DNA of 64,000 bases, taken from Dehalococcoidia bacterium. Its GTDB lineage: Bacteria > Chloroflexota > Dehalococcoidia > Lucifugimonadales > Australimonadaceae. The translations under genes were made by a program, and so were the position numbers. The DNA is taken from positions 17,455-81,454 of the forward strand of contig DAOUJK010000041.1 of NCBI GenBank assembly GCA_034422795.1, in the 5' to 3' direction. The notes beneath the pieces are model-generated. The model worked only from the letters and a program-made list of their open reading frames with translations, ran no database searches and was not told the DNA's origin. This document shows, one piece after another, positions 1 through 64,000 of the stretch; within the stretch, counting starts at the first letter, position 1; each line of letters starts with the position of its first letter.

Positions 1-336
1 GACGTAACGCGGCGGACGGCCATGCATCGGCGGGACGGTCCGCGATGGTTCGAGGGCGCGTCCCGGTCTACGCTGCTGGGCAACCGCATCCTGGCGGACC
101 GCTTCCAGGAACGGACCGGTGTACAGGAGTTCTACCTGCACGACCCGCTGGCCGTCGCGGCGGCGATCGAACCGGACATCCTGACGTGCCGCCCGGCGCG
201 GGTATCTGTCGTGACGGACGGGGACGAACGGGGGCGCACCCTCGCGACATACGGAGACGGGACGGTGAATGTGGCGGTCGGAGTGGATGTCGAACGCGCC
301 GTGGAGACCGTTCGGCGTCTGGTCTCAGGGCGGTAG
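1..336 (+). CDS. Nucleoside hydrolase (inosine/uridine-preferring family), C-terminal fragment; 5' end outside window
   Basis: Frame open from base 1. C-terminal LHDPLAVAAAIEPD...VSVVTDGDERGRT pattern is typical of IUNH-family hydrolases. Confidence 0.65.
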   Translation, partial: DVTRRTAMHRRDGPRWFEGASRSTLLGNRILADRFQERTGVQEFYLHDPLAVAAAIEPDILTCRPARVSVVTDGDERGRTLATYGDGTVNVAVGVDVERAVETVRRLVSGR

Positions 337-363
337 AATCGCGGGGAGAGGAGCTGCGGAAGG

Positions 364-1584
364 ATGGGGATACACGCCAGGCGGTTCGATCCCGACGACC
401 GCGGGCCGCTGGACGGTCTTCGCGTGCTGGACATGTCGCGGCTCGTGGCCGGGAACATGCTCACTCTCCAGCTCGCTGACTTCGGCGCCGAGGTCGTCAA
501 GATCGAGGCGCTGCCGAACGGCGATCCACTGCGCGCCTGGGGCGACAGCTCCGTCCAGACGCACTGGAAGACGTACTGCCGCAACAAGAAGAGCGTGTCG
601 GTCGACCTGCGCCACGACGATGGGCGGACGCTCGTGCGGCGGCTGGCCGGAGACGCCGACGTGCTCGTCGAGAACTTCATCCCTGGACGACTGGAGGAGA
701 TGGGGCTTGCGCCGGAGGTCCTGCACACGGACAACCCCGGCCTGGTCGTCGTGCGCGTCTCGGGGTTCGGCCAGACCGGGCCGTACCGGGACCGGCCGGG
801 GTTCGGCACGCTGGTTGAGGCGATGTCCGGGTTCGCGGACCGGAACGGCTTCCCCGACCGCGAGCCCGTCCTGCCGCCGATGGCCCTGGCTGACATGGCG
901 GCGGGCCTGTACGGCGCGATGGCTGTCCTGATCGCGCTGCGCGAGCGGGAGGTGAAGGGCGGCGCAGGGCAGGTGATCGACCTCTCGCTGCTCGAGCCCG
1001 TCTTCTCCATCCTGGGCGCCGACGCTGCAGGCTATAAGGTGGACGGCAGCGTGAAGCAGCGCGTGGGAAGCGCTTCGAATACGGCGTCCCCCCGTAACGT
1101 CTACGCCACGAAGGACGGGAAGTGGGTGGCCCTGTCAGCGTCGATCCAGTCGATGGCGGAGCGCGTGTTCAGGGTGGTCGGCAGGGAGGACGCGATCGAC
1201 GACCCTCGCTTCCGGAACAACGCCCAGCGGGTGCGGCACCGGGACGAGGTCGACGCCATCGTCGGGGGATGGATGGCTGAGCGGGCGCTGGACGAGGCGC
1301 TCGCCGAGCTCAACGCCGCAGGCGTGACCGCCGGGCCCGTCTACGACATCGCCCAGTTCCTCGACGACCCCCACGTCATCGAGCGTGAGGTGGTCGTGGA
1401 CCTGCCGGACGAGGACGTGGGGACAGTCCCGGCGCACAACATCGTCCCCCGGTTCTCGCGGACACCAGGCACGTTCCGCTACCCCGCCCCCGGGCTGGGG
1501 CAGCACAACGACGAGATATTCGGCGGCGCGGGCGTCTCCGTTGAAGAGATGGCCGACCTGCGAGCGCGAGGTGTGATCGGATGA
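364..1584 (+). CDS. CaiB/BaiF family (type III) CoA-transferase
   Basis: 406-aa ORF. N-terminal GPLDGLRVLDMSRLVAGNMLTLQLADFGAEVVKIE matches the family III CoA-transferase signature. Confidence 0.85.
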   Translation: MGIHARRFDPDDRGPLDGLRVLDMSRLVAGNMLTLQLADFGAEVVKIEALPNGDPLRAWGDSSVQTHWKTYCRNKKSVSVDLRHDDGRTLVRRLAGDADVLVENFIPGRLEEMGLAPEVLHTDNPGLVVVRVSGFGQTGPYRDRPGFGTLVEAMSGFADRNGFPDREPVLPPMALADMAAGLYGAMAVLIALREREVKGGAGQVIDLSLLEPVFSILGADAAGYKVDGSVKQRVGSASNTASPRNVYATKDGKWVALSASIQSMAERVFRVVGREDAIDDPRFRNNAQRVRHRDEVDAIVGGWMAERALDEALAELNAAGVTAGPVYDIAQFLDDPHVIEREVVVDLPDEDVGTVPAHNIVPRFSRTPGTFRYPAPGLGQHNDEIFGGAGVSVEEMADLRARGVIG

Positions 1585-2471
1585 CCGACGAACGAAGGCC
1601 CCCGGTGTGGCGTTCCCTGCTGTACGTGCCGGCGAACGTGGAACGGTACCTGGCTAAGGCCCACGAGCGTGGCGCCGACGGCATCATCCTCGACCTGGAG
1701 GACTCGGTCCCACCTGCCGAGAAGGCGTCCGCGCGTGCGGGTGTTCAGGCAGCGGCGGAGCGAGTCGGGCAGGGAGGCGCTGACGTGCTGGTGCGGGTCA
1801 ACCAGCCACTGCGGCTCGCCGTGCCGGACATCGAGGCCAGCGTTTCGCCCGCTGTCAACGCCCTCGTTCTGCCGAAGGTCGCCGGACCTGACCACGTGAG
1901 GCTGCTCGACGAGATGGTGTCGGACCTTGAAGCGGAGCGTGGGATGGCGGCGAGTGCGACGGCGTTCCTGGCGATGATCGAGACGCCGGATGCCTTCTTC
2001 CGGATCGACGAGATCGCGAAGGCGAGCCCGCGCATCGCGGCCATCACCATCGGCGCGGAGGACCTGGCTTCGTCGCTGGGGATGCAGCCGGACGCCGAGA
2101 CGCTGCTCTACCCGAAGACCCAGTCCGTGTATGCGGCGAAGGCGGCGGGGGTCATGGCGCTGGGCATATTCGGCACCGTCGCCGACTACCAGGACCTGGA
2201 CGCCGTGCGGGAGGTGGCGCTCAAGGCGCGGCGGTTCGGGCTGGAGGGCGCGTCGTGCATCCACCCGAGCGTCGTCCCCGTGCTCAACGAGGCGTTCAGC
2301 CCCGGCGAGGAGGAGGTCGCGCTCGCCAAGCGCATCATCGAGGCGAACGCCGAGGCTGAGAAGACCGGGCGTGGCTCCTTCCAGCTCGACGGCAGGATGA
2401 TCGACGTGCCGGTGGTGCAGCGCGCGCAGCGCCTCCTCGCGCGCTACGACGCCATCGTCTCGCGGGGGTAG
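1581..2471 (+). CDS. HpcH/HpaI aldolase / citrate-lyase beta (CitE)-like acyl-CoA lyase
   Basis: 296 aa. RSLLYVPANVERYLAKA..GADGIILDLEDSV motif. 4-nt ATGA overlap with the upstream CoA-transferase. Confidence 0.85.
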   Translation: MTDERRPPVWRSLLYVPANVERYLAKAHERGADGIILDLEDSVPPAEKASARAGVQAAAERVGQGGADVLVRVNQPLRLAVPDIEASVSPAVNALVLPKVAGPDHVRLLDEMVSDLEAERGMAASATAFLAMIETPDAFFRIDEIAKASPRIAAITIGAEDLASSLGMQPDAETLLYPKTQSVYAAKAAGVMALGIFGTVADYQDLDAVREVALKARRFGLEGASCIHPSVVPVLNEAFSPGEEEVALAKRIIEANAEAEKTGRGSFQLDGRMIDVPVVQRAQRLLARYDAIVSRG

Positions 2472-2480
2472 ACGAAAGCC

Positions 2481-3764
2481 GTGGCCTTTTCGTCTCGTCC
2501 ACTCGGCTGGGTGACCCGGGACGCCTGGCTGATGGTATCCGCCCGCTTCCTGAGGACGTTCGCTCAGTCGCTCATCGCCGTCTTCTTCGGGATCTACCTC
2601 ATCGAGCTGGGCTACAGCCTCGTGCAGATGGGGCTGCTGGTCACCATCGGTTCGGTCGGCAGCGCCATGTTCGCCATGTTGATCGTCTTCATCGGCGATA
2701 CGCTGGGCCGGCGCCGGCTGCTCATCGTATTCACGGCGATGATGGCGCTCGCCGGGCTCGGCTATGCGTTCACCGAGCAGTACACATTGCTCGCGTTCGT
2801 CTCGTTCTTCGTGGGAAGCATCGCCATCTCGGGGAGCGGACCAAGGGGGCCGGTGCAGCCGCTGGAGCAGGCGGCGCTTCCGGACACCACTACGGCCGAG
2901 CACCGCACGGACCTCTTCGCGCTTGCGGGCATCGGCGAGAGGGCCGCGAGGCTGGCGGGCACGATCGGCGCAGCCGCCCCCGCTGTGCTCGTACCCGTCT
3001 TTGGCGTGGGAGAGATCACGGCGTACAAGCTGATGTTCGTGGTCTACGCAGTGCTCATGCTGGCGTCCGCGGCCATGTACGGCCTGCTGTCGCCGTCGGT
3101 TGACTCCGGCATGGGCGGCGGTGGATGGCGGAACCCCTTGCGGCTGGAGTCGCGGAAGACCATCTTCTCCCTCGCCGCCATCGTGTCGGTGGACGGCTTC
3201 GCAACGCGGTTCGTCTTCTTCAGTCTTGTGGGAGCATGGTTCCACCTGGAATACGGCTTCGACCTTGAAGAGGTCGCTTATGTGCTCGCAGGATCAACGG
3301 TCTTGAATATGGTCTCGCTCTGGGTTGCCGCGCGCCTGGCGAACCGGATCGGCCTGCTGAACACGGTCATCTTCACGCATATCCCGGCAGTGGCAGCCAC
3401 CTTCGCCATCCCCTTCGCTCCGACAGCCTGGCTGGCGGTCGTCTTCTGGTTCGTGCGGGCCTTCTTCGGGCAGATGGACGCTCCTGCCCGGCAGTCCTAC
3501 ACGATGGCGATCGTGAACAGGGATGAGCGCGTGGCCATGGCCAGCATCACCAACGTGAGCCAGGCGGCGGTCGGCGCGGTCACGCCATCGCTCGCAACCG
3601 TTCTGTGGCAGGCGGCCTCGGCGAGCGCGCCCTTCGTTGCTTCCGGCGCGCTCAAGACCGTCTACCTCGTGGGCCTCTACATGGCGTTCAAGGACGTTCA
3701 TCCGCCGGAGGAGCTGGAGCGCGCCGAACGGAGGCGGCTGGAACGGGAAGCCCGGCGTTCGTAA
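2481..3764 (+). CDS. MFS transporter
   Basis: 427 aa, about 12 hydrophobic segments. GDTLGRRR loop motif between TM2 and TM3. GTG start. Confidence 0.75.
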   Translation: MAFSSRPLGWVTRDAWLMVSARFLRTFAQSLIAVFFGIYLIELGYSLVQMGLLVTIGSVGSAMFAMLIVFIGDTLGRRRLLIVFTAMMALAGLGYAFTEQYTLLAFVSFFVGSIAISGSGPRGPVQPLEQAALPDTTTAEHRTDLFALAGIGERAARLAGTIGAAAPAVLVPVFGVGEITAYKLMFVVYAVLMLASAAMYGLLSPSVDSGMGGGGWRNPLRLESRKTIFSLAAIVSVDGFATRFVFFSLVGAWFHLEYGFDLEEVAYVLAGSTVLNMVSLWVAARLANRIGLLNTVIFTHIPAVAATFAIPFAPTAWLAVVFWFVRAFFGQMDAPARQSYTMAIVNRDERVAMASITNVSQAAVGAVTPSLATVLWQAASASAPFVASGALKTVYLVGLYMAFKDVHPPEELERAERRRLEREARRS

Positions 3765-3862
3765 GCCGCGGATGCCTGAGACCACTCGTCCGCTCATAGG
3801 AGCGGCCGGGCTACAATGCAGCGGTCCACCCACTGGCGAGGCACATGAGAGAGGGGGGAGTG

Positions 3863-4765
3863 ATGGCAACGATTGCAGGCAGGTTCGGCATGTCGCATGG
3901 CCCGCAGCTCTACGTACCTCCCGAGCTGTGGCCCAACATCCTTCGCCGCGACGACATGGGCTCCGAGAAACCCGGTATGCGCGAGCAGACCTCGGAGGCC
4001 ATGATGCAGCGCCGGTACGACGCGTGCCTCGAGGCGATGGACGCCATCCGCGCCAGGATCGACGATATAGCGCCCGATACGATCGTGCTCATCGGGGACG
4101 ACCAGCGGGAGAACCTGCTCGCGGACAACACGCCGCCATTCCTCGTGTACATCGGCGACGAGGCGGACGCGAGCACGAGGGTCTCGCATTACCGCCTCGG
4201 AGAGCAGTTCACCGATACGGTCACCCGGTACCAGGTCGACGTCCCGCTTGCGAGGTGGACCATCGACTCGCTTCTCGATTCCGGGTTCGACCCCGCATGG
4301 TCGAGCGCCACCCGGCATGAACAGGGACTCGGTCACGCGTTCGGTCGTCCGCTCCACACCACGAACCACGACGCCCGATACCGAATCGTTCCGGTCATGG
4401 TCAACACCTACTATCCGCCCACGAGTTCACCGCGGCGGTGTGTGGACTTCGGACGCGCTCTGGCGAACGCCATCGCGTCGTTCGACGAGGACCGGCGCGT
4501 CGTTGTCATCGCCTCCGGCGGGCTCTCCCACATGATGATCGACGAGCAGCTCGACCGGGAGTACCTCGAGGCGGTGGAAGCGCACGACATCGATTACATG
4601 GCGGCGATGGACCCCGGCGCGTTGGTCGGCGGGACATCCGAGATCAGGAACTGGATCATCGCCGCCGCCATGGGCGACAGCGGAGCGCGGGTCATCGACT
4701 ACCAACCCTGTTACCGGAATCTGGCCGGGGTTGGCTGTGCGATGGCCTTCGCCGAGTGGGAGTGA
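3863..4765 (+). CDS. Class III extradiol ring-cleavage dioxygenase, LigB family (paralogue 1)
   Basis: MATIAGRFGMSHGPQL...IASGGLSHM pattern. Paralogous to the ORFs at 8730 and 36487. An alternative ATG at 3845 is also possible. Confidence 0.75.
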   Translation: MATIAGRFGMSHGPQLYVPPELWPNILRRDDMGSEKPGMREQTSEAMMQRRYDACLEAMDAIRARIDDIAPDTIVLIGDDQRENLLADNTPPFLVYIGDEADASTRVSHYRLGEQFTDTVTRYQVDVPLARWTIDSLLDSGFDPAWSSATRHEQGLGHAFGRPLHTTNHDARYRIVPVMVNTYYPPTSSPRRCVDFGRALANAIASFDEDRRVVVIASGGLSHMMIDEQLDREYLEAVEAHDIDYMAAMDPGALVGGTSEIRNWIIAAAMGDSGARVIDYQPCYRNLAGVGCAMAFAEWE

Positions 4766-4931
4766 TCGGCCCTCAGGTCGTGCTCGCCGCCGGCCATTCG
4801 CCGGGGCACGGCGCATCCGTCCCTCCCGAAAACCCGCCTAATCTCCCCCCGAAATGCGCTTGACGCTGGACGCGCGGAACGCCAATCTAGCGTCTCATCA
4901 TTTTCGAGTACGGAGGGAGCGGCCCGTGGAC

Positions 4932-5327
4932 ATGGCGGAGCAGGTGCTGCGCGAGAGCAAGGTCATCGCCGTCGTCGGCCTGTCCGACAGGCCCGACCGA
5001 CCGTCCCACGGGGTCGCAAGGTACATGCAGGAGCACGGCTACCGGATCATCCCGGTGAACCCGAAACTGACCGGGCCGGTGCTCGGCGAGCAGCCGTACG
5101 CAAGGCTGGAGGACGTGCCGGAGCACGTCGACGTGGTGGACATATTCAGGAGAGCGGTGGATGTGCCGCCCGTTGTGGACGGGGCCATCCGCATAGGGGC
5201 CGACGCCGTGTGGATGCAACTGGGGATATCCCACGACGAGGCCGGAGCAAAGGCGGAAGCCGCGGGCCTGCGCGTTGTCATGGACAAGTGCCTGGCCATC
5301 GAGCACCGCCGGATCAGGGGTTCGTAA
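4932..5327 (+). CDS. CoA-binding domain protein (YccU-like)
   Basis: KVIAVVGLSDRPDRPSHGVARYMQEHGYRIIPVNP is the typical CoA_binding_2 signature. Start chosen at the internal ATG after GGAGGGAG. Confidence 0.8.
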   Translation: MAEQVLRESKVIAVVGLSDRPDRPSHGVARYMQEHGYRIIPVNPKLTGPVLGEQPYARLEDVPEHVDVVDIFRRAVDVPPVVDGAIRIGADAVWMQLGISHDEAGAKAEAAGLRVVMDKCLAIEHRRIRGS

Positions 5328-5384
5328 GCAAGAGAGACGCCGCCACAAGAGGGGGTGCGTGCGCCGGCGACGGGAGTCGTCGTC

Positions 5385-6221
5385 ATGATTTACCGTGAAG
5401 AGGAGCATGTCCGGTTGTTGAAGGAACAGACACGCACGGCAGTGCGTCTCGCGATGAACGGGGAGTGGGCGGAGGCCGTCCAGGTCAACCGCGAGATACT
5501 CGAAGCCGAGCCCGATAACGTCGAGGCGATGAACCGCCTGGGCAAGGCGCTCACCGAACTCGGCGAGCCCGGCCAGGCGCTCGACGCCTTTCGCCGCGCG
5601 CTCGCACTCAGCCCCGGCAATCCGATCGCAACGAAGAACGTGGAACGCCTGCTGATGGAGACGAGCAGCGGCTCCGCTACCGCAGCCCGCGCCTGCAACG
5701 GCGCCGGCGGCACGCTCAAGCCGCGGATGTTCATCGCGGACAGCGGCAAGAGCGCTGACGTGACGTTGCTGGCGTCGTCCGGCGCCAACCCCTCGCCCGG
5801 AACGCCGGTGACCCTGGCGGCGAGTGGTTCCACGCTCGGCGTCATGGCCCCGGACGGCGTCTGTCTGGGCCTCGTGCCACCGAACATAGCGCGCCGCTTG
5901 CTCTGTCTCATGGCAGGCGGCAACCGCTACGAGGGCGCGGTCTCGGGCTCGGCCAACGGCGCAGTGCGCGTCGTGCTCCGGGAGGCTTACCAGCACCCGA
6001 CCCAGCGCGCGAAGGTGTCATTCCCGGCGCAGCCGAGGCCCATCGAGGAACCACTGCTCGCAGTACTTGATGCCGTGGAACCGCCCGACACGACGCCCGT
6101 CAACGTGCCGGAGGTGCCCCTGTCGCTGCTCGACGATTCGCCGGAGCTCGCCGCGGTCGGGGCCGGCATCGGCATCTTCGACGACGCGCTCCTCCCCGAC
6201 CTCCCTGAGGACGACGAGTAG
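5385..6221 (+). CDS. TPR-repeat protein with acidic C-terminus
   Basis: N-terminal TPR-like helices (AEAVQVNREILEAEPDNVEAMNRLGKALTELGEPGQALDAFRRALALSPGN). Start position uncertain. Confidence 0.6.
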   Translation: MIYREEEHVRLLKEQTRTAVRLAMNGEWAEAVQVNREILEAEPDNVEAMNRLGKALTELGEPGQALDAFRRALALSPGNPIATKNVERLLMETSSGSATAARACNGAGGTLKPRMFIADSGKSADVTLLASSGANPSPGTPVTLAASGSTLGVMAPDGVCLGLVPPNIARRLLCLMAGGNRYEGAVSGSANGAVRVVLREAYQHPTQRAKVSFPAQPRPIEEPLLAVLDAVEPPDTTPVNVPEVPLSLLDDSPELAAVGAGIGIFDDALLPDLPEDDE

Positions 6222-6348
6222 GGACGCCTCGTTCCTGCGCCGGCAGGAACATCGCCCCTGCCTGTCCTTCCGAGTGGAGCGCAGCCTCCCATTGTCATTC
6301 CGAGCGTAGCGCAGCGAAGTCGAGGAATCTCTCGGGAACGCCCTCCCG

Positions 6349-8526
6349 TCACGCCTCGTCGAGGCTCTCCGCGAGCAACTCCAGCAGGTCCTTCGCGGAC
6401 TTGGTGTCCTCCTGCCCCTTCGCGCCGATGCCTTCCTCCATCATCTGGAGGCAGAACGGGCAGGAGACCCCGACCGCGTCTGCGCCGGTGTCGAGGAAGT
6501 GGTCGGTGCGGATGTGGTTGACCCGCGTGCCCTGCTCCTCCATCCACATGCGCCCGCCGCCCGCGCCGCAGCAGAAGCCCCGTTCCCGGCAGCGGCCCTC
6601 GCCCATCTCAACGAGCTCCAGGCCGGGGATGGCCCGCGCGATCTCCCGCGGCGCTTCGTAGATATCGTTGTGGCGGCCCAGGTAGCACGAGTCGTGGTAG
6701 GCGACCGATAGCGGAACGGCCCTTGTTGGCCGGATGCGCCCGTCGCGGACGAGCCCTGCGACGAACTCGGTGTAGTGGGTCACCTCGAAGTTCCCGCCGA
6801 ACTGCGGGTACTCGTTCTTCAGCGTGTTGAAACAGTGCGGGCAGAGCGTCACGATGCGCCGTACCTCGTAGGCGTTCAGCGTCTCGATGTTCTGCTCCGC
6901 CATCATCTGGTACAGGTACTCGTTCCCCATGCGTCGGGCCGGGTCGCCGGTGCACGTTTCCTCGCTGCCCAGCACGCGGTAGCGCACGCCAGCGAGTTTC
7001 AGCACTGACGCCATCGCCCGCGCGACCTGCTGGCCGCGTCCGTCCAGCGCCGATGTGCAGCCAACCCACAGCAGGACCTCGTGCTCCGGGTCGTCGCTCA
7101 TGGCGACGGCGTCCGTGCCCTCCATCCAGTCGGTGCGGGTCGCCTGCGTCCCGCGCCACGGGTGACCGCGCTGCTCCATCGAGGTGAGCGCGTTCATCGC
7201 TCCCTCCGGCGCTTCGGCTTCCTCCATCATGAGGAATCGCCGCATGTCTACGATGGAGTCGATGTGCTCGACGAACGCGGGGCACGCCTCCATGCACGCC
7301 CTGCACGTGGTGCACGACCAGAGTACCTCGGTCGATATCGCGCCGTGCACGAGGTCCAGTTCCGGTGTGGGCGGCTCGGCGTCCGGGCCGAACGCAAGCA
7401 GCACCGGAGCGCGTGACTCCATGTAGGCCTTGGCGTCCTGCACCAGCTTCCGCGGAGAGAGCGGCTTGCCGCTGCGCCACGCGGGACACTGGTCCTGGCA
7501 CCGCCCGCAGTTGGTGCAGGCGTCGTAGTCGAGCAGTTGCTTGGACGTGAGTTGCGGCAGGTCTCGCGCGCCGAATACCTCCAGCGTATCGAGGTCGCCC
7601 ATCGGGCGGAGCGCCCCCTTGGGGCGCGTGACGGAAGAGCGCATCACGAGATTGAGCGGGCTGACGAAGATGTGCATGAGCGGCCCGAACCGCCACGCCG
7701 CGTAGACGAACGTCGCGGACATCAGCCCGGCGTGCGCCCACCAGAGCGCGAAGTGCGAGACCTCCATCGCGTAGATCGTGAACCCCAGCCCGCGGATACC
7801 CACCGCTATGACGTACGAGAACGGCGACCAGTACGCCGATGCCACGCTGTACAGGTCGCTCGTCGGCTCCAGTTCCGTCGCCGCCATGCGGAGCGACTGC
7901 AGGACGAAGCCGGAGAGCGCGCTCGCCAGCAGCAGGGCGAGCAGCACGTTGTTCTCCAGCATCGTGTTCAGCCGGGGCGGGCGCACGACGTACCGGCGCC
8001 ACGCGGCCAGGGCGATGCCCGCGATGAGCATGACGCCGCCGATGTCCCATATCAGCTCAAGCTGCACGCCGACGTTGCGGGTTGGCACGTGCCAGCCGAG
8101 GTACTGCTCCGCGTTGAACTCGATGGCGTCGAGCGACGTCGCGATGAACAGGATGACGATGCCCCAGAAGATGAGGAAGTGCATCGCGCCGGGGTAGCGC
8201 TCGTTCCGCACGAAACGGCGGTGGCCGATGGAGTCGACGAACAGCGTGCGGAGCCCGCCAGCGAGCCGCGCGCGCCACGGCCCCGTGTCAGGGTTCGGCT
8301 TGCCGAGCCGCCAGTAGCGCGAGCGCTGCCAGAGCGCCCAGGCGATGGCGGCCAGCGCGATGGGGGCGGTGAGGTAGACGACCGCCCCCAGCGGATAGCC
8401 GATGTTCCAGAAGTCGAGTCGTCCGGTCAGTTCAGGCGGCAATGCACAACCTCGAGAGGAGTCTCGCGGGAGTTTAGCAGGCGTGCAGGGGCAGGGCGGC
8501 GTTGCGACGCCTTGCAGTGCTACCAT
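6349..8526 (-). CDS. Membrane-bound Fe-S oxidoreductase: N-terminal polytopic (NarI/HdrE-like) domain fused to an HdrD/GlcF-like 2x[4Fe-4S] + CCG domain
   Basis: CTNCGRCQDQCP and CTTCRACMEACP ferredoxin motifs. C-terminal cysteine-rich CCG-type motifs (CPHCFN, CCGAGGG, CPFC). About 6 TM helices at the N-terminus. An alternative TTG start at 8442 follows GAGG. Confidence 0.8.
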   Translation of the reverse strand: MVALQGVATPPCPCTPAKLPRDSSRGCALPPELTGRLDFWNIGYPLGAVVYLTAPIALAAIAWALWQRSRYWRLGKPNPDTGPWRARLAGGLRTLFVDSIGHRRFVRNERYPGAMHFLIFWGIVILFIATSLDAIEFNAEQYLGWHVPTRNVGVQLELIWDIGGVMLIAGIALAAWRRYVVRPPRLNTMLENNVLLALLLASALSGFVLQSLRMAATELEPTSDLYSVASAYWSPFSYVIAVGIRGLGFTIYAMEVSHFALWWAHAGLMSATFVYAAWRFGPLMHIFVSPLNLVMRSSVTRPKGALRPMGDLDTLEVFGARDLPQLTSKQLLDYDACTNCGRCQDQCPAWRSGKPLSPRKLVQDAKAYMESRAPVLLAFGPDAEPPTPELDLVHGAISTEVLWSCTTCRACMEACPAFVEHIDSIVDMRRFLMMEEAEAPEGAMNALTSMEQRGHPWRGTQATRTDWMEGTDAVAMSDDPEHEVLLWVGCTSALDGRGQQVARAMASVLKLAGVRYRVLGSEETCTGDPARRMGNEYLYQMMAEQNIETLNAYEVRRIVTLCPHCFNTLKNEYPQFGGNFEVTHYTEFVAGLVRDGRIRPTRAVPLSVAYHDSCYLGRHNDIYEAPREIARAIPGLELVEMGEGRCRERGFCCGAGGGRMWMEEQGTRVNHIRTDHFLDTGADAVGVSCPFCLQMMEEGIGAKGQEDTKSAKDLLELLAESLDEA

Positions 8527-8536
8527 TGTCCTGCAC

Positions 8537-8626
8537 GGAGGGATGGCAGAGTGGACGATTGCGGCGGTCTTGAAAACCGCTGTGCCGGCGACGGTACCGT
8601 GGGTTCGAATCCCACTCCCTCCGCCA
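8537..8626 (+). tRNA. tRNA-Ser (anticodon UGA), CCA encoded
   Basis: Acceptor GGAGGGA/TCCCTCC, anticodon stem GCGGT/ACCGC with loop CTTGAAA, long variable arm, T-loop GGTTCGAATCC. Confidence 0.9.
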
Positions 8627-8729
8627 AACGCGCCGCTTGGCGTAAAGTAGCGGCAACGCGCCCGTGTGTTGCCGGGCTGGATGTATCATCGCAGCGCCGC
8701 CCCACGCAGGACGGTGCAAGGAGGCCGCA

Positions 8730-9734
8730 ATGGCAGAGATCGTGCTCGTCGAAGCCACTTCCCACTCGCCCTTCCTGTTCATGGAGCCGCACCAGTGGAA
8801 CCTCGTGCGGGCCGCCCGTCCTCCGCTGACCGACAACCCTGTCATGTCCGAGGAGGAGAACGCGGCGCAGCACAAGCGCTGCATGGACGCGTTCGAGGTG
8901 CTGCGTCAGAAGATGGAGGAGGCGAAACCCGACGTGGTCCTCGTCTTCGGCGACGACCAGCAGGAGCTCTTCGGGCTCGACAACTTCCCCGCGTTCGGCA
9001 TCTACGTCGGCGACGAGTTCGAGGGCTACCGCACGAGCGCCCGGACGGGCTTCATCCCCGGCGAGCAGCGAGGCTGGCGCGAGAAGACGCCCGAGACGTG
9101 GGTGAAGGTGCAGAGCAACCCGCAACTCGCACAGGAGCTGGCGGTCGGGCTGACGCACCGCGACTTCGACATCTCATTCAGCTTCGAGGTGCCGAACAAG
9201 GAGCATGGGATGGGGCACGCGTTCATGCGCCCCTTCACCCGCATCATCCCCGACTTCGATGTCCCGATGATCCCGTTCTTCGTGAACTGCTACTTCGGCC
9301 CGCAGCCGTCGGCCAACCGCTGCTACCGCCTGGGCAGGGCGGTGCGCGAGGTTATCGAGGCGTCACCGCTGGATCTGCGCGTGGCCGTGCTTGGCTCCGG
9401 CGGACTGTGGCACACGCCGGGCAGTCCCACGTCGTGGCTCAACACCGAGTTCGACGAGCGCCTCCTCTCCTACATCCCCAAGGGCGACGCCAAGGGGATG
9501 GCAGACGAGTTCGACAGGGAGGGCGCAACCCCGCCGGCTGACTACGGCCCCACGACGGCGCGCTGGGTAGACGGCGGCACGGGCATGTACACCGGCATCG
9601 GCAGCGGCACGGGCGAGACACGCAACTGGGTCGCCGCCGCCGGCGTCGCGGACGGCAAGCCGGGCGTCGTCATTGACTACGTGCCGGTCTTCGCGTCGCC
9701 GTGCGGCATGGGTTTCGCGTACTGGGAGATGTAG
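8730..9734 (+). CDS. Class III extradiol dioxygenase, LigB family (paralogue 2)
   Basis: AGGAGG 6 nt upstream of the ATG. MAEIVLVEATSHSPFLF...VLGSGGLWHTPG is paralogous to the 3863 and 36487 ORFs. Confidence 0.75.
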   Translation: MAEIVLVEATSHSPFLFMEPHQWNLVRAARPPLTDNPVMSEEENAAQHKRCMDAFEVLRQKMEEAKPDVVLVFGDDQQELFGLDNFPAFGIYVGDEFEGYRTSARTGFIPGEQRGWREKTPETWVKVQSNPQLAQELAVGLTHRDFDISFSFEVPNKEHGMGHAFMRPFTRIIPDFDVPMIPFFVNCYFGPQPSANRCYRLGRAVREVIEASPLDLRVAVLGSGGLWHTPGSPTSWLNTEFDERLLSYIPKGDAKGMADEFDREGATPPADYGPTTARWVDGGTGMYTGIGSGTGETRNWVAAAGVADGKPGVVIDYVPVFASPCGMGFAYWEM

Positions 9735-9740
9735 CGCCCG

Positions 9741-10124
9741 CTACTGGTCCGGCGCCATCGTGCGTATGCCGTAGCGCCGGATGTACGCGTCCCGTGTGAC
9801 GAGGACGAGCCCCTCTGCCTGTGCCTGCGCAACGAGCATCCGGTCGAACGGGTCCCGGTGGTGCGGGGGCAGCATCGCCGCCTGCTCCGCGTGGAACAGG
9901 GACAGCGGGAGGGGGATAAACCCCGTACGTTCTACGATTCCTGTCAGCCCGTACGGGGCTGGCAGCGTCCCCTTCTCCCGCTTAACGGCGAGTTCCCAGA
10001 TGCTGACTGCGCTGACGAATACCTCATTCTCGCGGGAGGCGATGGCTTCTCGCGCAATCATTCCCAATCGTGGGAGGTCGCTCAAAGCCCAGAGCAGCGT
10101 ATGCGAATCGAGGAGTAGTCTCAT
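9741..10124 (-). CDS. vapC: PIN-domain toxin, VapC family
   Basis: MRLLLDSHTLLWAL...DPFDRMLVAQA... is the typical PIN signature. 4-nt overlap with the upstream antitoxin. Confidence 0.85.
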   Translation of the reverse strand: MRLLLDSHTLLWALSDLPRLGMIAREAIASRENEVFVSAVSIWELAVKREKGTLPAPYGLTGIVERTGFIPLPLSLFHAEQAAMLPPHHRDPFDRMLVAQAQAEGLVLVTRDAYIRRYGIRTMAPDQ

Positions 10125-10387
10125 TGGAGGAGAGGGTCGTCAGGATTGTCGGTGTAGAACAGTTCATTGATTTCCTCGTCGGTCCACTCGAGCAGGTCCC
10201 AGTTCGGCTCGGGCCAGCCCTGCTCCTTCAGGATGCCTGGTTTGCGTGGCTCGCGCTGCTTTTCCTGGTAGGGGAGCAGTTCCAGGTACGGCTTTCCGGC
10301 CCTGGCGATGATGACGCGCTCGCCCTGGCAGGCGAGTTCGCCGAGGCGCGAGAGTTGGGACTTCGCTTCATGCATGTTGACCTGCAT
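10121..10387 (-). CDS. Phd/YefM-type antitoxin (cognate to the adjacent VapC)
   Basis: MQVNMHEAKSQLSRLGELACQGERVIIARAGKPYLELLP matches the prevent-host-death family N-terminus. Confidence 0.8.
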   Translation of the reverse strand: MQVNMHEAKSQLSRLGELACQGERVIIARAGKPYLELLPYQEKQREPRKPGILKEQGWPEPNWDLLEWTDEEINELFYTDNPDDPLLQ

Positions 10388-10389
10388 CG

Positions 10390-10671
10390 CTACGCTCCGG
10401 ACGTCCGCTGCTCGTCTGCTGGTTCATCGTCCCAGGGAGGTCCGATGAAGTCCTCGCCGAACATCTCGACCAGCTCTTGGTAGGTGAACTTGACGTATTC
10501 CCCGAACTGCCCTTCGTACCCCCCCAACCGGCGCGGCTCCCGCTGCTCCTTGTACGGCATCAGTTCCAGGTACGGCTTGCCGGCCCTGGCGATGATGATG
10601 CGCTCGCCCTGGCAGGCGAGTTCGCCGAGGCGCGAGAGCTGGGACTTGGCTTCATGCATGTTGACCTGCAT
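10390..10671 (-). CDS. Second Phd/YefM-type antitoxin paralogue with no toxin of its own
   Basis: First 37 codons are near-identical to the 10121-10387 gene (111-nt repeat, 4 mismatches). The C-terminal half is unrelated. Confidence 0.7.
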   Translation of the reverse strand: MQVNMHEAKSQLSRLGELACQGERIIIARAGKPYLELMPYKEQREPRRLGGYEGQFGEYVKFTYQELVEMFGEDFIGPPWDDEPADEQRTSGA

Positions 10672-10749
10672 GCCGAACGCTCCTTGGTCGGACTAAGCTT
10701 AGCTAATCACGTCGAGGCTCTGCCGTCAAGTGGAGACCGGTTGAAGACG

Positions 10750-11229
10750 CTAGCCTGCGCTGCCGTAGCGCCCTTCGTGGAACAGGAGCGCGCCGCCCTC
10801 CCTGACCTCCGTGTGCTCCACCGCGGCGACGAACAGCGTGTGGTCGCCCGCCTCGACCTGTTGCTCGATGCGGCACACCATGCTGACGAGCGCATCGTCC
10901 AGCAGCGCGACGCCGCTCTCGTGCGTCGTGTGCGCCTCGGGCAGTGTTTGGCGTTCCTTGGGCGCGGCGCGCGCGTAGAAGTCCGCTATGTCGGCTTGGT
11001 CGCCCCGGAGGAAGTTCACCCCGAAGCACCCCTCGCGGCGGAGGTAGTCGCACGTGTTCCCGCCCGTCGCGACGCTCAGCAGCAGCAGCGGCGGGTCGAG
11101 CGACACGGAGAGGAGCGCGTTCGCGGTCGTGGCGTAGGGCGCGCCGTCCGGCGAACGCGTGGTGACGATGCTCACGCCGGTGGGGAACCTGCGCCATGCC
11201 TGTCTGTAGAGGGTGGGGTCGGCTGTCAT
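10750..11229 (-). CDS. Flavin reductase-like FMN-binding protein
   Basis: FPTGVSIVTTRSPDGAPYATTANALLSVSLDPPLLLLSV is typical of the flavin_reduct domain. Start taken at the internal ATG at 11229. Confidence 0.8.
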   Translation of the reverse strand: MTADPTLYRQAWRRFPTGVSIVTTRSPDGAPYATTANALLSVSLDPPLLLLSVATGGNTCDYLRREGCFGVNFLRGDQADIADFYARAAPKERQTLPEAHTTHESGVALLDDALVSMVCRIEQQVEAGDHTLFVAAVEHTEVREGGALLFHEGRYGSAG

Positions 11230-11283
11230 CGGCGTGTAGGATAGAGCATCGGCGCGGCTTGCGCAGGGCGGGGGCAGGGAGCG

Positions 11284-11568
11284 ATGAATGAGCAGCAGTT
11301 GATGCGGACCCTGAACTCGGTGGGCATGAGGTGCCTTGTCACGTACTTCAGGCAGTTCTGCGACCTGTCGCTCTCGAACGACGACGTTGCGGCCCAGATC
11401 CAGGAGGCGGAACACTATGCCGCTACAGCCTGCCGGACTCGGGTGCGCGGCGCCAGGCGCATCATCAACGCGGGACGCGGCCGCGATGCGCTGACCATCA
11501 TCGCCAACTCGAAGGCGGACGTCCAGACCCGGCAGGAAGCGACGAGGCTCCTGACTTCTCGGGGTTAG
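11284..11568 (+). CDS. Hypothetical small protein (94 aa)
   Basis: ORF with GGGAG before the ATG and non-repetitive composition. No family recognised. Confidence 0.4.
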   Translation: MNEQQLMRTLNSVGMRCLVTYFRQFCDLSLSNDDVAAQIQEAEHYAATACRTRVRGARRIINAGRGRDALTIIANSKADVQTRQEATRLLTSRG

Positions 11569-11580
11569 TGGGTAAGCCTG

Positions 11581-12444
11581 CTAACTCGCCGTGACTGCCG
11601 CCTTGACCCCCAGCCACTCCGGCACGACCCGGAAGAGGTCGTCCTCCTTGTTGTGCCAGCCGTGGTCGCCGCCCTCCAGGTGCACCCACGTCACGTTCTC
11701 CCGCCCCTCGCAGAGCGCGGCCATGTCGCGGCCCGCGTCGCGCATCCGGGGGTGTTGCTCCTCGGTGCCGGTGAGGATGAGCAGCGGGCACTCGATCTCG
11801 TTCGTGTGTGCCTTCGTGATGTCGTAGTGCTCGGAGCAGTGGCGGTCGAGGTAGACGTCGGCGGAGAAGTACGCGCCGGGGTTGGGGAAGTCCACGAACA
11901 TGATCTCGTCGCCGCGTCCGGCGGCAACGAGCGCCTTCGCGTTCTCGTAGTTCCGCAGGTGCTCCTCGCCCATCTCGCAGGCCGAGTAGTAGGCGTGGGA
12001 GAAGCGCAGCGGCGCGAGCGATATGACCGCCGCGACGTTCGGGTCCTGGTTCTTCGCCTGCGCGAGCACGACGCGCACCGCGCCGAGGCTGCTGCCCCAG
12101 ATGCCCACGCGGCTGTAGCCGCGTTCCCCCATGAACGCCACCGTCGCCTGCAGGTCCAGGTGGGTCTCGGAGAGCATCTCGTAGGCGTTGCCGGTGCGCA
12201 CCTTGCCCGCGCGACCGCCCACCACGTCGTGGCCGCGCGTGTTGAACAGTGCGGTGGGGATGCCCATGTCGCGCAGTTTCGCGGCGCGCGGGTTGGAGGG
12301 CGAGAGGTAGAAGTTGCCGGCGGAGCCGTGCACCATCACCATCGCGTCCACGAGCAGGTCCGCGCGGGGCAGCTCCGGCTCCAGCAGGATGCCGCTCAGG
12401 GTAACGTCATCGCTCGTCTTGGTGTGCACCAGGTCTACAAGCAT
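11581..12444 (-). CDS. Alpha/beta-fold hydrolase
   Basis: GIWGSSLGA nucleophile elbow (GxSxG). C-terminal LEGGDHGWH. GGAGG before the ATG at 12444. The longer ORF-track frame upstream overlaps amt and is not credible. Confidence 0.75.
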   Translation of the reverse strand: MLVDLVHTKTSDDVTLSGILLEPELPRADLLVDAMVMVHGSAGNFYLSPSNPRAAKLRDMGIPTALFNTRGHDVVGGRAGKVRTGNAYEMLSETHLDLQATVAFMGERGYSRVGIWGSSLGAVRVVLAQAKNQDPNVAAVISLAPLRFSHAYYSACEMGEEHLRNYENAKALVAAGRGDEIMFVDFPNPGAYFSADVYLDRHCSEHYDITKAHTNEIECPLLILTGTEEQHPRMRDAGRDMAALCEGRENVTWVHLEGGDHGWHNKEDDLFRVVPEWLGVKAAVTAS

Positions 12445-12509
12445 GGTCGCGCCTCCGGGATCGGGTTGCTGCCGGTAGTATAAGTCCTCTGCGCTCTCGC
12501 GCCACGGCG

Positions 12510-13898
12510 TCAGTCCTCGTCGAGCGGCTCCGGCATCAGCACGAACTCCGGGTACGCCTCGATCCCCAGTTCTCCGACGTCCTGACCCATCCGCTCGATG
12601 TTGGAGGACACCCGCGCGCCCAGCGTCGCCTTGAACCCCTGCCAGAGCAACCAGGAGACGGGAAAGACGAACGCGCCGACCGCCAGCACGCCGATCAGCT
12701 GCACGTGGAACTGCGCTCCCGCGGCGATGGAGGCGGCGAGCGTACCCCAGATCCCGGCGAACAGGTGCGCGGGCACCGCGCCGACGACGTCGTCCAGCTT
12801 CACTGTCTCCAGCAGCTTCAGCCCGGCGACAACGATCAGTCCGCCGATCGCCCCGATGATGATCGCCCAGTAGTGGTCGACGATATCGGGTCCGGCGGTG
12901 ATGGAGACGAGTCCGGCGATGGCGCCGTTCAACGCCGCGAAGAGGTCTATGCGTCCGAGTATCCAGCGCGAGACCAGTATGGCCGTGATCACGCCCGCGG
13001 CGGCAGCGAGGTTCGTGTTCACGATCACGATGCTCATCGCCACCGCGTCCACGGCGCTCGCCAGCGCGAGTTGAGAACCTCCGTTGAACCCGAACCAGCC
13101 GAGCCAGAGGATGAACACGCCCAGCGTCACCGCGATGGTGTTGGAGGGCGGCGTCGGTCTCGCCTTGCCGTCGCGCCCGAACTTCCCGAGCCTCGGCCCC
13201 ACGACGAGGATGCCCGCCAGCGCAGCCCAGCCGCCCGTGCTGTGCACGATGGTCGAGCCTGCGAAGTCCTGGAATCCCATCTCGTAAAGCCATCCTTCGC
13301 CCCACGTCCATGCGCCGACAACGGGGTAGATGAACCCCGTCAGCAGGAGCGTGAAGATGAAGAACGACCACATCTTCACCCGCTCTGCCAGGGCGCCCGA
13401 CACGATGGAGGCAGCGGTCGCCACGAACACCATCTGGAAGAACCAGTCCGACATCACCGAGTGGTCGCTCTCTTCGACGACGGCAGCCGCGTCGCCGTCT
13501 CCGGCGAGCAACGCCACCTCGCTGGCCGACGGTCCGTAGAGCAGGTTGAAGGAGCCGATGAACCCTCCCACGATATCGACGTACATCAGGTTGTAGCCGA
13601 CGAAGAAGTAGGCCAGCCCGGCGATGGAGTAGAGGCCGATGTTCTTCATGCAGATCATGGAGGCGTTCTTGGTGCGGACCGAGCCGGCCTCCAGCATCGT
13701 GAACCCCGCGGCCATCCACATCACCAGCGCTCCCCAGACGAGGAACGCGAACGTGTTGAGGACGAACGCCGTCTCCGAGGCGACGTCCGCGGCTCGGGCA
13801 ACCGCGGGCTGGGCAACGAACAGCGCCAGCGCGAGAACGCCGGAAACGGCAAGGATGACGGGGGGACGACGATAGGACAGGATGCGCAGGACGGTCAT
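12510..13898 (-). CDS. amt: Ammonium transporter (Amt family)
   Basis: Multi-TM protein with AGFTMLEAGSVRTKN, TIVHSTGGWAALAG and FGFNGGS motifs. GGAGG before the ATG at 13898. Confidence 0.9.
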   Translation of the reverse strand: MTVLRILSYRRPPVILAVSGVLALALFVAQPAVARAADVASETAFVLNTFAFLVWGALVMWMAAGFTMLEAGSVRTKNASMICMKNIGLYSIAGLAYFFVGYNLMYVDIVGGFIGSFNLLYGPSASEVALLAGDGDAAAVVEESDHSVMSDWFFQMVFVATAASIVSGALAERVKMWSFFIFTLLLTGFIYPVVGAWTWGEGWLYEMGFQDFAGSTIVHSTGGWAALAGILVVGPRLGKFGRDGKARPTPPSNTIAVTLGVFILWLGWFGFNGGSQLALASAVDAVAMSIVIVNTNLAAAAGVITAILVSRWILGRIDLFAALNGAIAGLVSITAGPDIVDHYWAIIIGAIGGLIVVAGLKLLETVKLDDVVGAVPAHLFAGIWGTLAASIAAGAQFHVQLIGVLAVGAFVFPVSWLLWQGFKATLGARVSSNIERMGQDVGELGIEAYPEFVLMPEPLDED

Positions 13899-14009
13899 CG
13901 GCAGTAACCTCCGCTCTCCGGTTGGGCGGGAGCGTAGCGCATCCCTATCGCGCGCGACAACGTCGCGGATAGGCAGTTTCCCGCGGGGCGCTGCTATCAT
14001 GAACGTCCT

Positions 14010-15695
14010 ATGCTCGTCCGAGACCTCATCGCCGCACGCCTGCGCGACGCCGTCGGCGAGGCGCAACGCACCGGCGCGCTTCCCCCGTTCGACCTCCCGC
14101 AGGGGGGACTCGTGGAGCGTCCGCAGAAGGCCGACCACGGCGACTTCGCTTCTGGCCTGCCGCTGCGTGTCGCGAAAGCCGCGAAGCGCCCGCCGCTGGA
14201 GATAGCGCAGCTGCTCGCGGAGGCGCTCGCGCAGGGAGGAGATGGCGGTCCGCTCGGAGAGGTCTCCGCCGCGCCGCCCGGGTTCGTGAACTTCCGACTG
14301 AGCGACGACTGGCTCCGTGCCCAGGTGGAGGCCATCCGCGCCGCGGGCGACACGTTCGGCAACGTTGACGCGGGAGCGGGCCGGCGGGTGCAGATCGAGT
14401 TCGTCAGCGTCAACCCGACGGGGCCGGTGCACGTCGGCCACGCGCGCGGCGCTGTGCTCGGCAGCGGGCTCGCGCGGGCGCTCTCCGCTGCCGGGTTCGA
14501 CGTCACTCGCGAGTACTACGTCAACGACGCAGGCAACCAGATGGAGTTGTTCTACCGCTCCGTGTTTGCGCGGTACGCGGAGGCGCTCGGCAGGACGGAC
14601 GTGCCGCTGCCGGAGGACGGCTACCAGGGCGCCTACCTGGTCGACCTCGGCGAGGAGCTCGCGGGACGCCACGGGACTCGCTACCTGGAGATGGACGAGA
14701 CTGAGGCTATCGCCGAGCTCGGCGAGGAGGCCCTCAACCGGATGCTCGAGGTGATACGCGGCGACCTCGACCGCATCGGCGTCGGGTTCGACGTCTGGTT
14801 CCGCGAGCGCGACCTCTACGCCAACGGGCAGTACGAGGAGACGATGGCGCTCCTCCGCGAGCGCGGCTACACCGCCGTGCGCGACGGGGCGGAGTGGTTC
14901 ACCTCCACCGTGCTTGGCGACGAGAAGGACAACGTCATCGTGCGCAGCACCGGCGCGCCCACCTACTTCGCGTCCGACATCGCCTACCACCGCGACAAGT
15001 TCGGGCGGCGCGGCTTCGACCGCGTGATCGACATCTGGGGGGCCGACCACCAGGGCCACGTGCCGCGCATGAAGGCGGTGATGCAGGCGCTCGACCTCGA
15101 CCCGGACCGTCTCACCATCCTCATCGGCCAGCTCGTGACGCTGAAGCACGGCGGCGACATCGTCCGCGCATCCAAGCGCTCCGGCAACATCGTCACGCTC
15201 GGGGACCTCGTTGACGAGGTGGGCGCCGACGCCTGCCGCTACTTCTTCCTGGCGCGCGCCGCCGAGAGCCAGATGGAGTTCGACCTCGAGCTCGCGAAGA
15301 GGGAGTCGAGCGAGAACCCCGTCTACTACGTGCAGTACGCCCACGCGCGCATCGCGGGCATCCTGCGGCAGGCCGCCGAGCGCGGCGTCGTCTGGGACGA
15401 CGGCGACACCGCGCTGCTGACCGACCCTGCCGAACTCGCGCTCGTGCGGAAGATGCTGCAGATGCCGGAGATCGTCGACTCGATCGCCGTCACGCTCGCG
15501 CCGCACTCGCTGCCGCACTATGCGGTCGACCTGGCGACCGCCTTCCACTGGTTCTACGACCACTGCCGCGTGCTCTCGTCTGACCCGGCGGACGCTCCGC
15601 TCATGAAGGCGCGCCTCAAGTTGACCGAGGCCGCCCGCGTCGCACTCGCCCGCACGCTGACGCTGATGGGCATGAGCGCCCCTGAGACGATGTAG
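14010..15695 (+). CDS. argS: Arginine--tRNA ligase
   Basis: 561 aa. SVNPTGPVHVGHARG (HIGH-type motif), the DHQGH region and the C-terminal anticodon-binding domain ending ...M. Confidence 0.95.
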   Translation: MLVRDLIAARLRDAVGEAQRTGALPPFDLPQGGLVERPQKADHGDFASGLPLRVAKAAKRPPLEIAQLLAEALAQGGDGGPLGEVSAAPPGFVNFRLSDDWLRAQVEAIRAAGDTFGNVDAGAGRRVQIEFVSVNPTGPVHVGHARGAVLGSGLARALSAAGFDVTREYYVNDAGNQMELFYRSVFARYAEALGRTDVPLPEDGYQGAYLVDLGEELAGRHGTRYLEMDETEAIAELGEEALNRMLEVIRGDLDRIGVGFDVWFRERDLYANGQYEETMALLRERGYTAVRDGAEWFTSTVLGDEKDNVIVRSTGAPTYFASDIAYHRDKFGRRGFDRVIDIWGADHQGHVPRMKAVMQALDLDPDRLTILIGQLVTLKHGGDIVRASKRSGNIVTLGDLVDEVGADACRYFFLARAAESQMEFDLELAKRESSENPVYYVQYAHARIAGILRQAAERGVVWDDGDTALLTDPAELALVRKMLQMPEIVDSIAVTLAPHSLPHYAVDLATAFHWFYDHCRVLSSDPADAPLMKARLKLTEAARVALARTLTLMGMSAPETM

Positions 15696-15705
15696 GGCCG
15701 GACCG

Positions 15706-16887
15706 ATGCGGCGCGTCTGGGAGGTGCTGCTCACCGCCGGGTGGCTCGGCCTCACCTCGTTCGGCGGCCCCGTCGCGCACATCGGCTACTTCCGCGAGGC
15801 GTACGTCGTGCGTAAGCGCTGGTTGGACGAGGACACGTTCGCCGGGCTCGTCGCGCTCTGCCAGTTCCTGCCCGGACCGGCGAGCAGCCAGTTGGGGATC
15901 GCTATCGGCATCCGGCGCGCGGGGATGCTCGGCGGCTTCGCGGCATGGCTCGCCTTCACCCTGCCGTCCGCCGTTGCGCTCATCCTGTTCGCCTACGGCG
16001 TGCAGTCGCTCGGCGATCAGGCTGACGCGGGCTGGTTGCACGGGCTGAAGGTAGTGGCCGTGGCGGTAGTCGCGCTGGCGCTTTGGGGCATGGCCCGGAC
16101 GCTCGCCCCGGACAGGCCCCGCGTGACGATAGCGGCGCTCGCGGCCGTCGCGCTGCTGGCCGCGCCCGGTATCGCGGCGCAGCTCGCGGTCATCGCTGCC
16201 GGAGGCCTGCTGGGACTGCTCCTGCTGCGCCCCGATGCTCCCTCACCTGTGCAGGTGGACGGCCAGCGCGGGACCCCGTGGCTTGCCGTCGCTGCGCTGC
16301 TAGCGTTCTTTGCGCTGCTCATCGCACTGCCGGTCGCTGCGCGGCTCGTCGACTACGGAGCGCTCGCCGTTGCTGACAGCTTCTACCGCGCCGGGTCTCT
16401 CGTTTTCGGCGGGGGGCACGTCGTGTTGCCCTTGCTGGAGGCGGAGGTCGTTCCGCCGGGGTGGGTGACGAAGGACGAGTTCATTGCGGGGTACGGTGCG
16501 GCCCAGGCGGTGCCGGGACCGCTCTTCACTTTCGGGGGCTACCTCGGCGCGGCGATGGAGGTCGTCGCTCCGCGATGGCTGGGCGGCCTGCTGGCGCTGG
16601 GAGCGATCTTCCTGCCGTCGTTCTTCCTCGTGGTCGGGGTCCTGCCGTTCTGGGAGCGGCTGCGTGGGGTCGCGCGCGTGCGCCGGGCGCTGATGGGGGT
16701 CAACGCCGCCGTTGTGGGGCTCCTGCTCGCTGCGCTGTACGACCCGGTCTGGACGAGCGCGGTACGCGCGCTGGAGGACTTCGCCCTGGCCGTGGCCGCG
16801 TTCGCGCTGTTGGCGTTCTGGCGCGTGCCGCCGTGGGCGGTCGTCGCCCTGGCGGCTGGAGCGGGCGCGTTGCTCGCGGCGCTCTAG
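15706..16887 (+). CDS. chrA: Chromate transporter (CHR family)
   Basis: LGLTSFGGPVAHIGYFREAYV...FLPGPASSQLG, with a second CHR repeat (GGGHVVLPLL...AQAVPGPLFTF). Confidence 0.9.
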   Translation: MRRVWEVLLTAGWLGLTSFGGPVAHIGYFREAYVVRKRWLDEDTFAGLVALCQFLPGPASSQLGIAIGIRRAGMLGGFAAWLAFTLPSAVALILFAYGVQSLGDQADAGWLHGLKVVAVAVVALALWGMARTLAPDRPRVTIAALAAVALLAAPGIAAQLAVIAAGGLLGLLLLRPDAPSPVQVDGQRGTPWLAVAALLAFFALLIALPVAARLVDYGALAVADSFYRAGSLVFGGGHVVLPLLEAEVVPPGWVTKDEFIAGYGAAQAVPGPLFTFGGYLGAAMEVVAPRWLGGLLALGAIFLPSFFLVVGVLPFWERLRGVARVRRALMGVNAAVVGLLLAALYDPVWTSAVRALEDFALAVAAFALLAFWRVPPWAVVALAAGAGALLAAL

Positions 16888-16900
16888 CGCTAAGAGATGA

Positions 16901-17113
16901 CTACAGGGTTGGCTTGCTCTTGAACGCCTGACGGAAGGCCCTCTTGAACCGTGGACTGACCTTCTCCATCGTACGACCGAGGGATTCCTCCACTTCTCGG
17001 TGGATCTCCTCTCGTTGCTTCTTGGAGATTCGCGGAGGGGTAAGGTCAGGGTAGACGTCCTTCCGGCCCGCGTCAGCGTCCCTTGGTTGGGCTAGTGGAG
17101 TTGTTCGTGCCAT
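16901..17113 (-). CDS. Hypothetical small basic protein (70 aa), downstream of the island gene
   Basis: ORF on the same strand, 16 nt after the 17130 stop if started at the ATG at 17113. Lys/Arg/Glu-rich. Weak RBS. Confidence 0.3.
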   Translation of the reverse strand: MARTTPLAQPRDADAGRKDVYPDLTPPRISKKQREEIHREVEESLGRTMEKVSPRFKRAFRQAFKSKPTL

Positions 17114-17129
17114 TATGTCCGTACTGTCC

Positions 17130-18431
17130 CTATTGGCCTGTTTCAAACTGTTCCTTGCGCTTGACCCATTGGAAACCACCGCCCTTCGTTATAACGGCTA
17201 CATCTGTTGGCCCTCCAACAGATTCTTCCTCACGTGTCACTCGCCGTCTGAGAGAAGTGAGGCTCACCAGAGTCTCTGCCATCTCAGCGAGCCGTTCCCT
17301 AGGAAGATATTCTACCATGCTCATGATATCATCGTACAGTCTGTTCTTCCGTCTGTCTGTAAAGTCATCCACAACAGAATTTACAATAACCGAATGTTGA
17401 GCGAAGAGACCTTCCTGTAATGTGGCAAGGTTTGCCTGTTGATTTGAAACGCGTAGACCTTCAATGACAAGGCCGAGATACTTATCTAACGTCACACTGA
17501 GTAGCTCTTCGAAATAGGTATCGAATTCTGGATGTGTTCCCCAGAGAAACTGGTCAATCGTGTCTGTTTGTGCGAAGGGAAGTATTTGAACACGGGATTC
17601 ATAGGAGAGAGATTCTTTCCGGATTACCCTGTATATCAGCACACCTTGTACCAGCCCTTTGCATTGTAATTCAATTAGGCTAGGGAATATCTCATCTTGG
17701 CCGAATCCTGCGATGACTATGCCTGATCCGAAAGCATCCTCGTAAGCAATATCGTCGTGGAACCCACACACCGCTCTGATTGCGATAGAGTTCAAGCGAC
17801 GGACGAGGGTGGGAGTCAATCTTCTCTCGAACACTTCCTTACGAGCCAGACTCAGTTCTGCTCGAAGAGAACGACGCATCCTTTCTTCGAAGCCGACTGG
17901 TGCGTCCGAATGAATTCTCATCGATTTCGATTCGTCGTAGTACTCTGCAATAACTACACCGGTTACTCGTGCTAGGGTTTCTTCTTGGAACTGTGAGAAA
18001 CTCTTCCTACGTGCTTCTGCAGAATTTTTCCTGATTTCTTCTTGGAATCGGGCTTGAATTGTAGATTCTATGTCATTGAATAATTCATAGATCATAGACT
18101 CTAAGTCATGTTTCTCATGCTTTGAACTCACATATCGAGCGATATCTTCACGCAAGAACCTGCAGAAATCATCCGCGTATTCGGCGACGCTCCCGAAGTG
18201 ACTGTCCTTCGCTGACCTGCCATATTCCTTGATGATGGTCTCCCACGGAATATCGATGAAGGCAGCATCTCCGTAGGTCATGACACCGACCGGAGCACCA
18301 TCCGCCAACTGTAACAGTTTGTCATCTGACGTGAATATCTTGGAGGAACCATCAGCGTAGGTCAGGGTAGTAGCACTGTCTGCGGCTAGAGCGACCGCTT
18401 CGAGGTTCATGATGGCCACTTCTGCAGTCAT
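17130..18431 (-). CDS. Proteasome-beta/HslV-like N-terminal-nucleophile (Thr) hydrolase homologue with two large insertions (433 aa)
   Basis: M-TAEVAIMNLEAVALAADS...SSKIFT...GIVIAGFGQDEIFPSLIELQ...SVGGPTDVAVITKGGGF mirrors proteasome-beta motifs (Thr1, Asp17, Lys~33, C-terminal GGxxDVAVIT). Low-GC codon usage. Confidence 0.6.
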   Translation of the reverse strand: MTAEVAIMNLEAVALAADSATTLTYADGSSKIFTSDDKLLQLADGAPVGVMTYGDAAFIDIPWETIIKEYGRSAKDSHFGSVAEYADDFCRFLREDIARYVSSKHEKHDLESMIYELFNDIESTIQARFQEEIRKNSAEARRKSFSQFQEETLARVTGVVIAEYYDESKSMRIHSDAPVGFEERMRRSLRAELSLARKEVFERRLTPTLVRRLNSIAIRAVCGFHDDIAYEDAFGSGIVIAGFGQDEIFPSLIELQCKGLVQGVLIYRVIRKESLSYESRVQILPFAQTDTIDQFLWGTHPEFDTYFEELLSVTLDKYLGLVIEGLRVSNQQANLATLQEGLFAQHSVIVNSVVDDFTDRRKNRLYDDIMSMVEYLPRERLAEMAETLVSLTSLRRRVTREEESVGGPTDVAVITKGGGFQWVKRKEQFETGQ

Positions 18432-18517
18432 ACTTGCAAAACCCCATACATGCGCAAAGGCAAACTGTGTGAGGTGAGTCTGCCCTTCCTTGTGTGTTAG
18501 CCCCTGCTCCCCGCGCT

Positions 18518-19690
18518 CTAGCGCGCGGCCACCTGCGCGTCCGGCGAGCGGCTGGTCCCGATCTGCGCGACGCCCTCGTCGACGTTCGTGTCGATGAGCG
18601 GGTGGTCCGGGTCGCGGAAGACGCCGATGGGGTCCTCGCCGCGCTGCACCCGCTCGATCTGCTCCTTGGTCACGCGCCGCAGCAGCACGACGCCCCGGTC
18701 CGAGTACGAGAGGTGCTCGACGGTGCGGTCGGTGATGGGGCCCTGCGTCTCCCACGCCATCTGGTCCTGTGCGTTCACGTCGCGCAGGATGAACCGGGTG
18801 AAGGGGTGGTCCTTCTCCGGGTCCTCCTTGATGGGCGGGTCGAACTTGAACTCCGGCTCGAACGCGTCCGGGGGCTCGCTGCCGTCCTCCGTGGGGTAGA
18901 AGAACATGCGGAGGTGCCAGGTGTGCGTGTCGTCTATGGGCGTGCGGAACTGCGTGCTGGCGCCCTGGCGCAGGATGTTCGGGAAGAGGACGGGGTGCTC
19001 GTCCACCATGCCGTTCTTGTAGGTGCGCTTCTTCATGAGCCCGCCGTAGTCGGTCACGTAGAACTCGAAGTGGTCCACGTCGTCGGTGAAGCCGCGCGTC
19101 GTGTTGACGGGCTGTCGCCCGCCACCGGTGAACTCCTGGTGCAGCACCTGCAGGTGGGCCGGGTCCATGGAGTTCTCCATCGCCTGGAACCAGTTGCAGT
19201 TCAGCGGCGGATGGATGCGCACCACGCGCTTGCCGTCCTTGCGGAACATCGTGTCGTAGGGGGCCATCGGCGGGGCGGGCAGGGGGCCCATGTAGGCGAA
19301 GACGAGGCCGATGTGCACCTGCACCTTGTAGGCGGGCTGCTTCACGGAGCGCATGATCGCCTCGTTCTTCTCCGGCGGGGTCTCGAGGATGTTGCCGTCG
19401 CAGTCGTACAGCCAGCCGTGGTAGGCGCAGGAGATGCCCCGCTCCTCGACGCGCCCGTACACCAGCGAGGCGCTGCGGTGCGCGCAGTGGTCGGCGAGCA
19501 GGCCGATGCGACCGGACTTGTCCTTGAAGAGGACGAGGTCTTCCCCGAGGACGCGGACGGCCTTGGTGGGGCGCTCGTCCGTCAGATCTGAGGCGATGGC
19601 GATAGGGTGCCAGAAGCGGCGGAGCAGTTCGCCCGCGGGCGTGCCTGGGCCGACCCTCGTGAGCAGGTCGTTCTCTTGTTGCGTGAGCAT
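18518..19690 (-). CDS. Rieske [2Fe-2S] aromatic-ring-hydroxylating oxygenase alpha subunit (paralogue 1)
   Basis: CAHRSASLVYGRVEERGISCAYHGW is a CxH...CxxH Rieske motif. N-terminus MLTQQENDLLTRVGPGTPAGELLRRFWHPIA. Confidence 0.85.
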   Translation of the reverse strand: MLTQQENDLLTRVGPGTPAGELLRRFWHPIAIASDLTDERPTKAVRVLGEDLVLFKDKSGRIGLLADHCAHRSASLVYGRVEERGISCAYHGWLYDCDGNILETPPEKNEAIMRSVKQPAYKVQVHIGLVFAYMGPLPAPPMAPYDTMFRKDGKRVVRIHPPLNCNWFQAMENSMDPAHLQVLHQEFTGGGRQPVNTTRGFTDDVDHFEFYVTDYGGLMKKRTYKNGMVDEHPVLFPNILRQGASTQFRTPIDDTHTWHLRMFFYPTEDGSEPPDAFEPEFKFDPPIKEDPEKDHPFTRFILRDVNAQDQMAWETQGPITDRTVEHLSYSDRGVVLLRRVTKEQIERVQRGEDPIGVFRDPDHPLIDTNVDEGVAQIGTSRSPDAQVAAR

Positions 19691-19815
19691 CGTTGCACCT
19701 CTTGCGTGCGTGCTGTTTGCGTACGGTACTGTACTCCCGTTCCCACCCCCCGTTCAAGCGTGGCGGGCGACTGAGTGCGGCTACGTCTGCGAGGGGCTGG
19801 AGTATCATCAGGTCC

Positions 19816-21237
19816 ATGGTCGGGCCAGGGGTACCAGCGCATCCGTCTTTGGGCAGGTCCCGCGTTCCACGGTGGGCCGCTTCCCTGGTCGGGATACTGC
19901 TCACCGGCGCTCTGCTCGTCTCCTGTGATGCCGGTACGGCTCCCGCAGGCGGGTCGGCTCCGATGCCCGAGGGGCCGCGGATGTCTCTTGACGAGTACGC
20001 GGCATTGTGCGCCGAGTACGCGTCCGACGAGATCGCGCAGGACGCCACCTATGGGCAGGTGTCGGCGGAGCTGGCCGCATCGATCGAACTCATGGAGTCT
20101 GTGAACCCGCCTCTGGAAGTCGCGGACTGGCACAACGAGTCTCTCGCCTATGGGAAGGCCGTGAAGGGCATCGCCGACGGGCAGCCGGGCGATGAAACCG
20201 CGAACCCGTTCGTGTTCCTCCTTCTGCTGCCCCAACTGCAGGACCTGGAAGCCACGATGAACGCACTGGACCCCGGGGTGCGCAGGCAGTTGGCTGCGAC
20301 AGGCTGCCTGAGCGAAGAGGATGCTGCCGGTCTCGAGATCGGCAGTCCTGAGGACGTGCGGTTCGCCGTGGAGGGCTCAACGATACGCGTCAGTTGGGAT
20401 GAGGTGAGCGGTGCCGGTCACTACAACGTGTACTATGCGAACGAGCAGAGCTGTCACGTCCTGCCTGACGGAGACACCGTCTACTGTGAGCTGCTGGCCT
20501 CCAACGTAGTGGAGACGGCCTACACGCATTCGGACCCCCACGAGGACATGAACTACTATTGGGTGGCTGCGTGCGATGGTGCAGGCTGTTCGAGGATCGA
20601 TGAGGAGGAATCAGCCAGGTCCATCGAAGGCCCCCCGCACGTGCCGGGGAATGTGCGGTTCAGCCGGGACAGAGCGACGGCCACTGTCACTTGGGACTCC
20701 TCGGAGGGGGCGACCCACTACAAGGTCTACTACAACCAGTTCGAGGACCCGGAGTGCTTCCTGGCAGGCTCCGGCACACCGTTGGGTTGCCGGGAGTTGG
20801 ACGGTAGAGTCGTCGGGACAACCTACGTCCATGAGGAGCCCGACCCCGATCTCAACTACTACTGGGTGGTCGCGTGTGACAGACGGGGGTGCTCTGAGAT
20901 CGATTCCCTGGATCCGGCGAGGCCGGTGGCGCCCAGACCCGCCGTGCCGTCGAACGTCACGTACGGCGTGGAGGGTCCGACGGTGCGCGTCACCTGGGAC
21001 CCGGTGGAAGGAGCAGACTACTACGCGGTCTTCCACGACAGATTCTTCGGATCTGCCTGTTCGCTGGAGTGGGACGGTACAGCGTCCTTCTGCGATGAGT
21101 TGGCGACGGACCTGGCCGGGACGACCTACGTCCACACCGACCCTGGCCCCGACCAGAACTACTATTGGGTGATCGCCTGTAATAGGGGAGGATGCTCGGC
21201 GGTCGACTCCGGGAACCCGGCCAGCCCTGCTCCATGA
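19816..21237 (+). CDS. Lipoprotein with three tandem FN3-like, Cys-containing repeats
   Basis: Lipobox LLVSC after a hydrophobic segment. Three ~95-aa repeats each end in NYYWV.AC...GCS..D. Confidence 0.65.
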   Translation: MVGPGVPAHPSLGRSRVPRWAASLVGILLTGALLVSCDAGTAPAGGSAPMPEGPRMSLDEYAALCAEYASDEIAQDATYGQVSAELAASIELMESVNPPLEVADWHNESLAYGKAVKGIADGQPGDETANPFVFLLLLPQLQDLEATMNALDPGVRRQLAATGCLSEEDAAGLEIGSPEDVRFAVEGSTIRVSWDEVSGAGHYNVYYANEQSCHVLPDGDTVYCELLASNVVETAYTHSDPHEDMNYYWVAACDGAGCSRIDEEESARSIEGPPHVPGNVRFSRDRATATVTWDSSEGATHYKVYYNQFEDPECFLAGSGTPLGCRELDGRVVGTTYVHEEPDPDLNYYWVVACDRRGCSEIDSLDPARPVAPRPAVPSNVTYGVEGPTVRVTWDPVEGADYYAVFHDRFFGSACSLEWDGTASFCDELATDLAGTTYVHTDPGPDQNYYWVIACNRGGCSAVDSGNPASPAP

Positions 21238-21268
21238 GCGGGCGGCGACCGGCGTACGCGACGCGCTC

Positions 21269-22555
21269 CTACTCTTTCCGGCCGGAAGCCGCGGACCTGC
21301 GGTGGGTTTCCGGCACGAATGCGGCGAGGATGAGCGAAGAGAGCATCCCCGCCGCGCCGACGACTCCCAGCGCCAGGGTGAAGCCGGAGAGCGCCGTGCA
21401 GACCGCGAAGATCGCGGGATTGGTCGCGAACCCCGCCTGCGTGACCGTGCGCCCCACTGCGAAGAAGCGTCCCCTGCCACCGGGAGGCGCGAGGTCGGAG
21501 CCGACGACCTGCCACGAGCCGGTGAGCAGGCTGTTCATCGTCTGCAGGACGACGAACCCCACGATGAAGTAGCCGAACCCCAGCCCGACGAACGACGTAA
21601 CGCCCAGGAAGGCCATCGCGGCGCCCAGCAGGAACAGGCCGGGCACGATGGATATCTTCCGCCCGAAGCGGTCCATCAGGTACCCTGCGGCGAAGGTGAG
21701 CGGTATCCCCGCGCCGGCCATCAGGCTGCTCAGGACGCCGAGCGTCGCGGGGTCGGCTTCCTCGTAGGCGTACGCTGCGTAGACGAACACGGTGCTGCCC
21801 GCCACGATGCCGCCGCGCGCCGTCATGCCGAGCCACTGCGCGAGGAACATGACTGGTATCGGGTGAGCGAGGAGCGCCCTCCACGAGAAGCTCTCCGCGG
21901 CGACGGACGCCGTGCCCCGGCCTCCGCGGCGTCCGTCCTGCGGCATCGTCTCCCTGGCGAAGAACCCTGGGGCCATCGCCACGAGCGCGAACGCCCCCTG
22001 AACGATGAACGCGATCTCCAGTCCGTACGTGACGGCCAGCAACCCGCCCGCCAGCGGCCCGGCCAGCGTACCGACGTGCTGCACGCCGAGGAGACTCGTG
22101 ATCATGCGGCCACGGGAGCCCGAGGCGCTCGTGTCGGCGATCATGGTGAGCCGGCTGAGTGTCCACATCTGCGTGCCCCATCCGCCGATGAAGCGGTAGA
22201 GGAGCAGCAACTCGAAGGAGCCGGCTGTGGCGGTGAGGAAGGCGGACAGGGCGGTGAGCGCCGGCCCCAGGATGAGGATGCGACGCCTTCCGACCTTGTC
22301 CAGCAGGTAGCCGATGGGGACACTGGCGATGAGCCCGCCGAGCATGGTGGAGACGAACACGAGTGACGCCTGTCCCGGTCCGACGCCGAACGACTTCGCG
22401 AACTCCGGCACGACCGGGACCGTGGCCCCCATGCCGAACCCGAGCGCGATCGCGGGCAGGTGGAGTTGGAAGAGCAACCGCACGAGGCGGTACGAGGGAG
22501 CGCCCGCATCCGCTGCGGGCGCCGGGGACTGGCTGGAGGGCGGCTGCGTCGTCAC
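21269..22555 (-). CDS. MFS transporter
   Basis: 428 aa, 12 predicted TM segments, LDKVGRRRILILG loop motif. Confidence 0.8.
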   Translation of the reverse strand: MTTQPPSSQSPAPAADAGAPSYRLVRLLFQLHLPAIALGFGMGATVPVVPEFAKSFGVGPGQASLVFVSTMLGGLIASVPIGYLLDKVGRRRILILGPALTALSAFLTATAGSFELLLLYRFIGGWGTQMWTLSRLTMIADTSASGSRGRMITSLLGVQHVGTLAGPLAGGLLAVTYGLEIAFIVQGAFALVAMAPGFFARETMPQDGRRGGRGTASVAAESFSWRALLAHPIPVMFLAQWLGMTARGGIVAGSTVFVYAAYAYEEADPATLGVLSSLMAGAGIPLTFAAGYLMDRFGRKISIVPGLFLLGAAMAFLGVTSFVGLGFGYFIVGFVVLQTMNSLLTGSWQVVGSDLAPPGGRGRFFAVGRTVTQAGFATNPAIFAVCTALSGFTLALGVVGAAGMLSSLILAAFVPETHRRSAASGRKE

Positions 22556-22844
22556 GCGGGGAGGTTACACCCATGGCCGTTATTCCCGCGCAGGCGGGAA
22601 TAACGCAGCCGGGGAGGCAGGGATGGACATGATAGCGAGGAGGCTTCATCACTCCAGCGGAGGCTGGAGTCCAGGAAGCGACACGGACGGCGAGGCGCTG
22701 GCTCTTGTCATGCTGAGCGGAGTCCGCGCTTTAGCGCGCAGCACCCTCTCAGGTGAACCGGTCCCTTCCCCCTCGACGGGGGAAGGTTAGAGCCTGCCCC
22801 GCACTTGATGCGGGGATGGGGGTGCACCGATGGGAGAACGAACC

Positions 22845-23435
22845 CTATCGCGGCTCGATCACCCCGCAGGCTACCCGTTTGCCGGTGTCCGACTCCGTTT
22901 CTCCATAGAGGTCCGGCTTTTCATGCACGATGATGGCGGAGCCGTCATCATCGAATATGGAATGACTCAGGGCCGTGTCCAGTGTGATGCCAACGGCAAA
23001 GAAGTCTGCGCGTGCGGAACCGTCGGAGGCGGCGTAGATATTGGGCAGGTCGCCGCTGTGTCCTCCCCCCGCTTCGCCCCGCTTCCAGGCCGGATGGACA
23101 AGACCATGCTCGGCGCCAGTGGGGTTGAAGTGGTCGCCGGCGGCATTGAAGTCAGGCGAACACGCGCCGACCTCGTGGATGATGAACGCGTGGCCTCCCG
23201 GGGCTAGCCCCTGCACGTCGGCCATGATCAGGACTCCGGAGCTTGCTTGCCGGAACGTAACGGTTCCCATGGCATCGCCGGAAGGGGATTCCAGTGCAGC
23301 CTCTGCCGTCAAGCCTGCTTGGGGCTGGGCCGCTTCACCTGACCCGGCGGTCATCAGAACGAAGATGCCGACGATTATCAAGGCGATGATGCCTACAGGC
23401 ACCAGGAGAATGGCCATCGCCCGTCTCTCAGTCAT
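22845..23435 (-). CDS. sodC: Cu/Zn superoxide dismutase with N-terminal membrane anchor/signal
   Basis: GGHAFIIHEVGAC...GDHFNP...GGHSGDLPNI...IIVHEKPD...GKRVACGVI are SodC copper/zinc ligand motifs. Confidence 0.85.
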   Translation of the reverse strand: MTERRAMAILLVPVGIIALIIVGIFVLMTAGSGEAAQPQAGLTAEAALESPSGDAMGTVTFRQASSGVLIMADVQGLAPGGHAFIIHEVGACSPDFNAAGDHFNPTGAEHGLVHPAWKRGEAGGGHSGDLPNIYAASDGSARADFFAVGITLDTALSHSIFDDDGSAIIVHEKPDLYGETESDTGKRVACGVIEPR

Positions 23436-23636
23436 CTGGAGTCACCTCCTCGGGCTGCCCTGCTCTGCCCTGCTGTGAGAGAAGAGGACCTTGGGAGGCA
23501 AGAGGGTCTGGCGAGCAAGGACATAGAGCGAGCGGCCTCTGTCTGCAACAGGATAAACAGAGAGTGGCGGTTGTGAAGGTAAACTGCGGTCTCATTTCGG
23601 ATACCGAAACTGATATCACCAAAGTGTTTCGGCATC

Positions 23637-23666
23637 TTGACAGCATCATTATCTAACATCATGATG
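23637..23666 (+). promoter_or_regulatory. Candidate vapBC promoter/operator
   Basis: TTGACA at 23637-23642, then 17 nt, then CATGAT. Inverted repeat CATCAT..ATGATG and the palindrome ATCATGAT overlap the -10 region. The ATG lies only about 7 nt downstream. Confidence 0.3.
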
Positions 23667-23671
23667 TCTCC

Positions 23672-23929
23672 ATGAGAACGACGCTTACCCTGGATGACGA
23701 TGTCGCGGACTCGCTCAAGGAGCAGGCGAGGCTGCTGAACATGCCATTCAAGCGGGTGGTGAACGACGCGCTGCGCCGGGGGATGTCGCCCGGCGTCCAG
23801 GAGGACCGGCCGGTGTTCCGGGTCACGCCGCTCTCCGGGGGCTTCCGTCCGGGAGTTGACCCCCTCAAGCTCAATCAACTCAGTGACGAGTTGGAGACGC
23901 AGTCGTTCACCGGGCGGGACGCCGGATGA
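23672..23929 (+). CDS. vapB: VapB-type antitoxin
   Basis: MRTTLTLDDDVADSLKEQARLL... is a typical VapB N-terminus. 4-nt overlap with the downstream PIN gene. Confidence 0.75.
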   Translation: MRTTLTLDDDVADSLKEQARLLNMPFKRVVNDALRRGMSPGVQEDRPVFRVTPLSGGFRPGVDPLKLNQLSDELETQSFTGRDAG

Positions 23930-24351
23930 TCGTCCCGGACGTCAACCTGCTCGTCTACGCGTATAACGATGCCGCGCCCTTCCATGAGCAGGCCCGCCGC
24001 TGGTGGGAAGGCTTGGTGAACGGTACGGAGCGGGTAGGTGTCCCGTGGCTGGTGGCAACAGGCTTCGTGCGGCTGCTGACCCACCCGAGCGTTCGTGAGC
24101 GGCCCGCAACGCCCATGCAGGCAGTGGACTACGTGGAAGAGTGGTTCCGCTTCTCCAACGTTATGCTTCTGAATCCCGGAGCGGAGCATCTCAGGCTGTT
24201 CCGCCGGGCACTGAACGCTGCGGGCGTCGGCGCCAACCTGGTGACGGATGCTCACGTCGCTGCCCTGGCCATGGAGCACCAGGCGGAGGTCCACTCCAAC
24301 GACGCGGACTTCGGCCGCTTCCCCGGCCTTCGCTGGCGTAACCCCCTCTGA
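23926..24351 (+). CDS. vapC: PIN-domain toxin, VapC family
   Basis: MIVPDVNLLVYAY...TDAHVAALAMEHQAEVHSNDADFGRF carries the PIN acidic residues. Confidence 0.85.
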   Translation: MIVPDVNLLVYAYNDAAPFHEQARRWWEGLVNGTERVGVPWLVATGFVRLLTHPSVRERPATPMQAVDYVEEWFRFSNVMLLNPGAEHLRLFRRALNAAGVGANLVTDAHVAALAMEHQAEVHSNDADFGRFPGLRWRNPL

Positions 24352-24467
24352 CTGAGAGTGAGCCCGCCGGACCGCTCGTTGTGAGCCTGTCGGACCACCG
24401 TTGTGCTGGCGTGTGACCATTGAGCGCCCCGTTCGTGTGGAGCGAGCGGAACGGAAGGAGATGAGGT

Positions 24468-25265
24468 TTGCGCGGCGGAGATGAAGGACGGGATGACCTG
24501 CTCCGGCCGGCCGGGTTTCCCCGCTCGGCCAACTACCCTCCGGACTGGGTCCTGGACAACATGATGGGCCCGAACGCCCTGTGGCTCACGGAGTCCCTCG
24601 CAGCGTGCATGGACCTCCGCCCCGGTATGCGGGTCCTGGACATGGGTTGCGGCAAGGGGTTGAGTTCCATATTCCTGGCGAAGGAGTACGGCCTGCAGGT
24701 GTGGGCGACGGACCTGTGGATAGACGCGGGCGAGAACCTCGGTCGCATCCGCGAGGCCGGCCTCGAAGGCAGCGTGTTCCCCATCCACGCGGAGGCGCAC
24801 GCCCTGCCGTTCGCCGGCGGGTTCTTCGATGCCATGGTGAGCGTGGATGCATACCACTACTTCGGGACGGACGACCTCTACCTGCAGGACCACCTGGCCG
24901 GCCTGGTCAAGCCCGGCGGGCCGATGGGGATCGTCGTGCCCGGGTTGGTCGAAGAGCTGACCTCCAATGAGCCGCCGGAACATCTCCGGCCCTGGTGGGG
25001 ACCGGAACTCTTCAGCCTCCACAGCCCGGCGTGGTGGCGGCGTCACTGGGAACGCAGCGGGTTGGTGACCGTCGAGCTTGCCGACCTCCTCCCGGACGGA
25101 TGGCGACTCTGGATGGCGTCGGACCTGCTGTGGTCGGAGCGGCTGGGCAAGCCCGCCGACGAGGCCGACATGCTGGCCCTGGATAGCGGGCGGACCCTGG
25201 GGTTCACCCGCATGGTGGCCCGCAGGAACGATCGGCCAACCGCACGCCTGGATGTCCTCGAGTGA
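24468..25265 (+). CDS. Class I SAM-dependent methyltransferase
   Basis: RVLDMGCGKGLSSIFLA is motif I. TTG start 8 nt after GGAAGGAG. Confidence 0.8.
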   Translation: MRGGDEGRDDLLRPAGFPRSANYPPDWVLDNMMGPNALWLTESLAACMDLRPGMRVLDMGCGKGLSSIFLAKEYGLQVWATDLWIDAGENLGRIREAGLEGSVFPIHAEAHALPFAGGFFDAMVSVDAYHYFGTDDLYLQDHLAGLVKPGGPMGIVVPGLVEELTSNEPPEHLRPWWGPELFSLHSPAWWRRHWERSGLVTVELADLLPDGWRLWMASDLLWSERLGKPADEADMLALDSGRTLGFTRMVARRNDRPTARLDVLE

Positions 25266-25519
25266 GGCTTGGCGTGACACGCGCCCCTTCCGCAGTCGCC
25301 CCACGACCGCGTACGCTGGTCGGTGGCGGCAACCCGACGGACCAACGGAGGACCGGCTGAGGGGCTCAAAAAGGCTCGGAAAGGCTCACGAAACAGGGGA
25401 TTTGAACCTTTTTGAGCCTCGCCAGGGGCTCGTTAAGGGCACAAACGCCAGAGGTAAATGAGCCGAAATGAGCCTGCCGTTACGAGTAAATCACGAAGAA
25501 CTTCCTGCCCCGCCGGGCC

Positions 25520-26386
25520 TCACTCCGTCTGTTCGCGGTACCAGCGGTAGACGTCGGTGGCGGTCATCGGGATCGCGCCGGGGGTGTTCATGATGAGTTC
25601 CAGCATCTTGACGAAGTACGGGAAGCGGTGCGGCTGGCCCACGATGAACGGGTGCAGGCCCACGGACATGACCCGCGCGGTCTCCGGCTCGTCGTTCAGC
25701 AGGGTAGTCAGGTGGTCGTGGACGCGCTCCAGCATCGACGGCCCCGGATGGCCGAGCCGGACGTAGACGCCGATGTCGTTCAACTCGTTGGAGTAGGGGA
25801 CGGAGAAGAGCCTGCCCTTGTCCACCTTCAACTCGTAGGGCTGGTCGTCGTTCACCCAGTCGAGGACGAACTCGACGCCTTCCTCAACGAGCAGTTCCGG
25901 GGTCTCCGCGGTCTCGCCGAGTCCGGGGCCGAGCCAGCCGAGTGGACGCGTGCCGGTGAACTCCTCGATCGTATCGAGCGCGAGGCGGACCGCGGCGGCC
26001 TCGTCCTCCTCGGCGGGGAGCGGACGTTGGTGGTAGCCGTGGCCGACGACGTCCCATCCGGCATCGAGCGCGGCACGGGCGACCTGCGGGTAGAAGTCGC
26101 AGACGGAGCCGTTGAGCGCCATCGTCATCGGCACGTTGAGCCTCCGGGTGGCGCCGAGGACCCGCCAGAAGCCGACCCGCAGGCCGTACTCGAACCAGGA
26201 GAAGTTGGGCACGTCCGGCAAACGTTCGCGTCCGGGCGGCTGGGGGCTGAGCGGGCGTCCGACGGGCTGGTCGAACTCGTTCTGCTCCACGTTCATCACG
26301 AGCACGACGGCCACGCGCGCGCCGCGCGGCAGGTGCAGCGCCGGCCTGTCGGGCAGCGGGACGAAATCGGCTCTCGGGTTCGCCAT
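25520..26386 (-). CDS. Polysaccharide deacetylase family protein (PuuE-like)
   Basis: Pattern VAVVLVMNVEQNEF...NFSWFEYGLRVGFWR...ALNGSVCDFYP...VVGHGY is typical of PuuE-like deacetylases. Confidence 0.75.
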   Translation of the reverse strand: MANPRADFVPLPDRPALHLPRGARVAVVLVMNVEQNEFDQPVGRPLSPQPPGRERLPDVPNFSWFEYGLRVGFWRVLGATRRLNVPMTMALNGSVCDFYPQVARAALDAGWDVVGHGYHQRPLPAEEDEAAAVRLALDTIEEFTGTRPLGWLGPGLGETAETPELLVEEGVEFVLDWVNDDQPYELKVDKGRLFSVPYSNELNDIGVYVRLGHPGPSMLERVHDHLTTLLNDEPETARVMSVGLHPFIVGQPHRFPYFVKMLELIMNTPGAIPMTATDVYRWYREQTE

Positions 26387-26640
26387 GACGTCGCCTCCGG
26401 CGAGGGTGTGGGGAGTATCTCACGGGAGTGGGCAGCGTGCACGGGGTGAGATGAAGGGCGCTGTCACGCTGAACGGGGCCCGCGCTTCAGGGCGCAGCAT
26501 TCTCTGGGGGAACGTTCGTGCGCACTGTCGCGCCTCCCTGAGGGTTCCTCGACTCTGCTGCGCTTCCCTTGGAACGACAACCCACCCGCCCTCCGCTTCA
26601 TGGGGCTCCCTCTCCTGGGTGGGTTGAGAGGGCGTCCAAC

Positions 26641-26724
26641 GGAGAGTGCAGAGGGGCGGAGCCCCGCTGCCGGGGAGTGGGGGTGTCCCCCACAGCGTAC
26701 CGGGCAGGGTGGGTGGGAAGAAGG
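26641..26724 (+). repeat. Family-A ~84-nt intergenic element, copy 1 (two hairpins plus a G-run tract)
   Basis: GCAGAGGGGC..GCCCCGCTGC hairpin, GTGGGGGTGTCCCCCAC hairpin, then GGGCAGGGTGGGTGGG. Further copies at 34316 and 42213. Confidence 0.7.
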
Positions 26725-26824
26725 ACGTCCGCCAGGCACGCCGTGCGATGGTTCGCCAGGCGCCGCGCCGCCCAAGGCTTTACAGGAAGGGCGCTCCGGA
26801 CAGACAATGAGGGGACGCGCAGTG

Positions 26825-26901
26825 GGGCGGTTAGCTCAGTTGGTTAGAGCGCTTGCTTCACACGCAAGAGGTCACAGGTTCAAGTCCTGTATCGCCCACC
26901 A
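26825..26901 (+). tRNA. tRNA-Val (anticodon CAC), CCA encoded
   Basis: Acceptor GGGCGGT/ATCGCCC, D arm GCTCAGTTGGTTAGAGC, anticodon loop TTCACAC, T-loop GGTTCAAGTCC. Confidence 0.9.
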
Positions 26902-26933
26902 CTCCGTGGGGGCCACCACTGTGTGAGGGGCGT

Positions 26934-27019
26934 GCCGAGGTGGCGGAACGGCAGACGCGCTGTGTTCAGGGCGCAGTGTCCTTACGGGCGTGCGAGTTCA
27001 AATCTCGCCCTCGGCACCA
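26934..27019 (+). tRNA. tRNA-Leu (anticodon CAG), CCA encoded
   Basis: Acceptor GCCGAGG/CCTCGGC, anticodon stem CTGTG/CGCAG with loop TTCAGGG, long variable arm, T-loop GAGTTCAAATCTC. Confidence 0.9.
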
Positions 27020-27068
27020 ACTGAAAAGATGACGTCTCCGGTCCCGCAACCGGCGGCAACTTGAGAGT

Positions 27069-27146
27069 GCGCTAGTAGCTCAGTCAGGATAGAGCGCATC
27101 CCTGCGGAGGATGAGGCCGTGGGTTCGAGTCCCGCCTAGCGCGCCA
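27069..27146 (+). tRNA. tRNA-Arg (anticodon GCG), CCA encoded
   Basis: Acceptor GCGCTAG/CTAGCGC, anticodon stem CATCC/GGATG with loop CTGCGGA, T-loop GGTTCGAGTCC. Confidence 0.85.
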
Positions 27147-27214
27147 CTCTTCTCTCCCCGTATACGACGTCCCGCGCTGCCCGCCCGCCGGTTTCGTGCT
27201 ATCGTTGCCGTGCC

Positions 27215-28510
27215 ATGCTCAGCGCCGGGGACAACGCTCTGCTCACCGCAACGTCGCGCGGGACGCCCATGGGCGACCTGCTGCGCCGCTTCTGGGTCCC
27301 GTTCCTCCTCTCCGACGAACTCCCGAAGCCGGACTGCCCGCCCATCCGTACGCGGCTCATGGGCGAGGCGCTCGTCGCGTTCCGCGACACGTCGGGACGT
27401 GTGGGGCTGCTGGCGGAGCGCTGTCCCCACCGCCGCGCGAGCCTCTTCTTCGGACGCAACGAGGAGCACGGCCTGCGCTGCATCTACCACGGCTGGAAGT
27501 TCGATGTGGAGGGCCAGTGCGTGGACATGCCCTCCGAGCCTGCGACGAGCAACTACAGGGACAAGGTGCGCCAGACCGCCTACCCCACGGTCGAGGCCGG
27601 AGGCGTCGTCTGGGCGTACCTCGGTCCGCCGCAGGCGACACCGGCGATGCCGGACTTCTCATGGCTGCGCCTGCCGCCGTCGCACGTTCACGTCACGAAG
27701 CGGCTGGAGCGCACGAACTGGGTGCAGGGCCTCGAGGGCGGCATCGACTCGGCGCACTCCAACTTCCTGCACGCGACTGTCGACGGGTTCCGCCGGACGC
27801 CCGCCTGGCTGGAGCGCGCCCAGGCTGCGACCGACCTCCGCGCCCGCTATCACGCGCTCGACCGCTCGCCCGTGTTCCTGCCGGAGGACACCGACTACGG
27901 GCTGCGCGTTGGGGCGCGGCGGGACATCGGCGAGGGCACGCATTACTGGCGCTTCACCCACTGGATGATGCCGTTCTACAACCTGTTCAGGCAGGGTTCC
28001 ACGGAGCCGGGCATGAACAGCGCGGGCATCGCGTGGAGTCCTATAGACGACCACAACTGCTGGACGATGGTGGCGACGTGGAATGAAGAGCGCCCCCTCA
28101 GCGGAGAGGACATCGAGGCCGCGGAGGACTTTGCCGGCCCCGCGCTGCCCGGCTCGTTCCTGCCCGCCCGCAACATGGAGAACGACTACATGATTGACCG
28201 GGAACTGCAGGCGAGCGGGACGTTCTCCGGCATCCCCGGCACGCAGGCGCAGGACATGGCGGTGCAGGAGAGCATGGGCTCCATCGTCGCGCGTTTCGAG
28301 GAGCACCTCGGCACCAGCGACACCGCTATTGTCAGGATGCGGCGCAGGCTGATCCGGCAGGCGCGCGCCCTCGCCGCCGGCGCGGACGCTCCGCTGGCGT
28401 CGCGCGACGGATCGGTGTATCGAGTGCGCTTCGCTGACAAGCTTGTGCATGACGGTGAGGAGCTCGACGCGAAGGAGCGCGAGCGTCTCTGTACGCCGGC
28501 GGCGCTATAG
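27215..28510 (+). CDS. Rieske [2Fe-2S] ring-hydroxylating oxygenase alpha subunit (paralogue 2)
   Basis: CPHRRASLFFGRNEEHGLRCIYHGWKF Rieske motif. C-terminal catalytic domain carries His/Asp ligands. Confidence 0.85.
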   Translation: MLSAGDNALLTATSRGTPMGDLLRRFWVPFLLSDELPKPDCPPIRTRLMGEALVAFRDTSGRVGLLAERCPHRRASLFFGRNEEHGLRCIYHGWKFDVEGQCVDMPSEPATSNYRDKVRQTAYPTVEAGGVVWAYLGPPQATPAMPDFSWLRLPPSHVHVTKRLERTNWVQGLEGGIDSAHSNFLHATVDGFRRTPAWLERAQAATDLRARYHALDRSPVFLPEDTDYGLRVGARRDIGEGTHYWRFTHWMMPFYNLFRQGSTEPGMNSAGIAWSPIDDHNCWTMVATWNEERPLSGEDIEAAEDFAGPALPGSFLPARNMENDYMIDRELQASGTFSGIPGTQAQDMAVQESMGSIVARFEEHLGTSDTAIVRMRRRLIRQARALAAGADAPLASRDGSVYRVRFADKLVHDGEELDAKERERLCTPAAL

Positions 28511-28544
28511 CCGTCTGGCCCGAACACACGTAAGGAGGAACAAC

Positions 28545-29312
28545 ATGGCGCGGTTGACCATCGCTGACCTGCAACAGATGAAGAACGACGGGAAGAAGAT
28601 CGCGGCGGGCGTTTGCTACGACGTGCAGATGACGCGCATCCTGGAGCGCGCGGGGGTCGACCTGCTCTCGGTCGGCGACAGCGTGAGCAGGACGTTCCTC
28701 GGCATGGAGAGCGAGGACGAGTTCTCGCTCGACGCGATGCTGCTGTTCGGCAAGGCGGTAGCCCGCGTCGCCGAGCGGGCCGTCATCAACGTGGACATGC
28801 CCACGGTGGTCTGCAACGCGGGGCCGAAGGCGGTGGAGGAGGCCACGCGGCGCATCAAGGAGGAGACGGGCGCGGACATGACGAAGGTCGACATCCGCAC
28901 CCAGGAGGAGGAGCTGTTCGACGACGTGCTCGCGGTCATAGAAGCCGGGCTTCCGGTGTACCCACAGATCGGGTTCCCGGTGTTTGAGCCCCGGCACGGC
29001 GGGCCTGAAGCGCACGAGCACATCATGAAGTGGGCGAACGCCGTGCAGGACGCGGGCGCGGTGATGATCGACCTCACGAACGTGACCCTGGACATCTACG
29101 CCGACGTCGCGAAGACGATGCGCATCCCGGTCATCGGCGGGCAGACGGGGCCAGAGTCGGACGGGCGCATCTATGTGAGCTACATGCTGGCGGGCTACCG
29201 CGCCGACACCATCGACCGCGCGGACGGCGGACCGAACGCGGCGCGCTACATCTTCGAGGTCGCTGAGAAGGCGATTGCGAGCGTCCACGACGCCACGTGG
29301 GTCGCGCCGTAA
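28545..29312 (+). CDS. PanB-like protein (ketopantoate hydroxymethyltransferase / PEP-mutase superfamily), divergent
   Basis: AAGGAGG before the ATG. LTIADLQQMKNDGKKIAAGVCYDVQMTRILERAGVDLLSVGDS parallels the PanB N-terminus. The later catalytic region looks divergent. Confidence 0.65.
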   Translation: MARLTIADLQQMKNDGKKIAAGVCYDVQMTRILERAGVDLLSVGDSVSRTFLGMESEDEFSLDAMLLFGKAVARVAERAVINVDMPTVVCNAGPKAVEEATRRIKEETGADMTKVDIRTQEEELFDDVLAVIEAGLPVYPQIGFPVFEPRHGGPEAHEHIMKWANAVQDAGAVMIDLTNVTLDIYADVAKTMRIPVIGGQTGPESDGRIYVSYMLAGYRADTIDRADGGPNAARYIFEVAEKAIASVHDATWVAP

Positions 29313-29318
29313 AACCGC

Positions 29319-29810
29319 GTGTCGCTCGTCAGACACTTCACCGCCACTGCGTTCGTCGTGCAGGACGGCGCAACGCTGCTGCACTGGCACCCCAAGCTGG
29401 GCATGTGGCTGCCTCCCGGCGGTCACGTCGAGGAGAACGAGGACCCGGTGCAGGCCGTCCTGCGCGAGGTGGAGGAGGAGACGGGGATCGTGGCTGAGGT
29501 GGTGCCGACCTCGGACCTCGAAGACAGCCTCGCCTACCCACCCCAGGTGCCGCCTCCCATGACCATCCTGATCGCCGATGTCGATGACCCGGTGGATGGA
29601 TTCCACCAGCACATCGACTTCCTCTACGTCTGCCGCCCGGCGACTCCCGTGACCGACCTGCCGGAAGGTTGGCTATGGGTAGCGGAGGAAGAGCTGGCCT
29701 CGGACACGCCGTTGAGCCGGCCCGGCGCTCCGCCAGAGCCTGCGCAGGAGCAGATCCGGGTGCTGGGCGGGCAGGCGTTCCGGGCGGCGCGCGCGGCTGC
29801 GTCGGACTGA
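29319..29810 (+). CDS. NUDIX hydrolase
   Basis: Nudix box GGHVEENEDPVQAVLREVEEETGI. GTG start. Confidence 0.85.
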   Translation: MSLVRHFTATAFVVQDGATLLHWHPKLGMWLPPGGHVEENEDPVQAVLREVEEETGIVAEVVPTSDLEDSLAYPPQVPPPMTILIADVDDPVDGFHQHIDFLYVCRPATPVTDLPEGWLWVAEEELASDTPLSRPGAPPEPAQEQIRVLGGQAFRAARAAASD

Positions 29811-29826
29811 GGCGCGTGCTTCGTGT

Positions 29827-31068
29827 TTACGGCCCGCTGATCTGTAGCGTGTGCCCGGTCGGGATCTCGCCGGTGTAGGCCCAGTCCGGCATGTCGAACT
29901 CGACCCCCTCGACCGCGAGCATCCGCTTGTACTCCTCGCGGATGAACGGGTCCTCTGCCTGGTAGGTGATGCTGCGCCCGCCCATCTCCAGCGGGAGGTT
30001 GCCGGAGACCTCGTTCTCGCCCTGGCGCAGCAGCTGGATGCCGACGCCCTGCGGGACGCCGCCGAAGACGAGGAGCCGCAGCGGCTCCCTCCCGGTGCTG
30101 TGGTGCATGTGGAACCAGCCCGTGCCGCCGGGGTTGTTCACCACCATCCCGCCCGCGCGGTAGTCCTGTCGCATGACGGACTCGCCGTTGCCGGACTCCC
30201 ACGGGCGGATGGTTGCGGACTGCGGCCACGCGACCGTGTAGCCGGAGCCCTTGATGCAGATGAGGACGACGGAGCCGGGGCCGGGCGGGTGGTGCGCCAT
30301 GGAGTAGCGCCCGCTGTGATGCTCGCCCACGAACATGTTGAATCGCCCGTGCGCCATCTGCGGGATGACGCGCCGGTAGCCGGGCGAGCGCTGGTTGTCC
30401 AGCGGCAACTCGCACGTCGCCATGTCGGGTATGAGGTTGGTGACGCGCATGGCGCGCTGCCGCATCGGGTCGGCGACGAGCGGCGTGTCCTTCGGACGGA
30501 AGTAGTCGTCGGAGTCGTCGAAGCGGTCGGTGAAGGCAAAGTCGCTCTCGAAGATGAAGCGCTCGCTGTCGAAGAGGCTGAAGAGGGGCGGCGCGGTCGT
30601 GCCGCCGACGAGGACGACGGGGCCGGAACTCGCGTTGATGATCCGGTGGTTGGTGTTGACCGGTATCGCGAAGAGGCTGCCGGCCTGCCACTCGAACGTG
30701 TGCCTGCGGTCGCTGCCTTCGCGCCAGACCTCCGTCGTGCCGCGGCCCTCGAAGACGTAGTAGACCTCCTCGTAGATGTGGCGCTCGACTGTGGACTCGG
30801 AGCGCGGCGGCAGCTCCCACGCGTACATGCCGAGCCTGCCGTCCGTGCCGTCGAGTTGGATGAACGAGCCGCTCCCGCCCATACGCTTCCACGGGGCCTT
30901 GGGTATCTCCCGGATGTCGTGCATGCCCAGCCCCCGGTAGACCGGGATCTCCTGCGCCTCCATGAAGCGGTCGTACGGGGTCCGCGGCGTCTTCCACGAC
31001 CCGACCCCTGCGCGCTCCTTCTCCCCTGTTGGCTCGATGAAGGCCTTCGCCTCCTCGATCTCCGACAT
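29827..31068 (-). CDS. Bicupin protein (gentisate/dioxygenase-like cupin)
   Basis: 413 aa with two cupin-like segments (HIYEEVYYVFEGRG...; FHMHHSTGREPLRLLVFG). GGGAGGTG RBS. Confidence 0.65.
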   Translation of the reverse strand: MSEIEEAKAFIEPTGEKERAGVGSWKTPRTPYDRFMEAQEIPVYRGLGMHDIREIPKAPWKRMGGSGSFIQLDGTDGRLGMYAWELPPRSESTVERHIYEEVYYVFEGRGTTEVWREGSDRRHTFEWQAGSLFAIPVNTNHRIINASSGPVVLVGGTTAPPLFSLFDSERFIFESDFAFTDRFDDSDDYFRPKDTPLVADPMRQRAMRVTNLIPDMATCELPLDNQRSPGYRRVIPQMAHGRFNMFVGEHHSGRYSMAHHPPGPGSVVLICIKGSGYTVAWPQSATIRPWESGNGESVMRQDYRAGGMVVNNPGGTGWFHMHHSTGREPLRLLVFGGVPQGVGIQLLRQGENEVSGNLPLEMGGRSITYQAEDPFIREEYKRMLAVEGVEFDMPDWAYTGEIPTGHTLQISGP

Positions 31069-31167
31069 GCGTCACCTCCCGTAGTGCTGCGGCGTGTTCA
31101 GGCGCAATCTTGACGCGGATGACGCGTCGTGGCAAGCGCGAGAAGCGCTGGCGAGACGGCGCGGGTC

Positions 31168-31239
31168 GTCATGTTGACCAGGCGAAACATGCCTGGCCAC
31201 GTTGTCATATTGACCAGGCATGGCATGCCTGCCCACGCT
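31168..31239 (+). repeat. Tandem 36-nt repeat (2 units), continuing into a family-C REP unit
   Basis: GTCATGTTGACCAGGCGAAACATGCCTGGCCACGTT followed by GTCATATTGACCAGGCATGGCATGCCTGCCCACGCT. Each unit has an internal CCAGGC..GCCTGG hairpin. Confidence 0.75.
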
Positions 31240-31378
31240 GTCATGTTGAGCGGAGCCGGAGGTGGAGTCGAAACATCTCTCAGGAGCGTTCCGGTGGGGG
31301 CCGCTCATCCTGAGCCTGTCGAAGGACTCCCGAGAGATTCCTCGGCGCCGCTCGGAATGACAACCATTCTGCTGCCCC

Positions 31379-33010
31379 CTACGACTGCTCCTCGCTTGGC
31401 GCGGCAGGCCCGCTCGGGCGTGCTGGACGGGAGATGTTGTAGCGCGCACGCACGCGTCGGCTGAGACGGACGACGACCCACCCGAGGACGAGGAGCGGGA
31501 TGAAGACGACCGCCCAGATGAGGACGTAGAAGAGCGCGATGCCCACTGCGGAGAGTGCGCGGACGGCGGTCTTGAACGTCCCTTCGACGTCCACGCCGCC
31601 CACGACGAATCCCTCCGATTCGGTCACGCTCACGTCGAAGGAGCCGGAGGCGGATATGCGTCCGGCATCGCTCATCGCGCTGACGGTGAGCTCGACGGAG
31701 TAGGGGAAGGGACGGTAGTCGGTGTAGGCGTGTGCGGCCTCGACGCGCGTGCCCTCGTCGATCTCCCCGCTGACGGTCGGCGAGCCGTCGCCGAAGTCCC
31801 ACTGGTACTCATAGTCCCACAGCTCCTCAGGAGCGGTGAAGGACGCCGTGTAGCGCACCTCGTCGCCTTCCTCGACGGTGCGGCTTTCGCCCGCGAAGAC
31901 CTCGATGGACGGCACCTCGGTGACGGTCGCCAGTAGCGAGTCCGTGCCCTCCGCGATGCCGCCCTCGCCCCTTCCGGTGATCTCGACGGAGACGATGTAG
32001 GGCGAGTCGTCGCCGTCGGGGTAGACGTGGTTGACGGTCGCGGTGACGCGCTGCCCGTTCGGCGTGGGCGCGGTGGTGGTGCCAAAGACTGTCGAGCCGT
32101 CGCCGAAGTCCCAGGAGAACTCGAACTCGTCGATATCGGGCGGCGGGGTGAACGTCGCGCGGAAGCGCGCTGGTTGACCCACCCTGAACCCCTCGTCCGG
32201 GCCTGCGTCCACGCCCATGTCGAGCGGCGCGACGGTGAGGCTGACCTCGATGAGCGAGAAGGCGGCCACTTGGTCGAAGTAGTTGAGCCGCCCCTGCATC
32301 TCCTCGATCTGGAGCTGGATGGAGGAGAGCTCGCTCTGGACCTTCAGGGCCTCCTCTACGTTCTGCGTCTCGTCGAGGAAGCCTAGGAGGCGCGCCTCGG
32401 TCGCCCGGAGGCTGTTCAGGCGCGACTGCGTGTCGATGTACTGGTCGGTCACGTCGTCGCTGGTGACGGCCCGCGAGACGACCTCCCGGGCGCCCGTTTC
32501 GATCATGTCGAAGGCCCGGTCGAGCGACTCCGCGGGCACGCGGATGGCGACCGCCCCGGTGTGGCGCGATACGCGGTCGGAGCTGACGAGCCACCCGCCG
32601 AGCGATGCCGCGACGCCCGCGATGCGGTCGACCGTTGCGACGACGTCGTCCACGACGAGCGACATCCGCGCCGTGTGAACGATGACCCGGTCCTGGGCGT
32701 AGGGCGAGAGACGAATGCTACCGGATCCTCCGTCACCTCCGGGGTTTCCGGGAGAGCCGGGAGCTCCGGCCGGAGCGGGCGCGGCAGAAGCCTCCTCCTC
32801 AGCAGCGAACCCCATCTCCATCGCGTCGTCGGAGGTGGTCGACCCGTCTCGGTCAGCCCTTACGCCAGCGACTTCCTCGTCCACCGAGAGGTCCGACCAT
32901 GCTCGGGAATCGGTCTGCGCATCGTCGCCGCTGCATGCCGCCGCCAGCGGCAGCGCCGCCAGTACCAGCGCGGCGAGAAGCATCCTGATGGTCGTTGTCA
33001 GCTTGGTCAT
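31379..33010 (-). CDS. Lipoprotein with a DUF4349-like domain, two PKD-like domains and a C-terminal TM anchor
   Basis: Lipobox LAAAC. A coiled-coil segment typical of DUF4349. FSWDFGDGS and YQWDFGDGS PKD motifs. Hydrophobic C-terminus. Confidence 0.75.
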   Translation of the reverse strand: MTKLTTTIRMLLAALVLAALPLAAACSGDDAQTDSRAWSDLSVDEEVAGVRADRDGSTTSDDAMEMGFAAEEEASAAPAPAGAPGSPGNPGGDGGSGSIRLSPYAQDRVIVHTARMSLVVDDVVATVDRIAGVAASLGGWLVSSDRVSRHTGAVAIRVPAESLDRAFDMIETGAREVVSRAVTSDDVTDQYIDTQSRLNSLRATEARLLGFLDETQNVEEALKVQSELSSIQLQIEEMQGRLNYFDQVAAFSLIEVSLTVAPLDMGVDAGPDEGFRVGQPARFRATFTPPPDIDEFEFSWDFGDGSTVFGTTTAPTPNGQRVTATVNHVYPDGDDSPYIVSVEITGRGEGGIAEGTDSLLATVTEVPSIEVFAGESRTVEEGDEVRYTASFTAPEELWDYEYQWDFGDGSPTVSGEIDEGTRVEAAHAYTDYRPFPYSVELTVSAMSDAGRISASGSFDVSVTESEGFVVGGVDVEGTFKTAVRALSAVGIALFYVLIWAVVFIPLLVLGWVVVRLSRRVRARYNISRPARPSGPAAPSEEQS

Positions 33011-33164
33011 GTCCTTCTCCGTGTTCGCTCTCCAGTCCACGCGCCCTCGCGATCGCGACCCTCACACCTTGCCGTGCTCATGGAGTAGTATGCGCTCGCC
33101 GTGCGGAACGTTCCCGCAGGACGCCGCACGGCGACACCTCCCATCGCACAGGAGCAACAACCGG

Positions 33165-34190
33165 ATGATCATCGACTCCCATGGTCACTATACCACCGCG
33201 CCTGCCGGCGTGCAGATATTCCGCGCCACCCAGATCACCTTCATGGGCGCCCCGGTGAAGCACCCCGTCAACGTCTCCGACGACGAGATACGCGCCTCGC
33301 TGGAGAACGGCCAGCTCAAACTGCAGAACGAGCGCGGCACGGACGTCGCCATCTTCTCCCCCCGCGCCTCGTGGATGGGCCACCACTTCGGCGGCGAGCT
33401 CATCAGCCGCTACTGGACCGAGATCAACAACGACATCATCAAGCGCGTGTGCGACATCTACCCGGACCGCTTCATCGGCGCGTGCTCGTTGCCGCAGTCG
33501 CCCGGCGTCCCGCCGGAGCGCGGCGTCGTCCAGGAGCTGGAGCGCGCCGTGAACGATCTGGGCTTCGTCGGCTGCAACCTCAACCCGGACCCGTCCGGCG
33601 GCTACTGGACCGACCCGCCGCTTGGCGACCGCTACTGGTACCCGCTCTACGAGAAGATGGTGGAGCTGGACGTGCCCGCGATGATCCACGGCTCCGGCAC
33701 CTGCAACCCCGCGTTCACTACCACCGGCTCCCACTACATGAACGTGGACAACACCGGCTTCGTGCAGCTGATGGACTCCAACATCTTCCAGGACTTCCCC
33801 GGCATCAGGTTCATCCTGCCGCACGGGGGCGGCGCCATCCCTTTCCAGTACGCGCGTTTCAAGGGGCTGAGCATCATGGCGAAGCGCGAGCCGTTCGACG
33901 AGTTCCTCAGCCGGCTCTACTTCGACACCGCCATCTACAACCAGGCCGCGACGGAGTTCCTGATCAAGACGATCGGTGTGGACAACGTGCTGTTCGCCTC
34001 CGAGATGATCGGCGGCGTGCAGGCCATCGACCCGGACACCGGGCGCTGGTACGACGACACGAAGCCGTACATCGACGGCATCGACTGGCTGACCGAGGAG
34101 GACCGCTACAAGCTCTTCCACGGCAACGTGCTGAATGCCTACCCGCGCGCCAAGCCCTACATCGAGAAGATCGAGGCAGGCAAGGCATAG
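33165..34190 (+). CDS. Amidohydrolase-2 family protein (ACMSD/LigW-type decarboxylase/hydratase-like)
   Basis: MIIDSHGHY metal-binding start, ...MIHGSG..., ...ILPHGGGAIP..., ...NVLFASE... AGGAG RBS before 33165. Confidence 0.8.
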   Translation: MIIDSHGHYTTAPAGVQIFRATQITFMGAPVKHPVNVSDDEIRASLENGQLKLQNERGTDVAIFSPRASWMGHHFGGELISRYWTEINNDIIKRVCDIYPDRFIGACSLPQSPGVPPERGVVQELERAVNDLGFVGCNLNPDPSGGYWTDPPLGDRYWYPLYEKMVELDVPAMIHGSGTCNPAFTTTGSHYMNVDNTGFVQLMDSNIFQDFPGIRFILPHGGGAIPFQYARFKGLSIMAKREPFDEFLSRLYFDTAIYNQAATEFLIKTIGVDNVLFASEMIGGVQAIDPDTGRWYDDTKPYIDGIDWLTEEDRYKLFHGNVLNAYPRAKPYIEKIEAGKA

Positions 34191-34315
34191 CGGCAACTGA
34201 ACAACGGTGAGGGTGCCTGATTTCCTCTCTTGTGACGCGTGATGAGAAAATGCTGCAGGAGCGCAATAGGGGTCTGATTCACCAGATGGTTGCTTCTCCG
34301 CCAAGCTGTTTGATA

Positions 34316-34399
34316 GGGAGTGCAGAGGGGGAGTCCCCCCTCTGCCGGGGGGAGTGGGGGTGTCCCCCACAAGCGTTCGAGCGGGTGGGTGGGAAGAAC
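34316..34399 (+). repeat. Family-A intergenic element, copy 2
   Basis: GCAGAGGGGGAGTCCCCCCTCTGC hairpin, GTGGGGGTGTCCCCCAC hairpin, then GGGTGGGTGGG. Lies 80 nt upstream of the ADH start. Confidence 0.7.
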
Positions 34400-34478
34400 T
34401 ACGCTGCGCTGAACGCAGTTACGCAAAGGTCCCTGCAAGGGGACAGGGTTCCGTGCTGAGGTAACGAAGGAGGGAGCC

Positions 34479-35558
34479 ATGGAGACCACGCTGGCGGCAG
34501 TCAAGGTAGCGCCCCGCAAGGCGGAGATACAGGAGATCGACGTCCCGGATATCGACTACAACAGCGCCCTGATGAAGGTCGAGGCGGCTGGCATGTGCGG
34601 CTCCTACGGCTACTTCACCCGGGAGGGCGGCGGGAGGAGCCCCGCCCCCGGCATGAACGCGCACGAGAACGCCGGCATCATCGTGAAAGCCGGGCAGGGG
34701 TTCCTGGACCGACACGGCGTCGAGGAAGGCGAACTCGTCGCGCTGGAGGAGTACCTCCCGTGCGGACATTGCGAGTGGTGCCGCAAGGGCGAGTTCCGGC
34801 ACTGCTGGCTCACCGACACGCACAACAACCCGAACCACAGCAGGCTGGCCGGGGGCTTCCGCCAGTACCTCTACCTTCCGCCCAACGTGGTGCTGCACAA
34901 GGTGCCGCAGACGATGACGGCCGACGAGGCTGCGCTGGCCCTGCCGGTCGGCAACGGCGTGCAGTGGGCGGTGAAGGAGGGCGAGGCCGCTCCGGGCAAG
35001 ACGGTCGTCGTACAGGGGCCGGGCTCCAAGGGCCTCGGCGCCACTCTCGCAGCAAAGAAGGCGGGCGCGACGGTCATCGTGACCGGCTTGTCCAAGGACG
35101 GTTCGCGACTTGAAGCGGCGAGGCGGCTCGGCGCGGACCACACCGTCGATGTCCAGACCAACGACTTCGTCGAAACGATAATGGACATCACGAACGGACG
35201 CGGCGCTGACGCCGTGGTCGACTGCACCACCGGCCGCATCCCCGTCATCTTCAACCAGGCCATCGAGGTCCTGGTGCGGCGAGGCGGCATCGTCGTCACG
35301 CAGGCCTACGAGCTCGAGTCCTTCTCGCTGGAGAAACTGACGGGCAAGTACGGACAGCTCCGCGCGTGCCGGGGCCACAGCTACGCAAGCGTGGCGATGG
35401 GCCTCGAACTGATCGCGTCGGGAGACTACCCCCTCAAGGAGATGGTGACGCACAACTATCCGCTGGAGCTGACCGGCGAGGCGTGCCTCGCCTCCGGCGG
35501 CGAGGGCGAGGGCGCGGACGCCGTCTGGGTGATGGTCAACCCCAACATGGCCGCCTGA
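34479..35558 (+). CDS. Zinc-dependent alcohol dehydrogenase (MDR family)
   Basis: GMCGSY..., CGHCEWCRKGEFRHC structural-zinc motif, VVVQGPGSKGLG Rossmann motif. Confidence 0.85.
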   Translation: METTLAAVKVAPRKAEIQEIDVPDIDYNSALMKVEAAGMCGSYGYFTREGGGRSPAPGMNAHENAGIIVKAGQGFLDRHGVEEGELVALEEYLPCGHCEWCRKGEFRHCWLTDTHNNPNHSRLAGGFRQYLYLPPNVVLHKVPQTMTADEAALALPVGNGVQWAVKEGEAAPGKTVVVQGPGSKGLGATLAAKKAGATVIVTGLSKDGSRLEAARRLGADHTVDVQTNDFVETIMDITNGRGADAVVDCTTGRIPVIFNQAIEVLVRRGGIVVTQAYELESFSLEKLTGKYGQLRACRGHSYASVAMGLELIASGDYPLKEMVTHNYPLELTGEACLASGGEGEGADAVWVMVNPNMAA

Positions 35559-35580
35559 TCAGCTGTCATTCCGAGCAAAG

Positions 35581-35684
35581 CCGCGCTTTAGCGCGCAACC
35601 CCGCAGCCCCACCTCTCCCCCTGGGAGAGAGCCTGCCCTGAGCCTGCCGAAGGGTCGCCGCGCGGCAGCGTGGCGGGTGAGGGT
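35581..35684 (+). repeat. ~104-nt composite REP block (families C/B), left copy
   Basis: CGCGCTTTAGCGCGCAACC..CCTCTCCCCCTGGGAGAGAGCCTGCCCTGAGCCTGCCGAAGGGTCGCCGCGCGGCAGCGTGGCGGGTGAGGG. Near-identical copy at 36319-36422. Confidence 0.8.
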
Positions 35685-35739
35685 TGTCCCGGACGCAGTG
35701 CGTAGCACCCGTGTACCCGCGCCAGCGCCTCCCTGTGGG

Positions 35740-36123
35740 CTAAGCCGCTTCCTTCACCGTGATGGCGACGACTCCCTGCGATTCCCGCGTCTTGTAGAGG
35801 TCGGGCCGCATCGTCGGCGGGAACGCGGTGCGCACCCGCTGCGTGTCCACCGCCGTCACGACGAACGGCCTCCGCCACTTGAACAGCACGCCGGACTCGA
35901 AGGCGCGCCCATCCCCTCCGGCGAGTCGCTCGTGCATACCGTCTCTCGCGGCATTCGTCAGGCTCGCTCCGATGCTGCTGAACGCTGCGCCCAGACGCGC
36001 CAGCTGCCCGCACGTATGGCGCGCGTCCGGCTCCGCCAGTAGCACGGCCAGCCGCTCGAGCGCGTCGCCGGGCAGGAACGCCCCCAGTTCCGTCACAGGG
36101 TTGATGTTCGGGTTCGCAGGCAT
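35740..36123 (-). CDS. Hypothetical protein (127 aa), possibly phage-derived
   Basis: GGAGGAGG RBS before the ATG at 36123. No family recognised with confidence. Bracketed by the 104-nt direct repeats. Confidence 0.5.
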   Translation of the reverse strand: MPANPNINPVTELGAFLPGDALERLAVLLAEPDARHTCGQLARLGAAFSSIGASLTNAARDGMHERLAGGDGRAFESGVLFKWRRPFVVTAVDTQRVRTAFPPTMRPDLYKTRESQGVVAITVKEAA

Positions 36124-36318
36124 AACAGACCTCCTCCACGGTTGTTCGTGCGCCCACTCTACGGCGAACGGTGGACGACCTCGCAAGGCCCGCGTGTCAC
36201 ATTCTGCTTCGCGGACCTGTCATGCTGAGTGCAGCCGAAGACGGAGTCCGCTTCAGCGCGCGGCATCCTTGGGGCGGGTGTAACGGACGGAACGCCGGGT
36301 CCGTCGTTCCTGTGCAGG

Positions 36319-36422
36319 CCCGCGCTTTAGGGCGCAACCTCGCAGCACCCCTCTCCCCTTGGGAGAGAGCCTGCCCTGAGCCTGCCGAAGGGTCGCCGCG
36401 CGGCAGCGTGGCGGGTGAGGGT
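36319..36422 (+). repeat. ~104-nt composite REP block, right copy
   Basis: Same orientation as, and by eye near-identical to, 35581-35684 (a few mismatches/indels). Confidence 0.8.
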
Positions 36423-36486
36423 GCCCCGCGACACGGAGCGCAGGCGCGTATACTGCGGGCGACGCGCAGCACGACGAAAGGGATAT

Positions 36487-37470
36487 ATGGCCACACTCGT
36501 AGGAACGTTCTTCCACTCCCACGGGGGCACGACGTCGCTCCCGCCCGAGCTATGGGTCGAGCGGCGCGCCGCCCGACCCATCCGTGACGATGTTCCGGTC
36601 GAGACGCTGGAGCAGAACGTTGCCAAGGCCAACCGCACGCACAAGGGCTTCCGCGTTCTGCGCGAGCGCATCGCCGAACTCAGCCCCGACGTGCTCGTCA
36701 TCTTCAGCGACGACCAGCTGGAGTGCTTCGACTTCAATAACTACCCTGCGTTCGCGGTCTACGTCGGCGACAGCTACGCGAAGTCGCCGCGCGAGCCGCG
36801 CACCCCGGAGATCGGACGCCACGCCGAGCCCGGCTACCGCTTCCCCGGCCACCCGGAGCTTGCGGTGCACCTGCTCTCCGGCGTCATGCAGCGCGGCTTC
36901 GACCCCGCCTTCTGCATGGACATGCCGAAGCCGGACCGCGGCCTCGCGGGCGGCGTCATCCGTTCCGTCGAGGAGCTGACCGACTTCTCCCTGCCATCCG
37001 TGCCCATCATGATGAACCTCTACTTCGCTCCGCAGGTGAGCGGCTTGCGCAGCTACCAGTTCGGCAAGGCCGTGCGCGAGGCGCTGGACGACGCGCCCGC
37101 CGACCTCCGCGTTGCCGTCGCGGCCTCGGGCGGACTCTGGCACACGCCGGGGATGCCGGGCGCGTGGCTGAACGAGGAGTTCGACCGCGCGATACTGGCC
37201 CGCCTTGAAGAGGGCGATGCCCGCGGCATGGCCGAGTACTTCGACGCCTACGTCATCCCGGAGGACGACACGAGCCAGGATGCCGCCTACCGGGGGCGCG
37301 TCAGCACCGGCATGCCGTCGCCGGGCGGCCCTGCGTTCGGCACGCGCGAGACTTGCGCGTGGATAGCGGCAGCCGCCGTCACCGAGGGCCGCCCCACCAC
37401 CATCGTCGACTACATCGAGGTCTACGCCTCCCCCGTCGGCAACGCCTTCGCCTACTGCGACGACGTGTGA
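36487..37470 (+). CDS. Class III extradiol dioxygenase, LigB family (paralogue 3)
   Basis: MATLVGTFFHSHGGTTSLPPELW...VAASGGLWHTPG. Ends ...VYASPVGNAFAYCDDV*. Confidence 0.8.
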   Translation: MATLVGTFFHSHGGTTSLPPELWVERRAARPIRDDVPVETLEQNVAKANRTHKGFRVLRERIAELSPDVLVIFSDDQLECFDFNNYPAFAVYVGDSYAKSPREPRTPEIGRHAEPGYRFPGHPELAVHLLSGVMQRGFDPAFCMDMPKPDRGLAGGVIRSVEELTDFSLPSVPIMMNLYFAPQVSGLRSYQFGKAVREALDDAPADLRVAVAASGGLWHTPGMPGAWLNEEFDRAILARLEEGDARGMAEYFDAYVIPEDDTSQDAAYRGRVSTGMPSPGGPAFGTRETCAWIAAAAVTEGRPTTIVDYIEVYASPVGNAFAYCDDV

Positions 37471-37592
37471 GAGGGGCGGGCTGATGCTGGAGTACAAGCG
37501 GGAGTTCCGTGCCTCGATCGATGCCTACTTGGACGGGTACACGGAGCTCGGCATCGAGCCGGTCGCGCCGACCGCAGCGCCCGTTGCGCCAT

Positions 37593-37662
37593 AGACATCG
37601 GCTGCATCCAGGTCCACGCCTCGCCCGTCAGCAACGTCTTCGCCTGCTGCGACGACGTGTGA
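37593..37662 (+). pseudogene. Detached copy 2 of the LigB-3 3' tail (fragment)
   Basis: Reads ..IDIGCIQVHASPVSNVFACCDDV* with its own TGA at 37660-37662. 5 mismatches over the last 51 nt versus 37420-37470. Confidence 0.75.
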
Positions 37663-38710
37663 GGGAGAGGTACTCGACAGTCGGTTAGTAAAGACCATAA
37701 AGTGTCACAGACGATTCTGATGCGACCAGGTACTGGAGGATACGTGAGTAGAACCTTCACGGTAACCGAGAAAGGAAACTTGGATAGGATTGCACTTATG
37801 CTGGCGACCCTGCGGGCGCTACATAGGCTCGGTGGCTCTGGTTCACTCCATGTAATCTACGAAACGGTACTCGTATTGGAAGAAGTACCACCCGAAGAGG
37901 CGTACATACTCGGTAGCAATGGCAAACTGAAGCTCAGATATGGATTAGATTGGTCTCGGACTATGTTGAAGCATGTGGGACTAGTGACAAACCCTAGGCA
38001 TGGTATCTGGGAGTTAACTTATGCAGGAAGAACCGAGTACACGTATGCAGACTTGAAGACAATATGGGAAATACATAAGAAAGGCGGCGATATATCCAAA
38101 GCGTACCCTCTTCAGAATGAAGAAGCGCCCTCAAATACCGCGCCAATAGCTGAGATAATCTTGGAAGAAGAAAATTCCACTGAACCGGAAGGACTGCTGA
38201 CGTCTATTCAAATGCAGGCGAAGATTGCTCAGATCGGTGCAACAATGCACTTTGACATCTGGGTGCCTCCTTCCGACAGAAGCCAAGTCAAAGGATATGT
38301 TGCGGTCGATTTGCACGGCAGGTTTGTCGAAGGAGAGTTGCCTCTCGGCTACAACAAAGAAACACTAAGCACCGTACGCCAGATTGATGTGCTCTGGCTT
38401 CAGGGTAACGCAATAGCAAGGGCATTTGAAATTGAGCATACTACTGCCGTCTACTCAGGCCTTCTACGCATGGCAGACCTGCTAGCGTTACAACCCAATA
38501 TCAATATCAAGTTACATATAGTTGCGCCAGATGAAAGGGAAAAGAAAGTGCTGTATGAAATCGGGCGCCCTGCTTTTTCTTCTTTGAACTTGCCTGCAAG
38601 TTGTTCATTTCTTTCTTACACTAAGATATGTGAATTTGCAGAACAATCCAATTTGGAATTTATGTCACATGCCGCTATCAGCAAATATGAAGTGAAGGCG
38701 AACGGCTGAT
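37663..38710 (+). mobile_element. Low-GC single-gene cassette (Mrr-like nuclease) between a LigB-tail copy and a Rieske-tail copy
   Basis: Hand-counted lines are about 48-50% GC versus about 70% in the flanks. Bounded exactly by the gene-tail fragments. No recombinase. Confidence 0.6.
37702..38709 (+). CDS. Mrr-like restriction protein: N-terminal Mrr_N winged helix plus C-terminal PD-(D/E)xK-like nuclease domain
   Basis: LRALHRLGGSGSLHVIYETV...RYGLDWSRTMLKHVGLVTNPRHGIWELTYAG resembles Mrr_N. The C-terminus has D-VLW..AFEIEHTT. Start uncertain (GTG 37702 or ATG 37720). Confidence 0.6.
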   Translation: MSQTILMRPGTGGYVSRTFTVTEKGNLDRIALMLATLRALHRLGGSGSLHVIYETVLVLEEVPPEEAYILGSNGKLKLRYGLDWSRTMLKHVGLVTNPRHGIWELTYAGRTEYTYADLKTIWEIHKKGGDISKAYPLQNEEAPSNTAPIAEIILEEENSTEPEGLLTSIQMQAKIAQIGATMHFDIWVPPSDRSQVKGYVAVDLHGRFVEGELPLGYNKETLSTVRQIDVLWLQGNAIARAFEIEHTTAVYSGLLRMADLLALQPNINIKLHIVAPDEREKKVLYEIGRPAFSSLNLPASCSFLSYTKICEFAEQSNLEFMSHAAISKYEVKANG

Positions 38711-38793
38711 CCCCTCTACTCCGGGAACACCGCCACGCTCTCGTCGCTCTTGGGCTGTAGCGCTGGTGGCCGTGGTAGATCATCCGCGTCTGG
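38709..38793 (-). pseudogene. Detached diverged copy of the Rieske-3 3' tail (fragment)
   Basis: Aligns to 40376-40463 at about 85% identity with a 1-nt deletion. Reads ..QTRMIYHGHQRYSPRA/DESVAVFPE* with TAG (CTA at 38716-38718). Confidence 0.75.
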
Positions 38794-38843
38794 TCTACGC
38801 CTCGCCGGTCGGCAATGCCTTCGCCTGCTGCGACGACGCGTGA
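38793..38843 (+). pseudogene. Detached copy 3 of the LigB-3 3' tail (fragment), fused directly to the Rieske-tail fragment
   Basis: GTCTACGCCTCGCCGGTCGGCAATGCCTTCGCCTGCTGCGACGACGCGTGA encodes VYASPVGNAFACCDDA*. 5/51 mismatches to 37420-37470. Confidence 0.75.
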
Positions 38844-38865
38844 GGGATAGGTTATACTCCGTTCG

Positions 38866-40371
38866 ATGCAGTCCCACTCCGGTCTTTTCTCGTCCCTCGC
38901 GTTGCTGCTGGCCGCTGTAGCTGCCTGCACGTCGTCGACACCAACGCCTGTCCCGACTGCAACACCGGCTCCAACGCCGACGCTGGCGCCCACGCCAACC
39001 GCCCTCATCCTGATGCCTGCACCGACCGCCGCGCCTGCTCCCACTCCAACCCCGATGCTGATCGTGGCGCCCACTCTCGTTCCAGCGCCTACCGCTGCGC
39101 CGGTAGAGCTATCGGCGGCGGACGCCGAAGCGCTGCTCCATGAGAACGCAGCCAGGGTGCGTGACGAGTTCATCCGCAACGCGGAGAACTGCCGCTTCAC
39201 CTACTCGTATGCCGGGCTGTCAGCAGTTCGTGAAGGCCGGGAAGGCTGGGAAGTAGAGAGGCATATGACTTTGCGGGATGGGCGGACGGTATCCTCAGGC
39301 AGCTCTACCAGCAGTAGCCACGGAGGCGTCGACGCTGCCCGGATACCGGAATACGGTCCTGATAATGACTACGACCCGGTTGAATGGTTCGGCGCGGAAT
39401 ACCAGAGTCTTGTTGACGGTGCCGATCGCGGGACCTATGCGGGCCGCTCAACCTACTTCGGGCAACCGGCCCTGCGTTATGAGACGCGTGTTGAACGTGA
39501 AGACGCGGATATGCCTGCATCGGCTCTCATCGTTACCGACCACCTGGTAGAGAACCCCTATGTCTTCATAGAGAACGAATACAGTGCCAACGCAGACGGG
39601 ACCCGGCAACTGGAGCGGCAGTTCATGCGGTATCGGTTCGAGCTGACACACTGCACTGCCGGTGGGGGGTACGATGCCGCCGCCGTTGCGGTGTGGAGAG
39701 CACTTGCAGAGAAGGCAGCAGACGTCTACACGTCGATACGCGATGGCCTCCTCGAAGGTTGTGAGATGACGTTCAGGGAGGATCACTACATGTGGTTGGA
39801 TTTCCGAGGGGACCCATTACCGGGTGGTTCTCTCGAAACGGAGGTACGTTACGTCATCGCTCGCAATGACGGAGGCTCCTGGCAGGTCACCCCGCAAGGG
39901 GTGGCTCGACAGGGAGAGCGTATCGTGGGCAGAACGACGCCTGAGGGGATATGGATGGTGCTGGACCCCTGGACTGGCGAATGGACAGAGCAACCTCCTG
40001 TCACTGAAGCCTATGAAGACCCCTTCGAGTTTCTCTCGGAGCACATCGCGGGCCTCGGTTATGCCAGGTTCGTAGACGAGGAAGGCCTCCCCCTGTCCAC
40101 TGATGACGGTCAACACTACCACTACCCCTACGCAGGTAAGACAGAGGTCGATGGGCGTCCGGCCGTACGGTATGAGAAGGTATCAACGGACAGCTATGCC
40201 ATAGATCCGGAAGATGGTCTCCGGCTATACGTTGAAGCGCATGAGTTCCTGGAAGACAACCCATTGCTGTTCCGCCGGAGCGACTATCTCCTGCTTCCCG
40301 ACGGCGAGATTCAGCCTTACGCGGAGAGCAGGGTCGAGGAGTTGGGACTGCAGGACTGCCCCGGCGCCTAG
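38866..40371 (+). CDS. Lipoprotein with a long Pro/Thr/Ala linker; otherwise hypothetical (501 aa)
   Basis: Lipobox AVAAC. A ~60-aa PT-rich low-complexity linker. Intermediate GC. Its TAG shares the CTAG tetranucleotide with the convergent Rieske stop. Confidence 0.65.
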   Translation: MQSHSGLFSSLALLLAAVAACTSSTPTPVPTATPAPTPTLAPTPTALILMPAPTAAPAPTPTPMLIVAPTLVPAPTAAPVELSAADAEALLHENAARVRDEFIRNAENCRFTYSYAGLSAVREGREGWEVERHMTLRDGRTVSSGSSTSSSHGGVDAARIPEYGPDNDYDPVEWFGAEYQSLVDGADRGTYAGRSTYFGQPALRYETRVEREDADMPASALIVTDHLVENPYVFIENEYSANADGTRQLERQFMRYRFELTHCTAGGGYDAAAVAVWRALAEKAADVYTSIRDGLLEGCEMTFREDHYMWLDFRGDPLPGGSLETEVRYVIARNDGGSWQVTPQGVARQGERIVGRTTPEGIWMVLDPWTGEWTEQPPVTEAYEDPFEFLSEHIAGLGYARFVDEEGLPLSTDDGQHYHYPYAGKTEVDGRPAVRYEKVSTDSYAIDPEDGLRLYVEAHEFLEDNPLLFRRSDYLLLPDGEIQPYAESRVEELGLQDCPGA

Positions 40372-41636
40372 CCAGGCATCCCGCCCTGCTCCGGGAACAT
40401 CGCCACGATCTCGTCGATGGCGGGGTTGTAGCGCTGGTGCCCGTAGTAGATCATCCGCGCCTGGTTGCGGTCCGGCGTGTAGTACACCTTCTCCTGGGTC
40501 ATCTCGATGCACTGGTTCGTCGCGGGGTCGCGGAACACGTTCATCGGGTCGCCCCCGTCCGCGACCGTCGCCATCGCCTCGTTCAGCATCCGGCGCAGCA
40601 TGATGACGCCCGTGTCGGACTCGCCGAGCTTCTCGCGCGTCCGGTCGGCGATGGGCGTCTGTGTCACCCACGCCATGAAGTCCTGCACCAGCGGCAGCTC
40701 CACGTTCAGCTCCCCGTTCGCGTCGTACAGCGGGATCTCGTAGTACGGCACCCGCTCCTGCGGCGGCACCTCCACCTCCGGCGGGAACTGGTAGCGCGTG
40801 TACACGACGTGCAGCGTGTTCTCGTCGTCGACGGGCACGCGGATCTGGAACTCCGTGCTCGTCGTGCCCGTGGTGGAGCGGAGGATGTTGGGGAACACCC
40901 ACGGGTGGCCGATCCTCCAGATGTCGTCCTCCTCGGAGCTCCCCTCGACGATGCGCTTTTTGAAGACGCCGTTGGCGAACTGCTGGAAGCCGATGCGCTG
41001 GTGGGGGCGCATCATCGCCTTGCGCCACGGCGGCACCTTCTCGCCCGTCTTCTGCGCGAGGTACCAGCCGTAGACGCCGTGCAGCCACTCCGCGTGGACG
41101 GGGTCGGCTGAGTTCTCCTGGCACTGGAGCCAGTTGCAGGGGAGCATCGTGAAGCCGATGTCGCGCCACGCGTGGTCGGTCACGAACAGGTCCCAGCGCG
41201 GGACGAGCGGCGCCGGCAGTGGCCCCATGTAGGCGAACAGCAGTCCGCCGAGCTCCTCGACCGGGTACGCCGTGACGCGCACCTTCTCCTTGAATCGCCC
41301 GTCCGGGTGGACCGTCTCTTCGAACGGCTGCTCGATGCACTGGCCGGTCTCGTCCATCATCCACCCGTGGTACATGCAGCGCAGCCCGTGCTCCTCGGGG
41401 ATGCCATACGACAGGTCGACGCGCCGGTGCGGGCAGAAGCGGTCGACCAGCCCCAGCGTCCCTGACTTGTCCTTGTAGAGGACGAGGTCCTCGCCCAACA
41501 GTCGGACGGCCTTCGTGGGACGCTCGTCCATCTCCGCGGCTGCCGCGATGGGGTGCCAGTAGCGGCGCATGAGTTCGCCCATCGGCGTCCCGGCGCCGAC
41601 CTGCGTGAGCCGTTCGTTCTCCTGCTGCGTGAGCAT
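40368..41636 (-). CDS. Rieske [2Fe-2S] ring-hydroxylating oxygenase alpha subunit (paralogue 3)
   Basis: CPHRRVDLSYGIPEEHGLRCMYHGW Rieske motif. GGAGGGAGGGAG RBS before the ATG at 41636. N-terminus nearly identical to paralogue 1. Confidence 0.85.
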   Translation of the reverse strand: MLTQQENERLTQVGAGTPMGELMRRYWHPIAAAAEMDERPTKAVRLLGEDLVLYKDKSGTLGLVDRFCPHRRVDLSYGIPEEHGLRCMYHGWMMDETGQCIEQPFEETVHPDGRFKEKVRVTAYPVEELGGLLFAYMGPLPAPLVPRWDLFVTDHAWRDIGFTMLPCNWLQCQENSADPVHAEWLHGVYGWYLAQKTGEKVPPWRKAMMRPHQRIGFQQFANGVFKKRIVEGSSEEDDIWRIGHPWVFPNILRSTTGTTSTEFQIRVPVDDENTLHVVYTRYQFPPEVEVPPQERVPYYEIPLYDANGELNVELPLVQDFMAWVTQTPIADRTREKLGESDTGVIMLRRMLNEAMATVADGGDPMNVFRDPATNQCIEMTQEKVYYTPDRNQARMIYYGHQRYNPAIDEIVAMFPEQGGMPG

Positions 41637-42034
41637 CCTGCTCCCTCCCTCCGTACGGACCGCTACCGCTGCGCGGGATTGTAGCGCACGCACTGCTGCC
41701 TGGCGCCCTCTCCTGGGGGAGAGGAACGCGCTTTAGCGTGCGGTGAGGGCCCTTGGGGCGGTGCGCGGGGGGCTGTCATGCTGAGCGAAGTCGAAGCATC
41801 TCTCGGGCAGGCTTGGCTCCCTCTCCTGAGGGAGAGGGCTGGGGTGAGGGCCCTGGAGGTGGACGAGGTGGTGCTCGGTGTGGGGGCTGTGACATCCGCC
41901 CCTTTCGCGGCCACCCCCGCATCACCTACGCTGGATGCATGACCGTCTTGTCGGCAGCACCCATAGACTGCGTCTATAGCTCGACCCTCAGCTATAGACC
42001 AGAGCTATGGCTCCGTAGCGGAACTTTGTTTCGA

Positions 42035-42184
42035 TGGCCCCCTTGCCCCCTTAATCGCGCGAAGCAGGCCGTGGCCTTGGAAACGCCTCATATTAAGGGG
42101 GCCATGTGGCCGGATTGGACATGCGGTTTACTCGTAATTTCGGATTAAGGGGGCCACGATTCCCGTGGGGTTGGCCACCTTAAT
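42035..42184 (+). repeat. Iteron-bearing ~150-nt intergenic module, locus 1 (13-mer ATTAAGGGGGCCA)
   Basis: 18-mer GAAGCAGGCCGTGGCCTT at 42061. 13-mers at 42092 and 42144, inverted at 42172. Doubled inverted copy at 42035-42055. Confidence 0.7.
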
Positions 42185-42212
42185 CGTGAGGTTGCTCAGT
42201 GGGCGCCTGGCA

Positions 42213-42293
42213 GGGAGTGCAGAGGGCAGAGCTCTCTGCCGGGGGTGTGGGGGTGTCCCCCACAGCGTATCGGGTGGGTGGGTGGGAAGAACA
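42213..42293 (+). repeat. Family-A intergenic element, copy 3
   Basis: GCAGAGGGCAGAGCTCTCTGC hairpin, GTGGGGGTGTCCCCCAC hairpin, then GGGTGGGTGGGTGGG. Lies 64 nt upstream of the next start codon. Confidence 0.7.
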
Positions 42294-42356
42294 ACACCCG
42301 CCGAGCGCGCAGCGGACGTATAATGCGCCCCAACAAGGGGTGTAAGGAGGCAGGCG

Positions 42357-43055
42357 ATGGCAACCTACGGTTTCGAGGACCACTGCTGGCAGGACGTGGT
42401 GAGCGCGGAAGACATCGAGCTCTACAAGCACTACCAGCGGGAACTGTTCGTCGGACGGCGTCCGGCGATACTGGCGATCGACCTCTACAACTCGGCGTAC
42501 CAGGGCGGCCCCCGCCCGGTGCACGAGGTGGCGAAGGAGTTCCCGAGCGCGTGTGGCGAGTACGCGTGGAACGCCATCGAGCCGACGAAGCAGCTCTTCG
42601 CTATGGCGCGCGCCCGCGGGTTCCCGGTCGTCTACACGACGGGCGAGGACCGGCCTGAGGCCCGCCCCAACCGTCTGCGCTCGACGAACCGCCGCCGGGC
42701 GAACCAGGGCGAGAACCCGTTCGGCATCTACGAGGCGTTCGCGCCTGAGCCGGAGGACCTCATCATCTACAAGCAGCGCGCGAGCGGCTTCTATGGGACG
42801 CCGCTGGTGGCGCAGCTCGTGCAGATGGGCGTCGACACGGTGCTGGTCTGCGGCGAGAGCACGAGCGGCTGCGTCCGGGCGTCCGTCGCTGACGCCTACT
42901 CCAACGGCTTCCACGTCGTCATCGCCGAGGAGTGTGTATACGACCGCGCCCTGCTGTCGCACAAGGTCAACCTGTTCGACATGCACCACAAGTACGCCGA
43001 CGTGATGCACCTGGACGAGCTCGCCGAGCACCTGGAGGCCTTCCCCGAGGCATAA
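42357..43055 (+). CDS. Isochorismatase-family cysteine hydrolase
   Basis: AILAIDLYN..., ...DTVLVCGESTSGCVRASVADAYSNGFHVVIAEECV is the catalytic Cys motif. AAGGAGG RBS. Confidence 0.85.
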   Translation: MATYGFEDHCWQDVVSAEDIELYKHYQRELFVGRRPAILAIDLYNSAYQGGPRPVHEVAKEFPSACGEYAWNAIEPTKQLFAMARARGFPVVYTTGEDRPEARPNRLRSTNRRRANQGENPFGIYEAFAPEPEDLIIYKQRASGFYGTPLVAQLVQMGVDTVLVCGESTSGCVRASVADAYSNGFHVVIAEECVYDRALLSHKVNLFDMHHKYADVMHLDELAEHLEAFPEA

Positions 43056-43072
43056 GGGGCCCCGCGCTAAGC

Positions 43073-43297
43073 CTACAGCTGGTCGAACTCGTCCGGCGTA
43101 AGCCCGGCCTGCCGCAGTATGCTGCGCAGGGTGCCGACGGCTACTTCCCTGTGGCGTGGGACGATTGTCGTTCGCAGGCCGCCGTCGCTCTCTCTGGCGA
43201 ACTTGACGTGGCTGCCTCGCTGGGTAGATTCCACGAAACCGGCTGCTGTGAGCTTGCGGGCGACCTCCCGGTAGGGCAGCGGTCTAACCGGCGGCAA
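43073..43297 (-). CDS. hicA: HicA-family mRNA interferase toxin
   Basis: YREVARKLTAAGFVESTQRGSHVKFARE...TIVPRH.EVAVGTLRSILRQAGL is the typical HicA/YcfA signature. Confidence 0.85.
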   Translation of the reverse strand: MPPVRPLPYREVARKLTAAGFVESTQRGSHVKFARESDGGLRTTIVPRHREVAVGTLRSILRQAGLTPDEFDQL

Positions 43298-43490
43298 CCT
43301 CTACCTCGATGCGGCGAAGGTCAGGCGCAACCGAAGGGACAGGCGGCTCGAAATGGAGTTCCAGTGCCTCACGCAGGTTCGCGAGCGCCTCATCAACCGA
43401 CTCCCCCTGGCTGGCGACGTCGGCTTCTAAGGCTTGGGCGACGTACCACTGCCCCTCCTTCCAGACGCTCGCCGTGAACACTTGCTTCAT
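43284..43490 (-). CDS. hicB: HicB-family antitoxin (short form)
   Basis: FTASVWKEGQWYVAQALEADVASQGESVDEALANLREALELHFE is the HicB N-terminal fold pattern. 14-nt overlap with hicA. Confidence 0.8.
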   Translation of the reverse strand: MKQVFTASVWKEGQWYVAQALEADVASQGESVDEALANLREALELHFEPPVPSVAPDLRRIEVEVAAG

Positions 43491-43562
43491 CGGTCACGCT
43501 CCTGCTTCATCCGGGCTCGCGAGGTGCCGCCTCAGTCATCGTAGCACACACTTCGCGCTGCC

Positions 43563-45182
43563 CTACCGCTGCGACCCCTGTACGCGGGACTCGCGGCCTG
43601 CCCACTCGCGCTCGCGCAGCACGTACTTCTGTATCTTGCCCGTCGCGGTCTTGGGGAGGTCGCCGAACTCGACGTGCCGTGGCGCCTTGAAGCGCGCGAT
43701 GCGTTCCTGGCAGAAGGCGATGACCTCCTCGGCGGTGAGCGTCGCGCCCTCCCGTGGCGTGATGAACGCCTTGGGCGTCTCGCCCCAGCGGTCGTCCGGC
43801 ACGGCGATCACGGAGACCTCCAGCACGCCGGGGTGCTCCATGATGACCTTCTCCACCTCCTGGCTGGAGATGTTCTCGCCGCCGGAGATGATGACGTCCT
43901 TCGCCCGGTCCTTCAGCTCGATCTGGCCGTCGGGGTGCCAGACGCCGAGGTCGCCGGAGTGGAACCAGCCGCCCGAGAACGCCTTCGCCGTGGCGTCCGG
44001 GTCGTCCAGGTAGCCGGACATCACACCGTTGGAGCGCATCACGACCTCGCCCATCGTCTCGCCGTCACGCGGCACGTCGTTCATCTGCTCGTCGACGACG
44101 CGCAGGCCGGTCCCCGCGTGAACGTAGGGGACCCCCTGCTTCGCCTTGGCGAACGCCCGCTCTTCTGCGGTCATGTCGTCCCACGCCGGTTGGGGAACGC
44201 AGAGCGTGATGGGGCCGTAAGTCTCGGTGAGCCCGTACAGGTGGATGATGTTCGCGCCCATCCCCTCCATCGTGCGGACGACCTGCGGTGCGGGCGGAGC
44301 GCCGCCGGTGGCGATGGTGAGCCCGGAGAGGTCCTGCCCCTCCGCGGCGGGCGAGGAGTACATGCCGGTGAGCACCGTGGGCGCGCCGCACATGTTGGTG
44401 ACGCCGTGCCGCTTGATGAGCCGGTAGACCTCGGCGGGGTCGACGCGGCGCAGGCAGACGTGTGTGCCGGCGACGGCGGTGACTGCCCAGGTGTGGCACC
44501 AGCCGTTGCAGTGGAACATGGGGAGCGTCCAGAGGTAGACGCTGCGCCAGTTCAGACCGGTCTCGATGACCTCGCCGAGCGCGTTCAGGTACGCGCCGCG
44601 CGCGTGGTACTGGACGCCCTTGGGCATGCCGGTGGTGCCGGACGTGTAGTTGACGGTGATGATGTCCATCTCGGAGGCGATGGGGTCGCGGTGCTCGCCG
44701 TCCGGCGCGGACGCGAGGAACTCCTCGTACTCGGGGCCGGGGATGTCGTCGGCGCGCGGGACTTCGTCGACGACCTGCACGTAGAGGGATACGCCGGGGA
44801 CCTCGTCGCGCACCTGCCGGACGGTGGGCGCGAACTCGGAGTCGAACACCAGCACCCTCGCCTTCGAGTGGTTGAGGATGTAGGCGATCTCGCGCGGGGA
44901 GAGGCGAGTATTGATGGCGACGAGCGCCGCGCCGATGCTCATGGGGCCGTAGTGCGCCTCCAGCAGTGGCGGAAGGTTCGGGACGATGAACGCGACGCGG
45001 TCGCCTCGACCGACGCCGGCGCTCTTGAGCGCTCCGGCGAGCCGGTTCACGCGTTCGCGCAGCTCGCGGTAGGTGTAGACGCGCTCGCCATAGATGACGG
45101 CGGGCTTGTCCGGGTAGACGAACGCGCTCCGCTCCAGGAACGAGAACGGCTCCAGGTTCTGGTAGAAGACGCTGTTCTCCAT
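43563..45182 (-). CDS. AMP-dependent acyl-CoA synthetase/ligase
   Basis: YTSGTTGMPKGV AMP-binding motif, GWFHSGDLG, and a C-terminal ...PKTATGKIQK. GGAGG RBS before the ATG at 45182. Confidence 0.9.
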   Translation of the reverse strand: MENSVFYQNLEPFSFLERSAFVYPDKPAVIYGERVYTYRELRERVNRLAGALKSAGVGRGDRVAFIVPNLPPLLEAHYGPMSIGAALVAINTRLSPREIAYILNHSKARVLVFDSEFAPTVRQVRDEVPGVSLYVQVVDEVPRADDIPGPEYEEFLASAPDGEHRDPIASEMDIITVNYTSGTTGMPKGVQYHARGAYLNALGEVIETGLNWRSVYLWTLPMFHCNGWCHTWAVTAVAGTHVCLRRVDPAEVYRLIKRHGVTNMCGAPTVLTGMYSSPAAEGQDLSGLTIATGGAPPAPQVVRTMEGMGANIIHLYGLTETYGPITLCVPQPAWDDMTAEERAFAKAKQGVPYVHAGTGLRVVDEQMNDVPRDGETMGEVVMRSNGVMSGYLDDPDATAKAFSGGWFHSGDLGVWHPDGQIELKDRAKDVIISGGENISSQEVEKVIMEHPGVLEVSVIAVPDDRWGETPKAFITPREGATLTAEEVIAFCQERIARFKAPRHVEFGDLPKTATGKIQKYVLREREWAGRESRVQGSQR

Positions 45183-45316
45183 GCGTAGCCTCCGCTGATC
45201 GGCCGGATGCGGCGCTATTCTACGCATCAGGGGCCGGAAGTGGGGGTGACCGAGCGGGTGCTATCATCAGCGTGCGGGGCACAGACTGCCCTGATTTCCC
45301 ATTGAGGTGTTGTGCC

Positions 45317-45778
45317 GTGTCAGTTGCCGAGGACCGTCTGCAGGAGTTGGGGTTGGAGTTGCCGCAGGTGTCGACTCCGGTAGCGAACTACATACCCGCC
45401 GTTCGCACGGGCAACCTGCTGTTCGTGGCGGGTCAGGTGCCGCGTGGCGCGGACGGAGCGATGATCACCGGCAAGGTGGGCGCGGACATGGATGTCGACG
45501 ACGCGTACAACGCCGCGCGCGCCTGCGGCCTCTCCGCGCTGGCGGTGGCGAAGCGGGAGATCGGCGACCTCGACAACGTCGTGCGGGTCGTGCGCGTGAT
45601 GGGACTGGTGAACGCGACGCCGGACTACACGCAGCAACCGCAGGTGATCAACGGGTTCTCAGACCTGATGGTCGCGGTCTTCGGCGAGGCAGGACGCCAC
45701 GCGCGCGTCGCCTACGGCGCGGGGTCGCTGCCCGGCGGCGCGGCGGTGGAGGTCGAGTCCCTGTTCGAGGTGCGGTAG
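45317..45778 (+). CDS. RidA/YjgF/TdcF family protein
   Basis: NLLFVAGQVP...ARVAYGAGSLPGGAAVEVESLFEV is a typical RidA C-terminus. GTG start after GAGGTG. Confidence 0.8.
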   Translation: MSVAEDRLQELGLELPQVSTPVANYIPAVRTGNLLFVAGQVPRGADGAMITGKVGADMDVDDAYNAARACGLSALAVAKREIGDLDNVVRVVRVMGLVNATPDYTQQPQVINGFSDLMVAVFGEAGRHARVAYGAGSLPGGAAVEVESLFEVR

Positions 45779-45784
45779 GCCGCG

Positions 45785-46684
45785 CTACAGGCTCTCCTTG
45801 GCGGAGAGGCGGGCGGCGCGCAACGTGTTCGTGAGCAGCATGGCGATGGTCATGGGGCCGACGCCGCCCGGCACCGGCGTGATGGCGGACGCTTTCTCGG
45901 CCACCGCGTCATAGTCCACGTCACCCACGAGGCGGTAACCGGACTTCCGTGTCGCGTCGTCGACGCGATTGATGCCCACGTCGATTACGACCGCGCCATT
46001 GGCCACCATGTCTGCGGTGAGCGCGCGGGGCCTGCCTATCGCAGCGACGACGATGTCAGCCTGCAGGGTGAGAGTGGCCAGATCGCGCGTGCCGGTGTGG
46101 CAAACGGTGACGGTGGCGTTCGCGCCGGGAGCCTTCTGCATGAGCAGGGTGGCGAGCGGTTTCCCGACGATATTGCTGCGCCCCACGATGACGACGTGCT
46201 TCCCTGCGGGGTCGTTCCCGGTGCGAATGAGCATCTGCTGCACGCCGGCCGGCGTTGCCGGGAGGAACCCGGGACTGCCCTCCAACAAGCGTCCGCCGTT
46301 GATCGGGTGCATCCCGTCCACGTCCTTGTCCGGGTCTATGGCGAGGATGACCTCGCGCTCATCGATATGGGCTGGCAGCGGTAGCTGCACGAGGATGCCG
46401 TGGAAGCGAGGGTCGGCGTTGAGTTCTTCCACGAGGCCGATCAGCTCTTCCTGCGAGGTCTCCTCGGGCAACTCGAACGTTTCGCTGAACATCTCCGCCT
46501 CGTCGCAGGCGCGGCGCTTGTTCCGCACGTAGACGGCGGAGGCGGGGTCGTCGCCGACCAGTACCGCGGCGAGACCGGGCGTTACGCCCGAGCGCTCCTT
46601 GAACGAGCGGGTCTCTTCAGCGACTTCGCTCCGGATGTCCTCGGCCATCTGCTTGCCATCGATAACGGTCGCGGTCACGGACAT
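45785..46684 (-). CDS. folD: Bifunctional methylenetetrahydrofolate dehydrogenase/cyclohydrolase
   Basis: PGLAAVLVGDDPASAVYVRNKRRAC...GILVQLPLP...DVDG..P.N.G...VVIVGRSNIVGKP...PVPGGVGPMT. Confidence 0.95.
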   Translation of the reverse strand: MSVTATVIDGKQMAEDIRSEVAEETRSFKERSGVTPGLAAVLVGDDPASAVYVRNKRRACDEAEMFSETFELPEETSQEELIGLVEELNADPRFHGILVQLPLPAHIDEREVILAIDPDKDVDGMHPINGGRLLEGSPGFLPATPAGVQQMLIRTGNDPAGKHVVIVGRSNIVGKPLATLLMQKAPGANATVTVCHTGTRDLATLTLQADIVVAAIGRPRALTADMVANGAVVIDVGINRVDDATRKSGYRLVGDVDYDAVAEKASAITPVPGGVGPMTIAMLLTNTLRAARLSAKESL

Positions 46685-46770
46685 CGCCTCCGGAGGGGAT
46701 GTGTCGGATGATAGCAGCCGGTGAGCGCAAGGGCTGGTATGATGCGGCGCGTTGCAGATGGAGGAGGCAG

Positions 46771-47142
46771 GTGCAGGACATCTCTGTCGGCGTGGACATG
46801 ATTGAGATAGGGCGCATCGCCGCGGCGCTGGAGCGCTTCGGGACGCGTTTCCTGGAGCGGGTCTATACGCCGGACGAGATCGCGTACTGCCGGGGACGAG
46901 CGCCGCAACTCGCGGCACGGTTCGCTGCGAAAGAGGCAACGATGAAGGCGTTGGGCACTGGAACGAGAGGCATCGGTTGGCGCGAGGTTGAGGTGACGCG
47001 GAAGCGCAGCGGCGAACCGGAGATAGCTTTGCACGGCAGGGCGGACGCTCGCGCGCGCAAACTGGGGATAGACCGGATCGCGGTGAGCCTGTCGCATTCA
47101 CGTGCCTATGCGGTGGCGTCGGTCGTGGGGCGTCTGTCTTGA
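46771..47142 (+). CDS. acpS: Holo-[acyl-carrier-protein] synthase
   Basis: VGVDMIEIGRI...RFLERVYTPDEIAYC...ARFAAKEATMKALG...ISLSHS. GTG start after GGAGGAGG. Confidence 0.9.
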   Translation: MQDISVGVDMIEIGRIAAALERFGTRFLERVYTPDEIAYCRGRAPQLAARFAAKEATMKALGTGTRGIGWREVEVTRKRSGEPEIALHGRADARARKLGIDRIAVSLSHSRAYAVASVVGRLS

Positions 47143-48692
47143 AGGTCGTCACGTCCCGGGAGATGCGGCTCTTGGAGTCGCGTGCGGCGGATGCGGGGGT
47201 TTCAGCGGAGTCGCTGATGGAGAGCGCGGGGCTCACGGTCGCCCGGAGCATTGCGCACCGGCTGGACGGAGTGCGGAGCAAGCGCATCGTTGTGCTGGTG
47301 GGGCCGGGAAACAACGGCGGGGATGGAATGGTAGCGGCGCGTTACCTGGCGGACTGGGGGGCGGTGGTGACGCTGTACATGACGACGGCGCGACGGCGCG
47401 AGGACAAGTTCGAGGAGTGCCGCGAGCGCCGCTGCCGCGTGGTCGAGGCGTCGGAAGACCTCGAATGCTGGCAACTGGGCAGCTACGTTTCGCTCGCCGA
47501 CCTCGTGCTCGATGCGGTGCTCGGCATCGGCGCGCATCCGGGGCTCGATCCGGTCCTGCGCGCGATCTTCGAGTCAGTAGGGCAGATGCGGGAGCATTCA
47601 CCGCGCCCGCTGTTCGTCGCGCTCGACCTGCCTACCGGCGTCGATGCCGACACGGGCGAATGCGACGACGCTTCCTTCAACGCCGACGTGACCATCGCGC
47701 TCGGTGCCCCGAAAGTCGGACTCCTGCAGTTCCCGGGAGCCGGGCATACCGGAATGCTGGAGACGCTTCAGATTGGCTTGCCTGAGGGCGTGGACGACGG
47801 ACTACCGCTCGACCTCGTGGACGCCCCGCTTGCGGGCGGCCTGCTGCCTGTACGGCACGCGGACGGCCACAAGGGAAGTTTCGGGAACGTGGCTGTCGTA
47901 GGCGGCCACCGGCGGTACCTGGGCGCGCCGGTCCTGGCGGCGTCAGCGGCGTACCGGGTGGGGGCGGGGCTGGTGAGCCTCGCCGCGCCGGAGGGCGTGA
48001 GCCGTATCGCAGCGACGCAACTCGTGGAGCAGGTGCACGCACCGTTGGGGGAGACCGCGGAGGGCGGTGTCTCCGCCGAGGCCGCGGGAGTGGCGCGCGA
48101 GGTGCTGAGCGCCGCTTCAGCTGCGGTGGTCGGACCGGGTCTGGGTACAGAAGAGTCGTCAGCGTCCTTCCTGCGCGCGCTCCTGCTCACCGAGCCCGCG
48201 TTCCACACGCCCGTGGTCCTGGACGCGGACGCGCTGAACGTCCTGGCGAACGTGTACGGCTGGCCGCCGCTGCTGGCCGCGCCCGCCGTGCTGACGCCGC
48301 ACCCGGGCGAGATGGGGAGGCTGCTTGGCCGGCCTGCGCACGAGGTGCAGCAGGACCGCAGGGGGGCCGCGATGGCGTCGGCGGAGCAGTGGGGGCAGGT
48401 GGTAGTGCTCAAGGGGGCGCACACGGTGATCGCCGCGCCGGACGGTCGTGTCGCGCTCAGCCCGTTCGCGAACCCTGCGCTCGCCACGGCGGGGTCGGGT
48501 GACGTGCTCGCGGGCATCATCGGTGGCCTGCTGGCGCAGGGGATGGAGCGTTACGAGGCTGCAGTGGCGGGAGTGTACCTGCACGGGGCGGCGGCGGACC
48601 GCTGGAGCGCGGTGAACGGCAGCGGCGGGATGCTCGCGAGCGACCTGCTCACGCTGCTCCCGCGCGTCACGGAAGACGTGCGCTCTCGCTGA
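47139..48692 (+). CDS. nnr: Bifunctional NAD(P)H-hydrate repair enzyme (epimerase + ADP-dependent dehydratase)
   Basis: N-terminal YjeF_N (VVLVGPGNNGGDG) and C-terminal carbohydrate-kinase domain (HKGSFG...GSGDVLAG). TTG start overlaps the acpS stop. Confidence 0.9.
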   Translation: MKVVTSREMRLLESRAADAGVSAESLMESAGLTVARSIAHRLDGVRSKRIVVLVGPGNNGGDGMVAARYLADWGAVVTLYMTTARRREDKFEECRERRCRVVEASEDLECWQLGSYVSLADLVLDAVLGIGAHPGLDPVLRAIFESVGQMREHSPRPLFVALDLPTGVDADTGECDDASFNADVTIALGAPKVGLLQFPGAGHTGMLETLQIGLPEGVDDGLPLDLVDAPLAGGLLPVRHADGHKGSFGNVAVVGGHRRYLGAPVLAASAAYRVGAGLVSLAAPEGVSRIAATQLVEQVHAPLGETAEGGVSAEAAGVAREVLSAASAAVVGPGLGTEESSASFLRALLLTEPAFHTPVVLDADALNVLANVYGWPPLLAAPAVLTPHPGEMGRLLGRPAHEVQQDRRGAAMASAEQWGQVVVLKGAHTVIAAPDGRVALSPFANPALATAGSGDVLAGIIGGLLAQGMERYEAAVAGVYLHGAAADRWSAVNGSGGMLASDLLTLLPRVTEDVRSR

Positions 48693-49032
48693 GGCTGGAG
48701 TCTTCGCCTGCGGGCGGAACGGTCCGGCCCTGGTTCCTGCTCAGAGAGAGGACGATCTGCGCCGCGCGGTTGAAGTCCTCCCGATGGACGCGGATCGATG
48801 CGTGGTTCTGCGGCGTGGAACGGGTGATGTCGAACGTGGAGCTGGTCTTGAGTTGTGCCCTGATGCCCTGCTGGGTCAGTTCACGGTGGATGACGACGGC
48901 CCGGTCCCTCTGGGCTGCACCCCAGACCACGTGCACTTCCTTCCACAGCCGGGCCTCGCGGTACGCTCTGTAGTACCACAAGCCGCCTGCGATGAACGCC
49001 CCTACGACAGCGATGACGAATATCGCTTCCAC
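48667..49032 (-). CDS. Small membrane-anchored hypothetical protein (121 aa)
   Basis: N-terminal TM helix. GTG start after GAGGAA, 5 nt downstream of the coaBC stop. The 3' end overlaps nnr convergently by 26 nt. Confidence 0.5.
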   Translation of the reverse strand: MEAIFVIAVVGAFIAGGLWYYRAYREARLWKEVHVVWGAAQRDRAVVIHRELTQQGIRAQLKTSSTFDITRSTPQNHASIRVHREDFNRAAQIVLSLSRNQGRTVPPAGEDSSLSESARLP

Positions 49033-49036
49033 TTCC

Positions 49037-50251
49037 TCAGTGCTCCCCTGGGCGGTGCGCGTCCAGCAACGCTGCCACGCGGTCCAGGATGGCCATCGCT
49101 ACGTCGTATTTCCCCATGAACGGAAGTTCCGTGTCCCCGCTCTCATCCACGAGCCAGACCTTGTTCTCGTCCGAACCGAAACCCGCACCGGGTAGCGTGA
49201 TGTCGTTCGCGACGACGAGGTGCACGCCCTTGCCCTTCAGCTTGGAGCGGGCGTTCTTCAGCAGACCGCTGCTCTCGGCGGCGAAGGCGACCTTCACGAT
49301 GCCCTCCGGCGCGGTCGCGACGATGTCCACCGTGCGTTCGAGAGCGACGGACAGGTCGGCCATCGCCTCTTTCTTGAGCTTCTCGCCGCCCGGGTACGCC
49401 GGCCGGTAATCGGCGACGGCGGCCGCCATCACGAGGGCGTCGGCGGAGCTGGCAGCCTCCTGCACGGCGATGCGCATCTGCTCCGCCGTGTCGGCGCGCT
49501 CGACGCGCACGCCGGCGGGCGGGTCCAGCGCGGTGGGGGCGGTGACGAGCGTCACGTCGGCTCCGCGGTCCCGTGCTGCCTCCGCGATCGCGTAGCCCAT
49601 CTTGCCGGAGGAACGGTTGGTGATGACGCGCACCGGGTCGAGCGGTTCCTGTGTGCCGCCCGCGCTCACGACGATGCTCCGCCTGCGCAGGTCGCCGTTC
49701 GCTCCGATCGTCTGCGCGATACGCCCGAGCAGTTCCGGCGTCTCGGCGAGCCGTCCCCAGCCCGTGAGCCCGGAGGCGAGCCGTCCCTCGCCGGGGCCAA
49801 CGATGACCGCGCCGCGTTCCTCGAGCGTGTTCACGTTCTGTCGAACGGCGGGATGGTCCCACATGTTGGCGTCCATCGCGGGCGCGATAAGCAGGGGAGC
49901 GCTCGTCGCCAGCGCGGTCACGCTGATGGGGTCGTCGGCAAGACCGAGCGCAAGCTTCGCGAGCATGTGGGCGGTTGCGGGGGCGACGACAAGCACGTGC
50001 GCGGCCTGCGCGAGCGCGACGTGCTCGATCGCCTCAGGCGAATCGGGATCGAACAGGTCGGTGAGCACGGGCCGGTGGGTGACGCTCCGGAAGGTGAGCG
50101 GTGTAACGAACCGGGTGGCCGAGTGCGTCATCAGGACGTCCACTGCTGCACCGGCCTGCGTGAGCTTGCTGGCGAGGTCCGCGGCCTTGTAGGCAGCGAT
50201 GCTGCCGCTCACGCCGAGGAGCACCCGCTTGTCGTTGAAAGGGCTGCTCAT
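49037..50251 (-). CDS. coaBC: Bifunctional phosphopantothenoylcysteine decarboxylase / phosphopantothenate-cysteine ligase
   Basis: KRVLLGVSGSIAAYKAADLASKL flavoprotein N-domain, with a C-terminal CoaB domain (ITNRSSGKMG). Confidence 0.95.
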   Translation of the reverse strand: MSSPFNDKRVLLGVSGSIAAYKAADLASKLTQAGAAVDVLMTHSATRFVTPLTFRSVTHRPVLTDLFDPDSPEAIEHVALAQAAHVLVVAPATAHMLAKLALGLADDPISVTALATSAPLLIAPAMDANMWDHPAVRQNVNTLEERGAVIVGPGEGRLASGLTGWGRLAETPELLGRIAQTIGANGDLRRRSIVVSAGGTQEPLDPVRVITNRSSGKMGYAIAEAARDRGADVTLVTAPTALDPPAGVRVERADTAEQMRIAVQEAASSADALVMAAAVADYRPAYPGGEKLKKEAMADLSVALERTVDIVATAPEGIVKVAFAAESSGLLKNARSKLKGKGVHLVVANDITLPGAGFGSDENKVWLVDESGDTELPFMGKYDVAMAILDRVAALLDAHRPGEH

Positions 50252-51042
50252 CGCGCGCCTCCGGTCTGGGCGGGCTCGCGGTTCAGGCTGAATATGTGAC
50301 GGAGGCCCCGCAGCGTCAGTTCCGGGTCGACCACGTCGAACACGGGGGTCTGCTCGGCGATGAGCGGCACGAGCCCGCCGGTACCGACGACGGTTGCGTC
50401 CGGCGCTTCCATCTCGTCACGGAAGCGGCGCACCATCGATTCGACGAGTCCGGTGAAGCCGAACACAAGGCCCGAGTTGATCGAAGCTGAGGTGTTCTTG
50501 CCGATGGCGTGCTCAGGCGCGGTGAGGTCCACGCGGCGGAGCATGGACGTGTTCGCGGCGAGCGCGTCCCCCGCGAGACCCACGCCGATCGAGATCGCGC
50601 CTCCGAGGTAATCGCCGTCCGCGGTCACCGCGTCGAAGACCGTGGCCGTGCCGAGGTCCACGACGATGGCGGGCCCGCCGTAGTAGTGCAGGGCTGCGGC
50701 GGCGTCCACCACGCGGTCCGCGCCCACGTCGTGCGGGCTCTGGTACAGGATGCGGATGCCGGTGCGCGTTCCGGCTCCAACGACAACGGGATCGCAGGAG
50801 AAGAGTGAGCGAGCGACCTCCTCGAACACGCCTGTAAGCGGTGGTACGACGCTGCAGAGCGCGGCGTCCGTGACGTCGCTCATGGAGATGCCCTTCAGAG
50901 GCAGCAGTTCGCGCAGTTGGAGGGCGTACTCGTCCGTGAGACGTCGTGAGTCGGTGGAGAGTCGCCAGCTTGCGACGAGGTCGTCACCGTCGAACGCCCC
51001 GATGGTGATGTTGGTGTTGCCTATGTCCAGCGTGAGGAGCAT
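50248..51042 (-). CDS. coaX: Type III pantothenate kinase
   Basis: MLLTLDIGNTNITIGAF... and ...VDLGTATVFD... motifs. 4-nt overlap with coaBC. Confidence 0.9.
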   Translation of the reverse strand: MLLTLDIGNTNITIGAFDGDDLVASWRLSTDSRRLTDEYALQLRELLPLKGISMSDVTDAALCSVVPPLTGVFEEVARSLFSCDPVVVGAGTRTGIRILYQSPHDVGADRVVDAAAALHYYGGPAIVVDLGTATVFDAVTADGDYLGGAISIGVGLAGDALAANTSMLRRVDLTAPEHAIGKNTSASINSGLVFGFTGLVESMVRRFRDEMEAPDATVVGTGGLVPLIAEQTPVFDVVDPELTLRGLRHIFSLNREPAQTGGAR

Positions 51043-51082
51043 GAGGAGATTATACCCCCCTCACGAGTAGCGGCACTTCTCC

Positions 51083-52303
51083 CTACTCGTTCCGGGCGCC
51101 GCGCGCCCCCATCAGGGCAACGATCACGACAAGGATGAGAACGAAGGTGGCGACCTCCAGGAGGAAGACGCTCCGCAGTCCCCAGGTCACCACCATCGCA
51201 CCGCCTGCCAACGGTCCAAGGGCCACGCCTGCCGCGTGCGATAGCTGCGCCGAGCCGAACGCCGCTCCGTGCTGCCCGCTGGGGGTCCGGAGCGCGATCA
51301 GTCCGTTGACGAGTCCGGAGAGGCCGCCGGAGAAGAGCGCGATGGCAGCGAACCCGGCGGTCAGCGTGAGGTAGTCGTTCGCGAAGTAAGGGACGAGCGC
51401 CGCGAATGCGGCCAACACCGTCCCGACGATGAACACGCGCTGCAGCCCCACCTTCGGAGCGAGCCAGCCCATCGCCACGGAAGAGACCGCGGAGGCGATT
51501 CCACCGGCGGCAAACACGACGCCGGATGCGGTGCCGGTACGCGAGCCGCCCTCGACGATACCGGCGAGCCCGGGGATGGCCGGCTGCATCACCAGGTGTG
51601 CGGAGAGTATGAGAAAGACGATGGCGTAGAGAGGAAGCATCTGCCGGGACGTGCTCAGCCGCCAGAGAACGAGGAGCGGCTGCGTGAAGCCCAGGGAGGA
51701 TTCCGCCGGATGGAAGTCCTCCCGTACGAGAAGGACGACGATGATGGCGGATGCCCACAGCACTATCCCGGTGGCGACGAAGGCCGCCTTGAGCCCCATG
51801 GCATCGTAGATGACGCCTCCGAGGAAGGGTCCGAATGCGATGCCGATGAACAGGCCGGACTGGACGATGCCGGCCGCGAACGGAAGTCGTTCCCTGGGCG
51901 TTTCCGCTGCGACGAGGGCCATGATGGTCGGCACCACGCCGCTGGTCGCGCCGATGACGAACCGTGAGGCCATGAGTTGGAACGGCGTCTGCGAGAAACC
52001 GGAGATCGTGAGGAAGAAGCCGCCAAGGATGAGCGCCCGCAGAACGTTCAGCTTGCGCCCGTAGCGGTCTCCCAGCACGCCCCAGATGGGGCTGGAGATT
52101 CCCATGCCCAGGCCGAACACCCATCCGGCCAGTCCGGCCCAGAACGCGGCGCGCTCTGTGGAGAACCCACCCAGGTCCTCGAAGAAGAGCGGGTAGAAGG
52201 GGAACGTGAAGGAGAATCCGAGTGTCGTCCCCACCTGCGCGAACCATAGCGCGATCAGGTTCGTTTTCCAGGAGACGGGGCGGGAAAGCTGCTCGACGGA
52301 CAC
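51083..52303 (-). CDS. MFS transporter
   Basis: 406 aa, 12 TM segments, GVLGDRYGRKLN loop motif. Confidence 0.8.
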   Translation of the reverse strand: MSVEQLSRPVSWKTNLIALWFAQVGTTLGFSFTFPFYPLFFEDLGGFSTERAAFWAGLAGWVFGLGMGISSPIWGVLGDRYGRKLNVLRALILGGFFLTISGFSQTPFQLMASRFVIGATSGVVPTIMALVAAETPRERLPFAAGIVQSGLFIGIAFGPFLGGVIYDAMGLKAAFVATGIVLWASAIIVVLLVREDFHPAESSLGFTQPLLVLWRLSTSRQMLPLYAIVFLILSAHLVMQPAIPGLAGIVEGGSRTGTASGVVFAAGGIASAVSSVAMGWLAPKVGLQRVFIVGTVLAAFAALVPYFANDYLTLTAGFAAIALFSGGLSGLVNGLIALRTPSGQHGAAFGSAQLSHAAGVALGPLAGGAMVVTWGLRSVFLLEVATFVLILVVIVALMGARGARNE

Positions 52304-52419
52304 GTACAGCAGGATAGCACTCGGCGTGCCGGGGGCTGGACTCGACAGCCTTCCACGAGTTGAATGCCGCGTCTGCTAACATGAAGGCCCCATACCCCAG
52401 CGCCTCGGAGCCCCTGCGC

Positions 52420-64000: not shown

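Follow-up and report, generated by a model that had tools for sequence, protein, structure and literature searches.

The minimal mobile elements of Neisseria reportedly go back to work by Saunders and Snyder in 2002 and by Snyder in 2007; 3′-end (‘C-terminal’) displacement arrays are said to have been described by Jackson in 2009, and CIMEs and tandem accretion, reportedly, by Bellanger in 2011. Hotspots without mobile-element genes, exchanged via homologous recombination in the flanking core genes, have already been described (PMC5635113; Oliveira 2017), as have the Neisseria minimal mobile elements (PMC3787668). 3′-End displacement arrays occur at Rhs, CDI and T6SS effector–immunity loci (Poole 2011, PMC3150448; PMC5361080), and for T6SS and Rhs loci the displacement of 3′ ends and their stacking into arrays have been ascribed to homology-facilitated illegitimate recombination (PMC5361080, Kirchberger 2017), a process for which passages of PMC2884548 and PMC5361080 cite de Vries & Wackernagel 2002, Prudhomme 2002, and Meier & Wackernagel 2003. 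CIMEs and the tandem accretion of integrative elements at gene 3′ ends are also documented (PMC7563491).

In the 64,000-nt stretch of DNA analysed here (the window), from an uncultured Dehalococcoidia bacterium, the LigB-3 and Rieske-3 genes converge and three cargo slots are stacked between them, separated by displaced copies (relics) of the 3′ tails of both genes:

36487–37470, + strand: LigB-3, left flanking core gene, a LigB-family extradiol ring-cleavage dioxygenase (Pfam LigB, E 4e-24)
37471–37594, + strand: slot 1, decayed HicAB toxin–antitoxin (TA) cassette (alignment to the intact hicA-hicB of related locus L031 and the hicB of L005)
37598–37675, + strand: seam 1, displaced LigB tail relic comprising the last 66 nt, the stop and ~12 nt of post-stop sequence (blastn, nhmmer)
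37702–38709, + strand: slot 2, solitary restriction-type nuclease, Mrr_N + NmeDI_C (Pfam Mrr_N; PADLOC REase_II; precomputed PF27126 NmeDI_C)
38709–38794, − strand: seam 2, left half, displaced Rieske tail relic, the last ~81–88 nt and stop, frameshifted (alignments, nhmmer)
38792–38852, + strand: seam 2, right half, displaced LigB tail relic comprising the last 53 nt, the stop and ~8 nt of post-stop sequence
38866–40371, + strand: slot 3, predicted lipoprotein with a signal peptide, Cys and a Pro/Thr-rich linker
40368–41636, − strand: Rieske-3, right flanking core gene, a Rieske [2Fe-2S] oxygenase with a LigXa_C-like domain (Pfam)

The locus resembles the mobile-element-free hotspots and minimal mobile elements in that variable genes lie between the same two conserved genes without mobility genes, exchange is ascribed to homologous recombination in the flanking genes, and restriction/defence and TA cargo is enriched. 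In those systems, however, one allele replaces another, one at a time, whereas here alleles are also added in series, and relics of both flanking genes form internal seams common to genomes that differ in slot contents. With homology-facilitated illegitimate recombination it shares one homologous anchor, one microhomology-level join, and the addition of foreign DNA without a recombinase; that process was proven experimentally in competent bacteria, whereas here it is read from junction anatomy alone, and the junction lies inside the homologous gene end, so that the gene tail is duplicated. As in Rhs/CDI/T6SS arrays, an incoming module with a new 3′ end would shift the old 3′ end and the downstream gene along, and with repetition orphan 3′ fragments and genes would pile up. 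The displaced ends of those arrays are polymorphic toxin domains with cognate immunity genes, polymorphism being the point, whereas the tails here are the unvarying ends of ordinary catabolic genes and have no separate function, and displacement comes from both sides of a convergent gene pair. The preliminary description of this DNA had not recognised a described system; this is too strong, related systems having been published, although we know of no description of stacking with relics of both flanking genes that persist as shared internal boundaries.

The tail repeats reported in that description are present, at positions right within a few nt (E 1e-13 to 1e-18), as are the stacked units bounded by the ends of both flanking genes, with the cargo ORFs placed as claimed relative to the copies. 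By blastn within the window, the LigB-3 tail (37406–37471) matches a copy at 37598–37663 (88% over 66 nt, E 9e-18) and a further copy at 38792–38844 (91% over 53 nt, E 1.6e-14); the two copies are 88.5% identical to each other over 61 nt, in an alignment reaching ~8 nt beyond the stop. The Rieske-3 tail (40378–40465) matches a copy at 38709–38794 (84% over 88 nt, E 2e-19) with two small gaps, not the single 1-nt deletion first reported. This copy and the third LigB tail share 3 nt, GGT (38792–38794). LigB-3 and Rieske-3 are the sole matches of the copies, their 28–41% identical paralogues elsewhere in the window being unmatched, and nhmmer profile searches find the same tail copies again.

The relics are under neither LigB nor Rieske constraint and are decaying. 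The seam 1 relic differs from the invariant LigB C-terminus at 7 of 20 codons and the seam 2 LigB relic at 2 of 16, and amino acids are altered at sites where all 19 functional LigB genes of the close clade agree; these changes and the frameshift in the Rieske copy indicate that much of the tail divergence arose by decay after the join. The 10–15% divergence does not by itself imply different donor lineages, as had been proposed; when compared with the gene tails of relatives, no tail copy is clearly closest to any one genome.

An assembly artefact is unlikely. The DNA comes from a short-read metagenome, samples of the same study contain related species with other alleles (L117, L122 (NGUY21-1 SAMN17524323, SRR13587048)), and there is a strain-variable patch at 33437–34034, all of which could suggest a chimera of co-existing strain variants with different single-cargo alleles; such a chimera is nevertheless hardly credible. 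Three assemblies agree: an ENA scaffold (L111) is 99.8% identical, all 24 differences lying within the variable patch, and a 3029-nt Logan contig (L112, SRR13587050) is 100% identical to 37442–40470, every seam included. The longest exact word common to any two tail copies is 20 nt, and therefore a de Bruijn graph would hold no repeat for a mis-join; nor would decayed, frameshifted relic tails result from one. Seams of the same kind are found in other assemblies (L005, L031, L127 and L129/L130), including one titled a chromosome-level genome assembly (L005) and two from different, independent samples (L129 and L130).

Slot 1 had been described as a 120-bp remnant with a 35-codon ORF; the ORF is present, and its identity is that of an internally deleted hicB of 36 codons (37484–37594), 39 codons having gone between CAAG repeats. 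The adjoining hicA is reduced to ~12 nt of its 3′ end, right behind the LigB stop. The hicB has no Pfam match; its intact hicA partner in L031 matches Pfam HicA_toxin. The seam 1 LigB relic adjoins the hicB stop, and L005 and L031 have the same hicB/LigB-relic junction with a relic of 102 nt, relative to which the window relic has a 32-nt deletion. The slot 2 nuclease (GC ~47%, against ~68% in the flanks) is 54% identical to its closest homologue outside assemblies of this sample, and its stop at 38709 lies 6 nt ahead of the CTA stop of the Rieske copy. Gene callers place its start at 37744. The slot 3 lipoprotein, which belongs to no Pfam family, is found in the LigB/Rieske interval more often than any other cargo and evolves fast (65–80% nucleotide identity, against 90–96% for the flanks).

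Comparison of ~30 related Dehalococcoidia loci, with 15 distinct alleles in the close clade, shows the interval to be hypervariable, ranging from empty (genes 3–33 nt apart, L006 and L010) up to 8 kb. Where it is occupied in relatives, the flanking genes lie 0.5–8 kb apart and enclose HicAB, HigBA, NmeDI_C and GmrSD nucleases, DruA/HerA, a STAND NTPase or lipoproteins. The alternative cargo that the preliminary description proposed to look for is present; the close clade shows at least 15 different forms of the interval, and relics of this kind are present in 7 of the 15 distinct close alleles.

The interval is a hotspot in which every unit of the window has an allelic counterpart and the seams are common to different contents. 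The sole cargo of L124/L125 is a 371-aa NmeDI_C protein, the counterpart of the slot 2 nuclease, and window positions 38347–38794 align with L124 (68% over 453 nt, E 1e-37) in a stretch that begins in the nuclease gene and extends into the real Rieske tail of L124. Similarly, 38792–40668 aligns with L002/L003 from their real LigB tail via the lipoprotein into Rieske, the unit of LigB tail and lipoprotein being matched also by L126, and the whole interval of L001 aligns with an internal [LigB tail–HigA–Rieske tail] of L031. In the window the hicB/LigB-relic seam leads into Mrr; in L031 it leads into HigA and in L005 into a lipoprotein. The inner end of the seam 2 Rieske relic, ...CTGGT, falls at the same nucleotide as the relic end in L031/L129; what comes before a relic with this ending is the nuclease in the window but a truncated higB in L031/L129. 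Where hicAB, co-oriented with LigB, precedes a LigB relic, higBA, co-oriented with Rieske, precedes a Rieske relic (L001, L031, L127, L129), a mirror symmetry that we count in favour of the explanation preferred below.

The claim of a recombinase-less hotspot agrees with the finding that no recombinase gene turned up nearby and that the units are whole alleles in relatives. No integrase or transposase domain was found in the Pfam annotation of window positions 1–20 kb and 31.7–64 kb or of the close alleles, nor an integrase in any of ~25 alleles; IS21 was seen only in L027. Like chromosomal integron arrays, the locus has serial single-gene cassettes in tight slots with ~60–140 nt spacers, rich in TA and defence genes; unlike them, it has no IntI, and its spacers are homologous to the flanking genes and not to attC, no attC-like hairpin being found and the seams not folding (z −1.1 to +1.8). 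The junctions show microhomology only: GGT at 38792–38794, ATAG at the hicB/LigB relic, and CAAG at the internal hicB deletion.

These observations bear on a reading, already disfavoured, in which site-specific elements integrated in tandem at the LigB and/or Rieske 3′ end and, after loss of their integrases, left the cargo enclosed by att-like tail repeats. Integrase-less cargo stacked in tandem between direct repeats of a target-gene 3′ end is what CIMEs show and is the classic signature of 3′-end integration, such att-flanked derivatives are common (PMC7563491), and the 11-mer CTGCGACGACG is common to all three LigB tails of the window. We nonetheless consider this accretion very doubtful, given the lack of an integrase in the ~25 alleles and annotated window parts, and of any integrase-bearing partner in the sampled clade. 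Moreover, the relics come from two different genes, their boundaries vary (LigB −102, −59/−51, −53 and −44; Rieske +60, +71 and +81), and the cassettes are single genes of 0.3–1.5 kb with repeat-free allelic counterparts between intact genes (L124, L002, L003, L117).

The order of the units could also reflect a Campbell-type event, in which [LigB tail–cargo–Rieske tail] was circularised by an illegitimate end join, making the Rieske/LigB seam, and the circle then entered by a single homologous crossover with a resident allele, within its LigB or Rieske tail of 50–100 nt. This predicts exactly the order seen (LigB tail, Mrr, Rieske tail/LigB tail, lipoprotein); the LigB relics at 37598–37663 and 38792–38844 are direct repeats around [Mrr + Rieske relic], and both have a derived TAC>TGC change and similar post-stop sequence. 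The circular intermediate, raised in the preliminary description, finds no specific support, several mechanisms leaving exactly the same junction, and we regard it as improbable: two rare events (circularisation, then crossover in ≤53 nt) are needed, against one for one-sided recombination, and the seams in which the partner tail is missing go unexplained: in L031/L129 unrelated sequence follows the Rieske relic, a LigB relic stands behind hicB, and a Rieske relic stands behind higA.

Duplication in situ is likewise unlikely. Unequal illegitimate sister-strand exchange between LigB −53 and Rieske +85 would first give two identical slots, one of which a different allele later overwrote through homologous recombination. 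Tandem duplication is indeed seen at this locus, where L127 has [REP-like element + LigB tail −51..stop] twice in tandem with a period of 183 nt. L005 has two diverged lipoprotein copies in series, and the L031 Rieske relic has lineage-specific variants of its own gene tail (91% identity). The scheme needs two steps, however, large perfect tandem repeats are unstable, no sampled genome has the same cargo in two slots around a Rieske/LigB seam, and the single-cargo alleles of other genomes that match slot 2 of the window are not those that match slot 3.

We favour, with a probability of roughly 0.6, a hotspot without mobile-element genes whose alleles are exchanged by homologous recombination and to which rare illegitimate joins add alleles. 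Alternative alleles (TA modules, defence nucleases, STAND NTPase, lipoproteins) would circulate among related genomes, one normally being swapped for another via homologous recombination in the conserved genes on both sides. Now and then an illegitimate join, with a microhomology of 3–4 nt and falling within a flanking gene's end, would take the place of a homologous crossover on one side of the exchange; with the incoming allele bringing its own copy of that end, the outcome would be addition, not replacement, leaving the functional gene intact and the resident or incoming tail stranded between cargos. Repeats of this process from either side could yield three stacked alleles, hicAB (now decayed), the NmeDI_C/Mrr_N nuclease and the lipoprotein, separated in the window by the LigB-tail relic and then the Rieske-tail/LigB-tail seam. 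The joins probably represent homology-facilitated illegitimate recombination during import, and the mechanism has published precedent (PMC5635113, PMC5361080, PMC2884548).

Once made, the relics would persist and likely serve as short homology arms (53–102 nt), so that the contents of individual slots could turn over separately. Arms of 53–102 nt are short for efficient RecA-dependent exchange, which counts against the favoured reading. An identity scan of the flanking genes shows only a star-like pattern of 90–96% identity with shifting nearest neighbours. Also against it, the Rieske relic of the window and that of L031/L129 share exactly the same end nucleotide yet match each other at 63 of 77 positions, no closer than they match gene tails; the shared endpoint needs an ancestral seam plus gene conversion, a breakpoint hotspot, or coincidence (~5%, given four seam classes). 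Retention of both cargos, and of addictive TA modules above all, was presumably selected.

The flanking genes are themselves conserved, LigB-3 orthologues at 94–96% amino-acid identity being present in Dehalococcoidia MAGs; some database sources name LigB-3 homologues 3-O-methylgallate 3,4-dioxygenase. C-terminal comparison shows Rieske-3 to be 6 codons longer than the ancestral form, because the ancestral stop was lost, and its new stop overlaps the TAG of the lipoprotein gene in the sequence CTAG.

The interval enclosed by the convergent LigB-3 and Rieske-3 genes spans 2.9 kb and holds three cargo slots, set among displaced copies of the 3′ ends of both flanking genes:

36487-37470, plus strand: LigB-3, the left convergent flank
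37484-37594: internally deleted hicB (slot 1), identified by alignment to the related locus L031
37598-37663: copy of the final 66 nt of LigB-3, 88% identity
37702/37744-38709: solitary nuclease (slot 2) with Mrr_N and NmeDI_C domains and a PADLOC REase_II match
38709-38794: copy of the final ~88 nt of Rieske-3, 84% identity, with two small gaps
38792-38844: copy of the final 53 nt of LigB-3, 91% identity
38866-40371: predicted lipoprotein (slot 3), belonging to no Pfam family
40368-41636, minus strand: Rieske-3, the right convergent flank

These tail copies (hereafter relics) were recovered by blastn within the window, with E-values of 1e-13 to 2e-19, and found again at the same places by profile searches, in agreement with the repeats and anatomy of the preliminary description; self-comparison of the window revealed no further repeats of this type. 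The geometry is one of 3′-end displacement, with two LigB relics downstream of LigB-3 and one Rieske relic downstream of Rieske-3. An origin of the tails from paralogues was rejected, as the other LigB and Rieske genes of the window share 28-41% protein identity and give no DNA match.

An assembly chimera, or a mis-join induced by the repeats themselves, could in principle produce such a stack, but the same structure is reproduced in two other assemblies. The window corresponds to ENA scaffold NGUY21-1_SAMN17524321_METAG-scaffold_230 (L111), with 99.8% identity across the 13 kb compared, and a contig assembled independently by Logan from SRR13587050 is 100% identical across 37442-40470; a literature search turned up no publication on this sample. 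The longest exact word common to any two tail copies is 20 nt, and a repeat-induced mis-join is therefore implausible. The 24 differences from the ENA scaffold, which comes from the same sample, all cluster within 33437-34034, a ~600-nt stretch of an amidohydrolase gene, which indicates a strain-variable or recombined patch there.

Convergent LigB–Rieske pairs were compared across a clade of Dehalococcoidia MAGs whose LigB identity is 81% or more, within which a close clade was defined by LigB identity of at least 93% (related loci and assemblies are denoted L001 to L130). Among distant members (81-85% LigB identity), the interval is empty in L006 and L010, with the two genes 3-33 nt apart, contains GmrSD at a GC content of 47% in L007, and carries IS21, HerA-like and DruA genes in L027. 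The close clade displays at least 15 distinct interval contents, so that the alternative cargo to be expected of a hotspot was indeed found:

Interval contents in the close clade
Lipoprotein variants: L002, L003, L018, L126, L116-L123
HigBA: L001
537-nt insert with no clear ORF: L004
NB-ARC/STAND NTPase: L117, L122
371-aa NmeDI_C nuclease: L124, L125
Multi-cargo stacks: window, L005, L031, L127, L128, L129/L130

The same cargos recur in these genomes, with higBA carried by L001, L031, L127 and L129, hicB by the window, L005, L031, L127, L128 and L129, and the NmeDI_C nuclease adjoining the Rieske stop in the window and in L124/L125. In a 200-nt identity scan the flanking genes are 90-96% identical, and the nearest neighbour shifts from one stretch to the next. 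The same cargo organisation in otherwise different genomes is consistent with transfer by flanking homology.

Each stacked unit of the window matches an allele (that is, an alternative content of the interval) found elsewhere. Positions 38347-38794 align with L124 over 453 nt (68% identity, E 1e-37), the alignment starting inside the nuclease gene and continuing into the genuine Rieske tail of L124; in both, 6-7 nt separate the stops of the nuclease and Rieske genes. Likewise, 38792-40668 aligns with L002 and L003, where it corresponds to the real LigB tail, the lipoprotein gene and Rieske, and the whole interval of L001 aligns with an internal [LigB tail-HigA-Rieske tail] unit of L031. Therefore, the earlier picture of units bounded by both gene tails is correct, and the stacked units are equivalent to single-cargo alleles of a hotspot in which no recombinase gene was found. 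The L124 comparison also undoes the reading that the Mrr-like nuclease replaced a lipoprotein gene and kept its last two codons, GGCTGA, since the L124 nuclease ends alike (…AQG and …ANG, each followed by the stop codon) and with the same spacing to the Rieske stop.

Regarding the individual cargos, the 35-codon ORF of the preliminary description is present, but comparison with L031, in which hicA (Pfam HicA_toxin) and hicB lie intact directly 3′ of LigB, identifies it as an internally deleted hicB. About 12 nt of the hicA end are left in slot 1, and hicB lacks 39 codons, deleted between CAAG repeats. The slot 2 nuclease gene has a GC content of ~47%, compared with ~68% in the flanks; no close homologue that might reveal its source was found, the nearest relative outside the assemblies of this sample being 54% identical. 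In L128, all that is left of an L124-type nuclease is its N-terminal half (8153-8730, ~190 aa, with 53-55% identity to the L124 protein); the NmeDI_C catalytic domain is deleted and the remnant joined straight to the lipoprotein upstream region. The lipoprotein gene, compared between window 38866-40371 and its homologues in L002, L003, L005, L018, L031, L116-L123, L126, L128 and L129, is 65-80% identical at the nucleotide level between genomes, as against 90-96% for the flanking core genes, and occurs in long, short, duplicated-fused (L005, 941 aa) and split (L126) forms. Because its divergence lies far above that of the flanks and its forms vary, the sequence comparison suggests a surface protein under diversifying selection. 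At its 3′ end, Rieske-3 has lost its ancestral stop (CTA to CTG) and gained a 6-residue extension, …MFPEQGGMPG and a new stop (40368-40385), which overlaps the lipoprotein stop on the opposite strand as the palindrome CTAG; the ancestral stop is still kept in the relic, at 38716-38718.

Of the 15 close alleles, 7 carry tail relics:

Relics of the flanking-gene tails
LigB relic, 102 nt, directly 3′ of the hicB stop: window (minus 32 nt by deletion), L005, L031
LigB relic at -53: window
LigB relic at -59/-51, adjoining a REP-like element: L129, L005, L127
LigB relic at -44: L128
Rieske relic, ~60 nt, downstream of higA: L001, L031, L127, L129
Rieske relic, ~71 nt, beside a 228-aa membrane-protein gene: L127, L129
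Rieske relic, ~81 nt: window, L031/L129

The arrangement has mirror symmetry, with hicAB (co-oriented with LigB) followed by a LigB relic, and higBA (co-oriented with Rieske) followed by a Rieske relic. The seams that the relics form are flanking-gene ends and are common by descent while the slot contents differ. Thus the hicB/LigB-relic seam has the Mrr-like nuclease as its right-hand neighbour in the window, HigA in L031 and the lipoprotein in L005, and what comes before the 81-nt Rieske relic is the nuclease in the window, but a truncated higB in L031/L129; L128 has the window's order of hicB remnant, LigB relic, nuclease-type gene and lipoprotein-type gene. The joins consist of 3-4 nt of microhomology, namely ATAG at the hicB/LigB-relic seam and the GGT (38792-38794) common to the overlapping ends of the Rieske copy and third LigB tail, and they adjoin tracts homologous to alleles of other genomes.

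The relics are non-coding sequence in the course of decay, and none of the cargos is related to LigB. The C-terminal 22 residues of LigB are identical in 19/19 functional genes of the close clade, whereas the two LigB relics of the window are changed at 7/20 and 2/16 residues, and its Rieske relic is frameshifted. Because of these changes, the 10-15% divergence of the tails, previously taken to imply donors from different lineages, reflects decay for the most part and does not prove foreign donors. Assigning donors by tail identity gave no resolution, every copy being 80-94% identical to all clade members, with no clear single closest genome for any relic.

For the origin of the stack, the following course is proposed. 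Usual turnover would proceed by allele swaps through double homologous recombination in LigB and Rieske, the route put forward for minimal mobile elements (PMC3787668) and for hotspots that lack mobile-element genes (PMC5635113). In rare cases, one end may instead be resolved by an illegitimate join inside the gene end, that is, by homology-facilitated illegitimate recombination, a process for which PMC2884548 gives a model and which PMC5361080 proposes for T6SS immunity arrays and Rhs orphan arrays. The allele would then be added and a tail stranded, because the incoming DNA brings its own gene end. A single such event would explain the Rieske/LigB seam: if the donor fragment began 53 nt ahead of the LigB stop and reached into Rieske, homologous recombination would take place within the Rieske body, and the illegitimate join would fall at about +85 of the resident Rieske gene. 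The same seam would follow from a mirror-image event. A plausible selective reason would be the gain of the nuclease without loss of a useful lipoprotein or of an addictive TA module.

Integration of a circular unit by a Campbell-type crossover would give the same Rieske/LigB seam, but needs two rare events and leaves the one-sided seams unexplained. In-situ tandem duplication with later replacement of a slot is possible, and duplication is seen at this locus in L127, where a [REP-like element + LigB tail] unit is repeated with a 183-nt period; no sampled locus represents the intermediate stage, in which one cargo would occupy two slots. Site-specific accretion, as in CIMEs (PMC7563491), is disfavoured: an integrase is absent from all sampled loci, the relic tails come from two genes, their boundaries vary (LigB -102, -59/-51, -53 and -44; Rieske +60, +71 and +81), and single-cargo alleles are without repeats. 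The recurrence of the LigB breakpoint at -51/-53 does not signal site specificity, as the -51 copies of L005 and L127 belong to a single lineage, amplified by the 183-nt tandem duplication, and L129 shows that this copy once extended to at least -59. The weak resemblance of the upstream sequence in L005 to a Rieske relic (p ~0.003-0.01) is better read as a REP-like element.

Searches for mobility functions agree with the absence of a recombinase claimed in the preliminary description. Pfam annotation of the window at 1-20 kb and 31.7-64 kb contains no integrase or transposase domain, Pfam and PADLOC reveal no mobility genes in the window cargos, and precomputed Pfam assignments reveal none in the close alleles, the sole exception overall being the IS21 of the distant L027. 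No IntI or Phage_integrase domain occurs among the annotated genes around the locus, and no integrase-bearing element occupies the same site in ~30 loci of relatives. An attC-like or otherwise structured recombination site was rejected, as DNA folds of both seams (z -0.11 and -1.09) and of the gene tails are no stabler than those of shuffled sequences; an Rfam scan returned distant tRNAs only, and a promoter/terminator scan of the interval nothing above shuffle expectation.

The locus thus differs from integrons, which have IntI and attI and whose cassettes are separated by attC hairpins, whereas the seams here are unfolded and homologous to the flanking genes. CIMEs have att repeats, a common core and fixed positions in one target gene, in contrast to the two genes and variable boundaries observed here. 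Horizontal-transfer hotspots without mobile-element genes and minimal mobile elements are alike in their variable content between the same conserved flanks and in the absence of mobility genes, and homology-facilitated illegitimate recombination, which accompanies uptake of linear DNA by transformation, conjugation or transduction, is alike in its microhomology junction beside a donor-homologous tract. Rhs/CDI/T6SS C-terminal displacement arrays also have displaced 3′ fragments downstream of a full-length gene, although their displaced ends are polymorphic toxin domains with immunity genes, whereas the LigB C-terminus is invariant. We rate the feature as real and reproducible, and as belonging with mobile-element-free hotspots that exchange by homologous recombination rather than to a new class, so that it is not, as first supposed, outside the described systems; what it adds to them is an additive, two-sided 3′-end displacement.

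Turnover of integrase-less hotspots by homologous recombination in the flanking genes is inferred in most defence-island and hotspot studies; to our knowledge, physical traces of individual exchange events are rarely seen, and little is known of gene-transfer mechanisms in this uncultured lineage. Here such traces are preserved, with relics of both flanking genes marking where one allele was added to another, and the related genomes together display single-cargo alleles, stacked products and decay. They point to a specific path, open to testing, by which alleles that exclude one another (TA modules, nucleases, a STAND NTPase and a fast-evolving lipoprotein) can accumulate instead of being exchanged.

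The Rieske relic of the window shares its end point, to the nucleotide, with those of L031/L129 (...C(C/T)TGGT, then the break), yet they are identical at 63/77 positions and are not each other's closest relatives; the L031 relic has variants in common with that locus's own gene tail. One ancestral seam, followed by gene conversion and slot-wise replacement via the relic arms, is one option, and a breakpoint hotspot another; chance, at roughly 5%, is the third. More speculatively, and in our estimation rather unlikely, the relics might be working parts and not scars alone, serving as short homology arms that divide the hotspot into independent slots. If so, a circulating single-cargo allele could be captured into, or swapped from, an internal slot with its neighbour kept, by ordinary homologous recombination only, and the locus would be a simple cassette system, functionally comparable to an integron array but independent of a recombinase, which could persist by letting the cell accumulate otherwise mutually exclusive defence and TA modules. 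The identical Rieske-relic end, and the hicB/LigB-relic seam with its three right-hand neighbours, would then each be a conserved slot boundary.

Tail relics are not a general habit of this genome, since two further TA insertions are without flanking-tail copies. The first (9741-10671, minus strand) directly follows the LigB-2 stop at 9734 and comprises a PIN (VapC-type) toxin gene and, after it, two tandem Phd/YefM-type antitoxin genes; as their 5′ 144 nt are 91% identical (10244-10387 versus 10531-10671), the antitoxin is duplicated. The other (43073-43490, minus strand) is a second HicA/HicB-like (DUF7387) pair between convergent isochorismatase and AMP-binding genes, present among 13 relatives only in the window and L031 (~80% identical), and represents another small indel hotspot.

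GC-rich REP-like repeat families (CCCCTCTCCC...GGGAGAGG...GGGTGAGGG) are dispersed in intergenic regions of the window, and related elements adjoin LigB-tail relics in L005, L127, L128 and L129:

35581-35705 and 36320-36443: REP-like repeats
26644-26741, 34315-34402 and 42212-42310: REP-like repeats
60856-60918 and 62236-62355: REP-like repeats

The region between an alcohol-dehydrogenase-like gene and LigB-3 (35588-36480) is variable too, its small minus-strand ORF, with REP-like repeats on either side, occurring in some relatives only (L001, L116-L119, L121). Finally, a large AAA_25 (RecA/RepA-like ATPase) ORF at 60748-62670, which adjoins secA, has an N-terminal Cys-rich region and holds internal REP-like repeats, is possibly a mobile-element remnant.

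What the first reader, a model, noticed from the sequence alone, without database searches (positions are those of the whole stretch)
42035..42184. Conserved ~150-nt intergenic module whose iteron core is switched in every copy between two loci (second locus 62693-62843)
Both loci share an identical 18-mer, GAAGCAGGCCGTGGCCTT (42061-42078 and 62719-62736). It contains the palindrome AGGCC-GT-GGCCT.

Both loci also share the same layout around it:
- a doubled inverted repeat upstream (TGGCCCCCTTGCCCCCTTAAT versus TGGCAATCTTGCGTCCTTAA)
- 13 nt after the 18-mer, a 13-mer ATTAAGnnnnCCA
- about 40 nt later, the same 13-mer again
- a 14-15-nt spacer, then the inverted copy of the 13-mer

The 4-nt core is GGGG in all copies at locus 1 (42092, 42144, inverted 42172). 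It is AGTG in all copies at locus 2 (62750, 62804, extra AGAGTGCCA at 62763, inverted 62831).

Concerted replacement of a recognition core on a fixed scaffold is the behaviour of iterons, arm sites or transposon subterminal repeats co-evolving with a cognate DNA-binding protein. It could also reflect covariation in a hairpin RNA: the stem position G-C in locus 1 becomes T-A in locus 2. Neither locus overlaps a credible ORF.
Basis: seen in the sequence. Interest (0 to 1): 0.7.

Follow-up and report, generated by a model that had tools for sequence, protein, structure and literature searches.

The report
Iteron arrays tied to ATPase gene
The two look-alike 155-base modules are most likely arrays of short protein-binding repeats from an undescribed Chloroflexota family of one-gene cassettes, in which a RecA-like ATPase with a DNA-binding tail is followed by its own private repeat array; one copy here is complete and the other is a gene-less remnant.

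Summary
Both loci carry the identical 18-mer and the same layout of five or six 9-13-nt units. The core is switched in most units, not all.

The module is the 3' part of a larger element:
- Locus 2 starts a few bases after the stop codon of a 561-aa RecA-like (AAA_25) ATPase. This protein has an N-terminal Cys/His-rich region (possible zinc site) and a C-terminal winged helix.
- Locus 1 is a gene-less derivative (41890-42186) that keeps the same promoter-like 5' part.

About 50 further copies were found, all in Dehalococcoidia, SAR202 or other Chloroflexota genomes. All 20 or so homologous ATPase genes examined are followed by the module.

Within a copy all units resemble each other, including direct repeats that could never base-pair. 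G.U and A.C mismatches are equally frequent, and the 18-mer is read in all three frames. This argues for double-stranded-DNA iterons rather than an RNA or a coding sequence.

The unit core tracks one residue of the recognition helix and a motif in the wing across about ten classes.

Best reading: a cognate ATPase/iteron (rep-ori-like) cassette with orphan arrays. Whether it replicates, regulates or moves is untested. It is a new variant of a known kind.

The parts
60936..60984 (+). Locus 2 element, 5' promoter-like part. It runs TGACATGCCCCCGTTGCGCAGACG, then 13 nt, then TACGAT (60973-60978), then 6 nt, then the ATG. It is read as a -35-like TTGCGC and a -10-like TACGAT for a leaderless mRNA.
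   Evidence: Sequence. The same architecture stands upstream of every homologous gene examined and of the short copies. Promoter function is inferred; the generic sigma-70 scan was run only on 41600-42500 (locus 1), where it found no promoter-like site.
60985..62670 (+). Gene for a 561-aa RecA-like ATPase (Pfam AAA_25). It has an N-terminal region with invariant Cys/His (possible zinc site) and a C-terminal winged helix (residues about 476-550). It is the proposed cognate binder of the repeats. A REP-like repeat is inserted in frame at about 62230-62350.
   Evidence: Gene call. Pfam AAA_25 at 9e-13. AF2 model with a confident winged helix. Foldseek similarity to KaiC CI and to the winged-helix protein Pex. 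At least 120 homolog clusters, the few that carry a source name being labelled Chloroflexota 'AAA family ATPase'.
62677..62845 (+). Locus 2 module (iteron array, core AGTGC). Its parts in order:
- AT-richer spacer GAACTTTTGAGAAC, 62677-62690
- inverted units TTGGCAATCTTG, 62692-62703, and CGTCCTTAAC, 62704-62713
- 18-mer, 62719-62736
- direct units ATTAAGAGTGCCA, 62750-62762, and AAGAGTGCCA, 62762-71
- CTCACTCTTGG, 62786-62796
- direct unit, 62804-62816
- inverted unit, 62831-62843
41890..41941 (+). Locus 1 element, 5' promoter-like part. It runs TGACATCCGCCCCTTTCGCGGCC, then a spacer, then TACGCT (41927-41932), then GGATGC, then ATG (41939-41941). It is homologous to the 5' part of the ATPase genes but more degenerate.
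41961..42012 (+). Locus 1 middle part. It has four alternating arms, CCATAGAC / GTCTATAG / CTATAGAC / (G)CTATGG. Their sequence is conserved, not variable, among the 'type 1' short copies. Function unknown.
   Evidence: Inverted repeat I3; upstream sequence listing.
42020..42186 (+). Locus 1 module (iteron array, core GGGGC/GTGGC), an orphan with no ATPase gene. Its parts in order:
- spacer GGAACTTTGTTTCGA, 42020-42034
- inverted units TGGCCCCCTTG, 42035-42045, and CCCCCTTAATC, 42046-42056
- 18-mer, 42061-42078
- direct unit ATTAAGGGGGCCA, 42092-42104
- degenerate unit, about 42105-42113
- TTTACTCGTAA, 42127-42137
- direct unit, 42144-42156
- inverted unit, 42172-42184

Best explanation
The modules are arrays of double-stranded-DNA binding sites (iterons). 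The proposed binder is the C-terminal winged helix of a Chloroflexota-specific RecA-like (AAA_25) ATPase.

The complete unit is a one-gene cassette with three parts:
- a promoter-like 5' part that would give a leaderless mRNA;
- the ATPase gene;
- directly after its stop codon, two inverted units, a conserved GGCC-NN-GGCC palindrome (the 18-mer), two direct units, a conserved TTTACTCGTAA motif, and a final direct and inverted pair.

Each paralogous ATPase has its own unit sequence, and about ten classes were seen. Window locus 2 (60936-62845) is such a complete cassette, of class AGTGC. Window locus 1 (41890-42186) is a gene-less derivative of class GGGGC/GTGGC. It would be served in trans by a paralog encoded elsewhere in the genome.

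By analogy with the self-loading Rep helicases of SaPI-type satellites, the most likely activity is sequence-specific loading of the ATPase at its array, that is, a rep-ori-like module.

Shown: the anatomy, the family, the concerted unit variation, the linkage to the gene, and the correlation between helix or wing class and unit core.
Inferred: that the winged helix binds the units.
Speculative: replication or loading activity, what binds the 18-mer, and how copies spread.
For: 1. Family. The 18-mer scan found about 50 copies with the same layout, all in Dehalococcoidia, SAR202 or other Chloroflexota MAGs and several per genome. The other hits (116 stretches returned in all) are unrelated chance matches.

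2. All units are alike within a copy. Over 41 copies, the 5-nt cores of any two of the five scored units are 0.68-0.80 identical within a copy and 0.44-0.50 between copies (0 of 2000 permutations). This holds for direct-repeat pairs M1-M2, M2-H5 and M1-H5, which could never pair in a hairpin.

3. No single-strand signature. Mismatches in the inverted repeats are G.U 27, A.C 30 and other 40 (similar).

4. Non-coding. The 18-mer is read in all three frames, and stop positions of the leaderless ORFs are erratic.

5. Linkage. Every homologous ATPase gene examined has the module starting between 0 and about 50 nt after its stop, and the same 5' part. This covers W2, L009, L022, L026, L036, L042, L060, L061, L112, L119/L124, L120, L121 and L125-L133.

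6. The protein's tail is a winged helix. The AF2 model has pLDDT 83-92 for residues 476-550, with three helices and a two-strand wing. It resembles Pex, a winged-helix DNA-binding protein by my recollection (PDB title: circadian clock protein Pex), with Foldseek probability 1.0 and rmsd 2.8-2.9.

7. Specificity code. Residue X of the helix-3 motif T/A-L-X-R-A-R, together with the wing-strand motif, tracks the core:
- F with AGTGC (4 loci)
- A with GATGC (2)
- R plus KATRA with GGGGC (3)
- R plus ICTRV with GTGCT
- R plus ACTRA with GTGGC
- K with AGGCT
- V plus KAFRV with A/GATGT (4)
- H with ATTCC (4)
- I with GATGC/AATCT
.

8. The association crosses two clades of the ATPase body. L026 (V) is 86% identical to L009 (F). 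L042 (R) is 89% identical to L131 (A). L120 (R) is only 72% identical to L042 (R).

9. Orthologous locus. L131 has the same neighbours (SecA 85% and SulP 83% aa identity), but its ATPase is only 65% identical. Its recognition-helix residue is A instead of F, and all units are switched from AGTGC to GATGC.

10. Orphans match a resident gene. The units of L116 equal the ATCAAGGTGGCC units of L133 in the same genome. The units of L018 equal those of L128. L096 shares the core ATTCC with L132.

11. Documented analogue. SaPI Rep helicases bind 5-6-nt iterons through a C-terminal winged helix. Six to twelve iterons lie immediately downstream of rep, with at least two on each side pointing in opposite directions (PMC9371898).
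Against: - No binding, replication or transcription data exist for any member.
- The C-terminal coding region and the array are physically adjacent. Their co-segregation across ATPase-body clades could therefore reflect linkage rather than function.
- Helix class and unit core were paired in only about 20 loci.
- The centre of the array is a GC-rich conserved palindrome (12 of 18 G+C), not the AT-rich melting region of SaPI or plasmid origins.
- The ATPase is RecA-like and shows only P-loop-level similarity to known helicases: RSF1010 RepA at E 0.93, DnaB-type models at E 0.02-0.08. Foldseek E-values are all above 0.01.
- There is no integrase, primase, packaging or other mobile-element gene next to any copy, so what would be replicated is unclear.
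- Several orphan classes in a genome have no matching resident gene in the data held.
- Inverted-repeat complementarity is very high (92% of cells paired), so a structural role in single-stranded nucleic acid is not excluded.
Confidence: 0.55

Rival explanations
1. The same protein-DNA pair acts in gene regulation, not replication. The ATPase-winged-helix paralogs would be transcription regulators or roadblocks. Each would have a private operator set, placed after its own gene and, as orphan promoter-plus-operator modules, in front of other genes.
For: - Each orphan carries the promoter-like 5' part.
- The nearest downstream gene is co-oriented in 32 of 49 copies.
- Many neighbours are catabolic paralogs: Amidohydro_2, amidase, luciferase-like monooxygenase, FAA hydrolase, Rieske, isochorismatase.
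- No replicon or mobile-element genes accompany the cassette.
Against: - In 17 of 49 copies the downstream gene is convergent.
- Neighbours also include rplU, rpsT, secA, orn and an isocitrate/isopropylmalate dehydrogenase-family gene (Iso_dh).
- The array lies 3' of the regulator's own gene, which is unusual for autoregulation.
- No sigma-70-type promoter passes the generic scan in the region scanned, 41600-42500 (locus 1).
- RecA-like ATPases fused to a winged helix are not a known regulator class (my knowledge).
Confidence: 0.2
2. The module is a structured RNA: a 3' UTR or 5' leader element, or a small RNA. The conserved 18-mer and ACUCGU motifs would be loops, and the variable units would be covarying stems.
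For: - The pattern of conserved 'loops' and variable 'stems'.
- 92% of cells form standard pairs, and the covariation score is 0.378 against 0.144 in shuffles (0 of 500) for the two long helices.
- The element has a promoter-like start and would be transcribed with the ATPase mRNA.
- Both strands fold with low energy.
Against: - Direct repeats that cannot pair co-vary as strongly as helix partners.
- G.U (27) is about equal to A.C (30) among mismatches, so neither strand is favoured.
- A subfamily (L048, L056, L071, L091) keeps 3 mismatches in 12 in the 3' hairpin while its units still resemble each other.
- The hairpin around ACTCGT is not consistently predicted and was not found by RNAalifold.
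- The GGCC-NN-GGCC core leaves a 2-nt centre, which is poor as a hairpin.
- No Rfam match at the gathering threshold or at E up to 10, apart from noise.
Confidence: 0.12
3. The module is the terminal or recombination part of a mobile element. Candidates are MITE or IS ends, IS200/IS605-type hairpins, att or attC-like sites, or an invertible switch. The units would bind a transposase or recombinase, and the GGCC-NN-GGCC palindrome would be a 2-bp crossover core.
For: - Multi-copy dispersal in both orientations, with short derivatives that look like internal deletions of the gene-bearing form. Type-2 copies keep the first codons and the last codons...QQDETP, of the ATPase ORF.
- The same chromosomal slots hold cassettes of different class and orientation: upstream of secA and upstream of rplU.
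- The centre of the palindrome varies GT/AC/AT, as a crossover dinucleotide could.
Against: - No transposase, integrase or recombinase gene lies in or near any copy.
- There are no terminal inverted repeats. All units sit at one end of the element, and the other end is the promoter-like part.
- Unit sequences differ between copies in one genome, the opposite of transposase-recognised ends.
- The two window loci are separated by housekeeping genes.
- My search for target-site duplications was inconclusive.
Confidence: 0.08

Closest known systems
Rep-ori module of SaPI/PICI phage satellites (self-loading Rep helicases; PMC9371898)
   Same: - An NTPase with a C-terminal winged helix that recognises short (5-6 nt) iterons.
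- The iteron array lies immediately downstream of the gene.
- At least two iterons on each side point in opposite directions.
- Iteron sequence and protein specificity differ between elements on a common scaffold.
   Different: - The ATPase here is RecA-like (Pfam AAA_25), not the superfamily 3 / AAA+ Rep.
- The array centre is a conserved GC-rich palindrome instead of an AT-rich region.
- There is a third iteron pair plus a conserved TTTACTCGTAA motif.
- There is no island context: no int, pri, packaging or repressor genes.
- Gene-less orphan arrays are scattered in the chromosome.
- The hosts are Chloroflexota.
Phage P4 alpha protein with ori and crr (from my own knowledge, not checked here)
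   Same: A multidomain initiator with a C-terminal DNA-binding domain. It recognises an octamer iteron present in direct and inverted orientation at two separate cis sites (ori and crr). This resembles one protein serving its own array and remote orphan arrays.
   Different: P4 alpha carries a primase and an SF3 helicase, belongs to a complete satellite phage genome, and has a single specificity.
Iteron plasmids (Rep/iteron origins and incompatibility; review PMC4980987 listed, not read)
   Same: Repeated short sites bound by a cognate initiator. Private iteron sequences keep co-resident replicons from cross-reacting. Extra iteron arrays outside the origin act as control or titration loci (from my knowledge, for example P1 incA).
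   Different: Plasmid Rep proteins are WH1-WH2 initiators without an ATPase. Their iterons are 17-22 bp and mostly direct, and a DUE and DnaA boxes accompany them. Here the elements are chromosomal and the protein is an ATPase.
RSF1010 RepA / DnaB-type RecA-fold hexameric helicases (the fold class behind Pfam AAA_25)
   Same: A RecA-like P-loop core. There are weak profile matches to RecA (2.6e-8), RepA (0.93) and DnaB models.
   Different: Similarity is confined to the Walker A region. RepA has no winged helix or Cys/His-rich N-terminal region and no cognate iterons of its own.
Mosaic intergenic repeats (BIME/REP, BOX, Correia-type MITEs; from my knowledge)
   Same: Modular, multi-copy intergenic elements of a few hundred bases with internal inverted repeats. 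Some carry promoters.
   Different: In those families the repeats are the same in all copies of a genome and no linked gene defines them. Here the conserved parts are the spacers, and the repeats vary by copy in step with a linked gene.

Membership tests
SaPI/PICI-type Rep-ori module | Initiator NTPase carries a C-terminal winged-helix domain | tested here: met
   AF2 model: residues 476-550 at pLDDT 83-92, three helices plus a two-strand wing. Foldseek match to the winged-helix protein Pex, probability 1.0.
SaPI/PICI-type Rep-ori module | Short iterons immediately 3' of the gene, at least 2 on each side in opposite orientation | tested here: met
   Two inverted plus two direct units flank the 18-mer, starting 0-50 nt after the stop codon in all the full-length loci examined, about 20.
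SaPI/PICI-type Rep-ori module | AT-rich melting region at the centre of the array | tested here: not met
   The centre is the conserved GAAGCAGGCCGTGGCCTT, 12 of 18 G+C. The only AT-richer stretch, AACTTTTGAAA, lies outside the array on the 5' side.
SaPI/PICI-type Rep-ori module | Rep is a superfamily 3 / AAA+ helicase | tested here: not met
   Pfam AAA_25 (RecA-like). Best structural and profile matches are KaiC CI, RecA and RepA.
SaPI/PICI-type Rep-ori module | Resides in an excisable island with integrase, primase and packaging genes | tested here: not met
   Neighbours are secA, SulP, rplU, SDR, SnoaL, Amidohydro_2 and the like. No integrase lies in the flanks held: within 10 kb in the window, within 0.6-1.5 kb at the eight loci fetched, and within a few kb at the other full-length loci.
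SaPI/PICI-type Rep-ori module | Cognate-specific binding and origin activity | not testable with these tools
   Only a sequence correlation between helix or wing class and unit core is available.
Structured RNA family (Rfam) | Match to a curated covariance model | tested here: not met
   At the gathering threshold only 4 tRNAs are found in the window. At E up to 10 on 41850-42260 there is only noise: mir-3102 at 2.5 and NiCo at 4.8.
Structured RNA (generic) | Covariation confined to pairing partners, with strand-specific G.U tolerance | tested here: not met
   Non-pairing direct repeats co-vary equally. G.U 27 against A.C 30. Pairing itself is high.
IS200/IS605, MITE or PATE ends | Terminal or subterminal repeats at both ends, the same in all copies of a genome, with a linked or resident transposase | tested here: not met
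   All units are at the 3' end. The 5' end is the promoter-like part. Units differ between copies of one genome. No TnpA or TnpB-like ORF is in the flanks.
Integron attC or phage att sites | Adjacent integrase; R''/L''-L'/R' core sites (attC) or arm sites around a shared core at island borders | tested here: not met
   No integrase. The two loci do not bound an island, since the genes between them are ValRS, CoaBC, SecA and similar. No GTTRRRY-type cores are visible in the sequence.
Iteron-plasmid origin (Rep_3 / WH1-WH2 initiators) | Initiator of the RepA/Rep_3 family next to 17-22-bp direct iterons, with DnaA boxes and a DUE | tested here: not met
   The protein is AAA_25 with no Rep_3 hit. 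Units are 9-13 nt in both orientations. The closest plasmid and phage proteins share only the P-loop region.

The most novel reading that the evidence does not exclude
The cassette may be a new kind of selfish or domesticated chromosomal element. It consists of one gene (a RecA-like ATPase with a Cys/His-rich N-terminal region and a winged helix) and its private iteron array. It diversifies into mutually non-cross-reacting specificity classes while the ATPase body is homogenised between paralogs. It seeds gene-less promoter-plus-iteron modules across Dehalococcoidia and SAR202 genomes, without any integrase or transposase. These modules could act as local replication or unwinding sites or as switchable promoters next to catabolic and housekeeping genes.
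Probability: 0.25. Interest if true: 0.8.

Novelty: new variant of a known kind. Interest (0 to 1): 0.6.

Why it matters
- It gives a function-level lead for a large protein family annotated only as 'AAA family ATPase'. The family has at least 120 clusters at 90% identity, often with 2-3 paralogs sharing one long contig, in abundant marine and sponge-associated Chloroflexota.
- It offers a compact natural specificity code. One helix residue plus a wing motif maps to a 5-nt core in about ten classes, which can be tested directly by EMSA and residue swaps.
- If the cassette loads a helicase or initiates replication in the chromosome, it would be an unusual integrase-less rep-ori element. It could bear on how paralog-rich SAR202 and Dehalococcoidia genomes rearrange or amplify genes.
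- If it regulates, it would be a new regulator class.
- Practically, annotators should not call the spurious ORFs that run through these modules.

Tried and rejected
- Rfam at the gathering threshold on the whole window, and at E up to 10 on locus 1, found nothing relevant.
- My first neighbour-gene clustering suggested an amidohydrolase downstream of 37 of 52 copies. That cluster was inflated by spurious ORFs translated through the module itself. Redone with a GC3 filter, the neighbours are diverse.
- Reading the module as coding sequence was rejected. The leaderless ORF in locus 1 ends at 42148, the three frames are used interchangeably across copies, and ORF lengths are erratic.
- A sigma-54 reading of TGGCAC..TTGC was rejected because the spacing is 3 nt too short (sequence).
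- Attenuator or terminator: no U-tract follows the 3' hairpin.
- A hairpin with ACTCGT in its loop is not consistently predicted.
- Comparing minimum free energies to pick a strand gave mixed results.
- My boundary regex for the target-site-duplication search failed for most copies, so the search is inconclusive.
- The metagenome scan for the ATPase returned only 6 loci.
- Foldseek against the PDB gave only weak matches, all with E above 0.01.
- PADLOC, PHROGs and NCBIfam gave only P-loop-level hits. Plasmid and phage collections gave the same.
- The hit at 2471 is an unrelated hairpin.
Full report

Reading the window confirms the identical 18-mer GAAGCAGGCCGTGGCCTT at 42061-42078 and 62719-62736. 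Allowing up to 3 mismatches gives 3 hits against 0.12 expected. The third, at 2471, is an unrelated hairpin just after a stop codon.

The 13-mer ATTAAGNNNNCCA with up to 1 mismatch occurs 7 times, all inside the two loci, against 2.3 expected. The two loci align over about 155 nt with the same order of parts.

The 'switch in every copy' is overstated:
- The 3' inverted unit has core GGTG in both loci.
- One middle unit of locus 1 is degenerate.
- The upstream inverted unit of locus 2 reads ATTG.
- The specific compensatory change claimed for the 3' hairpin is therefore absent.

**2. Context in the window**

The window is part of a 187.6-kb metagenome scaffold, NGUY21-1 scaffold_230. The genes between the loci are housekeeping: ValRS, CoaBC, pantothenate kinase, SecA and others. 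The loci therefore do not bound an island.

Locus 1 lies between a divergent Rieske oxygenase gene and an isochorismatase gene. Locus 2 starts a few bases after the stop codon of a lone 561-aa gene with a Pfam AAA_25 domain, located between secA and a SulP transporter gene.

**3. The family**

About 50 of them share the whole layout. All come from Dehalococcoidia, SAR202 or other Chloroflexota MAGs, with several per genome. The rest are chance matches inside unrelated genes.

The consensus runs as follows:
- AACTTTTGAAA;
- two inverted units;
- ..CGG, the 18-mer, G.AAACACCCC;
- two direct units, then CCAGAT;
- YYYACTCGTRR;
- a direct unit followed by (AGAATTC);
- an inverted unit.

**4. The module is only part of a larger element**

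In most copies, including locus 1, a conserved part of about 190 nt precedes the module. It reads TGACAC.CGCCCCTT.CGCGGTCG, then 13 nt, then TACGCTGGTTGC, then ATGACC. It is followed by four alternating arms of the type CCATAGAC/GTCTATGG.

The same start stands in front of every ATPase gene: TGACAC..GCCCGTTGCGCGG, 13 nt, TAC(C/G)AT, 6 nt, ATGAC. I read it as a -35-like TTGCGC and a -10-like TACNAT driving a leaderless mRNA. This is an inference; the generic sigma-70 scan, run only on 41600-42500 around locus 1, found no promoter-like site there.

A second type of short copy keeps the first codons and the last codons (...QQDETP) of the ATPase ORF, so it looks like an internal deletion.

Thus locus 2 is a complete cassette (60936-62845) and locus 1 is a gene-less derivative (41890-42186). 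A third copy of the 5' part alone sits at 25275.

**5. RNA, coding sequence or DNA sites?**

The leaderless ORFs of the short copies end at erratic positions. They read the 18-mer in all three frames (EAGRGL, GSRPWP, KQAVAL), so the module is not coding.

The inverted units are highly complementary. Of all cells, 92% form standard pairs, and the covariation score is 0.378 against 0.144 in shuffles. Three results argue against an RNA or single-strand structure as the constraint:
- Over 41 copies, every pair of units is 0.68-0.80 identical within a copy and 0.44-0.50 between copies. This includes the direct repeats M1-M2, M2-H5 and M1-H5, which can never pair. The constraint is therefore 'all units alike'.
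- Mismatches are G.U 27, A.C 30 and other 40. This shows no strand-specific wobble tolerance (similar).
- No Rfam family matches, and the putative hairpin around ACTCGT is not consistently predicted.

This is the behaviour of iterons on double-stranded DNA.

**6. The candidate binding protein**

All homologous ATPase genes I could examine, about 20 loci, are followed by the module. In some the stop codon lies inside the first unit.

The family has at least 120 clusters at 90% identity. The few that carry a source name are labelled 'AAA family ATPase' from Chloroflexota. Contig-length coincidences suggest 2-3 paralogs per genome.

The protein has three parts:
- A conserved N-terminal region with invariant Cys and His residues. 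I read this as a possible zinc-binding site; that is an inference from the invariant residues, since no zinc-finger family or fold was matched.
- A RecA-like P-loop core: Pfam AAA_25, weak matches to RecA, RepA and DnaB, and a KaiC CI-like fold.
- A confidently modelled C-terminal winged helix: residues 476-550, helix 3 at 516-525, wing strands at 529-534 and 542-547. It resembles Pex, which I recall as a PadR-type winged-helix DNA-binding protein.

**7. Co-variation of protein and DNA**

Residue X in the helix-3 motif T/A-L-X-R-A-R, together with the wing-strand motif, sorts with the unit core:

| Helix residue X (wing motif) | Unit core | Loci |
|---|---|---|
| F | AGTGC | W2, L009, L036, L126 |
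| A | GATGC | L061, L131 |
| R (KATRA) | GGGGC | L042, L112, L120 |
| R (ICTRV) | GTGCT | L125 |
| R (ACTRA) | GTGGC | L133 |
| K | AGGCT | L128 |
| V (KAFRV) | A/GATGT | L026, L119/L124, L121 |
| H | ATTCC | L022, L060, L129, L132 |
| I | GATGC/AATCT | L127 |

The classes do not follow the tree of the ATPase body. L026 (V) is 86% identical to L009 (F). L042 (R) is 89% identical to L131 (A) and 85% to L119 and L121 (V). L120 (R) is only 72% identical to L042.

At the orthologous secA-SulP locus of a related MAG (L131), the neighbours are 83-85% identical but the ATPase only 65%. Its helix residue is A instead of F, and all units read GATGC instead of AGTGC.

Orphans can match a resident gene of the same genome. 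L116 matches L133, L018 matches L128, and L096 shares its core with L132.

One caveat applies. The C-terminal coding region and the array are adjacent, so linkage alone could keep them together.

**8. Mechanism and comparison**

The closest documented system is the Rep-ori module of SaPI satellites. There, a helicase with a C-terminal winged helix binds 5-6-nt iterons. These lie immediately downstream of rep, with at least two on each side in opposite directions, and each element has its own specificity (PMC9371898).

The present cassette shares that anatomy but fails several membership features:
- The ATPase is RecA-like, not superfamily 3.
- The array centre is a conserved GC-rich palindrome (GGCC-GT/AC/AT-GGCC), not an AT-rich region.
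- There is no island, integrase or primase context.
- Plasmid and phage collections hold no close homolog.

I therefore say it works like a rep-ori/iteron pair but is not a member of that family. Whether it loads a helicase, titrates the protein, regulates read-through into neighbours, or mediates rearrangements is open.

Copies lie next to diverse genes. Verified by Pfam here: Amidohydro_2, amidase, luciferase-like monooxygenase, FAA hydrolase, Iso_dh, Pyr_redox_2, RNase_T, L21 and S20. The nearest downstream gene is co-oriented in 32 of 49 copies.

The slots upstream of secA and upstream of rplU hold cassettes of different classes, and at secA in both orientations, in different genomes. This points to turnover or recombination at these sites.

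**9. Verdict**

- The iteron reading is supported, and a candidate partner protein is identified.
- The RNA and transposon-end readings are not supported.
- The thing is a new variant of a known kind (initiator plus private iterons) in an unusual, integrase-less, multi-paralog chromosomal form.

Confidence is about 0.55 that the units are cognate binding sites of the linked winged helix. It is lower, roughly a third, that the activity is replication-type loading.

Noticed in passing
window 25275-25500 (+): A third copy of the promoter-like 5' part (TGACACGCGCCCCTTCCGCAGTCG..TACGCTGG), with no ATG and no 18-mer. It is followed by a different repeat set: AAAGGCTCA three times direct, then TGAGCC units inverted. 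It ends with TTACGAGTAAA, the reverse complement of the module's TTTACTCGTAA motif. It may be a related module type or an inverted arrangement.
   Followed up: partly
window 41701-41862, 60738-60925, 62845-62900; also L018, L048, L119, L120, L127 and L132 flanks: A separate REP-like repeat (CCCTCTCC-N4-GGGAGAGGG ... GGGTGAGGG) sits immediately next to the element ends in the window and in several other genomes. It looks like an independent small repeat family that favours the same intergenic spots.
   Followed up: no
window about 62230-62350 (inside the ATPase gene): The ATPase ORF contains an in-frame stretch (..PPLSRGEVVAHNAAGEGRIPPLPGGEVAAPSAAGEG..). It is absent from most homologs and looks like translated REP-type repeats. 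It is modelled with very low confidence (pLDDT below 50 for residues 352-475). Other homologs carry a different repeat-like insert (..VIPAEAGIQ..) at the same place.
   Followed up: no
window 41961-42012: Four alternating arms, CCATAGAC / GTCTATAG / CTATAGAC / CTATGG, form one long composite palindrome. Unlike the iterons, their sequence is conserved across the 'type 1' short copies. The overlapping leaderless ORF (MTV..APID.VYSS..SYR..LW) is also conserved for about 28 codons. Neither a binding factor nor a peptide role was tested.
   Followed up: partly
secA-upstream and rplU-upstream regions: window 60703-62845, L042, L131, L132; L022, L125: The same chromosomal slots hold an ATPase/iteron cassette in different genomes, but of different specificity classes (F, A, R and H at secA; H and R-ICTRV at rplU). 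At secA it occurs in both orientations. ATPase bodies are more alike within a host clade than within a specificity class, which suggests gene conversion of the body with diversification of the tail.
   Followed up: partly
L011, L079, L087, L094, L117 (OZ242348.1, the SAR202 MAG MPMJ01, and others): A divergent subfamily keeps the 5' part, the 18-mer and ACTCGTAA. It has CACACACAC before the array and units such as GTCGATATAGAT and ATCAAGAACG. It is sometimes present as tandem copies 151 nt apart.
   Followed up: no
window 37000-39500 and 17000-18500: Two low-GC patches (0.49-0.51 against a background of about 0.67). The first contains an Mrr_N/NmeDI_C restriction-type gene and is probably horizontally acquired.
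   Followed up: no
window 26825-27143 and 8537-8623: A cluster of three tRNA genes and one separate tRNA. These are the only Rfam matches in the window.
   Followed up: no
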